NCBI GenBank assembly: GCA_951406725.2 | Contig: OX597830.1 | Span: forward strand, 77,810,001 to 77,874,000 | Direction of reading: 5' to 3' | Length of the DNA: 64,000 bases | Source: Octopus vulgaris | Taxonomy: Eukaryota | Part shown: in pieces, positions 1 to 64,000 of the stretch | Numbering within the stretch: position 1 is the first letter of the stretch | How the letters are laid out: every line of letters starts with the position of its first letter | The notes under the pieces: generated by a model | What the model was told of the DNA's origin: nothing | Databases searched by the model: none | Seen by the model: the letters and a program-made list of their open reading frames with translations, nothing else | Made by a program: the position numbers and the translations under genes

Positions 1-32
1 CCAGCTTTCAGGCTGCAGCCATGCTGGGGCAC
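1..32 (-). mobile_element. 3' tail stub of CR1-type LINE (GTGCCCCAGCATGGCTGCAGC..GCTG)
   Basis: Reverse complement matches the 3' UTR of the LINE at 52885-53440 and the stubs at 30224-30342; abuts a (TA)n tract. Confidence 0.6.
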
Positions 33-35
33 ACG

Positions 36-112
<77 letters not shown>

Positions 113-979
113 CATATATATATATATATATTTATATATACACATTTATATATATAAACATATATATACGTATAATATATATATCGATAACAAATATAGA
201 CATATACACACATACACGTACATTTATCTGTCTATCTATTATAGACATATATGTGTATATGTACGTGTGTGAGAGAGAGTGACAGAGGGAGAGTATTATA
301 TATATATATATACTGTATTTGTGTATTTGTATATCCCTCTCAAATGCTTATTGCCAAATATTTATCGTAAGGAAAAAAATTACTTTAAAAAATATCCGGC
401 TGTATACTAACAAAGGGAAAAAAATAAATTCGATTATTTCGCTCTTCAAAGTCGAAATAAACCAGTAAAGCATAGATGGAAACACTGCAGCATTGTGGGA
501 GCCAAATCAAAAATAAAATTAGATAAGGTAATAATAATAAATAATAGTAATGAAAAATAACATGATATGAAATAATTGTAAAAAAACTAAAAATAAATCT
601 AAAGAGAATTTGTATAGAATTTGGTGCCATGAAATCACATCATTAATATTGGATCAATCACCAAACAATTGTACCATTCTTTGTCTGTGGAAAGAACTGA
701 TTCTGGTAAAACTTAAACAAGGAATAGCATTGGAATTGTTTTTCTTTATTTGTATATTCCGTATTAAAGAAAAGTATGACGTGAAATAGATATAGGTTTT
801 TGTACGGAGAAAAAACAATATTTTCGTATATATAGTGCACGATGGTGAAATATAATACAATGCGTGATATAATATGATGTTATATAATATATTAATATAT
901 CATATATGATAATACAATGTAACACAATGTGTGTATGGCTTTTTATTGTTATACGAGATATATATATATATGCACACTC

Positions 980-1011
<32 letters not shown>

Positions 1012-1097
1012 CACACATACGCGCGTGCACACATATTTAGATAGATAGATAGATAGATAGATACATACATACATACATACATACATACATACATACA

Positions 1098-1128
<31 letters not shown>

Positions 1129-1470
1129 TATGTATGATAAAGGTATTCACATATGCACTTGCTCGCGCTTATTTACACACATACGCAAGCACACGAACAA
1201 TACAAATGCAGATACAAACATATAAAATACTAAAAAGCCACACGTATACATAATATACAGGCACACATATACATACATACATACACACACATATATATAT
1301 TTATTTATTTATATTTATATTAAGGGCATTACTATAATTAAATACCTCATGCTAGGAGGGACTCTTAAAGTCAAAACTACCATAATAAACACACTGCACA
1401 GAACGCGAGGGAATGCAACTTTCGAAGCGAGCCTTTTAAAAACATAATTCAGCTGCACATCATATGATTT

Positions 1471-1538
<68 letters not shown>

Positions 1539-1876
1539 CAAATGCATGTGTGTATACATAAATACATGCATGCATATATTTATACCTGTATATATATATA
1601 TATTTATATTTATATATTTATATGTATATACATGTATATAAAAATAAATAATACACACACACACACATACACACATGAATAAATATATGGATATAGATAT
1701 ACGATCTATAGACACATTTAAATGCATATATACATGTATATACATTTACATTTGATATTCATACCTACATGTATTTTGCATGCCCACAACTGCCATCATG
1801 GAACATGGGCATTAATATATATGTGTATGTATGTATGTATATACACATACATATATATATATATATATACATATAT

Positions 1877-1907
<31 letters not shown>

Positions 1908-1994
1908 CATATATGCACACACATATATATGTATTATGTATATGTATAGATATATAAATTTTTATATCTGTATATATATGTATATATGTATGGA

Positions 1995-2061
<67 letters not shown>

Positions 2062-2459
2062 TTAGAAATACATACATGGATACATTAATACATACATATA
2101 TTTGCATTGTTTTTTCAATTTGACGGCCCCGGATTTTCTAATCGTTACTTGAATGCTATGTCTCTGTAATATAACATAAGAACGAAGGAACATCCTCAAT
2201 ATGAGAATAAACATATCCCTACATATAAACGCCTTCCACTTTGTGTAAGTGTGTGCAGCAACATTTCATAAATCATTCAAACTTTTTTTGTGTGTTTTTG
2301 ATAAAGCGATATGGATTGTTCCGTTAATTACATACAAGATATCTGCCACGAGTTTAGAAAAAGAAATAACTGCCGGAATACAACATAACATGGTTTTCGT
2401 GATAATATTTGTGAAAATGTGAGGACGGAATTCCAGTAAAAGTTCACAATACAAAATAT

Positions 2460-2586
2460 AGGGCCGGTTTGGTTAAGACGATCTCTTTGAAAACAGATAG
2501 TTCCGGGGTTCAATATACCCATACCACACTGGACAAGTGTTTTCAGCAATATTTAGGGAAGACCAAATGCCTAGTGCGATGAGTTT
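2460..2586 (+). mobile_element. Degenerate 5' half of SINE family A
   Basis: Diverged match to family A head (GGTTAAG...GTTCCGGGGTTCAA...GGACAAGTGTTTTC...GACCAAA). Confidence 0.5.
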
Positions 2587-2589
2587 AAT

Positions 2590-2720
2590 AACCTATTTCT
2601 TTACTACCCACAAGGGGCTAAACACAGAGAGGACAAACAAGGACAGACACACAGATTAAGTCGATTACATCGACCCCAGTGCGTAACAGGTACTTAATTT
2701 ATCGACCACGAAAGGATAAT
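2590..2720 (-). mobile_element. Partial SINE family B unit
   Basis: CTATTTCTTTACTACCCACAAGGGGCTAAACACAGAGAGGAC...GAAAGGAT matches family B repeat unit. Confidence 0.85.
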
Positions 2721-2807
2721 AACCGGTAATGTTATGTGAAAGCCCTTCGTACACACATAGGCACACACACAAATGCGCCCGCGTAAATACGGACGCATGC
2801 ACGTGCA

Positions 2808-2838
<31 letters not shown>

Positions 2839-2939
2839 GTGTGTGTGTGTATGTATATACATATATACATACATATATGTATACATATATATAAGTATAT
2901 ACGTACATATATGTATACATACATACATACATACATACA

Positions 2940-2972
<33 letters not shown>

Positions 2973-2975
<3 letters not shown>

Positions 2976-3075
2976 CAAAATTTAAAGGACTGACCACTCA
3001 AAAAGTGGACGGTCAACATGCTAGATATAGGTTGACCGTCCACTTTTTGAGTGGTCAGTCCTTTAAATTTTGTAT
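2973..3075. repeat. Perfect 45-bp inverted repeat with 13-nt loop
   Basis: 2973-3017 is the exact reverse complement of 3031-3075; loop ATGCTAGATATAG. Confidence 0.95.
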
Positions 3076-3618
3076 GTAAAAATATTTTAATCTTCGGATT
3101 TTTTAATATACTGGGCCACTGGTTTTAATTGATTAATATCAATTTCTACCCTTATTGAATTTCATATATATATATATACTCCCAGAAAGTTAGAGGTTGT
3201 GAATCCAACCAACTAAGGGATAATATCTATCCAATATACTGTTGGTAGAATACCCAATTATTAATACACAAGTTTTTTTTCATTGCATGGCAATTACATT
3301 ACCGAGTGTACTAAATGGGTGAAGATAAAGAGATATTTTATCATTAATTTATATAGCAAAAAGAAAATGGAGGGAATGTGGTTTATCAACTTTTAGACAT
3401 TATATTATGTCAATTCATTTATTTATCTACTTAAATGACAATTACAACAATATACATACATGTATAACATATTATGCTTTACATATATAATATATAAAGA
3501 TACCAGTAATTATTAAAATATATAACATACAGGAACAATTCATTTACTCTGAAGATTAATTCCTTAACATATGTGTCTTTAGGTGGGATAGGTATAGGTG
3601 TATGTGTACGTGTGTGTG

Positions 3619-3655
<37 letters not shown>

Positions 3656-3999
3656 TGTATGTATGTAAGCATATATTGTAGTATAAAGCATACCATGAGC
3701 ATTTGGTGTATTGCATAGGCTGAGGGAATTACATAAGAATTTTAATCTTTTGAGCGCGAGTGCACATTAAAGTATACATGTATACACACAGACACGCACA
3801 CATATATAGGTAGGTATGTATTAACGTGCATTTACACATACACGAGCATGCGCGTGTGTGTGTGCGCGCTAGTGTGTGATTTAAACAACCTATATGATTC
3901 AGTTTATTTGTTGTATAAATGTATATATAGATGTCATATGACCTCATACAAGTTGTTTGCCTGTTTATACGCTTATTGTATTATATACACACGCGCTTC

Positions 4000-4000
4000 T

Positions 4001-4059
<59 letters not shown>

Positions 4060-4079
4060 CATAAAAAGAGATAGATAGT

Positions 4080-4149
<70 letters not shown>

Positions 4150-4156
4150 CATACAT

Positions 4157-4240
<84 letters not shown>
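4000..4240. repeat. (GATA)n microsatellite
   Basis: Direct reading; similar arrays at 26641-26846 and 49601-50010. Confidence 0.95.
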
Positions 4241-4241
<1 letters not shown>

Positions 4242-4393
4242 GATCTTATAAGTATACACATTTATATATATACATTTCTCTAAATATTTTCGTATTCGTA
4301 GTGTATATGCATATACAGTCAGTTATGTAAAATAGTTTATGTGTATAAACATTTGTGAGTGTACATATGTGTGTGTGTGTGTTTATAAATGTG

Positions 4394-4448
<55 letters not shown>

Positions 4449-4501
4449 ACATAAATACATACGTGCATAATTATGTGTAAATATATAGTTATATACATTG
4501 G

Positions 4502-4575
<74 letters not shown>
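4233..4575 (+). repeat. Local duplication, copy 1 (copy 2 at 6070-6435)
   Basis: GAGATCTTATAAGTATACAC...CATTGGTACATACAT shared with 6070-6435; microsatellite lengths differ. Confidence 0.9.
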
Positions 4576-4579
<4 letters not shown>

Positions 4580-4740
4580 AAAATGTTAGATGAAAGAGGA
4601 CTAAAAAAACTCCATTCACTACATAAGAGTATAATCAAGTTAAAAAAACGAAGTGTTTGATTCATTGCATTTATTAACATCTCTCTTTCTCTCTCCCCTC
4701 TCCGTCTATGAGAATAAATACTATATATATATATGTATGT

Positions 4741-4741
4741 A

Positions 4742-4772
<31 letters not shown>

Positions 4773-4852
4773 TTTTATTTTTATTATTATTATTAATAAT
4801 AATAATAATAATAATTATTATTATTATTATTGTTATTATTACTATTATTATA

Positions 4853-4891
<39 letters not shown>

Positions 4892-4925
4892 TTTATTTTT
4901 ATTATTATTATTAATAATAATAATA

Positions 4926-4992
<67 letters not shown>
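4741..4992. repeat. (ATT/AAT)n microsatellite
   Basis: Direct reading. Confidence 0.95.
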
Positions 4993-4994
<2 letters not shown>

Positions 4995-5623
4995 TATATA
5001 AATATAGATGAAGTCAAAATACATGGGTTCCAGTAATCCGGTAGTACTGACAGGAAAAAGCTCCTTAATATATATCACTGTACAAACCGTATAGAACATA
5101 TAGTAATATATAAGATAAGGAGTGTATAAAGTCATAGATGACAAGAGAAATACTTTGATGGACTTTTATTTGACAAAATCTTTATATCACGATAAAATGT
5201 TTCGTAACACTAAAAACATGGAAATAAAATTATGTAATTTATTTATTTATTATTAGATATGATAATATATACATTATTTTGAATGCTTTTGAGTTACGAA
5301 ACAATTCTGTCGTGATATACGATTTTCCGTTTGTCAAATAAAATATCATCAAAATAATTCCCTGTGATTTATGACATATATATATATATATATATACATT
5401 AGACCATGTTGCGCGACCATCTTGAAAATTTAAGGTGATATCAACACCAGTACATACATACATACATACACACACACAAGCAGATTATAAGTATATATAT
5501 ATATATATATATATATATGTAAATGTAAAAAAATACAAACTGGGACAAGAACGTGAAACATACAAAAAACACGGACATATATATATCCATATAATATATA
5601 CATACATATATAATATATATATG

Positions 5624-5705
<82 letters not shown>

Positions 5706-5738
5706 AATATATATATATAAAAATATATATACATATGC

Positions 5739-5853
5739 ACGTTAAACCCTCCTTCTTGCCTTCTTTCCTGAGCGTCCAATAATACTTTATTTGTTCCACG
5801 TCCTCGCGTTGTTGTGTTTTTTGTTTTTTTGTGTTTTCTTGTTTGGATTAACT
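5739..5853 (+). mobile_element. 3' half of HHR-bearing mini-element family E (begins at the ACGT of the ribozyme)
   Basis: ACGTTAAACCCTCC...CTGAGCGTCCAATAATAC...TTGGATTAACT matches 56607-56718. Confidence 0.85.
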
Positions 5854-6069
5854 ACATATACATATACACATACAAACGCACATGCACATACATTTGTATA
5901 TAACGCACTTACACTCTTTTGAGTGCTGCTTATTATATATTCACACTCAAAGATCTTAGCGTCTCTAGGTTGTTTCCTTCAAAACCATGAATGTCATCAA
6001 CATCGCCATAATCATCATCATCATCGATAACAGCGTCGCCACAGAAATAGCACCAGTAGTAAGTAGTAT

Positions 6070-6438
<369 letters not shown>

Positions 6439-7341
6439 CTGGACCAATCTTTGGTCGAAACATATCTAAGTTTATCTAAGTTTATAAGGCTGATCGTTTG
6501 CCGCCATCATTGTCATCATCACCACCACATCATCATCATCATCACCATCATCATCTTCATCTTCATCTTCATCATCATCTTCATCTGAATAAAATTTGTA
6601 GTACTATAAAACAACAGGTCAGTCAAGGTAAAAACAAAAAAATAATATTGACAACAGCAGCAGCAGGTAGAAAAAGTGACGATTAGTAAATTAAAATCAG
6701 AAAATAAATCATGTAGGAGGTACCAAACAAGAATTACAATCACTTGTGGGGACATACAATCGCCTACTCATACTCCCACTTCACAACATAACTCATCTCC
6801 AGACCTGCTCTCCTTTCTCCCGCCTTCACTCAAAATGAACAACTCTATATAAAAAAGAACGAGCAAATTTACAAATAGTTTCTTATTCATAAAAGAAAGG
6901 TTTCTGGTTTGTGTGTGTTGTTTTTGTTATTGCTTTGTTGTTGGTTTTTTTTTTTGGTGTTGTTCTTTTTTTCTTTTTTTTTGGCTGTGTTCAACACGCT
7001 ACAATTATCCGTACCTTTGTAGTTGATTGAGTGTTGCTATACACACACATATACACACATGAATACCACAGGTTGATTGTGGTGGTGGTGGTGGTGGTGG
7101 TGGTGGTGTTGGTGGTGGAAGACATCCAGGATGTCTGTGTATGCGAGGGAGACAGAGAGAGAGAGAGAGTGTGTGTGTATATGTATGTATGTGTTTGTGT
7201 GTATGTTTGTGTGTGTGTGTGTGTGTGTGAGGGAGACAGAGAGAGTGTGTGTGTATATCTATGTATGTGTTTGTATGTGTGTGTGAGGGAGACAGAGAGA
7301 GAGAGTGTGTGTGTGTATATGTATGTATGTGTTTGTGTGTA

Positions 7342-7381
<40 letters not shown>

Positions 7382-7894
7382 TATGTATATGTGTGTGTGT
7401 GTGTTTGTTTGTGTGTGTGTGTGTGAGTGTGTGTGTGTCAAGGTTCGATAGAGCAAATCGCTTTACCAGCTGCGAGGAGCAGCAGACACGCTGATATTTA
7501 CACAGCGACTCCGACCTCATATCCATGTACCCATTACTATTAGATGTTGTTGTTGTTGTTGTCGTTGTTGTTATTGTTGTTATTATTAATTCTATGAGGC
7601 GTACCCGAGGGAGGGTTGGAGGCTGTTGGCTTTGTTTTCTTTGTTTATTCATTTATTTTAATAAAAAAACTATACTTCTCGATATCTATATAATCATATA
7701 CGCATGTATGCTTATACATACATACAAACATATATATATATATATATATATATAAACGCATGTATACATACATATATATATATATATAAACACGTATTTG
7801 TATATATACGTTCATACATATATGCATATGGTTAAGTGATGCATGTATATGTGTATGTGTGTGTGTATATATATATATATATACACACACACAT

Positions 7895-7964
<70 letters not shown>

Positions 7965-8138
7965 ATTAATAAACACCATCAGAGCGAAAAGATCTGAGAT
8001 TACTGCTGTGTTTATCTCAAAAAAAGAAGAAAAAAAACCTAACCGTATCGTAGCATACATAGATTAATTCAGACGAAAACCTATGGCTTTCTTCCTCTTC
8101 CACTAGAAAACGAATACAGTAATTATATGAAAGAGATA

Positions 8139-8204
<66 letters not shown>

Positions 8205-8221
8205 TAGTTTTATTATTCTCT

Positions 8222-8425
8222 AATTTTCGACACAAGGCAGGCAATTATGAGAGGAGTGTAAATCGGTTACACACTGATCCCAGTGTTCAGCTGGGTTATT
8301 TATTTTATCGACCCCCGAAAGAATGAATAGCAATGTCGGCCTCGACGACATTTGAACTCGGAACGTTAAGTCGCTAGAAATACTGCAGAGCATTTATCTA
8401 GACGCGCTAACGACGCTGCCAGCAG
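8222..8425 (-). mobile_element. Diverged SINE family B copy
   Basis: TCGACCCCCGAAAGAATGAA...ATTTGAACTCGGAACG...GCTAACGACGCTGCCAGC. Confidence 0.75.
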
Positions 8426-8488
8426 GTCGCATTGTTTCCTTTATAAATAGTAAATAGCACAAATATTAACAGAAGCAGCAGCAGCAAC

Positions 8489-8562
<74 letters not shown>

Positions 8563-8800
8563 AAAAAAAAACAAGGCTGTGTATATTTTATGTTCTAAAA
8601 TATACACACCCTTGGTTTTTTATCTCATTACGAAAAAAAATTTTCTTATATATACACACTGATATATGACCCCTTTTTCGTTCGCAGACCCTCTATTCGC
8701 ATAATCACCGAATCTGGAACTTAACTATGGTCAATCCATAGCACTTATTCAGCATTACCTGACCCCTTTGGGTCTCACTGACACCATTACCTCTCATAAC

Positions 8801-8842
<42 letters not shown>

Positions 8843-8858
8843 GTATATACATTTATGT

Positions 8859-8911
<53 letters not shown>

Positions 8912-9005
8912 ATCGTTAATTTGAAATAAAATAACGAACTTATCAGCATGGAAAAAATAACCTTCAAAGGTAATAATTATTAAAATTATAAATTAGGGCA
9001 TCTAC

Positions 9006-9151
9006 GAGATACCATCATGCTGAAAATAGCAACCATGTACTAGTTACAAGTTTCATCTTGACCCTTTGTCTTTTCTCCATGTTGCTATATGAAAACTTAA
9101 GGTGGTTTTAGAGTTGGTTCATGGTTGCTATTTTCAGCATGGTGGTATCTC
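9006..9151. repeat. 32-bp inverted repeat (1 mismatch) around 82-bp spacer; MITE/foldback-like
   Basis: GAGATACCATCATGCTGAAAATAGCAACCATG vs CATGGTTGCTATTTTCAGCATGGTGGTATCTC. Confidence 0.85.
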
Positions 9152-9272
9152 CACATGGTTCCGGGTTCAGTCCCACAGCGTGGCATCTTGGGCAAGTGTC
9201 TTCTGCTATAGCCCCGGGCCGACCAATGCCTTGTGAGTGGATTTGGTAGACAGAAACTGAAAGAAGCCTGTC

Positions 9273-9308
<36 letters not shown>

Positions 9309-9526
9309 TGTGTGTATATATTTGTGTGTCTGTTTGTCCCCCTAGCATTGCTTGACAACCGGTGCTGGTGTGTTTACGTCCCCGTTACTTAGCGGTTCGG
9401 CAAAACAGACCGATAGAATAAGTACTGGGCTTACAAAGAATAAGTCCCGGGGTCGATTTGCTCGACTAAAGGCGGTGCTCCAGCATGGCCGTAGTCAAAT
9501 GACTGAAACAAGTAAAAGAGTAAAAG

Positions 9527-9529
<3 letters not shown>
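9151..9529 (+). mobile_element. SINE family A, 5'-truncated, with internal (TA)n
   Basis: GGTTCCGGGTTCAGTCCC B-box region, CTTGGGCAAGTGTC, 3' CAGCATGGCCGTAGTCAAATGACTGAAAC. Confidence 0.9.
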
Positions 9530-9558
<29 letters not shown>

Positions 9559-9572
9559 AAAAATATATATAA

Positions 9573-9701
9573 AAATACAAAATGGGACAAGAACGCAAAA
9601 CACTCAAATAGACGACACAAAAAAACGGACGGATCATTCGAAACCTCTAATCTTCAGTCAAGAACCGGATTATCCTCCCAATTTCGGCTGTTTAATCTTG
9701 A
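9573..9701 (-). mobile_element. Repeat family F (PLE pLTR-like) in TA tract
   Basis: Similar to 38060-38225, 42036-42172, 42640-42820; fragment at 5530-5577. Confidence 0.6.
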
Positions 9702-9902
9702 TATATACATATATATATATACACATATACACATATATATTTAGAGAGAGAGGGAAGTAATGTTTACGGCCACTTCAGCATGGCTGTTCTGTAGGAACCG
9801 ACGTTAGTACCCATTTTTAACACCAGGAGCGATAAACATTACTTCTCAGTAGAGTTACTACTTTCGTCACTAACAGAGATTTTCTAATTAGCAATTTTGC
9901 TT

Positions 9903-9957
<55 letters not shown>

Positions 9958-10257
9958 GTGTATATATATACACACATGGAGAAAATGCACTTCGGCTTAT
10001 TCTATTGCATGCTGTTTCCATACGGATTGTATGGCGTAGATCGGTGATCCCCAACGGACCGTGTGTCCGGTAGTAGCGATGTAATTAAATCAAACTTAGA
10101 TGCCGCGAAGTTAAAAAAAAAAGAAAACTCACACACCGGAATACGAGGGAATTAATGATTTGTTTTTAGCGGTTGTTGCTGTTGGTTACCCAAGTCAATT
10201 ATACTGGATATCACCAGTGGTTTTTGCATATCTGGGACAATATTATCCCATACAATA

Positions 10258-10350
10258 TTTGTGTGGTAAGAAGTTCTGGATTCTATAGCCTCGGGTCGAC
10301 CAAACACTTGTGAGTGAATTATGGTAGACGGAAACTGAAAGAAGCCCCTC

Positions 10351-10440
<90 letters not shown>

Positions 10441-10642
10441 GTCTGTTTGTCCCCTATTACCGCTTGGCAACCAGTGTTGGTTGTGTTTACGCCTCCGTAA
10501 CTTAGCGGTTCGGCAAAAATGACTGATAGAATAAGTTCTAGACAAAAAGAAAATAAATCCCGGGGTCGATTTGTTCGACTAAAACCCTTCAAACCAGTGC
10601 TCCAGCTGGCCGCAGTCACATGACTGAAACAAGTAAAAAATA
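10258..10642 (+). mobile_element. SINE family A with internal deletion and long internal (TA)(TG)n
   Basis: Match to family A consensus. Confidence 0.9.
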
Positions 10643-11119
10643 AGATATACCCACTTACATACATACATACATACATACATGCATACATCATTAAGTCGCT
10701 GGGATATGAAGTGAGGAAGATTTGGCTACTATTTCTAGTTGGGACTACGTTGCTCTGTGTGTTCCCTCTTTAAGTCGGCAGGATGTAATACCAAGAAGAC
10801 TCGGTTGCTATTTCGGTTTTGTATTTGGTTTGCAAGATTCTCAATGCGAACTCGTTTAGTGAAACTTATTGTGTTGTCTCTCAGGAGGGCCATTATGCAT
10901 TAGTAAACACACACCATGTTTTTATTTCAATTATGTGTTATTTATTTTGTTAATAGTTGGTTAATTATTTAACCAATTAACTAATTGCATGAATAATCAT
11001 TCGGTTAATCAATCAATTATTTACTTAGGAATAAAGTCCGAATTTTGCAATAGAACCAGCTCTCGAGTAAAATCTTCATCTCTTTGACATAATTCATTTC
11101 TAGCATATGCATATGATCA

Positions 11120-11306
11120 GAAATTTTGGAGGGAGGGTGCAGTCTATTACATCAACCCCAGTACGTAACTGGTGTTTGTTTTATCGACCCCGAAAGGATA
11201 AAAGGCAAGGTCGATCTCGGCGGAATTTGAACTCAAAACGTCAAGGCGGACATAATGCCGCTAAGTATTTGGCCGGCGTGCTAACGATTCTGCCAGCTCA
11301 CCGCCC
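11120..11306 (-). mobile_element. SINE family B monomer
   Basis: Match to family B head and terminal variant. Confidence 0.85.
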
Positions 11307-11944
11307 TTTTCTTCGGCATAATAAACATTTCTATATCGTTGAAAAATCAAAAGCTGCGGCTTTCGTCCGGGCAAATAAAAAATAATCCGTTTATAGAAAT
11401 ATTGTTTCAGAAATTACGATTTCTTTCACAACCAGGTGAAACGAAAACGCTCCAACAGTTACAGTTAACAATGTCAGCACGAATTTATAACTAGTTATTA
11501 ATTCAAACCCACCTCGACCGGTATTTGAACACGCGATCTTGAGATTTACATTCAATAGAGACTTGGAGCTGGAGAAAGAAATAGAAATCATAGACAAGAA
11601 AAGAAAATATATTTTGCAAAACGTGTGGTGTTGGTGAAATGTGTGGGAAGGTTTGCGATGGCTGGGTGACTTTTGGGGTTGTTTAGGTGCTGATGGTGAA
11701 GGGCTAATGTGGAGTCGGATATTTTTGAGTTGTAATTTACATTTTTGTTCAGTCATCCGTTTCTAGTTTCATCGGGTAGCAGTGGGGTGGGACGGTGAGT
11801 TGTCTAGCGGTGCGATGCCGTATGGTGTGGTGTGACGCAGTGTACTGGAGTGGTGTACCAAAGTGTGAGGTAGTGCACTGTGGTGCAGTGGTGAGATAGC
11901 GGGGTGGGGGTGTAAATTGTGTTGTGTAGTTTTTTATCTCTCAT

Positions 11945-12325
11945 CTCTTACTTGTTTCACTAACCCTTGAAGAATTTTTAGTCAAATGAATACTTGAATT
12001 TTTTTTTAAATCAGTACTTATTCTTGAATTTAAAAAAAAAATTAGGACTTATTCTATCGGTTTCTTTTGCCGAAGCGCTAAGTTACGGGAACGTAACCTC
12101 ACCAGCATCGGGGAGACAAACATAGACACACACAGACATATATATACATATACATATATACAACGGGCTTCTTTCAGTTTCCGTCTACTAAATCCACTCA
12201 CAAGGCTTTGGTCGGCCCGAGGCTATAGTAGAAGACACTTGGCCAAGGTGCCACGCAGTGGGACTGAACCCGGAAACCATGTGGTTGGTAAGCAAGCTAC
12301 TTACCACACAGCCACTGCTGCTCCT
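11945..12325 (-). mobile_element. SINE family A
   Basis: Reverse complement of family A, head at ~12320. Confidence 0.9.
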
Positions 12326-12522
12326 ATAAATGGTAATTATAAACATGATGTGATGATATGAGTATGAGTTTTTCTGATGCTGACGATACAACGATGACGA
12401 TAATGAGGACGATGATTCATATTATGATGATAATAATGTGATGATGGAGATGTGAAAGTTAAAATCGTGATGACAATAATAACAGTGTGGAGATGCTGAC
12501 GACGACGACGACGATGACGATG

Positions 12523-12720
<198 letters not shown>

Positions 12721-13539
12721 CGGACGGCGACGGAGACAACGATGATGAGTGATAGTGATGATATTGATGAAGGCGGTGGTGGTGGTGGTGGTGGTGGTGG
12801 TGCCGATAATAGTAATCATCGCATCGAACGCGATGATGACAATGATGATACTGATGACTATCTTGGACTAGGAATCTACCACGATTCAGTTATTGATTAA
12901 TAAAATGCAAATATTAGTCATCCACCTAAAATATTTATTTATTTTTTTTTTTGTTTTGCTTTCCGTTTTCTCAATCGTTTGTCTCGGAGTACACTGTATT
13001 CTACTTTAGCTTTTTAATGCCACACTCATAAATTATGCAGGCAGATACTTACCTTCCAATGAATATTCGAGCGCGCGTGTGTATTATATGTTGAAACGTA
13101 TCGAAATTAAGATGATATTTGGGTCGTCAACAGAGGAGAGGTTGAGCGTGTCGTCGGCATCAGTTTTTTTTGTTTTTCCTCATAAATTGTTCTCCTGTCT
13201 CTATATGCTACATTTTTCATTATGTGTGTGTACCTATATATAGGTATACTATAAATACGTATGTTTATATATGTATGTATGCATGTCTGTATATATTTGT
13301 ATGTATGTACGTATATATATATATATATATACATATACACACACGTCCATGTATGTGTACATATGTTTGTATTTGCGTATGTGTGTGTGTGTATGTGTGT
13401 TTGTCTGTGTATGCATATATATGTATGCAAAACATTCTTATACATCTAGTCATGCATACCTGCATTGTTTTACGGCTGTTCTGGGAGAAAGGTTCTTCTT
13501 CGACAACATCTTCAAGGGTTTACAACCAATCATATTGAT

Positions 13540-13750
13540 AACTGTACTTATTTCAAATAGCTACTAACGTTCTAATTGTATGAGTTTGTTGATAGAATCT
13601 TATCTTAAATTGATTAGCAGATATTCCTATGTAAATAATATTATTTCTGTTATGTCGAAAGACGTTTGCATATACGGCCAATTTTTTTCAGGTCATTACC
13701 ATTGATAAGGCATACTGTCTAGGAATGGTAATTGCATATTTGTGTTCTGT
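13540..13750 (-). pseudogene. Decayed Penelope-like element GIY-YIG endonuclease fragment
   Basis: Minus-strand translation CNYHS*TVCLINGNDLKK /frameshift/ LAVYANVFRHNRNNIIYIGISANQFKIRFYQQTH; fits the PLE pattern CNC..CP..G.C...VY...YIG....FK.R; YIG codons at 13633-13625. Confidence 0.75.
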
Positions 13751-14321
13751 CCTCGATTGGGTTCTGATGACTCACATTATTTCTATTTTGGGATTATTAT
13801 TATTATTGATGACTACTACAATGTTACAAAAATACCTTAGATTTGAATAGCCAATAAAAACACTAGGATTAGATTTCAAGAATCAGAATGTAAAGGTGGA
13901 AGCTAGGGTTTCTCTTACGTCACCTGCAGAGCCATCTAAAGACGAAAGTACTTGTTGCAATGCAAGGACGGAATATCTAGCTATGAGTAAAAACATTTTT
14001 GCAGGAATCTGCAAGTTAGCATTGAATTCCTTTTTCCTTAATAGGGCTTTTCCTTTCCATACACACACATGCACAACGCTCACGTATACATCCTCAGATA
14101 TAAATATATAAACAAATACACATATATACATATACATATACACATGCACAAAAACCAACGCGTACAGATATATACATGCATGTATACGTACACAAATATA
14201 TACATATATAAAGAGGAATAGATGAATAGATAAACAGAGAGAGAGAGAGAAAGAGAGGCAGATGTAGATATATACACATACTCGGACGCATGTTATACAC
14301 TCGTGTGTATATATATATATG

Positions 14322-14355
<34 letters not shown>

Positions 14356-14599
14356 TGAATATACATTTTTGTGTATATATATACATATATATGCATATCC
14401 ATGTATATGTATATGCATATATATATTCATGCATATATATGTGTATATGTATATGTGTGTGCGTGAATGTGTGTGTTTATGTGTGTATATATGTAAATTT
14501 TTACATGTATACGTGTATCTATAGAAGTATATAGACATGCTTCCGTACATAAGCATGCGTTTACAAATATTTGTAGTCTTCCTCCTCCTCCTCCTCCTC

Positions 14600-14632
<33 letters not shown>

Positions 14633-14935
14633 GACAGCGGACAGCGATACTACAAAACACATCAGGAAAGCATTCCGCTGGGTTTTTTTTCTTCCATTTT
14701 TTAATATTTCCTCCCCTTCCTTGTTTGTGGCATTTACCATAAGGGTGTTTCCAGTGTAAGACAAAAATGTTTGCGTTAGATAAGTGGCCAACTGGGACCT
14801 TAAGTATATTTATTTATTTATTTATTTATTTTGATCCCTAAAATGTAGTGGGAGCTGAAACAACCTAAAATGCTCCTTCCGTCATGTCTATACGTTTTAT
14901 AAAGTCAATGAGCCGGAAATCCGAAATTGCACCTA

Positions 14936-14966
<31 letters not shown>

Positions 14967-15389
14967 TTGCGGGAACAGATATATCATCTGTGTGTGCATG
15001 TGTGTACACCAAATATATATGTACGTGTCTGTGTGTATTACATGTATTAATATAAGTATAAGTATACTTGTGTGTGTGTGTGTGTGTGTGTGTAAGTATA
15101 TATACGTTTGTATGTATGTGCATATGTATACATTCGGATATATGTGTTCACCCATATACATATATATACTTATACATGTATATATATACATATATTTACA
15201 TATGTTTGTGCAGTCGTATATATATATATATATATATATACTTAGATACAGAGTCATATACATAAGCATATCTTTATACTTGTTCTAATATATACATATG
15301 AATGCTTGTATATATATATATATATGCAAATGTGCTTATATATACATATAAACCATACAGGCATATATATATATTCTTCTTCCAAGTAA

Positions 15390-15475
<86 letters not shown>

Positions 15476-15947
15476 CAGACACACACATACACACAACTGG
15501 AACATGTGGTGTAATATTATTTTGATGTAATAAATATGTATTGGGTTACAATTTGAACTGCTATTTGTTATTTGTATTTTTGTTTCGTTTTTAGGGTCTT
15601 TTTTTTTCTTCCTCTCTGCTTCCTCTCTGCTTCTCTTACTGACGTTTCGGTTTGATCGGAAGCCATGGATTTTATTTATGCTTTTATTTATTATAATTTT
15701 ATAATAATACTAATTTTCTTTTTTTTTTTTTATGTTCCATCTCTTCTTCCATTTCATGTGTTTAGGCGTGGCTTTGTGGTTAAGCAGTTCGTTTCTCGCA
15801 GCACGGCAATTTTGTGTCTTCTTTTAGCTCTACTGATGGCTTGGAATTACTACACGGAAATTGTACCAAAGACCCATCGCCTCAGTCTATCTGCCACGCA
15901 ATCTGTTTGTCCGTCGTCTCTTTCTCTTTTTCCGCGTACATATATGT

Positions 15948-16020
15948 CAGAGGTTCTCAAACTTTTTGGGCCACCCTGCACCCTTCATGACCAAATAATA
16001 CCCTGAGCGCCCCACCCCTA
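15948..16020 (+). mobile_element. hAT-type MITE end fragment
   Basis: Begins CAGAGGTTCTCAAACTTTTT, typical Charlie/hAT TIR; the other end was not found. Confidence 0.45.
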
Positions 16021-16203
16021 TTTACGTATAAATAAATATTTTATGTTTTTACTAATTTATATATACTATGAATCATTTGATATTTAATATAATATTATAT
16101 AATTTGTATATATATAAAAGAATTTATTGAAATTTGAGATTCAATTGAATTAGGTACTTACGTTGAATCAACAAGTCAGTCTGTATTATCACCACAGCTC
16201 GAA

Positions 16204-16321
<118 letters not shown>

Positions 16322-16696
16322 TATAAAGACTTAAAGACTGTATAATTGTAAATAAATCATAATTATAACGGGGAGGGTTGCAAAAACCCGTACATGTCTA
16401 CAAATAGCAGTCAAAAACGCTGTAAAGCCACTATAACCACTCATATTGTATCTCTTCACAATAAAAGCTCTCGGCAGGCGACATGACATAAAATTCAAAA
16501 CTTAAATCAAAATAAAGCTTTACTCTTCGCTTGCAATTTCGGAGTTAGGAACCAAAAAGTTTCCGCTCTTCTCATACGCTTAAAATCGATACTTTTGTTA
16601 ATTATCTCCGTGTTATATAGATCAGTTCTTTTTAATAATATTCGAAATTTTCTATTCTGAGTTGAAACTGGATCTTTTTTTTTAACTTCTCATGAT

Positions 16697-16731
<35 letters not shown>

Positions 16732-16798
16732 TTTGTGTATTCATTTATTTTGTAATTTCTAATCTTCTCACGTACATTACATATTGATTCGTTTGCAG

Positions 16799-16863
16799 AC
16801 TTCTGGGTCTGTGAACTTTTACCTACTCAACATCAACTTGAATATTCTTTTACTAATGGAGAG
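16799..16863 (+). CDS. Weak candidate exon (65 nt, xFWVCELLPTQHQLEYSFTNGE)
   Basis: CTAAT branch-like site ~35 nt upstream, TTTGCAG acceptor, open phase-1 frame; donor GAG/GTGTAT is weak. Confidence 0.25.
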
Positions 16864-16895
<32 letters not shown>

Positions 16896-16899
<4 letters not shown>

Positions 16900-17090
16900 T
16901 GCCATGATAGATCGTTAGCTACTACACACATTTTTTTCTCACCTTGTTTTTTTTCTGTGTCCCTTTCTGTAGAAGAGCGAAGGCTCGAAACGTAAAAGAC
17001 TTTTTCTATTCCTGAGCGATATACTAAAACATTTGTTTGTTTGTACACCGCCTGCCTTCATCTTTTGTTTATTTCCATAAACTTTCCGTT
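16896..17090 (+). mobile_element. HHR-bearing mini-element family G, flanked by (TA)n on both sides
   Basis: Homologous to 17581-17775 and 63574-63768. Confidence 0.85.
16963..16998 (+). ncRNA. Minimal type-I hammerhead-like motif, CUGUAGA core
   Basis: CUUU-CUGUAGA-A-GAGC-GAAG-GCUC-GAAACGUA-AAAG; stems I and II pair. Confidence 0.65.
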
Positions 17091-17580
17091 TATATATATA
17101 TAAATATATATATTACTCATAAAATACAGTGTACATTTAAATACATAAGGAATCCACTCGTGGGATTCAACACGCTAGAAAGAACAGCTAGGTTCTACAA
17201 CCACAAAATTAGGGATAAAATTTGACAGGAACAAAATGAAAAAATAAAACCTCCTACCATCTAGTTTCGTGGACCAACTGGTTTCTGATTTTAGTTTAGC
17301 AAATAAATAATATTCGCCAGGTGAAATCTTCTTCAACAAGTACACCTTAAATTAAATATATAAAACACGAGGCAACCAACTATGTGCCTCTTGTTTATAC
17401 ATCCAAAATTTTTAAAAATCTACTGCGTAGACGCAGTAGATTTATGTGTTTAAAAGAACACTGTATTTTATGAGTAATACATAGTCTTTGGACTAAATTT
17501 GTACGCCGGGCTACTGGAAGTGAAAATTTCTATTAATTTCCATTTCCCTTCGATATGATTAAGTATATATATATATATAT

Positions 17581-17775
17581 AACGGGAAGCTTACGAAAAT
17601 AAGCAAAAGACGAAGGCAGGTGGAGTACAAACAAACAATTGTATTAGTATGGCGCTCAGGAATAGAAATAAAACAAGTCTTTTACGTTTCGAGCCTACGC
17701 TCTTCAACAGAAAGATTCACAGAAAAGAAACACGGAGAGAGACAAGGAGAGAAAAAAATGCGTGCAGGAGCTAGA
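17581..17775 (-). mobile_element. HHR-bearing mini-element family G
   Basis: Reverse-complement homologue of 16896-17090. Confidence 0.85.
17679..17714 (-). ncRNA. Minimal hammerhead-like motif, CUGUUGA core
   Basis: CUUU-CUGUUGA-A-GAGC-GUAG-GCUC-GAAACGUA-AAAG. Confidence 0.65.
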
Positions 17776-18149
17776 CAATATTAAAAATGAGGATAACTCC
17801 GAAGTAGCAATAGCATAACTTTTAATTCTATAATTATATACTGCCTTTTAAGACCAACAAATGTTTTAATTGCACTGATTGGTAATCGTTGCAATTGCAA
17901 CCCAACAGGGCCTTAACTTGATATCCCTCGATGGCCGTTTAATAATTTTTCCGTTTATAAACTCTGCGTTGTATAATGTAAAGTTATCCGTTAGGTCGGA
18001 CGCGAGCAATCTCTATTTCAAGTTGTTAATGGATAATCATTTTTATAATCTACCATTTCAAGACCTTGTACAGTTTAAATGATAATTACTCATTTATATT
18101 TGGCAAGTGTAAATTTCCTCGTGTGCAAACATCTGAATGTTTGCTCCTA

Positions 18150-18552
18150 TCTAGAATTTATTTCTATTGAAATATACTGTCTACGTTTCAATTAATTCTG
18201 GAAATTTTGAAGAATTAATTAAAATAACTTTGCCTCTATTAGGTTGGCATTTGGTATTTACATTAACATGATATTTCGATGGAGTCTTAATTTATATAAC
18301 TTTAATCATAATCATATTCTTACTACACTTCTGATGAAATACACTGCCTTTGTTTGAGTTAATCTTCAAAATAATGAAACATTTGGTAAAATAACTTAGT
18401 TGTAATTAAGTTTGCTCTTCGACAACTAAGTTGGTTTTCATGACAAAATAAATAACGAGAAATTTTCACGGAAAGTTTTCATTTGGATTAAATTATGACA
18501 TGGAAGTAAGAACCAGGGTCTGTCTCGGGTGGGTTGGCATATAAACGAATAA
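18150..18552. mobile_element. Old MITE-like repeat with internal duplication
   Basis: AAATA(T/C)ACTG..AAAATAACTT segment occurs twice (18171, 18337); end resembles a TTAA-type MITE terminus. Confidence 0.35.
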
Positions 18553-18756
18553 TATCTACGCAATTTTGAAAGTTCTTTAGAATACAGTGTTTGCAAAGAA
18601 AGGCTGTATAGTCAAAGTTAGAATACCATTACGCATAGATATACTCAATCAGGGTTGACGTGGAGCTAAACAACCGAAATCCAACGTCGGTTGCTTTGTT
18701 GTTTCGTCATTAGTTTTGGTATAAGTAGTTTGTTTTTGTTGCTGATGCTGTTGTTG

Positions 18757-19257
18757 TTGTTCTTCTTCTTCCAGTCAGGACTCACGCCATTAGCCACAAA
18801 GAATAATCTCTAATTCGAGCCTACTCTAAGCTACTAAGAATGCGTGTGACAACTTGAAGATCCACCCACCACACGCGATCGACTGGTGGTTGCACAGGCG
18901 CGAAAGCCACGTTGTTATCCTCATTCTGTAAACGGTGGATTTTAACGGGTGGAGAGCTGAACCATCCTGGGGTACAGACGATTTGCAATCTAGACTAGGG
19001 TCTGAAAGTTTTACCACACCATAGTGGGTTACACCATGGTTCCTCTGCTTTGTGTCAGAAGTAGGAAGTAAGAGTGAGAGAAAGTTGTGGTGAAAGAGAA
19101 TAGCGGAGTTCACCACCCCACCCCACCCCACGCCGAAGCCTCGTAGAGTTTAGGTGTTTTTGCTCAATAAACACTCACAATATCCGGTTTGGGAGTCGAA
19201 ACCGCGTTCTTAGGACCGCAAGTCCGCTGCCCTAACCACTGAGCCATTGCGCCTCCA
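18757..19257 (-). mobile_element. tRNA-derived SINE family D with tail T3; 15-bp TSD
   Basis: Head GGAGGCGCAATGGCTCAGTGGTTAGGGC (A box) plus B box; TSD CTGATGCT(G/A)TTGTTG at 18742-18756 and 19258-19272. Confidence 0.9.
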
Positions 19258-19297
19258 CTGATGCTATTGTTGTGTTCCATAGCGCAGTTCACTGTGG

Positions 19298-19750
19298 GAA
19301 GGTTTATGCTGAAAAGCTTTCCATTTATGACCATCGCATCTTTTTATGCCCAACGAGTATACATTAGCAAATGTGTTTCCTGTAGTTAAAGATAGTAGGG
19401 TCTGATATAACAGAATTTTGCTTCTGTCATTGGTCAATTTACATAGAGGTCTATGCTGAAAAGCTTTCCATTTAAGGCCATCGCACCTTTTATGATCAAC
19501 AAGTACACATCAGCAAAGGTGTCTTTTTTATTAGGTTGTAGAGTGTCATGTGACAGAATTTGGTTGCTATCGTAGGTCAGTTTACATTGAAGTCTATGTT
19601 GAAAAAGCTTTCCGTTTATGACCATCGCCTCTTTTTATGATCGACAAATATACACTAGGAAAAGTATCTTTCTTATATTTAAAGATAGTAGGGTTTGATG
19701 TAACAAGAATTTGTCTGCTATTTCTAGCTTGTCAACCAACTACATAGAAG
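19298..19750. repeat. Diverged tandem repeat, ~145-bp unit x3, related to old SINE-like family I
   Basis: TATG(C/T)TGAAAA(A)GCTTTCC recurs at 19305, 19452, 19595. Confidence 0.85.
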
Positions 19751-19823
19751 CACTATCGTTTGGTACGTCAGCATTTTGTTTTTCGGAGGTGGTTAAGAAC
19801 AGCGCTAATAACATCATCAACAG

Positions 19824-20061
<238 letters not shown>

Positions 20062-20942
20062 CTCAACTGTGGATGAGACTTGTGAAACTCAATAGTTGTG
20101 TTAGAAATTGAAATGAAACAATGAGAGAGTTGGTTCCCGTAGCCATCATCTTCTTTCCATCGAGAGAGAGAGAGAGACAGAGACAGAGAAAGAGAAAGAG
20201 AGACAGAGAGTGATTAGGGGAGAGAGAGAGAGAGGACAGCGAATTGGTGTAAGTATTAAATTGTAATAATAGAACACGTGAAGCCACGTGATGTCTGAAG
20301 CTTTTAGCGACACATCTGCTCGCAACATTTTGCCAGCAGGATCACACGATCGTGTTGCGTTTAACAAGATGAGTACTTTATATCCATACACACACACACA
20401 CATATAAATCTGTACTTATGTGTGTATGTGTAATATATGTGTGTATGTAGCGTGTGTATGTGTATATATACACATACATGCTTATACACGTCTCTCTATC
20501 AATGGCGCTTTTTTAAACATATCTATATGTTTATACTTCTATTTTTCTCTATATATATCTACGAATCTCTCACGCTAGATAGTTATCTCTCGTTTTACGT
20601 GTGTGTGTGTGTGTCTGTGTGGGTGTGTGGGTGTGTGCGTCCGTGTGTGCATGAGTGCGTATGTATCTATATGTAAATGCATTTATATATATATATATAT
20701 ATATTTATACATATATATACGGGATAATATACACATATACACGTATATGTATATACACATGCACACAAACTCATATATGCACACATTTACGTGTCTTCAT
20801 ATACGTGTGTGTGTGTACATATATAGACATATGTGTGTGTAAATATCTATGTGCATAGATTTATTTATATATATATATATATAAATATGTATGTATATAT
20901 GTATATATATGTATATATATATATACATGTATATATATATAA

Positions 20943-21061
<119 letters not shown>

Positions 21062-21406
21062 CCGTTCTGTGTGTGTGCGCGTCTCTTCTGGGATCTCGGG
21101 CATCCTCCATCCGATTACGCTCAAATTTGATATGTAGATACCGATGGTATCAGGGCGTGTATAAGTCTTGAAAAATTTTTAAAATCGATTCCAGGTGAGA
21201 ATGCGATCGATAAAGCCGTGGGAACTTGCATTTGTACGCGCAAGTACATCAACTGTTGCGATCGATATCTTTATTTCTTCTTTTGCTGGTATCTCAAATT
21301 TATGTTAAATCAGTGTTTCTCAAAGGGGAAGCCTATTTGACGGTCGGACAAGTTGTTTAAAGAAAATTTGGTTTAAATGTTTGACAACTCAGCACCGTCC
21401 AATTTG

Positions 21407-21477
<71 letters not shown>

Positions 21478-21895
21478 ACGCAAGCATATATATTTGTATT
21501 TAAACTATGTATATATAATAGTATATCATACATATACTCATTATATATACATAGTTTAAAATACAAATAATATATACTTGCGTGTATGTGTGTGTGCATC
21601 TATGTATATGCACGCACATGCAGATATATAGTGTGTATAATCGCTTTCGCGAAACATTTGCTATTATTACTAGTACATGACCCGTCGTTGTATGCACGAC
21701 CTATTTTCTTTGAAATATAGGTATATATTCAACAAAGAAATATGCAAAAGAAAGTTAAAACATCATTGTGATAATAGAAACTTTTAATAGAACTAAATAC
21801 GTATTACATTTTACCTTCTTCATTTCTGAAGAAATATGAATAACTCCAGATTCATATTTCTGTTTGGTTCTCGTTATGAGTAATTTCGTTTAAAA

Positions 21896-22640
21896 CACTG
21901 GTGCTGAACCGGCGTCCAGATGGACCCTGACGATCCATATAAGATTTTTTGATGTCCACCCAACAAAATAGTAAATTGGGGATCTACAATAGTATTTCAA
22001 GGGCCTCTGGAAACAGTTTAGTTTAGGTGTATGCATTGGTATGTGTTACGGAGGCGCAATGGCCCAGTGGTTAGGGCAGCGGATTCGCGGTCGTAGGATC
22101 GCGGTTTCGATTCCCAGACCGGGCGTTGTGAGTGTTTATTGAGCGAAAACACCTAAAAGCTCCACGAGGCCCCGGCAGGGATGGTGGTGATCCCTGCTGT
22201 ACTCTTTCACCACAGCTTTCTCTCACTCTTACTTCCTGTTTCTGTTGTACCCGTATTTCAAAGGGCCGGCCTTGTCACTCTCTGCGTCACGCTGAATATC
22301 CCCGAGAACTATGTTAAGGGTACACGTGTCTGTGGAGTGCACAGCCACTTACACGTTAATTTCACGAGCAGGCTGTTCCGTTGATTCGGATCAACCGGAA
22401 CCCTCATCGTCGTAACCGACGGAGTGCTTCCAGGTATGTGTTGCAATATTCAGCTAGGTTTCTTTCTCTAACATTTTACATAGTTCAATCTAGACGAGTT
22501 AATGTGTGAAAATTAAAATAGGAATTTCGAAAGAAGTATCTGTAAAATTAATTTTAAAACATCGAATGGCTATCGGGATCCACCACTAATCAAAGGGGTC
22601 TATGGACAAAAAAAAAAAAAAAAATGTTTGAGAGCCTCTG
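21896..22640 (+). mobile_element. hAT (Charlie-like) MITE interrupted by a SINE
   Basis: Ends CACTGGTGCTGAACC...TTTGAGAGCCTCTG; 8-bp TSD GTTTAAAA/TTTTAAAA; uninterrupted homologue at 61395-61730. Confidence 0.75.
22050..22432 (+). mobile_element. Full-length SINE family D with tail T1 (OR1/OR2-like); 12-bp TSD
   Basis: A box TGGCCCAGTGG, B box GTTTCGATTCC; TSD GGTATGTGTT(A/G)C at 22038-22049 and 22433-22444. Confidence 0.92.
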
Positions 22641-22750
22641 TTTTAAAATAATAAATTTCCCATTTTCAACAATGGTAAATGAGAAAGTTAACTAAAAGTT
22701 TTTAACGATTTCTTTCAGAACTCAAAAAAGTTCACTGTGAGAGAGAGAGG

Positions 22751-22785
<35 letters not shown>

Positions 22786-22828
22786 GGAGAGAGAAAGAGA
22801 CAGACAGGTGGGGGAGATACTGTTATTA

Positions 22829-22872
<44 letters not shown>

Positions 22873-22877
<5 letters not shown>

Positions 22878-23289
22878 CTTTATTGCCCACAGAGGGCTAA
22901 ACACAGAGGGAACAAACGAGGACAGACAAACGGATTAAGTCGATTACATCGACCCCAGTTCGTAACTGGTACTTATTTAATCGACCCCCGAAAGTATGAA
23001 ATTCAAAGTCAACCTCGGCGGAATGTGAACTCAGAAAGTAAAGACGGACGAAATACCTATTTCTTTACTACCCACAAGGGGCTAAACACAGATAGGACAA
23101 ACAAGGACAGACAAACGGATTAAGTCGATTACATCGACCCTAGTGCGTAACTGCTACTTAATTTATCGACCCTGAAAGGATGAAAGGCAAAGTCTACCTC
23201 GGCGGAATTTGAACTCAGAACGTAACGGCAGACGAAATACGGCTACGAATTTCGCCTAGCGTGCTAACGATTCCGCCAGCTCGCCGCCA
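22873..23289 (-). mobile_element. SINE family B dimer (head + 2 tandem ~180-bp units)
   Basis: Unit repeated head-to-tail; head GGCGGCGAGCTGGC at ~23288. Confidence 0.92.
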
Positions 23290-23926
23290 TATACTGTTAC
23301 TATATATGTGCGAATATGACATTTGCGTGTGTCTGTGCTTGTGTGTACCTGCATTTATATATATCTAAGGGTGAATAAAAATACACAGAAAGAGTAAGAT
23401 AAGTAGAGAAAACCGGAAGTTTGGAAGAGGACCGGAAGTCGCGTAACAAATCAACAGACTTCACAATTAAGGCGTCGAGATGACAGTATGTATGGTTAGA
23501 GCGTTAAAAAATTGCCTTGCGGCATTACTTGTGCAATTTCAGGAATTTTGATCGTTACTTGTAATAACGATGGCGAAAGACAGATAAGCGTACGGTGTAT
23601 TCTATATGATTACGGATGGATGTGTGATCAGATTCTGTTGTAGCCACTGCAGAATGGAATGAAATGATGGAATGCACTTGTTTCAACGCTGATGATCTTA
23701 CACTGCTGACTAGGCTTTAAGCATGTTTTGGCCACAGTAACTTTTGGAGCTGGAGGTAAACACATACACTTCACGAAGGTACGCCACCTTGAAGACTGTA
23801 GTTGAGTAAATCAACCCTAGTACTTATTGTTAAGTTTGGTACTTATTCAAATGGTCTCTTAGGTCAATACACTAGCTTAAGGGAAGGTAAACAATCTAAC
23901 ACCGGTTGTGTGTGTGTGTGTGTGTG

Positions 23927-23990
<64 letters not shown>

Positions 23991-23991
<1 letters not shown>

Positions 23992-24096
23992 TGGCCTACT
24001 CGCTTAGCCAGCGGAGTGGCGTCAGTTGAAGGCTAAAACAATGCAAAGCGCATTGTCACCAGCGATGTGTAACATCTGATAGCCTGGTCGGTCATG

Positions 24097-24100
<4 letters not shown>
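23991..24100 (+). mobile_element. ~110-bp repeat family H embedded in (TA)n
   Basis: Homologous to 25537-25655 with the same boundaries. Confidence 0.85.
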
Positions 24101-24150
<50 letters not shown>

Positions 24151-24641
24151 TTTCCATCTGGACGTGGAGGTTATGTTAGAAGCCAGAATATTTGGCTATT
24201 TCCCTTACGAGGATCCCTCATAAGCACCTGTGGTGCATAACAGCGCTTGTAATTATATCGTTGACAGACGATAACCGTTTGTTACTAACGCTGGAACTGC
24301 CAGATCACGAGATTTCACCCTGCTATGAGGTCATCAGTGATAGATGTCCAGCAGCGGCATATACAGCCTTGATATATATATTTGAAAATACATATCAGTA
24401 TTAACGCATACGAGTGTATGTGACCGACGACAAGTAGGCGATGTCGTTAGGGGTCTCCGGTAGAATCTTTTCAGTATTCTATCCGGGAGTTCAAATATCA
24501 AACGTCGTCAATGGCCCAGGGTCTTTAACAACATTTCAAGGTATACAAATTAATGGCCTGAATTGTAGCTCAAACAGTTGAATATGGACTTGAGACAAAA
24601 CCATAAAGTACTCGGAGAGGGTTGTTCACTGAGATATGAAT

Positions 24642-25000
24642 ACATGGCTGAGTGGTTTAGAAGCTCACTTTTCCACCATGTCGTTTCGGGTTCAATCCCA
24701 CTCTGCGGCACTTTGAACAAGCATCTGCCATAGACCAGGTCCGCGCAGTTACTAGTGAGTGAACTCTATGAAAGACCGTCGTGTTTGCATATTCGTCTGT
24801 GTATCTGTACGCGTCTTATTGTGTGTCTCTGTCCCCACCCCACCTCACCCCACATACACACACTTGCTTCTGCTTGATATCCGGTGTTGGTCTGATTAGA
24901 AACTGTGACTTAGCAGTTAAGCCATAGAGAACGATAAAATAAAATTAACAAACCCATCAATGCGGTATCCTAATATAGCCGCAATCCAATGACTGAAATA
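24642..25000 (+). mobile_element. Old diverged SINE family A
   Basis: TGGCTGAGTGG A box, GGTTCAATCCC B box, 3' CAATGACTGAAA. Confidence 0.75.
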
Positions 25001-25536
25001 AAAAAAAATAACATAAACTAAATTATATTAGGGGGCTATCCCCATAAGTTGCACTTTTTGGTCCGAATTAATCATTATACTAATGGTATTTTTTCTCTTC
25101 ATTACGGATAGAAATTTTAATTAATTAAAAAAGTTCTTGAAGCCACTTTATTAATTAAGTTGAATCGAGTTCTTCTCCATGCATGTTTTTGTGATTTTAT
25201 TGTATATATATATATATATATATACATATAATCTGTATGTGTATGTGCATGTGTATATAAGCGAATATGTGTGTGTGTATGTGTGAATATGTATATATAT
25301 GCGTGCATGTATATATGTGGAAAGGGAAGGGGGTATGCGTTGTTGTATGCATGGTTGTATAAATGTATATATGTTCGTATGTACATAGAAAATGAGTGTG
25401 TGTGTACATACGTTGACGTAGATATGTATGTGTCTGCATCTCTTGCCCTCTATCCCACTGTCCCTATCTATTCTATCAATATTCATATATAAGAACTTGT
25501 TTTTACACAGCATATATATATATATATATATATATA

Positions 25537-25655
25537 TTGACCTGCTCGCTTAGCCAGCGGGGTGGCGTCATTCGAAGGCTAAAACAATGCGAACGCATTG
25601 TGACCAGCGATGTGTAACAACATTTGATGGTCTGGTCGGTCGCGTGATCACGTGA
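25537..25655 (+). mobile_element. Repeat family H, second copy
   Basis: TTGACCTGCTCGCTTAGCCAGC...GGTCGCGTGATCACGTGA. Confidence 0.85.
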
Positions 25656-25718
25656 TAGATATATATATACATACATACATACATACATACGTACATACAT
25701 ACATACATACATACATAT

Positions 25719-25962
25719 AACCACACGTGGACGGTCGGCGATTTTCCCTTTTCCTTCTCCTCTATTCTTTTCCATCCCTCCTTTCCGACGAAGAGCCATG
25801 CTCGAAACGTTAGGCACTCCCTCCTTTCACCGAAAGTCAAGCTAATATAATTCTTGTGCACTTCCTCACGTTCGTTTCTTTTCTCAATGTTTTTCTCTTT
25901 TTGTTTTTTTTTTTCTCATCGTGTTTTATATATTTTTTTAATTGTTTGTTCGTTGAGTTGAC
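25719..25962 (+). mobile_element. Diverged HHR-bearing mini-element related to family E (motif 25782-25814)
   Basis: UUU-CCGACGA-A-GAGC-CAU-GCUC-GAAACGUU-AGG; same layout as 56506-56718; ends in (TA)n. Confidence 0.75.
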
Positions 25963-26427
25963 TATATATATATTATATTATATTATTATTTAATTGAACG
26001 CCACGCATCCATTTCTCTTAACCTTTTTGATGCAACTCTAGTCTATACTGTTTTCTTCCTCCATCCTTCTCTCATTACCTGTTTCTCCCCTTCACCGTTT
26101 TCTGTCTGTCTGTCTCTCTTTACCTTCTTCTTCTTCTTCTTCTTCTTCTTCTTCTTCTTCTTCTTCTTCTTCTTCTTCTTCTTCTTCTTCTTCTTCTTCT
26201 CTCTCTCTCTCTCTCTCTCTCCATATATATATATGTATGTATGTATGTATGTATAGATAGATAAATACATGTATGTATGCATGCATGCATGTATGTTTGT
26301 ATGTGCCAATCAATCAATGTTTATGTGGCAGAATCGTTACAGCATCGGCGAGAATACTTAGTAGTATTTGGTCTGGTCCTCTTTAAGTTCAAATCCTTCG
26401 GAAGTCAAAGTCTGTATTTCATTATTG

Positions 26428-26605
26428 CAAATTTTGGCACAGGGCCAAAATTTCAGGGGAATGTGTATGTCGAGTACATAGACCTCCGGAGTTCAACTGG
26501 TACTGATTTATTTATGGACACCGACAGGATGAAAGTCGACCTCGGTGGAATTTGTACTCAAAAAGTAAAGACGGACGAATTGCCGCTATGAATTTTGTTC
26601 GGCGT
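26428..26605 (-). mobile_element. Diverged SINE family B
   Basis: AGGATGAAAGTCGACCTCGGTGGAATTTG...GACGAA. Confidence 0.7.
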
Positions 26606-26639
26606 GTTCTATTAATCTTGTTTGCATTACCAGACCTAT

Positions 26640-26727
<88 letters not shown>

Positions 26728-26762
26728 CATAGATAGATAGATAGAAGATAGAGATGATAGAT

Positions 26763-26800
<38 letters not shown>

Positions 26801-26813
26801 GTAGAAGATAGCG

Positions 26814-26846
<33 letters not shown>

Positions 26847-27039
26847 GCTAAATAAGGACATGTGTTAAACGTTAACATGACGCTGTGGTGGTGGTGGTGG
26901 TGGTGGTGGTGGTAGTGGTGGTGGTGGTGGTGGTGGTGGTAGTGGTGGTGGTGGTGGTGGTGGTGGTGGTAGTGGTGGTGGTGGCGGCGGCAGCGGTGGT
27001 GACCATGGATACCGTCGTAATTATTGTTGTTGCTGTTAT

Positions 27040-27500
27040 ATAAGCCGAGGCGAACTACGATACAGCCAACATATGGCGAAATGCGTTCCAGCCGTGACCA
27101 TTCCGTGTTTTAGTCAGCATATCCCAGCCTACAGTCACACCAGATACGAAGCATGCATGGATAGAACGAGATTTGGCTGATATTCCAACTGGATCGAGCG
27201 ATCAGATAAGTCCATGGGTGTGGGGTGGTAGCGGTGCTCGTCGTCCTCGGAGGGGATGGTCATGTTTGTAGTATTTAATATTCGCAGTGGTTGTTGTCAC
27301 TCTCGTTTTTAAACCTAAGCCACCATTGATCAGATATTTCCATGATCAAATTTGCTCCAGCCGTAACTTGTCCGTCTTTCTCCTGTCTCCAGAAATGCCC
27401 AGACGACATCCAACATAACTCTTTCTAGGACGTTACAATGTGTTATGAAGATAAATTGGTTGCTATTTCTAGCAAGCCGAGCGACCAAATGGAATAGTTT
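27040..27500 (-). mobile_element. Two old copies of SINE-like family I
   Basis: TCCAGCCGT(G/A)AC...ATT(T)GG(C/T)TG(A/C)TATT..AG(C)..CGAGCGA motif twice; related pieces at 18600-18675, 41065-41135, 46850-46990, 59410-59600. Confidence 0.55.
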
Positions 27501-28086
27501 TTGTCGTTTCGCACCCACCCTCCCCAATGTATTCCAACTGTAATTATTCCGTTTATTATTTTTTCTTTATAATTCTTCTTGTTTCAGTCATTAGACTGCC
27601 GCCACGCTGGTGCACGACCTTGAAGAATCTTTAGTCGAACGATTCGACCAAGTAGTTTTTAAAAGCTTGGTACTTTTAAGTACCAAAGTCTAAATCTATA
27701 GCATATTAAACAGTAATTCTTCAAGCAGCTGCAGCCGAAATGGCTTTTGTTATGCCACACCAGAGATTTCTACCCGTTCACTGCTATTTGGCTTTAGTAG
27801 GGCCTCAATTTCTCTCTGTTAATAACAACCATGTATTTAATAATAGTATTAAATTTTCAAAGTTCATATGAAAAATAATAACAAAACAAGTAGAGATTGC
27901 GACCTCGATGCTGGACTAAAAATAACCTAATGATGTCCAAGCTTTATACGCTAAACCTATTCGATTTTTAAAATTTTGTTTGATCCGAGTTGAAACCGGT
28001 TAGCCAGATGGATTATTTTTTATGTGGTTGGATAGCAAGCTCTTTACCACACAGCTACACATGTGCGGTCTTCGTGTATTGTTTAG

Positions 28087-28150
28087 GCTTCAATGGTATG
28101 ATCTCTTTTGGCCCTCAAATAAGGTGCAAACTGGTTCAATATACCAGCAG
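28087..28150 (+). CDS. Weak candidate exon (64 nt)
   Basis: TGTTTAG acceptor, CAG/GTAAAG donor, two open frames; no homology recognised. Confidence 0.2.
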
Positions 28151-28346
28151 GTAAAGTTCCTTTCACTTACATGTTCCCGTCTGCAGATTCCCCAGCTGGG
28201 GTTGATACCAGTGTATTTGTAATAGAATACCTGTTGGCAGCACATTGCAGTCTGGTATTGAATGATGATGGTGGTGGTGGTGGTGGTGATTACGGCGGTG
28301 GCGATAATGATGATGGTGATATTCATCACCACTCCTATCACACCTT

Positions 28347-28560
28347 ATCATCATCATCATCATCATCGTCATCATCATCATCATCATCATCATCACCAAC
28401 ATTGTCATCATCATCGTCATTATCATCGTCATCATCATCGTTATCATCGTCATTATCATCGTTAGCATTATCATCAACGTCGTCATCATCATCATCATCA
28501 CCACTACTAACGTCATCATCATCATCAACAACAACACTATCATCATCATCACCATCACCA
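28347..28560. repeat. (TCA/TCG)n microsatellite
   Basis: Direct reading. Confidence 0.95.
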
Positions 28561-29117
28561 TTCATTCTTCACCCCCACCCCGCCACCATCCATTCCTTCA
28601 TCAGTGTCTATGAGACACTGATGAGACAAGGCATTTGTTGCGTGCAACCTATATAGATATCACCATGGCATATTAACCATGTAATGAATTAATCATCTCA
28701 CCAGGGTACGGTATGGCGTATCGGAAATATAATACATTGGATATCAGTATGCTTTGAGAGAAAAATAAATAAAAATCAAGAGGTATTGGATGTATAAATG
28801 TGCAATAATCGCAACGTAGCATATCTGACAAGAGACAAGATTTATGGGAATGGAGGGAGCAAGGTGAGATACTGAAGCATCATGGGTATACTTCATTCTT
28901 TTCCTCCATGGTATGTGTGTGAGCGTTTGTGTTGATTAACCGTCGTCGTGATCATCATCATTTCAGGAAACAGTTTGGTATTCAAAAGGTTTACAGGACA
29001 TATACGTGTTTCATAAAATGCCAAAATGATTGCATAACAATGGTGGTAACATTGTGCAATCATGCAACACAACTGATCGGTGTTCCGCCATAAATACAAC
29101 TATCTGTATTTGAAACT

Positions 29118-29167
<50 letters not shown>

Positions 29168-30115
29168 TTTTCTTCAATAGACAACTGATCAAACCTCGCA
29201 AACCATATGTGCTTGACCTTGTTTAGATTATTGGGTATTTTGATTCACTTGTATATACCAAAGGCCGATGTTTGACTGTTCACTAAAAGGAACGAGTAGG
29301 CAAAATGTGTGTGTGCATGTATATATGTCCATATGTATGTATGTATGTGTGTTTGTTTGTAAATATGGTTTTGAGCGGGTATTTATGTATAATATATAAC
29401 AACATAATATATATGTTAATATCAGCATATCAGCCTCTTGCTTTCTGTACATAATATAAACATACATACATGCATACTCACACACATACACACACACACA
29501 TATATATAAATAAGCATTCTCTATCTCCAACTGAACATGGATGTTGCATCAGAGCAGAGAATATTACGTTCTTTACTATGAAAGGACTTCTCATGTGGAT
29601 TCGTGGTGTAAAAAAAAAAAAAAAAAGCACTCGTATTTATAATGTTGACAGAGAAGAACCGCCTGCTACGGTCACTGGAACTGCCGATTCATGTGATTTC
29701 ACTATGTCACGACTCTTCAGTGGCAGACGTCCGGTAGGGACATAACAGCCGAATTCCCTTGTTAATGATGCATAGTATTTCTGTGTCTATTCAGGCATAA
29801 ATATTGCAAATAGCCAGCGGGCTTGTTAAAGACAAATTTATAGCTGCAGAAGTAGTTTTAACACCAAAGGGCACCACGAATCCCTATGCGATGTCCTCTC
29901 AAGCTAAATGACGCAATATCCTGCGTTCTAACACAGCATCCGCGTTTTGTTGGATTTACAGATTGCCATTTAGTAATAATACTGCTCCTCTATGTGTGTT
30001 TGTGTACATTTATGTTTTCATATATACATATAGACAGATACGAAGAACGAGAGATACATACATATATAGATATTACATATTTCACACACTCTGTTTTTGT
30101 TTCCCCCCCTGTCTC

Positions 30116-30342
<227 letters not shown>

Positions 30343-30375
30343 TATATATGTATATATATATATATGTATGTATGT

Positions 30376-30432
<57 letters not shown>

Positions 30433-30497
30433 GGAAAGTTATTCCAAACTTTCAGGGAAAAATTAATTTAGAAATACTAAATCAAATTTCACAGGAT

Positions 30498-30580
<83 letters not shown>

Positions 30581-30705
30581 TAGAAAAAAAAACACCTTTT
30601 ATCAATTCAACAATGAAAAAATTAAATATAGGATAAAAACATATACCAATGATTAAGTAATGTGCAAAATAATAAATAAAATGTATATATTTGGCAGAAT
30701 GACTA

Positions 30706-30747
<42 letters not shown>

Positions 30748-30901
30748 GTATACGTATATGTGTGTGTATCTATATATATATATACACGTGTATACATTTT
30801 GTGTTTGTATGGACGTATGTGTGCGTTTACGCAGTTAGAATATCTATTAAAGAGATGTCACCAAAGAAACCCTATACTTCCGACCTCACACACGCACACG
30901 C

Positions 30902-30978
<77 letters not shown>

Positions 30979-31433
30979 AGACAAACAAGCAAACAATCAA
31001 ACGAACTGTATTAGAAAAATGATTTACAGAGGCTATTAACAGAATAGTAAATGAATTAGCGACAGAGGAAGTAGAAAGGCGTGTATTACGTGGATAGATA
31101 ATAACAAGAACTGAATAACTTTGAAATACAATGAACATATACTAGGAAGGCTAATAGCGATTTATAGTGTAGAACAGGCTGTGTATATTCATACATTTAT
31201 GTATGGATGTATACATGCATTTATGTATGCATGTATGGATTCGTGCGTGTGTAATGAATGTATGTATGTGTGTATGGTTGAACGCATTAAAGTAAACATA
31301 CATACATTCATATGTGAGTGTGTGTTTCTATATGTTTGTAATGTTTACATGTATGTACATGTATATGTATAAATATATACATACGCATACACACATATAT
31401 GTTTGCAGGTTTGTAATGGGTGGTGGTGTTTTA

Positions 31434-31481
<48 letters not shown>

Positions 31482-31483
31482 TT

Positions 31484-31514
<31 letters not shown>

Positions 31515-31638
31515 ACTATATGTATATATAATATACTCTCTCTCTCTATATATATATATACATATATATATATAAACATACACATATATTTACATATATG
31601 AATATATATGTATGTATGCTTATGTATAGATATACTTT

Positions 31639-31714
<76 letters not shown>

Positions 31715-31887
31715 TAGACAAGTCACATACACCACACTCAAACATACACTACACACAAACATACATCAAAAAATGTCCTAATTTCCCTCTCCCTCTCAGT
31801 TACCACACTTCCATTTTCTTTCTTCCCACATATGCGCCCAACGTGTAAATTCCAACTTGTGTGTACCTATATTAATTACTTGTAAAT

Positions 31888-31979
<92 letters not shown>

Positions 31980-32209
31980 GTGTGCTGCCTTGACAAAAAT
32001 CAGAATTTCCCAATTAACCTTATAACAAAAACGCACGTGATATATCGAATGTCAAGTATTGCCCTCATTGCCTCATACACACATGCTGACATATATACCT
32101 ACATATATATACATATAAAGACACATATTCTATACAGTCGTACGTTCATATACATATATGCGCACCCACGCATGAATATACACTTGTACGTATGTATATG
32201 TGTTTCTGG

Positions 32210-32336
<127 letters not shown>

Positions 32337-32536
32337 TGTACGTGCGTGAGCGAGAAAAAGTGGCAGACAGACAGGCTACCAATCAGTATAGGTAGATCTA
32401 TATATGCAATTATGTATGCATGTTTGTATATATGTATATATAAGTATATATAAGTATATATATATATATATAATGCATGTATATACATAAGTATATATAA
32501 GCATAAATAATCCTATACATGTATATATGTACGTGC

Positions 32537-32570
<34 letters not shown>

Positions 32571-32656
32571 GTATGGACTAATCTCTCTCTTGGTGCAATA
32601 GTGTGGTGTGTGTGTGTGCTTGTATGTACGTATGTATATGTATGTGTACTTATATG

Positions 32657-32688
<32 letters not shown>

Positions 32689-32766
32689 TATGTGTAGTGT
32701 GATTCGTTAACCACAGTAAGTATATCAATACATAGCAGAGTATTAATATATATATTTACATATTTC

Positions 32767-32808
32767 ATTCAAGAGAAATCTTCAGCTTCCTGAAGATTTC
32801 TCTTGAAT
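32767..32808. repeat. Perfect 19-bp hairpin, 4-nt loop, built from CTGAAGA motif
   Basis: ATTCAAGAGAAATCTTCAG-CTTC-CTGAAGATTTCTCTTGAAT. Confidence 0.95.
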
Positions 32809-32827
32809 AAACGTATATATATAATAA

Positions 32828-32876
<49 letters not shown>

Positions 32877-33586
32877 GGCATATGCATGGGCTTGTCAAAT
32901 ACAAATTTGGTGACGTGATGAGTACGAAAACAACGTTATTTTTTTTAAATATAAAATAAAAACGGAAACGGAATATCATAAAAGCTACCTATAAAAACAA
33001 AATGGCCTCGTGTTGTGTATGTATGTGTACGTAGTTTTTTTTTTTTTTTTGTTTAGGTCTACTGGCCTACTTTGAAAGGGGCGAGAAATTTAGTCCCTAT
33101 CTGAAATAATTTTTACCATCATTTCTTTGTGATTTTTGTTGTATTATTGCTATGTTTTATTTCAATGCTATTTATTTGATTATTTATTGCTGTTGTTTTT
33201 ATAGTGTGTTTTGTTATTGATTTCGCCCTATTTCGTTTATACAATACGACGAATATTAATTCGTTCATTCGTTCGTTTGGTACATTGGCGGTTTAACGAG
33301 ATTAATATGAACACAACGTTAAAGAAAATAATGACAATTATATTGTAGTTTTGTTGTTGTTTTGTTTTTGTGTGTGTGTGTTTTTACTATTAGCAAGTAG
33401 CCTGAAATTAGGGGAGTAGGGGCTAGTCGAAAATACATCGATCCCAAGGCGCTCACTTAATATTTATTTCATCGTCATCGAAAGGATAAAAGGCAGTGTC
33501 GACCTTGGTTGCCGGTCCTATAACTACTGTCAGTCTATCGCACGTCTCTTAAACCAATCCAAAGTCTGTGAATATGTGTTTGTAGA

Positions 33587-34080
33587 AGGCGGAGAGCTGA
33601 CAGAAACGTTAGCACGCCGGGCGAAATGCTTAGCCGTATTTCGTCTGCCGTTACGTTCTGAGTTCAAATTCCGCCGAGGTCGACTTTGCCTTTCATCTTT
33701 TCGGGGTCGATTAAATAAGTACCAGTTACACACTGAGGTCGATATAATCGACTTAATCCGTCTGTCTGTCCTTGTTTGTCTCCTCTGTGTTTAGCCCCTT
33801 GTGGGTAGTAAAGAAATAGGTATTTCGTCTGCGGCTACGTTCTGAGTTCAAATTCCGCTGAGTTCGACTTTGCCTTTCATCCTTTTGGGGTTGATAAATT
33901 AAGTACCAGTTACGCACTGGGGTAGATGCAATCGACTTAATCCCTTCGTCTGTCCTTGTTTGTTCACTCTATGTTTAGGTCCTTGTGGGTAGTAAAGAAA
34001 TAAGTATTTCATCTGCTGTTACGTTCTGAGTTGAAATTCCGCCGAGGTCGACTTTGCCTTTCATCCTTTCGGGGGTCAAT
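33587..34080 (+). mobile_element. SINE family B multimer (head + ~2.5 units)
   Basis: GTATTTC(G/A)TCTGC recurs at ~33636, 33820, 34004. Confidence 0.93.
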
Positions 34081-34098
34081 TGATGTGTGTGGGTGCGG

Positions 34099-34161
<63 letters not shown>

Positions 34162-34200
34162 ACGCATATGTGTATTCACACACACACATATCTATGTGTG

Positions 34201-34512
34201 TGAAGGCGCGTGGCTTAGTAGTTAAGGTATTCGGCTCGCGTTCGTAGGGTCGCGAGTTCGATTCCCGGCGGCGTGTTGTGTCCTTGCTTAAGACACTTTA
34301 TTTCATGCTATTCCAATCCACTCAGCTGACAAAAATGAGTTGTACTAATCTTTCAAGGATCCAGCCTTATCACGCTGAATCTCCCTGAGAAATAAGGGAA
34401 GGGGTACGCGTATCATTGGAGTGCTCAGCCACTTGCACCTTAATCTCACGAGCAAGCTGTTCCTTTGATCGGATCAACTGGGACCCCCGTCGTCGTAAGC
34501 GGCGAAGTGCCA
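34201..34512 (+). mobile_element. tRNA-derived SINE family C with tail T1
   Basis: A box TGGCTTAGTAG, B box GTTCGATTCC, CORE-like GTGTCCTTG..AAGACACTT; tail shared with 22250-22430. Confidence 0.9.
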
Positions 34513-34643
<131 letters not shown>

Positions 34644-35110
34644 GTGTGTGTGTGTGTATGTATATATATATATGTATATATATATATGTATATATACGTG
34701 ATGTATGTATATATATATATATATACGTGTGTGTGTATGTATATATATATGTATATATACGTGATGTATGTATATATGTATATATACGTGATGTATGTAT
34801 ATATATATATATGCACACACATAACATAATGTTGAAACCACTAGGCTAAACGCTTATCTTATTGGTTGAGACACAACATCAGAATCGTAATTGTTTCCAA
34901 AATTATTTTATCTGTCATCACAACGAAACAATTATATCACGTGACAGTCATTTTAGCCGTGTAAAACTCACAGAAGCTCTTAGACCCTCTTACGCTATTT
35001 CTTTCAACGTTCCTATCTTCAATGAATGCTAATAAGAAAGAGGAAACTGTAATGTAATATTGTGTAAACACACACCAAAGCACGAGCACAGGGCCGCGCG
35101 TACACACACA

Positions 35111-35146
<36 letters not shown>

Positions 35147-35216
35147 TACGCACCCACGCAAACATGTCAAACACTTTGTTCGCCATTATCCTGGATTTTA
35201 TTTTCCTCTGAATTGT

Positions 35217-35272
<56 letters not shown>

Positions 35273-35642
35273 GGAAAAAGTCAGGATAGAAAATGCTAAA
35301 TTATTTTATAAAAAACATTTCAGTACCGGTTTCAGTCATTGAGACTTTTTCAACTGTAACAATTAAATAATTAAAAATTTAGAAAAGTTTTTTTTAAAGA
35401 ATATTTGTATAGTGTTCAAATACAAGTGGCATTTTCCTTGTTTCTGCCGGTCTCTGTCTCTCTTGCTTACTCTTGTGGGTTCGAGGTCGTTGTGAATTCT
35501 TAGTAGGAAAGAAGAAGAAAAAGAAGAAGGAAGGGGAGGAGAAGGGGAAGAAGAAGAACAAGAATTTGGGAATGTCCATGATAGTAGTATTCATGAAAAT
35601 ATTTCTTTTGAATGTTTTGCTTATAGAATTTGCGTAGGTGCT

Positions 35643-35648
<6 letters not shown>
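35273..35648 (-). mobile_element. PLE-like non-coding fragment between (TA)n tracts carrying an HHR
   Basis: Bounded by TA tracts; contains motif at 35321-35356. Confidence 0.6.
35321..35356 (-). ncRNA. Minimal type-I hammerhead with compensatory U3-A8 core
   Basis: CAG-UUGAAAA-AGUC-UCAAU-GACU-GAAA-CCGG-UA-CUG. Confidence 0.7.
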
Positions 35649-35691
<43 letters not shown>

Positions 35692-35696
<5 letters not shown>

Positions 35697-35894
35697 ATCC
35701 AAACAAGAAAGCACAAAAAAGACACAACAACGCGAGGACGTGGAACAAATATAGTATTATTGGACGCTCAGGAAAGAAAGAAAGAAGGAGGGTTTACGGT
35801 TTCGAGCGGAGCTCTTCGTCGGAAACATAGGAGAAGGAAAGATCCAGAGATGGGAAGACAGAGGATAAAAAATCGCCAACGGTACACACGCGGT

Positions 35895-35900
<6 letters not shown>
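35692..35900 (-). mobile_element. HHR-bearing mini-element family E (motif 35792-35826, CCGACGA core, damaged stem III)
   Basis: Homologous to 56506-56718; (TA)n on both sides. Confidence 0.88.
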
Positions 35901-35954
<54 letters not shown>

Positions 35955-36134
35955 TATATATATGATATTTAGGGCCTTGTGCCTAGAGTAGTAAAAGAAT
36001 AATACATTAGTACTCTACGAAAGTACAGGGTGAACCATCAGATTAAAGTAAAATTGTTTTCCTTATAACTGAACATACATTAACTGAAATATACAAACAA
36101 AAAACAAATATATTTAATATTTGATAACTGCTAA

Positions 36135-36370
36135 AGCAGCGAGCTGGCTGAATCGTTAGCACACCGGGCAAAATGCTTAGCGGTATTTCGTCCGCCGCTG
36201 CGTTCTGAGTTCAAATTCCACCGAGGTCGACTTTGCCTTCCAACCTTTCGGGGTCGATAAATTAAGTACCAATTACGCACTGGGGTCGATGTAATCGACT
36301 TAATCCGTTTGTCTGTCCCTGTTTGTCCCCTCTGTGTTTACCCCCTTGTGGGTAGTAAAGACATAGATAT
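36135..36370 (+). mobile_element. SINE family B
   Basis: Match to family B consensus. Confidence 0.92.
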
Positions 36371-37269
36371 CAGGATCTTGCGATCATATGAGTATAACAC
36401 CCTAACACTAGACCATGCGCCCTCACTTCACTCACACAGATATACTCTGAGTGACCGTGCAAGAAAGAGAGAGAGGCAGCTGTACGACGAAGAGAATTGG
36501 AGTTACAGAAGGAAATAAAAACAAATAAGGGAATCAAATACACAGAGGGTGGTTTGTAGTAACAGACAGTAACAATCAAACGTCGGTAAGAAAGAGATAT
36601 AACGTGAGAGAGAGAGAGAGAGAGAGAAGCACAGGATAGAAGGATAGGATTGGTGGGCAGGAAGCTCCACAAAAAGCACGAGAGAGGAGGAGAGTAGGGA
36701 GTGACAGAGGAGCATTTTATAAAAACAAAAGCAAGCAGATAAATGTACGAAGTAGCTAAAGCATAACGATCGCAGCCATGAAACTACGTTATTAGCCATT
36801 CAAAAACACACAAAGGCTATTAACTTAACTTTAAACATTCATTATATCTTCTAGTTTAAGTGAAATTAACAGTCTGTGTGATTTTTTTGAACGGCTAATA
36901 TCTGCCTTCCGCACAGCAATCGTTTCAGGTTTAACGTACAGTCTCACATAAAATCGTTTGCATGGAAAGTACACCTCCGAAAGCTAAAATATAGTTACTT
37001 GGCAGGCTAAAGCAGACAGCCATTTTGGATAAAGACAAAAGACTACGTTTTGATCGGTTCATGAACGAGTTATTATTATCAATGAGCGAATGACTGAGGT
37101 GGAAATTATAAAAGAATATCTTATTTATTTAAGTCTGTATTATGTCCTGCAATGCATACGTATATAGATACATGTGTGATTAAATATATGTGTGTGTTAA
37201 TGTATATATTGTATATACACTTTTTTACGTACATTGTATACGTATATACATACTCAAATACATATATAT

Positions 37270-37945
37270 TTATTTCTTTATTGCCCAAGCAATAAAGAAA
37301 TTTCTATATTTCTTTGCTGCCCAAGCAAGGGGACAAAGAAGGACAGACAAACGGATTAAGTTGATCGCATCGACCCCAGTGTGTAACTGCTACTTATTTA
37401 GTCGACCCCGAAAGATGAAAGGCAAAGTCGACCTCGGCGGAATTTGAACTCAGAACGTAAAGGCAAGCGAAATACCTATTTATTTACTACCAACAAGGGG
37501 CTAAATACAGAGAGGACAAACAAGGACAGACAAACGGATTAAAGTCGATTATATCGACCCCAGTATGTAGCTGGTACTTAATTTATCGACCCCGAAAAGA
37601 TGAAAGGCAAAGTCGACCTCGGCGGAATTTGAACTAAGAACGTAGCGACAGACGAAATACAGCTAAGCATTTCGCCCGGAGTGCTAACGATTCAGCCACC
37701 TCGCTGCCTTAGTGTCACTATAGATGTCCTTTTCTACTCTAGGCACAATGCCTGGAATTTGCGGGGAGGGGGGGGGGGCAGTCGATTAGATGGACCCGAG
37801 TACGCAGCTAGTACTAAATTGACGACCCTGAAATGGTGAAGGGCAAAAGTCAACCTCGGCGGAATTTGAACTCAGAACGAAAAGACATACGAAATACTGC
37901 TAAGCGTTTCGCCCGGCGTGCTGACATTTCTGCCGGCTCGCTGCC
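37270..37945 (-). mobile_element. SINE family B dimer followed by a second B monomer with TSD TTAGTGTCACTA(TA)GATGT
   Basis: Heads at ~37708 and ~37945; duplicated flank at 37709-37727 and 37946-37962. Confidence 0.9.
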
Positions 37946-38059
37946 TTAGTGTCACTAGATGTTGTCATACTATTATGCCACGCCCAAAACAGCACATTGA
38001 CTCTGCATTGTGTCTGGAACATGTGAGTGTAAATATGTCAGTTCTCCGTAACTCTCCGT

Positions 38060-38225
38060 AATTCGAAGCCGTCTATCTTCAGTCAAGCACCAGATTATCC
38101 TCGCACTTTCAGCTGATTATTCTTGAGATTGCTCCAATCTGGCCAACCCCAACGAAAACTAAGCTAAGGGTATTAGATTCCTTGGAAGAAAGCAGCCAAT
38201 GTATACAAAAACGAGGACAGAAAGT
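38060..38225 (-). mobile_element. Repeat family F
   Basis: Homologous to 42640-42820. Confidence 0.65.
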
Positions 38226-38417
38226 ACACCGTATATTTTTTACTCATTCTAAAAATATTCATCACGTGACGCAACACACTCCTTATTTTTTTTTACCTAT
38301 CTGTCCGTGTATTATTATTAATATTATATATGATTACATTAGAATATATATTCACAATCTGTGAATGCATAAACACACACACACACACACAGACACACAC
38401 ACAGACACACACACACA

Positions 38418-38469
<52 letters not shown>

Positions 38470-38705
38470 TATTATTTAAATCAGTTGATTCGGTTCCGTG
38501 CTACTTCCAGTTTTGCATGCCCCTAACTGGGGACCGACTCGTTCGAGCTTTGGAATGCCGAATCTCTTAAATAATACATATAACCCCTACTAAATATGTT
38601 GAGTACCCTTTTCGTTCATTTGTCCACTCACTCGTATAATTATACGTGTGTCAGTGTTGTTTGTATATATTTGTGTGTGTTGTTGTTGCTGTTTGTTTGT
38701 TTGTT

Positions 38706-39075
38706 GAGCGAAGCGGTCTTCGCCTCAGAGCTCGCATGATCGCGCCTCTGTAGTGGGAGAAGTCCGAAACGTGGTCCTTTGCTATTCGTAAGACCCGCAG
38801 AAGAGAAAGCAGGTCAACCCCCGAAACCTAGAGCATCGACGGATGGATGAATGCGCATCTAGGCTCAGCGGTTGCGTAGGAAGTCAGAGACAAGAAACAG
38901 GAAGAAAGAGTGAGAGAAAGTTGGAGCGAAAGAGTACAACAGGGGTCGCCACCACCCTCTGCCGGAGCCTCGTGTTTTCGCTCAATAAACACACACAAAG
39001 CCCGGTCTGGGAATCGAAACCGCGATCCTCCGACCGCGAGTCCGCTGCCCTAACCACTGGGCCATTGCGCCTCCA
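38706..39075 (-). mobile_element. SINE family D with tail T2, in (GTT/GCT)n
   Basis: Same head as 22050; different tail ending CGAAGACCGCTTCGCTC-AAC.. Confidence 0.92.
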
Positions 39076-39645
39076 CTGTTGTTGCTGTTGTTGTTGTTGT
39101 TTATATCGTTTGTTTCTTTAGCCAATTCTGAATTCTAAAAGTGGAAAGTTAAAAAGTTTCCGTTTTGAGCCATTTGGTAGTAGTGAGACAGAGAAGGGGA
39201 TGGAGGATTTTTGCTCGAATGCTATCTAAGAAATAAAATATGAGTACAAGGATTGGGTGGGAGAAGTGCAATGAGGATAAATGAAAGAAGTCGTATTACC
39301 GTAATTGAAGCTTCAGAAAGGTGTAAGAGATCATAATTAGTTAAAAAACAAAAGGGGTGGTTACGATAGTGCTAGAGTAAAGTAAGACGAGTGTAATAGT
39401 ATTTACCAGCATAAGAAGAAGGGAGAAGTTGGAATGAGAGATAGACGAATGTACCGAGATGAGCTGGAAGGAAAATTAATTGAGTGTAAGTCTGCGTTTA
39501 GTAAGTTGGAACCAAATTAAGAATGAGATACAGAGAGAGGAGAAAATAAAACTGCAGAGAAGGTAGAAGAAATTGAACAGGAAACGTAAGAGCAGAAGGA
39601 AATGAAGAAATGAAACAGAAAATTACGTACACACACACACACACA

Positions 39646-39737
<92 letters not shown>

Positions 39738-39760
39738 CAGAGAGAGAGAGATTATATAGG

Positions 39761-39805
39761 TTCTCGCCTGAAGATTGCTGTGTCGTGAAACTCGAGCTGC
39801 AAGAG
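39761..39805 (+). ncRNA. Degraded minimal hammerhead-like motif
   Basis: UUCUCGC-CUGAAGA-12 nt-GAAA-CUCGAG-CU-GCAAGAG; stem I pairs 6/7, palindromic loop III; stem II and U16.1 damaged. Confidence 0.4.
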
Positions 39806-39896
39806 AAAAATCGCACCTTCAGTTTCAATTAAAGATCATTTCTGTCGTTTAAACCAACGTAATGCGAGGATTACACAGAAGTAGAACGAGATGGAT

Positions 39897-39897
<1 letters not shown>

Positions 39898-39945
<48 letters not shown>

Positions 39946-39947
39946 CG

Positions 39948-39990
<43 letters not shown>

Positions 39991-40016
39991 TAGTAGTGGT
40001 GGTGGTGGTGGTGGTG

Positions 40017-40069
<53 letters not shown>

Positions 40070-40095
40070 AGTAGTAGCAGTAGTGGTAATAGCAG
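39898..40095. repeat. (GTA/GTG)n microsatellite
   Basis: Direct reading. Confidence 0.95.
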
Positions 40096-40691
40096 CAGCA
40101 ACAGTCGGTCGGTGGATGAGGAAGGAAAACAGGGTGAGGTAAAATAAATTGGATGGAAAAGAAAGGAGAGAAGAAAAAGGAAAAGGAACCTGATGAAGAA
40201 TGACTATAGAAGAGAGAGAGAGAGAGAGGGAGAGGAGGGAGAGAGAGAGAGAGCTGAATTAGTATACAAGGTGGAGGAGAAGGCGTAGAGAAGTGACGAT
40301 GAAGAAATAGGCATTGTAAGGAACGGTGGCAGATGGCAATAGGCATTCATTAGTTTCACTATTGCTTTTCATTCATTACTCCAAAGAGACTAATAGAGAG
40401 AGGGGGGGAGGGAAAGGGAGAGAGAAAGACGGATGGACGGACAGCCAGACAAACAGACATTCTTGACACTTCCTGGTCTGTCTTAGATGCTGTAACTGAA
40501 CACCGTTAAACGTTGCTTGTTGCTCTTGTAATCGTAGTAGTTGTTATTGTTATTGTACACCAATAGACACTGAGGTGGTGGTGGTGGTGGTGGTAGTAGT
40601 AGTAGTTGTTGTTGTTGGTGGTGGTGGTGCTGGTGGCGGTGGTGGTGGTGCTACTGCTGCTGCTGTTGTTGTTGATGTTGCTGTTGCTGTT

Positions 40692-41022
40692 GAGCGAAGC
40701 GGTCTTCGTACCAGAGCTCGCAAGATGGGAAAAGTCCCTAATCGTGGTCCTTTGCTATTCGTAAGACCCGCAGAAGAGAAAACAGGTCAACTCCCGACAC
40801 CGAGAGCATCGATGGATGAAGGAATGCGCATCCAGGCTCAGCGGTTTCGTAGGAAGTCGGGGACAAGAAAAAGGAAGAATGAGTACAACAGGGGTCGCCG
40901 GAGCCTTGTGGAGCTTTAGGTGTTTTCGTTCAATAAACACACACAACAACCGGTCAGAGAATCGAAACCGCGATCCTCCGACCGCGATTCCGCTGCCTTA
41001 ACCATTGGGCCATTACGCCTCC
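40692..41022 (-). mobile_element. SINE family D with tail T2, second copy
   Basis: Homologous to 38706-39075 with small deletions. Confidence 0.92.
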
Positions 41023-41179
41023 GCTGCTGCTGCTATTGTTGTTGTTAGCGTTTCGTTTTGTTAATGCTTAGCCCCAGTTTCGTTTCGATCGAACAGAATT
41101 ATAATAATCAAAGCATTCCAGGCGCGGCTGTCCGTTTTTTTTTATCATATGGACAGGGAATTTCGATCCACTTAGCCGA

Positions 41180-41762
41180 ACGGTTGAGTAATAAGTAAGC
41201 AACGTTTTGAACCATGAAGAATTTGCACCGATGTTTTGCAGAGTTTGAATTTTTAAAACATATTTTTGTAATTGTTTGATAATACAGACATAAACTTGCT
41301 CAAAAGCATCAACAAATTAAACTTGATATTTTTTCACTGTTGTTACAATCATCTGAAATTTAACTGTCAAAGAGCAATAGTCGAGCAATTTTGCGATTCA
41401 ACTTCAAAAATGGACGTAAAGCAGATGAAACTGCTCACGACATCAACGAAGCGTCTGGTGAAGAAGTGACCAGTGAGTGGTCAGCTCGAAAATGGTTTAA
41501 ATGATTCCCTGAAGATCGTGAGCGTAGTGCACACCCATCTGTTATCGATGGCGGTCAATTAAAGACCGTCATTGAGAAAGATCCACGTAATACAACTCGA
41601 AAACTGGCAAAAGAACTTCAAGTTAGCCAGAAAACTGCCTGCAACCATTTGCATGCGATAGGAAAATTTTAAAAAACTCGACAAATGGGTACCACACGAT
41701 TTGAATGAAAATCAGAAATGCGTGGATATGAAACTTGCTCGTCGCTTCTCCGTAACCAAACC
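41180..41762 (+). pseudogene. Decayed mariner transposon 5' part (TIR-like end + transposase N-terminal HTH region)
   Basis: Translation RAILRFNFKNGRKADETAHDINEASGEEVTSEWSARKWFK*...DPRNTTRKLAKELQVS...HLHAIGK/KKLDKWVPHDL (WVPHEL motif at 41686-41703); stop and frameshift; truncated by (TAA)n. Confidence 0.92.
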
Positions 41763-41765
41763 GTG

Positions 41766-41830
<65 letters not shown>

Positions 41831-41869
41831 TAAAAAGTCCCTAGTTCGCGGTGGTTGGACCGAAATCAA

Positions 41870-42820
41870 AGGTAACAAAATAAACGGAAATCGTCAAAAT
41901 AAAACAAAGACGAAAAGGGCGATAGCACAACAACTGCAAACAGGACAAAATAAGATACACCGATCATTCGCAGCCAATTGCTTCTTCAGTCGGAGTCTAG
42001 TATGTCCACGCAGTTTCGCATAATCCTCTCCGATGCTACGATATAAGACGATCTGTTACTCGACTGAAGATTGAAAGCTCCGAATGACCCGTCCTTGATT
42101 TTTCCTGTCCTTTTTTTGTATCGTCTAACTGTCCAAATGTTTTGTTGTCGCCTGTTACGTTCTTCTTCCATTTAAAAAAAAAAATATATATATATATACA
42201 TATAGCGGCATACGTACACTTTTGGTCACCTGTATGTAGGTACATATATATTCTGTACGACTCTTTTACTCTTTCCTTTAGGCCCCTCACACTTTCTTCG
42301 TTCCTTCCACTTTTCTTTTTCTCGCATCCACCCTGGCCTTCCCTTCATTCTCATCACTTTCTCCTCCTTTTTTACTTGACTGTCCCTTTCCTTTTTACTT
42401 TTTTTCTCGTCCCTCCTTAATTCTTCATTTCTTCTATCCCCTACCTCTCTCTTTTCCTTCCACTTAAGCGTTGTTTGTCCAAGCGGTGTTTGGTTCGACT
42501 GCCATCTGTGTAGCATCTCTTATATTCTTTCCTATGACTTTCACTTCTATACACGCCAGGTTAATTTAATTCGTCCTTAGTCGAAAGACACCTGTTGTTT
42601 GTATTTCTAATTATGTCGCATTTCTCCGTTTTTTTTGTTTTTTCCTTTCCGTCCTTGTTTTCGTATGCATTCGCTTGCTTTCTTCCAAAGAATCTAGTGC
42701 TCTTAGCTTAGATATTCTTTGGGCGGGGTCAGATTAGAACTGTCTCGAGAGTAACCGGTCGAAACTGCTAAGAAAATTTGGTACTCGACTGAAGATTGAA
42801 AGCGCCAAATAACCTGTCCC
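41870..42820. mobile_element. Composite of family F copies (one minus, two plus), PLE pLTR-like inverted arrangement
   Basis: CGACTGAAGA motif on minus at ~41991 and on plus at 42061 and 42787. Confidence 0.55.
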
Positions 42821-42821
42821 A

Positions 42822-43212
42822 GCGCAGGAGTGGCTGTGTGGTAAGTAGCTTGCTTACCAACCACATGGTTCCGGGTTCAGTCCCACTGCGTGGCACCTTG
42901 GGCAAGTGTCTTCTACTATAGCTTCGGGCCGACCAAAGCCTTGTGAGTGGATTTGGTAGATGGAAACTGCATGAAGCCCGTCGTATATATGTATATATAT
43001 GTGTGTTTGTTTGTGTGTCTGTGTTTGTCCCCCCAACAACGCTTGACAACCGATACCGGTGTGTTTACGTCCCCGTAACTTAGCGTTTCGGCAAAAGAGA
43101 CCGATAGAACAAGTAGGGGGCTTACAAAGAATAAGTCGTGGGGGTCGATTTCCTCAACTAAAGGCAGTGCTCCAGCATGGCCGCAGTCAAATGACTGAAA
43201 CAAGTAAAGAGT
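42822..43212 (+). mobile_element. Full-length SINE family A
   Basis: A box TGGCTGTGTGG, B box GGTTCAGTCCC, CORE-like CCTTGGGCAAGTG, LINE-like 3' tail. Confidence 0.93.
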
Positions 43213-43624
43213 AATATATGTCGTGAAGGAGAGAGTCAGAGAGAGAAAAAATTCTTGTGTACACATTTGACGTGTGTGTGTGTATGTTTAGTATAAGCAA
43301 CAGAGGAAAAGACATAGAAAATGTGTAAGATATAATATTTATAATTTTAAGGGTGTGGGACGGCGCAAGATGATGATAAAGTATGTTTTAACACAGTTTT
43401 CGAAATAAGCGGAAGTAGGGAGATATTTGATAGTGGCGAGGGTGGCGGTGGTGAGAGGTGGGTGTGAATGGATGTAAGCTGTGGGGGTGAGGAGAGTACG
43501 TGAAGACTAAAAAGTATGTCGTGCTGCTCTCTTTTGGCAGGGTGCGTATGGTGGTGCGGTGAGACTTTTAACGTGCTGTCGTTGATGTTGATACATTTTG
43601 TTGCTGTTGCTGTTGTTATTATGA

Positions 43625-43699
<75 letters not shown>

Positions 43700-43713
43700 C
43701 ATTTTTGTTATTC

Positions 43714-43935
43714 AAGGCAGCGAGCTGGCAGAATTGTTAGCACGCCGAGTAAAATGCTTAGCGTCCTTTCGTCCGTCATTACGTTCTGAGTTCAAATTCC
43801 GCCGACTTCAACTTTATCTTTCATCCTTTCGGGGTCGAGAAAATAAGTGCCAGTGAAACATTGGGGGTCGATGTAATCGACTAGTTCCCTTCCCCCAAAT
43901 TTCAAGCCGTGTGCCTCTAATAGAAAGGATTATTA
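43714..43935 (+). mobile_element. SINE family B monomer with (ATT) tail, inserted in (ATT)n
   Basis: Head GGCAGCGAGCTGGC; terminal variant CCCCCAAATTTC..GTGCC..TAGAAAGGATTATT. Confidence 0.9.
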
Positions 43936-44235
43936 TTATTATCATTTTTATTAATATTATTGATAATAGATGCAGCACGGAATTTTGTCAGTGAACTGGT
44001 CGCGGTTTCAAATATTTTGACAAATTAAATTTAATTGTTGAAGTGAATCTAACGGCTTTTGTGTGTTTCTTAAATGGTTTATAAACACCTTCCAAGCTGC
44101 AATTGTTTTCGTTCCAGCACACGATCTCAGATCAGGACACTTACTATGCAAGTACATCTCCGTAATTTATATTATTATTATTCATAATGACATTTTAATG
44201 TTGTTGTTCCTGTTCCTGATATTGGTTAATCTTTT

Positions 44236-44445
44236 ACTTGTTTCATGCATCGAACTGCGCCCATGCTGGGGCACTGAAACGAGTCACCTCTATTCCAAGT
44301 CTGGTACTTCGTCTATCAGTCAGTTTTCCCGAAAGGCTAAGCTACGAGATTATAAACAATATAGTACCGGTTGTCAAGCGGCGATGGTGGACAAACGCAC
44401 ACATGAGCATGGCCACAACCTGAGAGCTGAAACATGTAAGAGAAT
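44236..44445. mobile_element. Degenerate SINE A 3' part (minus) plus LINE tail stub (plus, 44406-44440)
   Basis: CTTGTTTCA...CCATGCTGGGGCAC; AGCATGGCCACAACCTGAGAGCTGAAAC. Confidence 0.65.
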
Positions 44446-44714
44446 CAAATAGAATCGGGCGTGTATCAAGTTAACCGACTTTCTTTCTTACATTTTTGCG
44501 GAGATAAGAAGCAATCCTTGATTCAATTAATTTTTTTTTCCCGACGATGCCTGTGTATTTATAGATGTAACTTTTGTGACTTCAGAGTGTTTTAACTCCT
44601 ATTTTCAGCAAAGCTGGTGTCTTAAAAAAAATCGCTCTTGCGGCCACTAACATTCTTATCTCTGATGAATATTAACGTTCTTTATGAATTTTATATATCT
44701 TTTACACCTTAACA

Positions 44715-44906
44715 CGTTTCAGTCATGTGACTGCGGCCATGCTGAAAGAAAGCAACCCCAGGACTGATTCTTTGTAAACCTAGCACTTACTCTGTCAGTC
44801 TCTTTTGCCGAACCGCTAGATTTCAAGGATATAAACACACCAATATCGGTTGTCAAGCGACGGTGAGGGGGTTCAAACACAAGCACAAAGACACATAAAT
44901 ATACAT

Positions 44907-44944
<38 letters not shown>

Positions 44945-45113
44945 GTATACACACACACACACACACTACGGGATTCTTTAAGTTTCTGTCTACCAAATCT
45001 CCTCACAAGGCTTTGGTCGGCCGGAGATTATAGTAGAAGACACTTACCCAAGGTGCCACGCAGTGGGACTGAATTCGGAACCATCTGGTTGGTACTTACC
45101 ACACACCACTCTT
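44715..45113 (-). mobile_element. SINE family A
   Basis: Match to family A. Confidence 0.9.
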
Positions 45114-45114
45114 C

Positions 45115-45196
<82 letters not shown>

Positions 45197-45408
45197 GAAG
45201 AGTGGTAAGTGTCTTCTACAAGAAACAATTGTAGTGGCGGTTTTTTTGACTATTTATTAAAATTTTATGTATTGATTAAATCTTTCCTTGTTTGTTTTGC
45301 AAAATAGTGGTTTTGTCTCTAATAATATTTTATATTTTACTATAAAATTGGATTTAATCCTAAATCTGATTTTTTCTCTGTAAATTTGGATTTATTCCCT
45401 AATATTTA

Positions 45409-45514
<106 letters not shown>

Positions 45515-45739
45515 TATATATATATACACATATATGAACATTCTTACATATATTCGTATATACATATGCATATTTGGGCACAGCACTATATTGTTGTTAA
45601 ATGGTCGAAATACGAGAGTAGTAAAACAACCGACAACTGATGAAGTGTTGTTTGTCTTGTTTTCTATCTGTGTCTTTCGTTGTTCGAAATAGTTCATATT
45701 CCATGTACACGTTTCATGACGTCCTGTGCCCACATATGC

Positions 45740-45774
<35 letters not shown>

Positions 45775-45911
45775 TGTATGTATGTTTATATGAATGCATA
45801 TGTGTATCCGCATTTGTAATGCGTGTGCTTGTGTGTGAGTATATCTATGGCGAATCGCGTTACAGGAACGATTTCCTATTTATAAGTATGTTTGAAAATA
45901 ATACTATAATG

Positions 45912-45947
<36 letters not shown>

Positions 45948-46189
45948 CGTGTCTGTGTGTAATGTATTTTGCACACTCCTGTACGGATACAGACGCTTTA
46001 AGAGACATATAATTCTAAATCTGTACAAACACACCTCCTTCTCCACATACGCCTAATCCATGTATAAATGTATATGCGTTTATGCACACGTGATTAAGAA
46101 TCTATACAACGGGCATTCTAATATACATTACATGAATATTCATGAGTCAGTGTGTGTGTGTAATGTGAAAGTACATATAGTTATGAATA

Positions 46190-46260
<71 letters not shown>

Positions 46261-47089
46261 AATATTATTAATAAACTAAGTCGCGGCAGTATCTAACCAA
46301 TAATATTTTTGTCTACCAACCACTAGCAGCAGGCACATTCTTTTTGGTTTTGTCAAAGCTTCCGCTTCCGCTCTCGCTCCGTAACGGAAGTGAAGCCATA
46401 CATGCATGCATGCATACATACATACATACATACATACATACATACATACATACATACATACATACATACATAAGCAAATACATGTATAGATACTTGCTTG
46501 TACACAAACAAATACATATATAAACGCACGTGATACCTACATACATACATACAGACAAACATGCATTCATAAATACTAACTCACAAACGCACATATACAT
46601 ACATATACACAGAGGTGTATATGCGCACATACTCACATACATCTAGATTTATACACACATACATATATACATATTCATATGTTGTGTATATGTCAAGTGC
46701 TTCCGCCATTTCTAAATGCACTTTCTATTTCATACAAATGTAAACCAGGTGGAGTTGTGGTTGAAGATTATAACGAATGGCGTCAAAATGGCGTCTTGTC
46801 GGTAAAATCTGTAAATTTACTAATTTTGTCCGAGTCAACGAGGGTCTCCCTCTGACCACTAAAAATAGCAGTCACAGCTTCTTCAAATCACACTCCATCG
46901 CTTTTAGGAAAAGATGGGCTTTAAGTTTCGAAGATCTCGTGTTAATGAAGTGTTCGTAACCCTTTGACCAGTAGAAATAGCAGCCAAATCTTCAACTAAC
47001 ATTTCATTAGATCCTTCTTCAGAAGAACTCTGTATGTATGTATGTGTGTATGTATGTATGCATTTATGTATGTATGTATGTATGTATGC

Positions 47090-47313
47090 GTGTGTATATA
47101 TGTTCGTGTGTCTGTGTTTCTCCCCCCCCCCAACATCGCTTGACAACCGATGCTGGAGTGTTTACGTGCCCTAACTTAGCGGTTCGGCAAATAAGACCGA
47201 TAGAATAAGTACTAGGCTTACAAAGAATAAGTCCTGGGATCGATTTGCTCGACTAAAGGCGGTGCTCCAGCATGACCAAAGTCAAATGACCGAAACAAGT
47301 AAGAGTAAAAGAG
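47090..47313 (+). mobile_element. SINE family A 3' half
   Basis: Match to family A downstream of the internal microsatellite. Confidence 0.9.
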
Positions 47314-47592
47314 TATATATATATATATATTTACTTGTGTGAGAGAGAGTTTCTCCCACCTCGCTCTCTCTCTCTCTCCGCAATCGGAAGACTACCCGAG
47401 AATGACCAGGCTACAAACAAAGCAAAGAACAATCTTTAAACCGCAAGAATTGTTTTTTATTTTTATGCGTGTTGTTGTTTTCTTTCTCTACATCTTAAAA
47501 TGGTGGAAAAGTTTTCCTTTCGCTTTCATAAAAAAAATTAGATTTTATTCATTTATTCAAATGAGTTTTTATTAATTTTCTTTTATTATTGA

Positions 47593-47977
47593 CTAGCAGT
47601 ATCGCCCGGCGTTGCTCGGGTTTGTTTCGACTCTTTAGAATTGGAATTTTTGAAAAGTAAAAATTTTGCATTATGTAGCTTGTTATTCTCTTTAAGTGAA
47701 CATTTTTCTGGTTCAAATACACCGAAAAATGACTACACAGCAGTCAAAAAATCGTAAAAAAATAGGTATTTTCATAGAAAAAAAAGCACCTTTTTGATGT
47801 AAGCAATTTTCGGTGTTAACATGGTCCGATTTGAATTCTACGGAAGGAAGAGCAAGCCTTCTTCTATCATACTCTCAATTTTGGTCAACTTGCGCCGCAG
47901 GGTCTCGGAAGAGATAGCGTTAGTTGAAGGCTACCAAACCTGCCATACACAGACAACTTCAGCTTTGTATATAGAGA
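47593..47977 (-). mobile_element. Non-autonomous Helitron
   Basis: Minus strand starts TCTCTATATA, ends with GC-rich hairpin CCCGAGCAACGCCGGG then CTAG followed by T; base before the 5' end is G rather than canonical A. Confidence 0.8.
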
Positions 47978-48425
47978 CTGGCGAAATCTCCATCTTTGAA
48001 ATTAAATATCTGTAAATTTATTGATATTTGATTATATTTTCATTGTTTCTTTAATTTGCCTTTTTTTTTTAATCGTTTATCGTATATGAAGGTAATATTT
48101 TATGTAGCATGCGCATCAGAAGTTACTCAGAGCTCTCGAGTTTCATGTAATAACGCACGTCCAAATCATTAATCCGCAAAATTCGAGGCTTATGGGTAAA
48201 TTTTGTGAATTTTGAATCGCCTTAATATAAGAAACTAAAAAAACAATTTACTTTACACGATGTGTTTAGTATGCTTTCCTCCTTTTCATAAATCCATACT
48301 TTCAATATATGTGAATGTGTTGGGGGTATGATTTTATAAATTTTATGCGACCCTGCTTCCATATAAACGCTTTAGTTTATCACGTTTTATTTATTTTCCC
48401 GCCTTTTTTCTTTATTCTTCTTCAG

Positions 48426-48467
48426 GTCTGAATTCCTCAAGGGACGTATTACCTAGACAGCATCCAC
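48426..48467 (+). CDS. Candidate 42-nt symmetric (phase 1-1) micro-exon, xLNSSRDVLPRQHP
   Basis: Long pyrimidine tract + TTCAG acceptor, AC/GTAAGT donor, length divisible by 3, only one of three frames open. Confidence 0.5.
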
Positions 48468-48606
48468 GTAAGTAAACCATTTTTATATAATATATACCTA
48501 CATCATTTTTTTTTATATTTCGGGACGGTCATTCTTTTTAAACACACGCACTGTATATTCGTTCTTCACTCCTTTATTATTGTTCTTATTTTATCTGATG
48601 TCCATT

Positions 48607-48649
48607 GTCTGGAAACCTTTCGTCACACATCTGTGACCTTTTCAGCGAC
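48607..48649 (-). ncRNA. Degraded hammerhead-like motif
   Basis: GUCG-CUGAAAA-G-GUCACA-GAUG-UGUGAC-GAAA-GGUU-UC-CAGAC; 6-bp stem II; G8A not compensated. Confidence 0.4.
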
Positions 48650-48694
48650 ACTTCCATCCGCATATTTCCCCCTATTATATATATGTTCTTTTAT

Positions 48695-49280
48695 TTCGTT
48701 TACTTGTTTCAGTCATTTGACTGCAACCATGCTGGAGCATCCTTCTGAAGAATTTTAGTCGAAGAAATCGACTCCCCGACATTTTTTTAAGCCTCGTACT
48801 TATTCTATCAGTTTCTTTCGCTAAACAGGTAAGTTACGGAGACGCAAACACACCAACACCGGTTGTCAAGTTGTGATGGTTGGGGGGGGGGGGCAAACAC
48901 AGACATATATACACACATAGTTTCCGTCTACCATATCCACTCACAAGGCTTTGGTCGGTTCGTGGCTACAGTAAAAGACATCCGTTCAGTTGCCACGCAG
49001 TGGGATTGAACCCGGAACCATGTGAAGCAAGTTCCTTATCACACAGCCACGTCTGCACCTACTCTCTGTGTGTGTGTATGCGTGTGTGTGTGTGTGTGTG
49101 TGTATGGGCTTGTCTACCCCACCCGATGTTGGTGTGTTTACGTAACTTAGTGGTTCGGGGAAAAGAGACCGATAGAATAAGTACTAGGCTAACAAAGAAT
49201 AAGTCCTGGGAAAGTCGATTATTTTTCGACTAAAGGCGGTGCTCCAACATGGCCACCGTCGAATGACTGAAATAAAAGAA
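48695..49280. mobile_element. Inverted pair of SINE A copies (48695-49062 minus; 49100-49280 plus, 3' half)
   Basis: Match to family A on both strands. Confidence 0.88.
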
Positions 49281-49646
49281 TGCATACATGCATACATAGA
49301 CATAAAAGAAATTAGATAAATGACAGTGGAACAAGAAATAATGTAATAAACTTCACGCGCATAATTTCTTGTACCTTTGTCATTTATTTAATTTTTTCAT
49401 GCCCTGTACTCAGCCTGCGCTTCTTTCCGAACAATGTGTAGATTGAGCTCTTACACCATGTTACTAGAATCGTTGTGACTAAATGAAATATCGGTGTGCG
49501 CGTGCGTGTATATAAATATAAATCTATATGAGTGTGCAATTGTATAATTTCGTAGGCTTTACGCGACCCTGCTTACTAATATGTATGTTTACTAGATGAA
49601 TAGATAGATAGACAGATAGATAGATAGATTGATTGATTGATGGATT

Positions 49647-49692
<46 letters not shown>

Positions 49693-49747
49693 CAGACAGA
49701 TATATATATATATATATATAGATAGATAGATAGATAGATAGATAGAC

Positions 49748-49785
<38 letters not shown>

Positions 49786-49817
49786 GTGGATGGAAAGAAA
49801 GATAGATAGATAGATAT

Positions 49818-49869
<52 letters not shown>

Positions 49870-49880
49870 GTGGATGGATG

Positions 49881-49911
<31 letters not shown>

Positions 49912-49935
49912 GGATGGATGGATAGAAAGATGGAT

Positions 49936-50010
<75 letters not shown>

Positions 50011-50022
50011 GACAGAAAGACA

Positions 50023-50505
50023 GCATGGTTCTATCGTTAAGACACTCGCTTTGCAACAACGTGATTTCGTTCTCATTCCCACTGCGCAACCCCTTGGACG
50101 AGTGTCTTTTACTATGGCCCCGAGGTGACCAATGTTTTGTAAGTGAAGCTGGTCAATAGAAACTTTCTAGAGGCCACCATAACTTTCATTCTTTCTTCCT
50201 ACTTCTGCCACAAAGCAGAGGAACCATGGTTGGTGAAACCCACTATGGTGTGGTAAACTTTCAGACCCTGGTCTAGATTGCGAATCCTCTGTACTCCAGG
50301 AGGGTTCAGCTCTCCACCCGTTAAAAGCCACCGTTTACGGAATGAGGATAACAACGTAGCTTTCGCGCCCTTGAAACCGGCAGTCTTTCGCGTGTGGTGG
50401 GTGGATCCTTCAAGTTGCCACACGCATTCTTAGTAGCTTAGAGTAGGCTCGAACTAGAGATTATTCTTTGTGGCTAATGGTGTGAGTCCTGATTGGAAGA
50501 AGATA
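50023..50505 (+). mobile_element. Old SINE A head (50023-50175) followed by 5'-truncated D-T3 SINE (50176-50505)
   Basis: 50190-50502 is the reverse complement homologue of 18764-19075. Confidence 0.85.
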
Positions 50506-50872
50506 GCAGCCGCAACCTTGAACCTAAACATGAAATCTCAACACTGATGTTAGCACTAATTGTAACCCTTACACAAACTCCCAGAAACTCTATAGATACT
50601 CAGGTTACCCGTTAACACAAATCTACATCGACTTTAACGAAGTGCATATTATTGCCTCGACTCTCTTACTCTCTCATTAACCCTAAGATCACACTAATTA
50701 CATTTAATTTCGACATAATTAATTAAGTCCTACAGCTAAATAACACAAAGGCAATTAACGTTCTTTCCTTAATGCTTTATTTACATTGACATTAATTTCG
50801 TATATACAGAATAAGTTTCGTATTTGTGTGTGTGTGCGCGCGCACGTACCGGAGGTTGTGTGTGTGTGTGTG

Positions 50873-51195
50873 TGAAGGCGCGTGGCTTAGTAGTTAGGGT
50901 ATTCGGCTTACGATTGTGAGGTCGTGGGTCCAATTCCCGGCGACCCGTTGTGTCCTTGAGCAAGACACTTTATTACACGTTGCTCCAGTCCACTCGGCTG
51001 GCAAAAATGAGTAGTACCTGTATCTCAAAGGACCAGCCTTGTCACACTCTGTGTCACGCTGAATCTTCCTGAGAACTACGTTAAGGGTACACGTATCTGT
51101 GGATTGCTCAGTCACCTGCACTTTAATTTCATAAGCAAGCTGTTCCGTTGATTGGATCAACTGGAACCCTTGTCGTCGTAACCGACGAAGTGCTC
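50873..51195 (+). mobile_element. Full-length SINE family C with tail T1
   Basis: Homologous to 34201-34512; GTGTCCTTGAGCAAGACACTT. Confidence 0.92.
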
Positions 51196-51400
51196 CTTTA
51201 TATATATATGCATATATAAATTAGGGTTAGGGTTAGGGAGTTAGCACCCGTTACGCACTGGGGTCGATGTAATCGGCTATCCCCTTCCCATCAAATTTCA
51301 GGCCTTGTGTTATAGTAGAAGTTATTATTATTATTAATATTATTATTGTTATTATTATTATTATTATTATTAATATTATTATTATTATTATTATTATTAT

Positions 51401-51790
51401 TGAGTGGGTGAGAGAGCAGTGCATGCCATCAAAGTGACACTGGGATAAAATATACGAAGCCCTGTATACCTGTCATGACTACCCGTCTGATAATTGTACA
51501 CCAGGCACATGCATCACAACTCTATATGCGCAACATGGTGATCACATATCAAGATAAACAGCATATGACCTTGCAGGTGGGGTCCAGTTCGAATTTTTTT
51601 CAGGGTGTTTAGCCCATCTAGCTCAAGGGCTGCTTAAGGATGTTGAACGACACACACACATGTTTCCAGAGGTGAATTATCCAAACCCCAAAGATTTCCT
51701 TTCAGCACATGGCAACTTCTGCTCGTGATCAGAAGTGCACATATCGTTAGCCACTAAGGGACATGCTCAACTGGTTATGGTCAAATAATA
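51401..51790 (-). mobile_element. Probable LINE 3' UTR ending in (TAA)n
   Basis: GC-richer block whose minus-strand 3' end runs directly into a (TAA)n tract; single copy here, so family not verifiable. Confidence 0.4.
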
Positions 51791-51800
51791 CAATATTACA

Positions 51801-52202
51801 GTGGCTAGCTGGCAGAAACGTTAACACTCCAGACGAAATGCTTAGCGGTATTTCGTCTGCCGCTACGTTGAGTTCAAATTCCGCCGAGATCGACTTTGCC
51901 TTTCATCCTTTCGGGGTCGATTAAATAAGTACCAGTTACGCACTGGGGTCGATATAATCGACTTAATCCGTTTGTCTGTCCTTGTTTGTCCTCTCTGTGT
52001 TTAGCCCCTTGTGGGTAGTAAAGAAATAGGTATTTCGTCTGTTTTTACGTTCTGAGTTCAAATTCTGTCGAGGTTGACTTTTCCTTTTATCCTTTTAGGA
52101 TCGATAAATTGAGTACCAGTTGCATACTGGTGTCGATGTAATCGACTGGCCCCCCCCTCTACCAAAATTTTGGGCATCGTGCCTAGAGTGGAAAGGAATA
52201 TT
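51801..52202 (+). mobile_element. SINE family B dimer ending in terminal variant
   Basis: Two units, the second ending CCAAAATTTTGGGCATCGTGCCTAGAGTGGAAAGG. Confidence 0.92.
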
Positions 52203-52349
52203 GCATAAACATTTTATAATTTTTGTTTTGTTTTTATGGAAACTCTCCTCGTACCGGCGGCTGATGGCTCGCAGTTCGGCACCGGTCCGCGGACCACCAC
52301 ATTGAGTAGCACTGATCTAAACAATACGCATGCGTGAAGTCTGTATCAT

Positions 52350-52830
52350 TGCTTTCAAATTTTGGTACAATGCCGGTAGTTTAGGGGTTCGGTGTATGTG
52401 GATTACATCGATCGCAGATTGCCACTGGTCCTTAAGGCTGATGGGCATGGTCTACTCCGGCGGAATTTGAACCTCAGAATGTAAAGACGGAGAAAATGCT
52501 GCTAAACACTTTGCCCAGCATACAAACGATTCTGCCAACTCGTCGCTTTTAAAGGTGGACGAAATGCCGATTAGTATTTGCCCGGTGTGTTAACGATTCT
52601 ACCACCTCGCCGCCCGTGAAGTATGTAATTTTGATAACATTCAGGACGGCGAGCTGGCAGAATCGTTAGCATGCCGGGCGAAATGCTTAGCGGTATTTCG
52701 TCTGCCGCTACGTCCTGAGTTCAAATTCCGCCGAGGTCGACTTTGCCTTTCATTCTTTCGGGGGTCGATGCAATCGACTAAATCACTTTTTCTGTCCTTG
52801 TTTAGCGCCCTGTGGGTAATAAAAAAATAA
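52350..52830. mobile_element. Head-to-head SINE B copies (52350-52615 minus, diverged; 52644-52830 plus)
   Basis: Match to family B. Confidence 0.8.
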
Positions 52831-52884
52831 ATATTGATAACATTTACATTTTATAGATCTATTTTTGAATTTATTCTATGCATA

Positions 52885-53440
52885 TACAGAACTTGAGGCG
52901 ATTCAACGAAGCTACACGAAGAAGATTTGCCCCTGTGCAGCATATAAGCTATTGGGAAAGACTCAAGAGATTGAGACTCTATTCCTTAGAGCGTAGGCGA
53001 GAAAGATATGCCTTAATATACATCTGGAAGATCCTAGAAGGACTTGTACAAAACTTTGGCATCGAGAGTTACACAAATGCCAGAACTGGGCGCCACTGCG
53101 TGGTGCCAAGGACTCCAAATTTGCCATCAAGATGTAGGACAAGATACTGTGATAGCCTGGGCTTCCGAGGCCCACAGCTCTTCAAGAGACCTGCATGGGG
53201 TGGATGCAGATGTCTTTAAAATAAAACTGGATCTCTCCTTGTCAGGTGTCCCAGATGAACCAACTTCACGGCAGAAGGTGCAGATGAGGAATGCTGCATC
53301 GAACTCTCTCATGCACCAAATGGCAGTTGCTAAAAAAGCATTCGTGAAGTAAAATCATGTAGTAACACCAAATGGCGGTGCCCCAGTATGGCCACAGCTT
53401 ATGAGCTGAAACTAGATAAAAATAAAAAATAAAAATAAAT
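52885..53440 (+). pseudogene. CR1-type LINE 3' fragment (ORF2 C-terminus + 3' UTR)
   Basis: ELEAIQRSYTKKI/APVQHISYWERLKRLRLYSLERRRERYALIYIWKILEGL...GFRGPQLF/RDLHGVDADVFKIKLD; CR1 C-terminal signature; frameshifts; (TAAAA)n tail. Confidence 0.9.
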
Positions 53441-53614
53441 ACATACATACATACATAAATACATATACATACATATATGTGTGTGTGTGTGTGTGTGTGT
53501 ATGTATACATGTATATACATATATACACATTGATCACACACGCTCATGTTTATATGCACACATATATGAAGGCATGCTGAATAGTTCCTGGCTTTCGACA
53601 AAAAAAAGGACTTT

Positions 53615-53957
53615 AGGAGTGGCTGTGTGATAAGTAGTTTGCTTAACTACCATTGCGAGGCACCTTGGAGAAGTACCTTCTACTATAGCCCCGAGCCGAC
53701 CAAAGCCTTGTGAGTAGATTTGGTAGATAGAAACTGAAAGAAGCCTGCCGAACATATGTGTGTGTGTGTGTGTGTTTGTGTTTGTCCCCCACTTTCGCTT
53801 GACAACCGATGTAGGTGTGTTTACATTCGGGTAAACAGACCGATAGAATAAGTACTAGGTTTACAAAGAATAAGTCCCGGGGTCGATTTGCGCGACCAAA
53901 GGCGCTGCTCCTGCATGATCGCAGTCAAATGGCTGAAACAAATAAAAGAATAAAAGA
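53615..53957 (+). mobile_element. SINE family A
   Basis: Match to family A. Confidence 0.9.
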
Positions 53958-53999
53958 ACATCCGCACTCTGTCTTTCATTCTCAGACACACACCACACA

Positions 54000-54058
<59 letters not shown>

Positions 54059-54143
54059 ACACACACAGAAGGAGAGAAAGTGATAAACAGTTTCAGAAAA
54101 ACTAGCCATAGACTAAATAGCTAACTAAAATTCTCTGTCTCTC

Positions 54144-54244
<101 letters not shown>

Positions 54245-54664
54245 AGAGATATACATACATGTATACATTTGCATATAGAGGTACATGTGTGCGTGTGTGC
54301 GTGTGGCACTATATGGTATTGTGTGGAAGAGTACACTGGAATATTTTCCCAGGGTGCATCTATTCTGTTGAATGTCAGAACGTGTCATAGAAATTTCTTC
54401 TTGAAAATCGAGGATAATTTTGCCGGCTGGAGAGTTTGCAACTCTCTGCTCAAAACGGATAAACTCTTTACTGTTATACGTAGTTATTTCACCCCACCTC
54501 TCTCCCTCTTTCCCTCTTTCCCTTTCTCAGTACAAAGTTTTTTGTTTTTTTTTTGTCACAGGGTAAAAACGTCGATAGTGACTTCGAACCTTTCGCTTCC
54601 TTTTGTTATTGTCTTTATTTTTCTAGTTCAGTTGATTTTCAATTGGCATAATTTCTCCCTGTTT

Positions 54665-54705
<41 letters not shown>

Positions 54706-54764
54706 TCCTCTCACTTTCTCTCCTCTTCTCGTTATATATGTGTGTAAGTATACCGCTAAGTATT

Positions 54765-55351
54765 TATTTCGTTACTACCCACAAGGGGCTAAACACAGAG
54801 AGGACAAACAAGGACAGAAAAAGTGATTAAGTCGATTATATCGACCCCGAAAGGATGAAAGACAAAGTCGACCTCGGCGGAATTTGAATTCAGAACGTAG
54901 CGGCAGACGAAATACCACTAAGTACTTATTTCTTTAGTACCCACAAGGGGCTAAACACAGAGTGGACAAACAAGGACAGACAAACGGATTAAGTCGATTA
55001 TGTCGACCCCAGCGCGTAACTGGTACTTATTTAATCGACCCCCAAAAGGATGAAAGACAAAGTCGACCTCGGCGGAATTTGAACTCAGAACGTAGCGGCA
55101 GACGAAATACCACAAAGTACTTATTTCTTTAGTACCCACAAGGACCTAAACACAGAGTGAACAAACAAGGACAGACAAACGGATTAAGTCGATTATGTCG
55201 ACCCCAGCGCGTAACTGGGACTTATTTAAACGATCCCCGAAAGGATGAAAGGCAAAGTCGACCTCGGCGGAATTTGAACTCAGAACGTAACGGCAGACGA
55301 AATAACGATAAGCATTTCGCCCGGCGTGCTAACGTTTCTGCCAGCTCGCCG
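54765..55351 (-). mobile_element. SINE family B trimer
   Basis: Head at ~55350 and three tandem units; one has a deletion between TCGACCCC direct repeats. Confidence 0.93.
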
Positions 55352-55539
55352 CAGCTTACCACACTGCCACGCGCCTGCACCTATGTGTGTATGTATGTGT
55401 GTGTGTGTGTGTATTACTCTACTCCCGCCATCGCTGTGTGTTCTTCGTCCCTGCAGTTATTCTGTCTGTACACCGCTCGCCGCTGCGATGATGTATTACA
55501 ATCGTTAGAGCTGCTAAAAGAACAGTGTTAATTCGTGTC

Positions 55540-55582
55540 AGGTCATTGCAGGTCTGTAGAGGTCACACAGGTTCAGAGGTCG
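55540..55582 (+). promoter_or_regulatory. Candidate nuclear-receptor response element array (DR4-DR4-DR4-DR1)
   Basis: AGGTCA-ttgc-AGGTCT-gtag-AGGTCA-caca-GGTTCA-g-AGGTCG in non-repeat sequence. Confidence 0.35.
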
Positions 55583-55847
55583 TTGTCACTTTTCGCCGCT
55601 CCAGAAGACACAATCTATCTTCCCGTGATGCTCTTCCTACCTGCCTTTGCTTCCCTTCTTCCTTCGGTTGAGTGCAATGTTTGAAGATGTATGTGCGTTC
55701 GCGTGCGTGCGTGTTCGCGTGTGTGTGTACGTGTGTGTACGTGTGTGTGTGTGTATGTGTATGTGTGTGTTTAATTATCTGTATGTGTTTTTCTATGTAT
55801 TTAAGCTCACGAAGACAGTACTTCCTATTTCTTTCTTTTCTGCAATA

Positions 55848-55907
<60 letters not shown>

Positions 55908-56016
55908 AATCGATCTATCTATCTATCTATCTATCTGTCTGTTTATCTATCTATCTACCTGCCTGTCTGTCTATCTAGCTATCTGTTTGTCTGTCTGTCT
56001 ACCAATTTATCTATCT

Positions 56017-56050
<34 letters not shown>

Positions 56051-56218
56051 CTATCTGTCTATTTATCTATGTCTAGCTCGCTACTTTTCTATACTGACAT
56101 ACATATAAACAAATACGTAGAGATATAAAACATATATGTATCTTATATACATACATATCTTATATCTACTAGTTTAAAAAACACAATGAAACTTCAGCGC
56201 GCGCGCACATACACACAA

Positions 56219-56250
<32 letters not shown>

Positions 56251-56422
56251 ATACGCATATAATACATGCATACATAAATACGTATATAATCGTAAAAAAT
56301 TATGCAATACATTTTTCTCTGATTTTGAGTATGTTCTCTTGAGAACAAATTTTTCGTGGTAATGGCGATTTGACGTCTATGTTTAGCATATAGGGTGTCT
56401 ACTTTAGTAATCATTCCTATTG

Positions 56423-56831
<409 letters not shown>

Positions 56832-57676
56832 TGTATGTATGTATGTATGTATGTGTATTCCATTTTGTCTTAGTTGTAGTACTAAACTGACTGCCAGATT
56901 CCCTCTCTCAAATTCCCTCATGAGGTGTTGGTCAGCCAGGGGTAAAACACCTGGTCTCGGTGCCGCTCAGCAGTATCGGACACGAAACCACCTGATCGTA
57001 AAGTGAGCTTCTTGTGTCCGTTACCTATGGCATTTTTCTTAGTTAGCTTACCTGTTCTGTTGAATGAAAGCAACACAGTAGATGAACCAAAGTTCTAAAG
57101 CAATCAATGTTTAGGTACAAACTCATTGTACGGTTAACATGTGCCTTACATACATATATGCATACATATAAGTAGACTTACAATTGTATGGTAACATACT
57201 GATGAATATGGCGAAATCAACTCTATTTATACAAGATTCGCAGGATGGAAAAAATTATTTTTCGTAATCAAAATACACCTTTGAAATTTAAGAAATAGCC
57301 ACTGCAATATAACATAAAAGAGCTAGAAAACATGAAAAGAAGACGGAAATATTAAAAAAAAAAAAAAACCATAAAAGAATTGTAAAAGCAATAGTTTCCT
57401 GGATTTTTATGTGCGTGTAAAGTTAAATTGCATCTTAAATTTAATTACTGTGTTATCTAATAGCCGGACTTCCTGCGGAGTGCTTACTGTGATTTCTCTT
57501 TGATTCTCTGATTCCTTGTTAATACAAACATACGTACATATATAAAAGCGTATGTGTATGTGTTATGTAAACTCTACACCTGGAACCTTGCCTACGTTGG
57601 ATCTGGAACTCGTAGTGGATCGTGAAACTGCTTGTCGGCATGCATGTGTATAATTTCATATATAGGTATACTTATA

Positions 57677-57912
57677 AGGTGATGAGCTGGTAGAAACGTT
57701 TGCACGCCGGGCGAAATACTTAGCAGTATTTCGTCTGCCGTTACGTTCTGAGTTCAAATTCCGCCGAGGTCGACTTTGCCTTTCATCCTTTCGGGGTCGA
57801 TAAATTAAGTACCAGTTACGAACTAGAGTCGATATAATCGACTTAATCCGTTTGTCTGTCCTTGTTTGTCCTCTCTGTGTTTAGCCCCTTGTGGGTAGTA
57901 AAGAAATAGGTA
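57677..57912 (+). mobile_element. SINE family B
   Basis: Match to family B consensus. Confidence 0.92.
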
Positions 57913-58482
57913 TACTTGTATGAATGCGTATATTGATTTGGTCATGTGCATCTATATGTAAGTGTTGGGGCATGTCCGAATATACATTGATATATGTCTA
58001 AATGTCTGTGTGTGGATACATGGATATGCTAATGTCGACCCTGACTTGGTGTCCTGATTACTAAAATACCTTCGTTCAAATGAACCCTACAAATAATCGA
58101 TAACAATACGTACACACATACACACACACACAGTCATGTTCCGTACTTCATTAGCTTACAGCTATTTCTGCTATAAGATGCAGAAATAGTTGAGTACACG
58201 AAGTATCTTCTAGCATCATTGGAGCCTCGAATATGAAGCAGCATAACATAATCGTTTTTCCCTTTGTTCCCCATTTACTTATTATCGCTCTATACTCATC
58301 TAGCACTTCGTTCTGAAGTATAACATATACTGAGTTCTAAACATTGTCATTAGACTCGCAATGCCTAACTGGAATATATAATATTATAATATATATATGT
58401 ATAATTATAATATTATATATATATATATATATATTATATATATGTAATATATATATATTATTATGATATATATATAATATTA

Positions 58483-58526
<44 letters not shown>

Positions 58527-58528
<2 letters not shown>

Positions 58529-58719
58529 CTCTTTTACTCTTTTACTCGTTTCAGTCATTTGACTGCGGCCATGCTGGAGCACCGCCTTTTAGTCGAGGAA
58601 ATCAACCCCAGGACTTATTCTTTGTAAGCCTAGTACTTATCCTATCGGTCTCTTTTGCTGAACCGCTAAGTAACGGGGACGTAAACACACCAGCATCGGT
58701 TGTCAAGCGATGTTGGGGA

Positions 58720-58769
<50 letters not shown>

Positions 58770-58929
58770 CATATATATATACGACGGGCTTCTTTCAGTT
58801 TCCGTCTACCAAATCCACTCACAAGGCTTTTGGTCGGCCCGAGGCTATAGTAGAAGACACTTGCCCAAGGTGCCACGCAGTGGGACTGAACCCGGAACCA
58901 TGTAGTTAGTAAGCAAGCTACTTACCACA
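58527..58929 (-). mobile_element. SINE family A
   Basis: Match to family A; embedded in TA-rich tracts. Confidence 0.92.
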
Positions 58930-60249
58930 TTATATATATATATAATATTATAATTATATATATATATATTATAATATTATATATATATATTATTATATAT
59001 ATATCATGACATTGTTTATATATATATATATAATATATATATATTATATTGTATATATATCATAATATTATATATACATAATATTTTCCGGACAACAAAC
59101 AGAAAATATGACATACCTGTGTATGTGTGTGTGTGTGATTTAAAAAAAGCATGTAGTAGTTAAACAGACGAACGGAAAACACAGGTCACCAACCCCTCTT
59201 CAGTTATCGGCTAGAGGGTCAAGCGCAATTTCGGCCATTATCGATAATATTGCTTCCACTCTGAAGGCACCGGTTAGTTTATATGTTTCCACACACAGAG
59301 ATCTGTTTATATGTTTCCACACACACACACACAGATCCACCTCTTCACGGAAATTCTTTATTTAAACAAACGAATATGTTACGACTAATGTTTCAATTGG
59401 TGGTTGTTGGTCTTCTTTAACCACAGGTCATCTTTGAGTAATCAGACATTCCGTATCAAAATTACTCCGGGCGTGGCCATATCGCTTTCCTCAATGCTAT
59501 ATCACCTCAATATTTTCCCAGACAGCAGAATTTTATTGTGGGGGCAATATTCTACTACATTTAGCAGGTCGCGGGTTCATGTTGAAGGGTCTCTTCTTGC
59601 TGTTTGTCATAGAGGTTGATCCTAAAACAGAAGACCTAATGGAAAATATTTGTTTATAGATTAGGTTACTAATACAGGCAGTGCTTGTGTGTGTGTGTGT
59701 GTGTGTGTGTTTGTCTGTGTGCGTGCGTGCGTGTGAGTGAGTGTAGTTGTGCTAGTGAGATAGTAGTAGTGGTGCTTGATTGTAGTGGTGATGGTGATGG
59801 TGATAGTAATTCTAATATGGAGGATGGTGATGCAAAGAAGAGCGACAGACATTTCTACTGCTGATGATAAGGAAGAGAAAGAGGTGGGGGGTTGATGATG
59901 ACGACGACGACGATGACGGTGGTGTTGGGGTGGGGTGATGAGGATGATGATGATCATCATCATAGCAATCGAGGTTTAGGGTGGTGAGATGGGACGGGAT
60001 GATAACAAAAACGATCACGATGAGGTGATGATGATGATGATTATGATGTTGATGGGACGGAGGAGGAGGAGGTGGAGGAAAAGGAGAAGAGGCTGGTCAT
60101 GCTGATCGTGTGATTAATGTGTGATGGTTGTGGCAAGTGTTGATGGTGTTGATGATGATGATGATGATGATAATCATGATGATGACGACGACGATGTTGA
60201 TCATGATGTTGGCGATGGCACGTTGATCATCGTGTCAGCGGGGGCACTA

Positions 60250-60293
60250 ATGGTGGTGGTGGTGGTGGTAGTAGTAATAGTAAATGCAGAAAC

Positions 60294-60370
<77 letters not shown>

Positions 60371-60500
60371 GGTGATGGTGATGATACGACAACAACGAAG
60401 ACGAGCAGCGGTATTTATGACTATCGGTGGCAAGAGTAGAGGCGGTGGTGGTGGTGATGGTGATGGTGGTGGTGGTGGTGGTGGTGGTGGTGGTGGTGGG
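60250..60500. repeat. (GAT)n/(GGT)n microsatellites
   Basis: Direct reading. Confidence 0.95.
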
Positions 60501-60843
60501 GCGGGGTAGGGGGTATGAGGTGGGAGCTTGCACTACAATAACCGGAAGTAATTCTGCTGACAGGCAACAAAGGTCAAAGAGATATATTTTATTTTACACA
60601 TGAATACATTAGCATAATTAGAAGAGAAGAGAGAGGAGGAGCAATGGAAGGGGGGCGGCCTAGTTAGGTGTGTTTTGTCATTTTCGGGGTTTTTTTTTTA
60701 CTGTGCGCACTAACGCCATCTAGTGGCGGTAGGTTTTAATGTACCAAATGAAATGTCACGATTCATTGAGAAGCACCAAGGAGCTTGTGTGTGTATGTGT
60801 GCGTGTATAGGTGCGCATATATACATATATTTATATGTGTATG

Positions 60844-60917
<74 letters not shown>

Positions 60918-60919
60918 TG

Positions 60920-60965
<46 letters not shown>

Positions 60966-61103
60966 TATATATGTATTCTTATACAGCTTTTCGTATGTCT
61001 CACTCTCTCCCCGCTCTCTCTTCTCTCTCTCTCCGCTCTCTCTTCTCTCTCTCTCTATATATATATATATATGTGTGTGTGTATACACACACACATATAC
61101 ACA

Positions 61104-61340
61104 GTTTCATGTAGTGGTCGATCATACCCGATTTGACGGTATTGTAAGCTATATACTCCCTATCACTGCTTTTGTACGGAACACAAGCGATAGTATCGAA
61201 TCTATATAATACGGTTGATATCTCTTCCCCCCACATTACCATATGCATACATAGATGAAGGCTGTCCACTCTTGACCAAGGAAGAACTTCACTGACCACC
61301 CAGAACACTATGCACTCATGCTAAATTACACCTTACACTC
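61104..61340 (+). pseudogene. Possible decayed Penelope-like reverse transcriptase fragment
   Basis: Across frameshifts: VSCSG..P / FDGIVSYILPITAFVRNTSD / VDISSPHITI / IDEG / LDQ, collinear with PLE RT motifs RPIVS..., LD.IL..LP.YI.DT, D..SLYT.I..EG. Confidence 0.45.
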
Positions 61341-61394
61341 GTAGATCCGCTGTTGACTATTGAGTTCCAGCTCTAGATTGACATACACGTCCGC

Positions 61395-61730
61395 AGTTGG
61401 GGTCCGTATGGTCCCTGAGTGTCCATATAAGATTCTTGGGATCCACGTTACTAAATAGTAAATTGGGAATCCACAGTAGTATTTTTAAGGGACCCTGGAA
61501 AAAATTTAGTCTAGTTGTATTTATTGCAAGAGACAGATTGGTTCCTTTGTCTAACGTTTTACATAGTTCGGCCTAAACAAGTTAATGTTTGGAAAACGAA
61601 ATAGGGATATTGAAAGAAGATTCTATAAAACTAGTCGAATGGCTATGGGAATCCACCAGAATAGAATAATGATCAAACAGGTTTATAGATAAAGAAACAA
61701 AAAAACAAAGAAGGAAAATGATTGAGGCGT
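61395..61730 (+). mobile_element. hAT-type MITE, homologue of 21896-22640
   Basis: Shared TCCATATAAGATT...AATAGTAAATTGGG...TCGAATGGCTAT.GG.ATCCACCA. Confidence 0.8.
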
Positions 61731-61737
61731 TATATAA

Positions 61738-62118
61738 GGCGCAGGAGTGGCTGTGTGGTAAGTAGCTTGCTTACTAACCACATGGTTCCGGGTTCAGTCC
61801 CACTGCGTGGCACCTTGGCCAAGTGTCTTCTACTATAGCCTCGGGCCGACTAAAGCCTTGTAAGTGGATTTGGTAGACGGAAACTGAACGAAGCCCGTCG
61901 TATATATATATGTGTGTGTGTGTGTGCATCTGTGTTTGTCCCCCATCATCGCGTGACAACCAATGCTGGTGCTTTTACGTCCCCGTAGCTTAGCAGTTCG
62001 GTGAAAGAGACCGATGGGAAAAGTACTAGGCTTACAAAGAATAAGTCCTGGGGTCTTCCTCGACTAAAAGGCGGTGCTCCAGCATAGCCACAGTCAAATG
62101 ACTGAAACAAGTAAAAGA
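61738..62118 (+). mobile_element. Full-length SINE family A
   Basis: Match to family A. Confidence 0.93.
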
Positions 62119-62511
62119 GCAGCCCCTAATCTAGAAGGTGACACTGATATAAAACAGGATACGCAGGGAATGGCAATGAGCATTTTGGGGATCGTTTTGC
62201 TTGCGCTTGAAATCATGGCGCTCCCACATTCCTGTGTGCGACTCATATTGGCACAGGATATCTTTGCCTTGGCTTGTCTCTGGATCAAAGTGCAAGCTTT
62301 ATGGAACCTAAAATTTCTCATAGACATTTCTGACTTTTTTGCATGCTCATTGCTGCTTAATTTTATCTTTACATACATGCTTATGCATGCATGCATACAT
62401 ACATACATACATACATACATACATGCACACACACATACATACATACATACATACATACATACATACATACATACATACGTACATACATGCATACATACAT
62501 ACATACATACA

Positions 62512-62542
<31 letters not shown>

Positions 62543-63059
62543 GTAGCCTTTGGATTTTCAGAAAAAGAAATCAACAAACTGATTCGCACATTACAATTAC
62601 AATCTGCAAGCGGAGTAGTAAAATTTTGCAAGACTTTTTCTCAGGTTTAAAATGTGACATTGTTTTCATTATCTACATTCCAGTAACGGACCTTTGTATC
62701 TTTGTTAGGAACTAGCTCCTTCTTCAAAGGAAGAATTTAAATAAATTAAAAACAGAAGAGCCACATATATATATACATACGTATACGCACATGCACACAA
62801 ACATACGTGCATGAGACTACATACATAAAACATACAAATATGTACATACACACGCACATACACGCATACGCATACATACACATTTATACATACGTACATA
62901 TACATACATATTACATGTCATCAAAAGCTCTACCATTACCCGGAATCTTATGGTTTTAAAACGAACTCCTAAAGCATTCAATCAATCGTATTGTACTTAC
63001 AGATAAAAAACAAAACTACCCCGTCTCATCTGATGTCGCTGAATCGCTATAATTCTCAG

Positions 63060-63355
63060 AAAATCAAATAAGATGCCTTGCAACATTCCAGTACTTAACG
63101 TTCTGAGTTCAAATCTCACCGTGGTTAACTTATCCTTCCACTTTTTTGGGAGCGTGGGCAGGGGGTTGATAAAATAAGTCCATTGAGCACTAGGGTCTAT
63201 GTAACTGATAAGTGCCACGCCGAACGAAATCATTAGCGTTGATTTGTCAGTCTTTATGTTGTGAGATGAAATAGCGACGAGGTCGACTTTGCCTCTCATT
63301 TTTCTGGAGTGGATCAAATAAGTACCAGTCATACACTGAGGTCGATGTAATCTAT
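63060..63355 (+). mobile_element. Old diverged SINE family B dimer
   Basis: ACGTTCTGAGTTCAAAT...GAGGTCGACTTTGCC...AAGTACCAGT. Confidence 0.7.
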
Positions 63356-63360
63356 TCTAT

Positions 63361-63536
63361 TATCGGTTTCAGTCGGAGATTGTGACCATGCTGGGTGTTT
63401 CTTGCCGTGATGTGGTTTCATTTAGTATATTGGATAAACATTTGTTTAATTCTTCTTTGAACATATCTAGATCTACACCTCAAAGCTCTCCGATACGTTT
63501 CTCAGTCCCAAAGTTGGGTACTAAACCTTCCAGGAT

Positions 63537-63537
<1 letters not shown>
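63361..63537 (-). pseudogene. Internally deleted CR1-type LINE 3' fragment
   Basis: ILEGLVPNFG...GVDLDMFKEELNKCLSNILNETTSRQ + CCCAGCATGGTCACAATC..GACTGAAAC; homologous to 53031-53420. Confidence 0.8.
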
Positions 63538-63573
<36 letters not shown>

Positions 63574-63577
<4 letters not shown>

Positions 63578-63768
63578 AGAATTCACAAAAAAAACACACA
63601 CACACGAAGACAGGTGGTGTAGACAACAAACAGATGTATTAGTATAACGCTCGGGAAGGGAAAAAGTCTTTAACGTTTCGAGCCTACGCTGTTCCACAGA
63701 AAGGGACACAGAAGGAAACAAGGGGATAAATAAAGAACGTGTAGCGGCTAGCGATATATCATGGCATG
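63574..63768 (-). mobile_element. HHR-bearing mini-element family G (motif 63668-63703, CUGUGGA core)
   Basis: CUUU-CUGUGGA-A-CAGC-GUAG-GCUC-GAAACGUU-AAAG. Confidence 0.85.
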
Positions 63769-64000
63769 TATATTTCGTCTTCTCCCCAAGGGGTAGAGCC
63801 TCAGATCTTTCGCGCTTAACGCTAATGTCTATTTGTTGCATTGAGGTAATCTGGTGTTGGTTTGCAGATGACTGATTGGTTGAATTCTGAGATCAGTCAG
63901 AACACGGAAAAAGGAAACCATACTCTCTGAAAGACATTCACCCTCAAACGCCTGAATTATTACTCCCAGTTATGGTTGCCTCAGAGCGCAGATTCTTTTG

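Follow-up and report, generated by a model that had tools for sequence, protein, structure and literature searches.

Three hammerhead motifs in the window analysed here, a stretch of 64,000 nucleotides of the Octopus vulgaris genome, carry CUGUNGA in their catalytic core, and the U at position 6 (U6), where A is the supposedly essential nucleotide, is the consensus of the whole family (family G) to which they belong. The motif is the pLTR hammerhead of a young autonomous Penelope-like retrotransposon (PLE), and judged on its sequence it has all tested features of a minimal PLE hammerhead apart from A6, with U6 being read along the whole sampled lineage. We regard it as moderately probable that the motif acts as a slow, dimer-dependent, probably protein-assisted minimal hammerhead in the terminal repeat of this element.

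The motifs in the window

All three CUGUNGA copies reported in an earlier note on this DNA were found again at their positions when re-read from the sequence (Table 1). Each consists, in this order, of CUUU, CUGUNGA, an extra A, a 4-bp stem II of GAGC/GCUC, GAAACGU, H and AAAG; the extra A, absent from the earlier note, sits between A9 and G10.1 in all three. The retention of stem I (CUUU/AAAG) and of GAAACGU-H was likewise borne out in every copy, and the single broken stem II pair that had been claimed for the copy at 63.7 kb proved to be G10.1-C11.1, G10.1 having changed to C (63691) after insertion.

Table 1. Hammerhead motifs and PLE tails in the window (positions of the window; family G except for the last row)
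Feature	Positions	Strand	Details	Basis
PLE pLTR tail, 5'-truncated 3' end, A7/A17 subfamily	16896..17091	+	78% to unit 4248-4470	comparison with the unit; tree
Minimal type I hammerhead	16963..16998	+	core CUGUAGA at 16967	sequence, read directly
Stem I strands of this hammerhead	16963-66; 16995-98	+	CUUU; AAAG	
Core C3-A9	16967-73	+	U6 = 16970	
Extra A	16974	+		
Stem II	16975-86	+		
GAAACGU	16987-93	+	H17 is A17 = 16994; predicted cut 16994/16995	
Truncated PLE tail, U7/A17 subfamily	17581..17773	-	91% to young element	comparison with young element; tree
Minimal hammerhead	17679..17714	-	core CUGUUGA, C3 17710, U6 17707; H17 is A17 = 17683	sequence, read directly
Truncated PLE tail, older G7/U17 subfamily	63574..63767	-		sequence comparison; tree
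Minimal hammerhead	63668..63703	-	core CUGUGGA, C3 63699; H17 is U	sequence, read directly
Sister family H hammerhead, canonical A6	56581..56615	+	CUGACGA, stem I GUUU/AAA	comparison/outgroup, outside family G

By sequence comparison, the window copies of family G are 5'-truncated tails of a Neptune-type PLE, made up of the last 150-220 nt of its unit; being solo tails of a coding element, they do not qualify as non-LTR retrozymes. The first tail is bordered by (TA)n on either side, and the second is a separate insertion with about 80% identity to it. Reading the inverted pair at 16.9 and 17.7 kb as one element or as a cis dimer was rejected, since the two copies belong to different subfamilies and lie on opposite strands. 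Between these tails lies a 42-bp inverted repeat (90%), at 17107-17148 and 17442-17483; an end similar to it was seen at 20660-20708, and it may represent a small DNA transposon. Three A6 motifs are also present in the window: those at 56585 (+) and 35822 (-) belong to the sister family H, and the one at 25785 (+) looks related. Against Rfam, 16930-17040 matched no hammerhead family at E values up to 10, and no hammerhead was among the 150 matches listed of 351 for the whole window, which were microsatellite-driven miRNA noise; a PDB sequence search returned no match.

Positions 6 and 7 across the genome

Genome-wide counts were taken over the 2.8-Gb assembly holding the window. An anchored pattern that left positions 3-9 free (CTTT-N7-AGAGCGTAGGCTCGAAACGT) had 16,446 matches and its reversed control had 0, so that the motif cannot be ascribed to chance. 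A hand tally of the first 100 of these 16,446 matches gave U96/A2/C1/G1 at position 6 and U44/A25/C20/G11 at position 7, with deviations in 1, 3, 3, 3 and 0 rows at positions 3, 4, 5, 8 and 9, respectively; among the core positions 3-9, none other is thus as variable as N7. A further sample, drawn to avoid choosing copies by their motif, was defined by a downstream-flank pattern with 11,471 matches, a pattern that leaves out the youngest subfamily; its first 70 matches were taken, and three truncated copies were dropped. Position 6 was U in 64 and C in 3 of the 67 copies counted, and A in none; N7 was A22/C22/G16/U7 and H17 was A56/U7/C2/G2, while each remaining motif site had a single consensus with decay of the CpG type, and no alternative motif consensus was found in these 67 copies. 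The exact pattern was matched by 26 of the 70 flank-picked copies, from which roughly 44,000 copies can be estimated genome-wide.

Copies with a non-U6 letter in an otherwise intact core number 496 of the 16,446; their letters (C69/A19/G12, hand tally of the first 100 of 496 listed) are led by the transition, the pattern of copies decaying from U. Together with U6 in 64 of the 67 flank-picked copies, this upholds the proposal of the earlier note that U6 is the family consensus and not decay. Its further statement that only N7 varies stands in so far as N7 is free, but H17 also differs between subfamilies. The variation of N7 as CpG decay or copy noise was considered and rejected, because N7 tracks subfamilies (A in 28/28, G in 19/21 and U in 15/15 copies). 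An alternative register, with an extra U before an intact A6, was rejected from the sequence, since it fits N7=A only and would lose G8. In assembled contigs from eight runs of five or six organisms no position-6 variant was found, an absence of little weight, as known N7 variants were missed there too.

The host retrotransposon

The motif was linked to a coding element through a locus, L161, which joins an RT/endonuclease ORF to the U6 motif. A search with its protein returned 15,632 candidates; most of the 150 listed have 94-95% identity to the query and many share one score, which indicates a young burst. From these 150, the 20 elements with the longest open frames (RT plus GIY-YIG) were fetched: all 20 carry CUGUUGA in the 3' repeat, about 500 nt past the ORF, and 12 carry a second CUGUUGA about 4.5 kb upstream; one locus (L188) is a tandem of three units. 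The unit is 4,470 nt long and contains the motif once, about 110 nt before the 3' end of the element; where a motif lies upstream of the ORF, the likely start codon follows it after about 780 nt. Copies stop about 110 nt past the predicted cut and are followed by (TA)n; judging from these 3' ends, it is this UA run, about 110 nt beyond the cut, at which priming appears to take place.

The ORF encodes 1079 aa, with RVT_1 at 454-643 (E 1.4e-7) and a weak GIY-YIG match, under the Pfam cut-off, at 874-907 (E 0.0065); the protein P0002 carries ADKGG (the DKG motif) and CSRPRCRTC (a CxxxxCxxC linker). The traits of EN+ PLEs are present, namely a single ORF with RT and then a C-terminal GIY-YIG (the weak match), partial tandems, 5' truncation and (TA)n targets. 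EN+ PLEs of the Neptune/Nematis type, as described by Craig et al. 2021 (PMC8557442), share with our element the C-terminal GIY-YIG, a CX2-5CxxC linker, DKG, partial tandems, 5' truncation, microsatellite targets and a hammerhead of canonical topology; unlike them, the octopus element has a long Pro/Ser-rich C-terminal extension and a U6 core. By its protein features it therefore appears to fit the Neptune/Nematis type; no named reference protein was found among the 120 homologues listed. Residues ~960-1079 of P0002 and the following 3' UTR form a long C/U-rich low-complexity tract, whose length differs between copies.

The GIY-YIG search returned mostly another PLE family of 781 aa, which is without the U6 motif. 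This second young family (L150-L159) has intact 781-aa ORFs plus an upstream ORF; a minimal hammerhead of the type of the U6 element was not found in these loci, which hold weak UUGAUAA candidates in L151 and L156. Short non-coding derivatives of the U6 element were also observed (L340, L296, L285, L360, L325 and L288), in which the 5' UTR is joined about 70-100 nt before the cut, with several independent junctions at -96; they resemble retrozyme-like offspring. One of them, L340, consists of four full units of 492 bp in tandem, which are nearly identical, together with partial ones; in L296 and L285 the repeat measures 468 bp.

Subfamilies and selection

In trees built from 123 and from 162 copies the subfamilies follow one another like the rungs of a ladder, with many weak nodes; the samples include copies chosen for non-U6, and part was selected with motif patterns. 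Copies were grouped by eye into nine strata of 7-41 copies, and the majority sequences of these were compared in order. Without N7 and H17, 0 of 34 motif columns changed across the nine successive subfamily consensuses, vs 71 of 152 flank columns, with 106 changes (Fisher p=1.6e-8), which argues that the motif was maintained by selection after U6 had been fixed. Selection on the stems, whose absence together with inactive U6 constructs the earlier note had counted against its own reading, is thus found at the level of the lineage, as it is on the core. N7 changed five times and H17 three times, the latter between A and U and never to G, and these two sites that moved are those a hammerhead leaves free; loop II (GUAG) and ACGU are invariant between subfamilies. 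Even with A6 and C6 copies deliberately included, U outnumbers any other letter at position 6 in each of the nine strata. No selection was detected on U6 itself, as a single invariant column is expected at the flank rate with P=0.50, and U6 may therefore be tolerated rather than favoured.

The oldest stratum (825 matches, of which the first 100 were tallied by hand) has U81/C12/A6/G1 at position 6, which is looser than U4 (19 vs 2 of 100, p=1e-4) and not clearly looser than G5 (19 vs 10 of 100, p=0.11); early source elements may have differed from one another at position 6. Two basal A6 copies hint, with weak support, at an A6 ancestor, and since the most basal copy and the outgroup family H both have A6, A to U is the likely direction. 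An A6 subfamily within family G was sought and rejected: 30 loci of the 293 A6 matches are scattered and form no supported clade.

Sister family H shares GCUCGAAACGU with family G and is, like it, an abundant PLE-like family whose core deviates at one position. Among its 32 H-type rows (hand tally, first 100 genome matches), 31 have A6 and 20 have C4 (CCGACGA), and stem I is GUUU/AAAC in many copies. Three loci (L268, L269 and L270) join a 5' half of family H to a 3' half of family G, from different G subfamilies, and all switch within the shared stretch that contains the cut site; either template switching or cut-and-join in heterodimers could have produced these chimeras.

Folding and comparison with known hammerheads

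Stem I of family G (CUUU/AAAG) has 4-5 bp; no compensatory change was found in it within the family, so its pairing rests on complementarity. Stem II with G10.1-C11.1 and the extra nucleotide after A9 is present, GAAAC-GU-H agrees with GAAAN, U16.1 and an H17 other than G, and with the palindromic ACGU as stem III a double hammerhead can be drawn, which is predicted to be 5-8 kcal/mol less stable than two monomers. In a rod hiding ACGU, U6 is predicted to pair with A15.1 with a probability of 0.89 with U7 and of 0.16-0.24 with other N7. When a short stretch is folded, U6 is predicted to cost 1.7-3.7 kcal/mol per dimer relative to A6; with a longer stretch the penalty is small or reversed. A lock through U6 was rejected as a general explanation, because the effect is strong with U7 only and depends on the length folded; in these models the U6-A15.1 pairing is a possible extra brake.

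The minimal hammerheads (min-HHR) in the pLTRs of metazoan PLEs are weak and act as dimers (PMC4209133). They share with the octopus motif the type I topology without a stem III loop, the palindromic CG at 15.2/16.2, the extra nucleotide between 9 and 10.1, G10.1-C11.1, a U-rich upstream region, a single copy per pLTR and the occurrence mostly as solo truncated copies; the extra A and the loopless ACGU palindrome are marks of the minimal PLE hammerhead (Cervera and De la Pena 2014, PMC4209133), of which the motif of family G is best classed as a variant. It differs from them at position 6: all 56 of the 56 rows of their Fig. S3 have A6, a figure biased by a descriptor that fixed the catalytic boxes (the core variant given is U3-A8), whereas here U6 is fixed and CUGUNGA is found in place of CUGANGA in 64/67 flank-picked copies and 20/20 long-ORF elements. 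Its short stem III and its link to PLEs are also shared by the variants of Lunse, Weinberg and Breaker (2017), which according to a review cleave as dimers (PMC6765202).

A natural pyrimidine at position 6 is also known from the A6C hammerhead of phage Bcep176, which is slow but active (PMC3088659, PMC7151607), A6C reducing activity most in Mg2+ with activity kept in Mn2+ (PMC7151607); that example is C and not U, comes from a single phage and does not belong to the dimeric PLE motifs. In a mutational scan, every single change in the CUGA turn is reported to give low activity (PMC9901934). Published natural core variants include U3-A8 (PMC4209133), A6C (PMC3088659) and U4C. Among the papers compared here, no natural A6U (CUGUNGA) hammerhead was found; one may nevertheless be in print, for instance among the variants of Lunse et al. 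2017 or in the supplementary figures of PMC3088659, and core variants in PLE hammerheads are known in principle.

The closest functional comparison is the Poseidon PAc hammerhead of Anolis (Frangieh et al. 2024, PMC11167929). Cleavage by this hammerhead was found to require the PLE protein; the template was mainly RNA that had not been cut, RNA-seq reads with an end at the site were absent, and hammerhead mutants had no effect on insertion in vitro. Both systems have a pLTR hammerhead, an apparently uncut template, AT-rich targets and no ends at the cut site; the Anolis element differs in belonging to the Poseidon clade and in a motif that overlaps the ORF start (here it is upstream of it, at the distance given above), and no change at position 6 is described for it in the text consulted.

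Insertion ends and the cut site

Young copies whose upstream motif is disrupted number 209; of these, the first 100 rows were tallied by hand and 50 were viewed, the second batch being chosen near the cut. About 45 truncations in these 100 rows are spread evenly across the motif, with 3-4 of the ~45 5' ends at the two cut-site positions and 2-4 at their neighbours, and hence no pile-up at the cut site in short young copies. Of 141 copies with a pLTR-5'UTR (tandem) junction, 100 were inspected: 94 extend past the motif, 6 begin downstream of it, and none of the 100 has its 5' end within 3 nt of the cut. Cut RNA used as template would gather 5' ends at the cut; since none gathered there, the templates were uncut or re-joined. 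By analogy with the Anolis PLE, the missing footprint need not imply inactivity, because that hammerhead cuts and yet leaves no reads ending at its site. At L241:1545 (the same place as L360), the upstream tandem copy has an extra A at the predicted cut junction, a single case within an A run.

Proposed mode of action and alternative explanations

In the mechanism we favour, two motifs would pair via the ACGU palindrome to form stem III, and U6 would lower the cutting rate so that the bulk of the RNA persists in an uncut or re-joined state until it has been reverse transcribed, with occasional cutting trimming tandem or read-through transcripts. A ribozyme that is slow and still dependent on its fold would suit an element whose reverse transcription is primed a short way downstream of the motif and has to traverse it. 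The U6 core may have altered or conditional activity, as the earlier note proposed, and U6 is most simply seen as a tolerated attenuating change rather than a favoured one. That U6 is instead an adaptive brake, keeping the ribozyme off during copying and turning it on through the element's own protein, the partner motif or Mn2+, seems unlikely; if true, conditional gating would characterise PLE hammerheads as a class, and core deviations such as U6 in family G and C4 in family H would represent tuned settings, tens of thousands of which are missed by CUGANGA searches.

In the main rival explanation the fold would be retained without catalysis, for instance as a site where the element protein binds or is positioned, U6 marking the loss of the chemistry. 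We judge it improbable, although the absent footprint in short and junction copies, the invariance of loop II between subfamilies, as would be expected of a recognised surface, and the normal insertion in vitro of the Anolis mutants (PMC11167929) all speak for it: the drifting sites are exactly those free in hammerhead chemistry, H17 changed three times by transversion and never to G, and the catalytic bases G8 and G12 are invariant. Full activity of U6 in vivo, rescued by the dimer, a protein or Mn2+, with circular RNA templates and read-through of the re-joined site, we consider decidedly unlikely. A circle model was proposed in PMC4209133, A6C is active in Mn2+ (PMC7151607), and both the elements with near-identical repeats in partial tandems and the 492-bp deletion derivative with its four near-identical full units would suit circles; linear read-through RNA would, however, yield the same insertions, and in L180, L183 and L189 the upstream repeat departs from the downstream one at several sites.

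The motif could also hitchhike as a dead passenger whose ribozyme was killed by U6 in the founder. Inserted copies do decay neutrally, with CpG loss at 15.2/16.2, and a single founder can account for the high copy number, but the 106 flank changes against none in 34 motif columns across nine source subfamilies largely refute this explanation, which we hold to be very improbable. Scarcely credible is the idea that the U6 motifs serve as substrates only, the cutting being done in trans by sister-family hammerheads with A6 and the same ACGU palindrome. Family H, with its shared stretch and its A6 in 31 of 32 H-type rows, would offer such an enzyme, and the three H-to-G chimeras switch inside that stretch; the catalytic half (C3-A9, stem II and G12-A14) is, on the other hand, as invariant as the substrate half, and template switching in the longest stretch of homology between the families would explain the chimeras as well.

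A lineage has here kept its whole motif under selection, across nine sampled subfamilies, with a change at a supposedly essential nucleotide. The U6 motif belongs to a very abundant and recently active element of which intact coding copies exist, and searches with descriptors that fix CUGANGA miss, by a rough estimate, some 40,000 motifs in the Octopus vulgaris genome. With a natural U6/A6 pair and the matching protein at hand, it can be tested whether PLEs select slow or protein-gated cutting.
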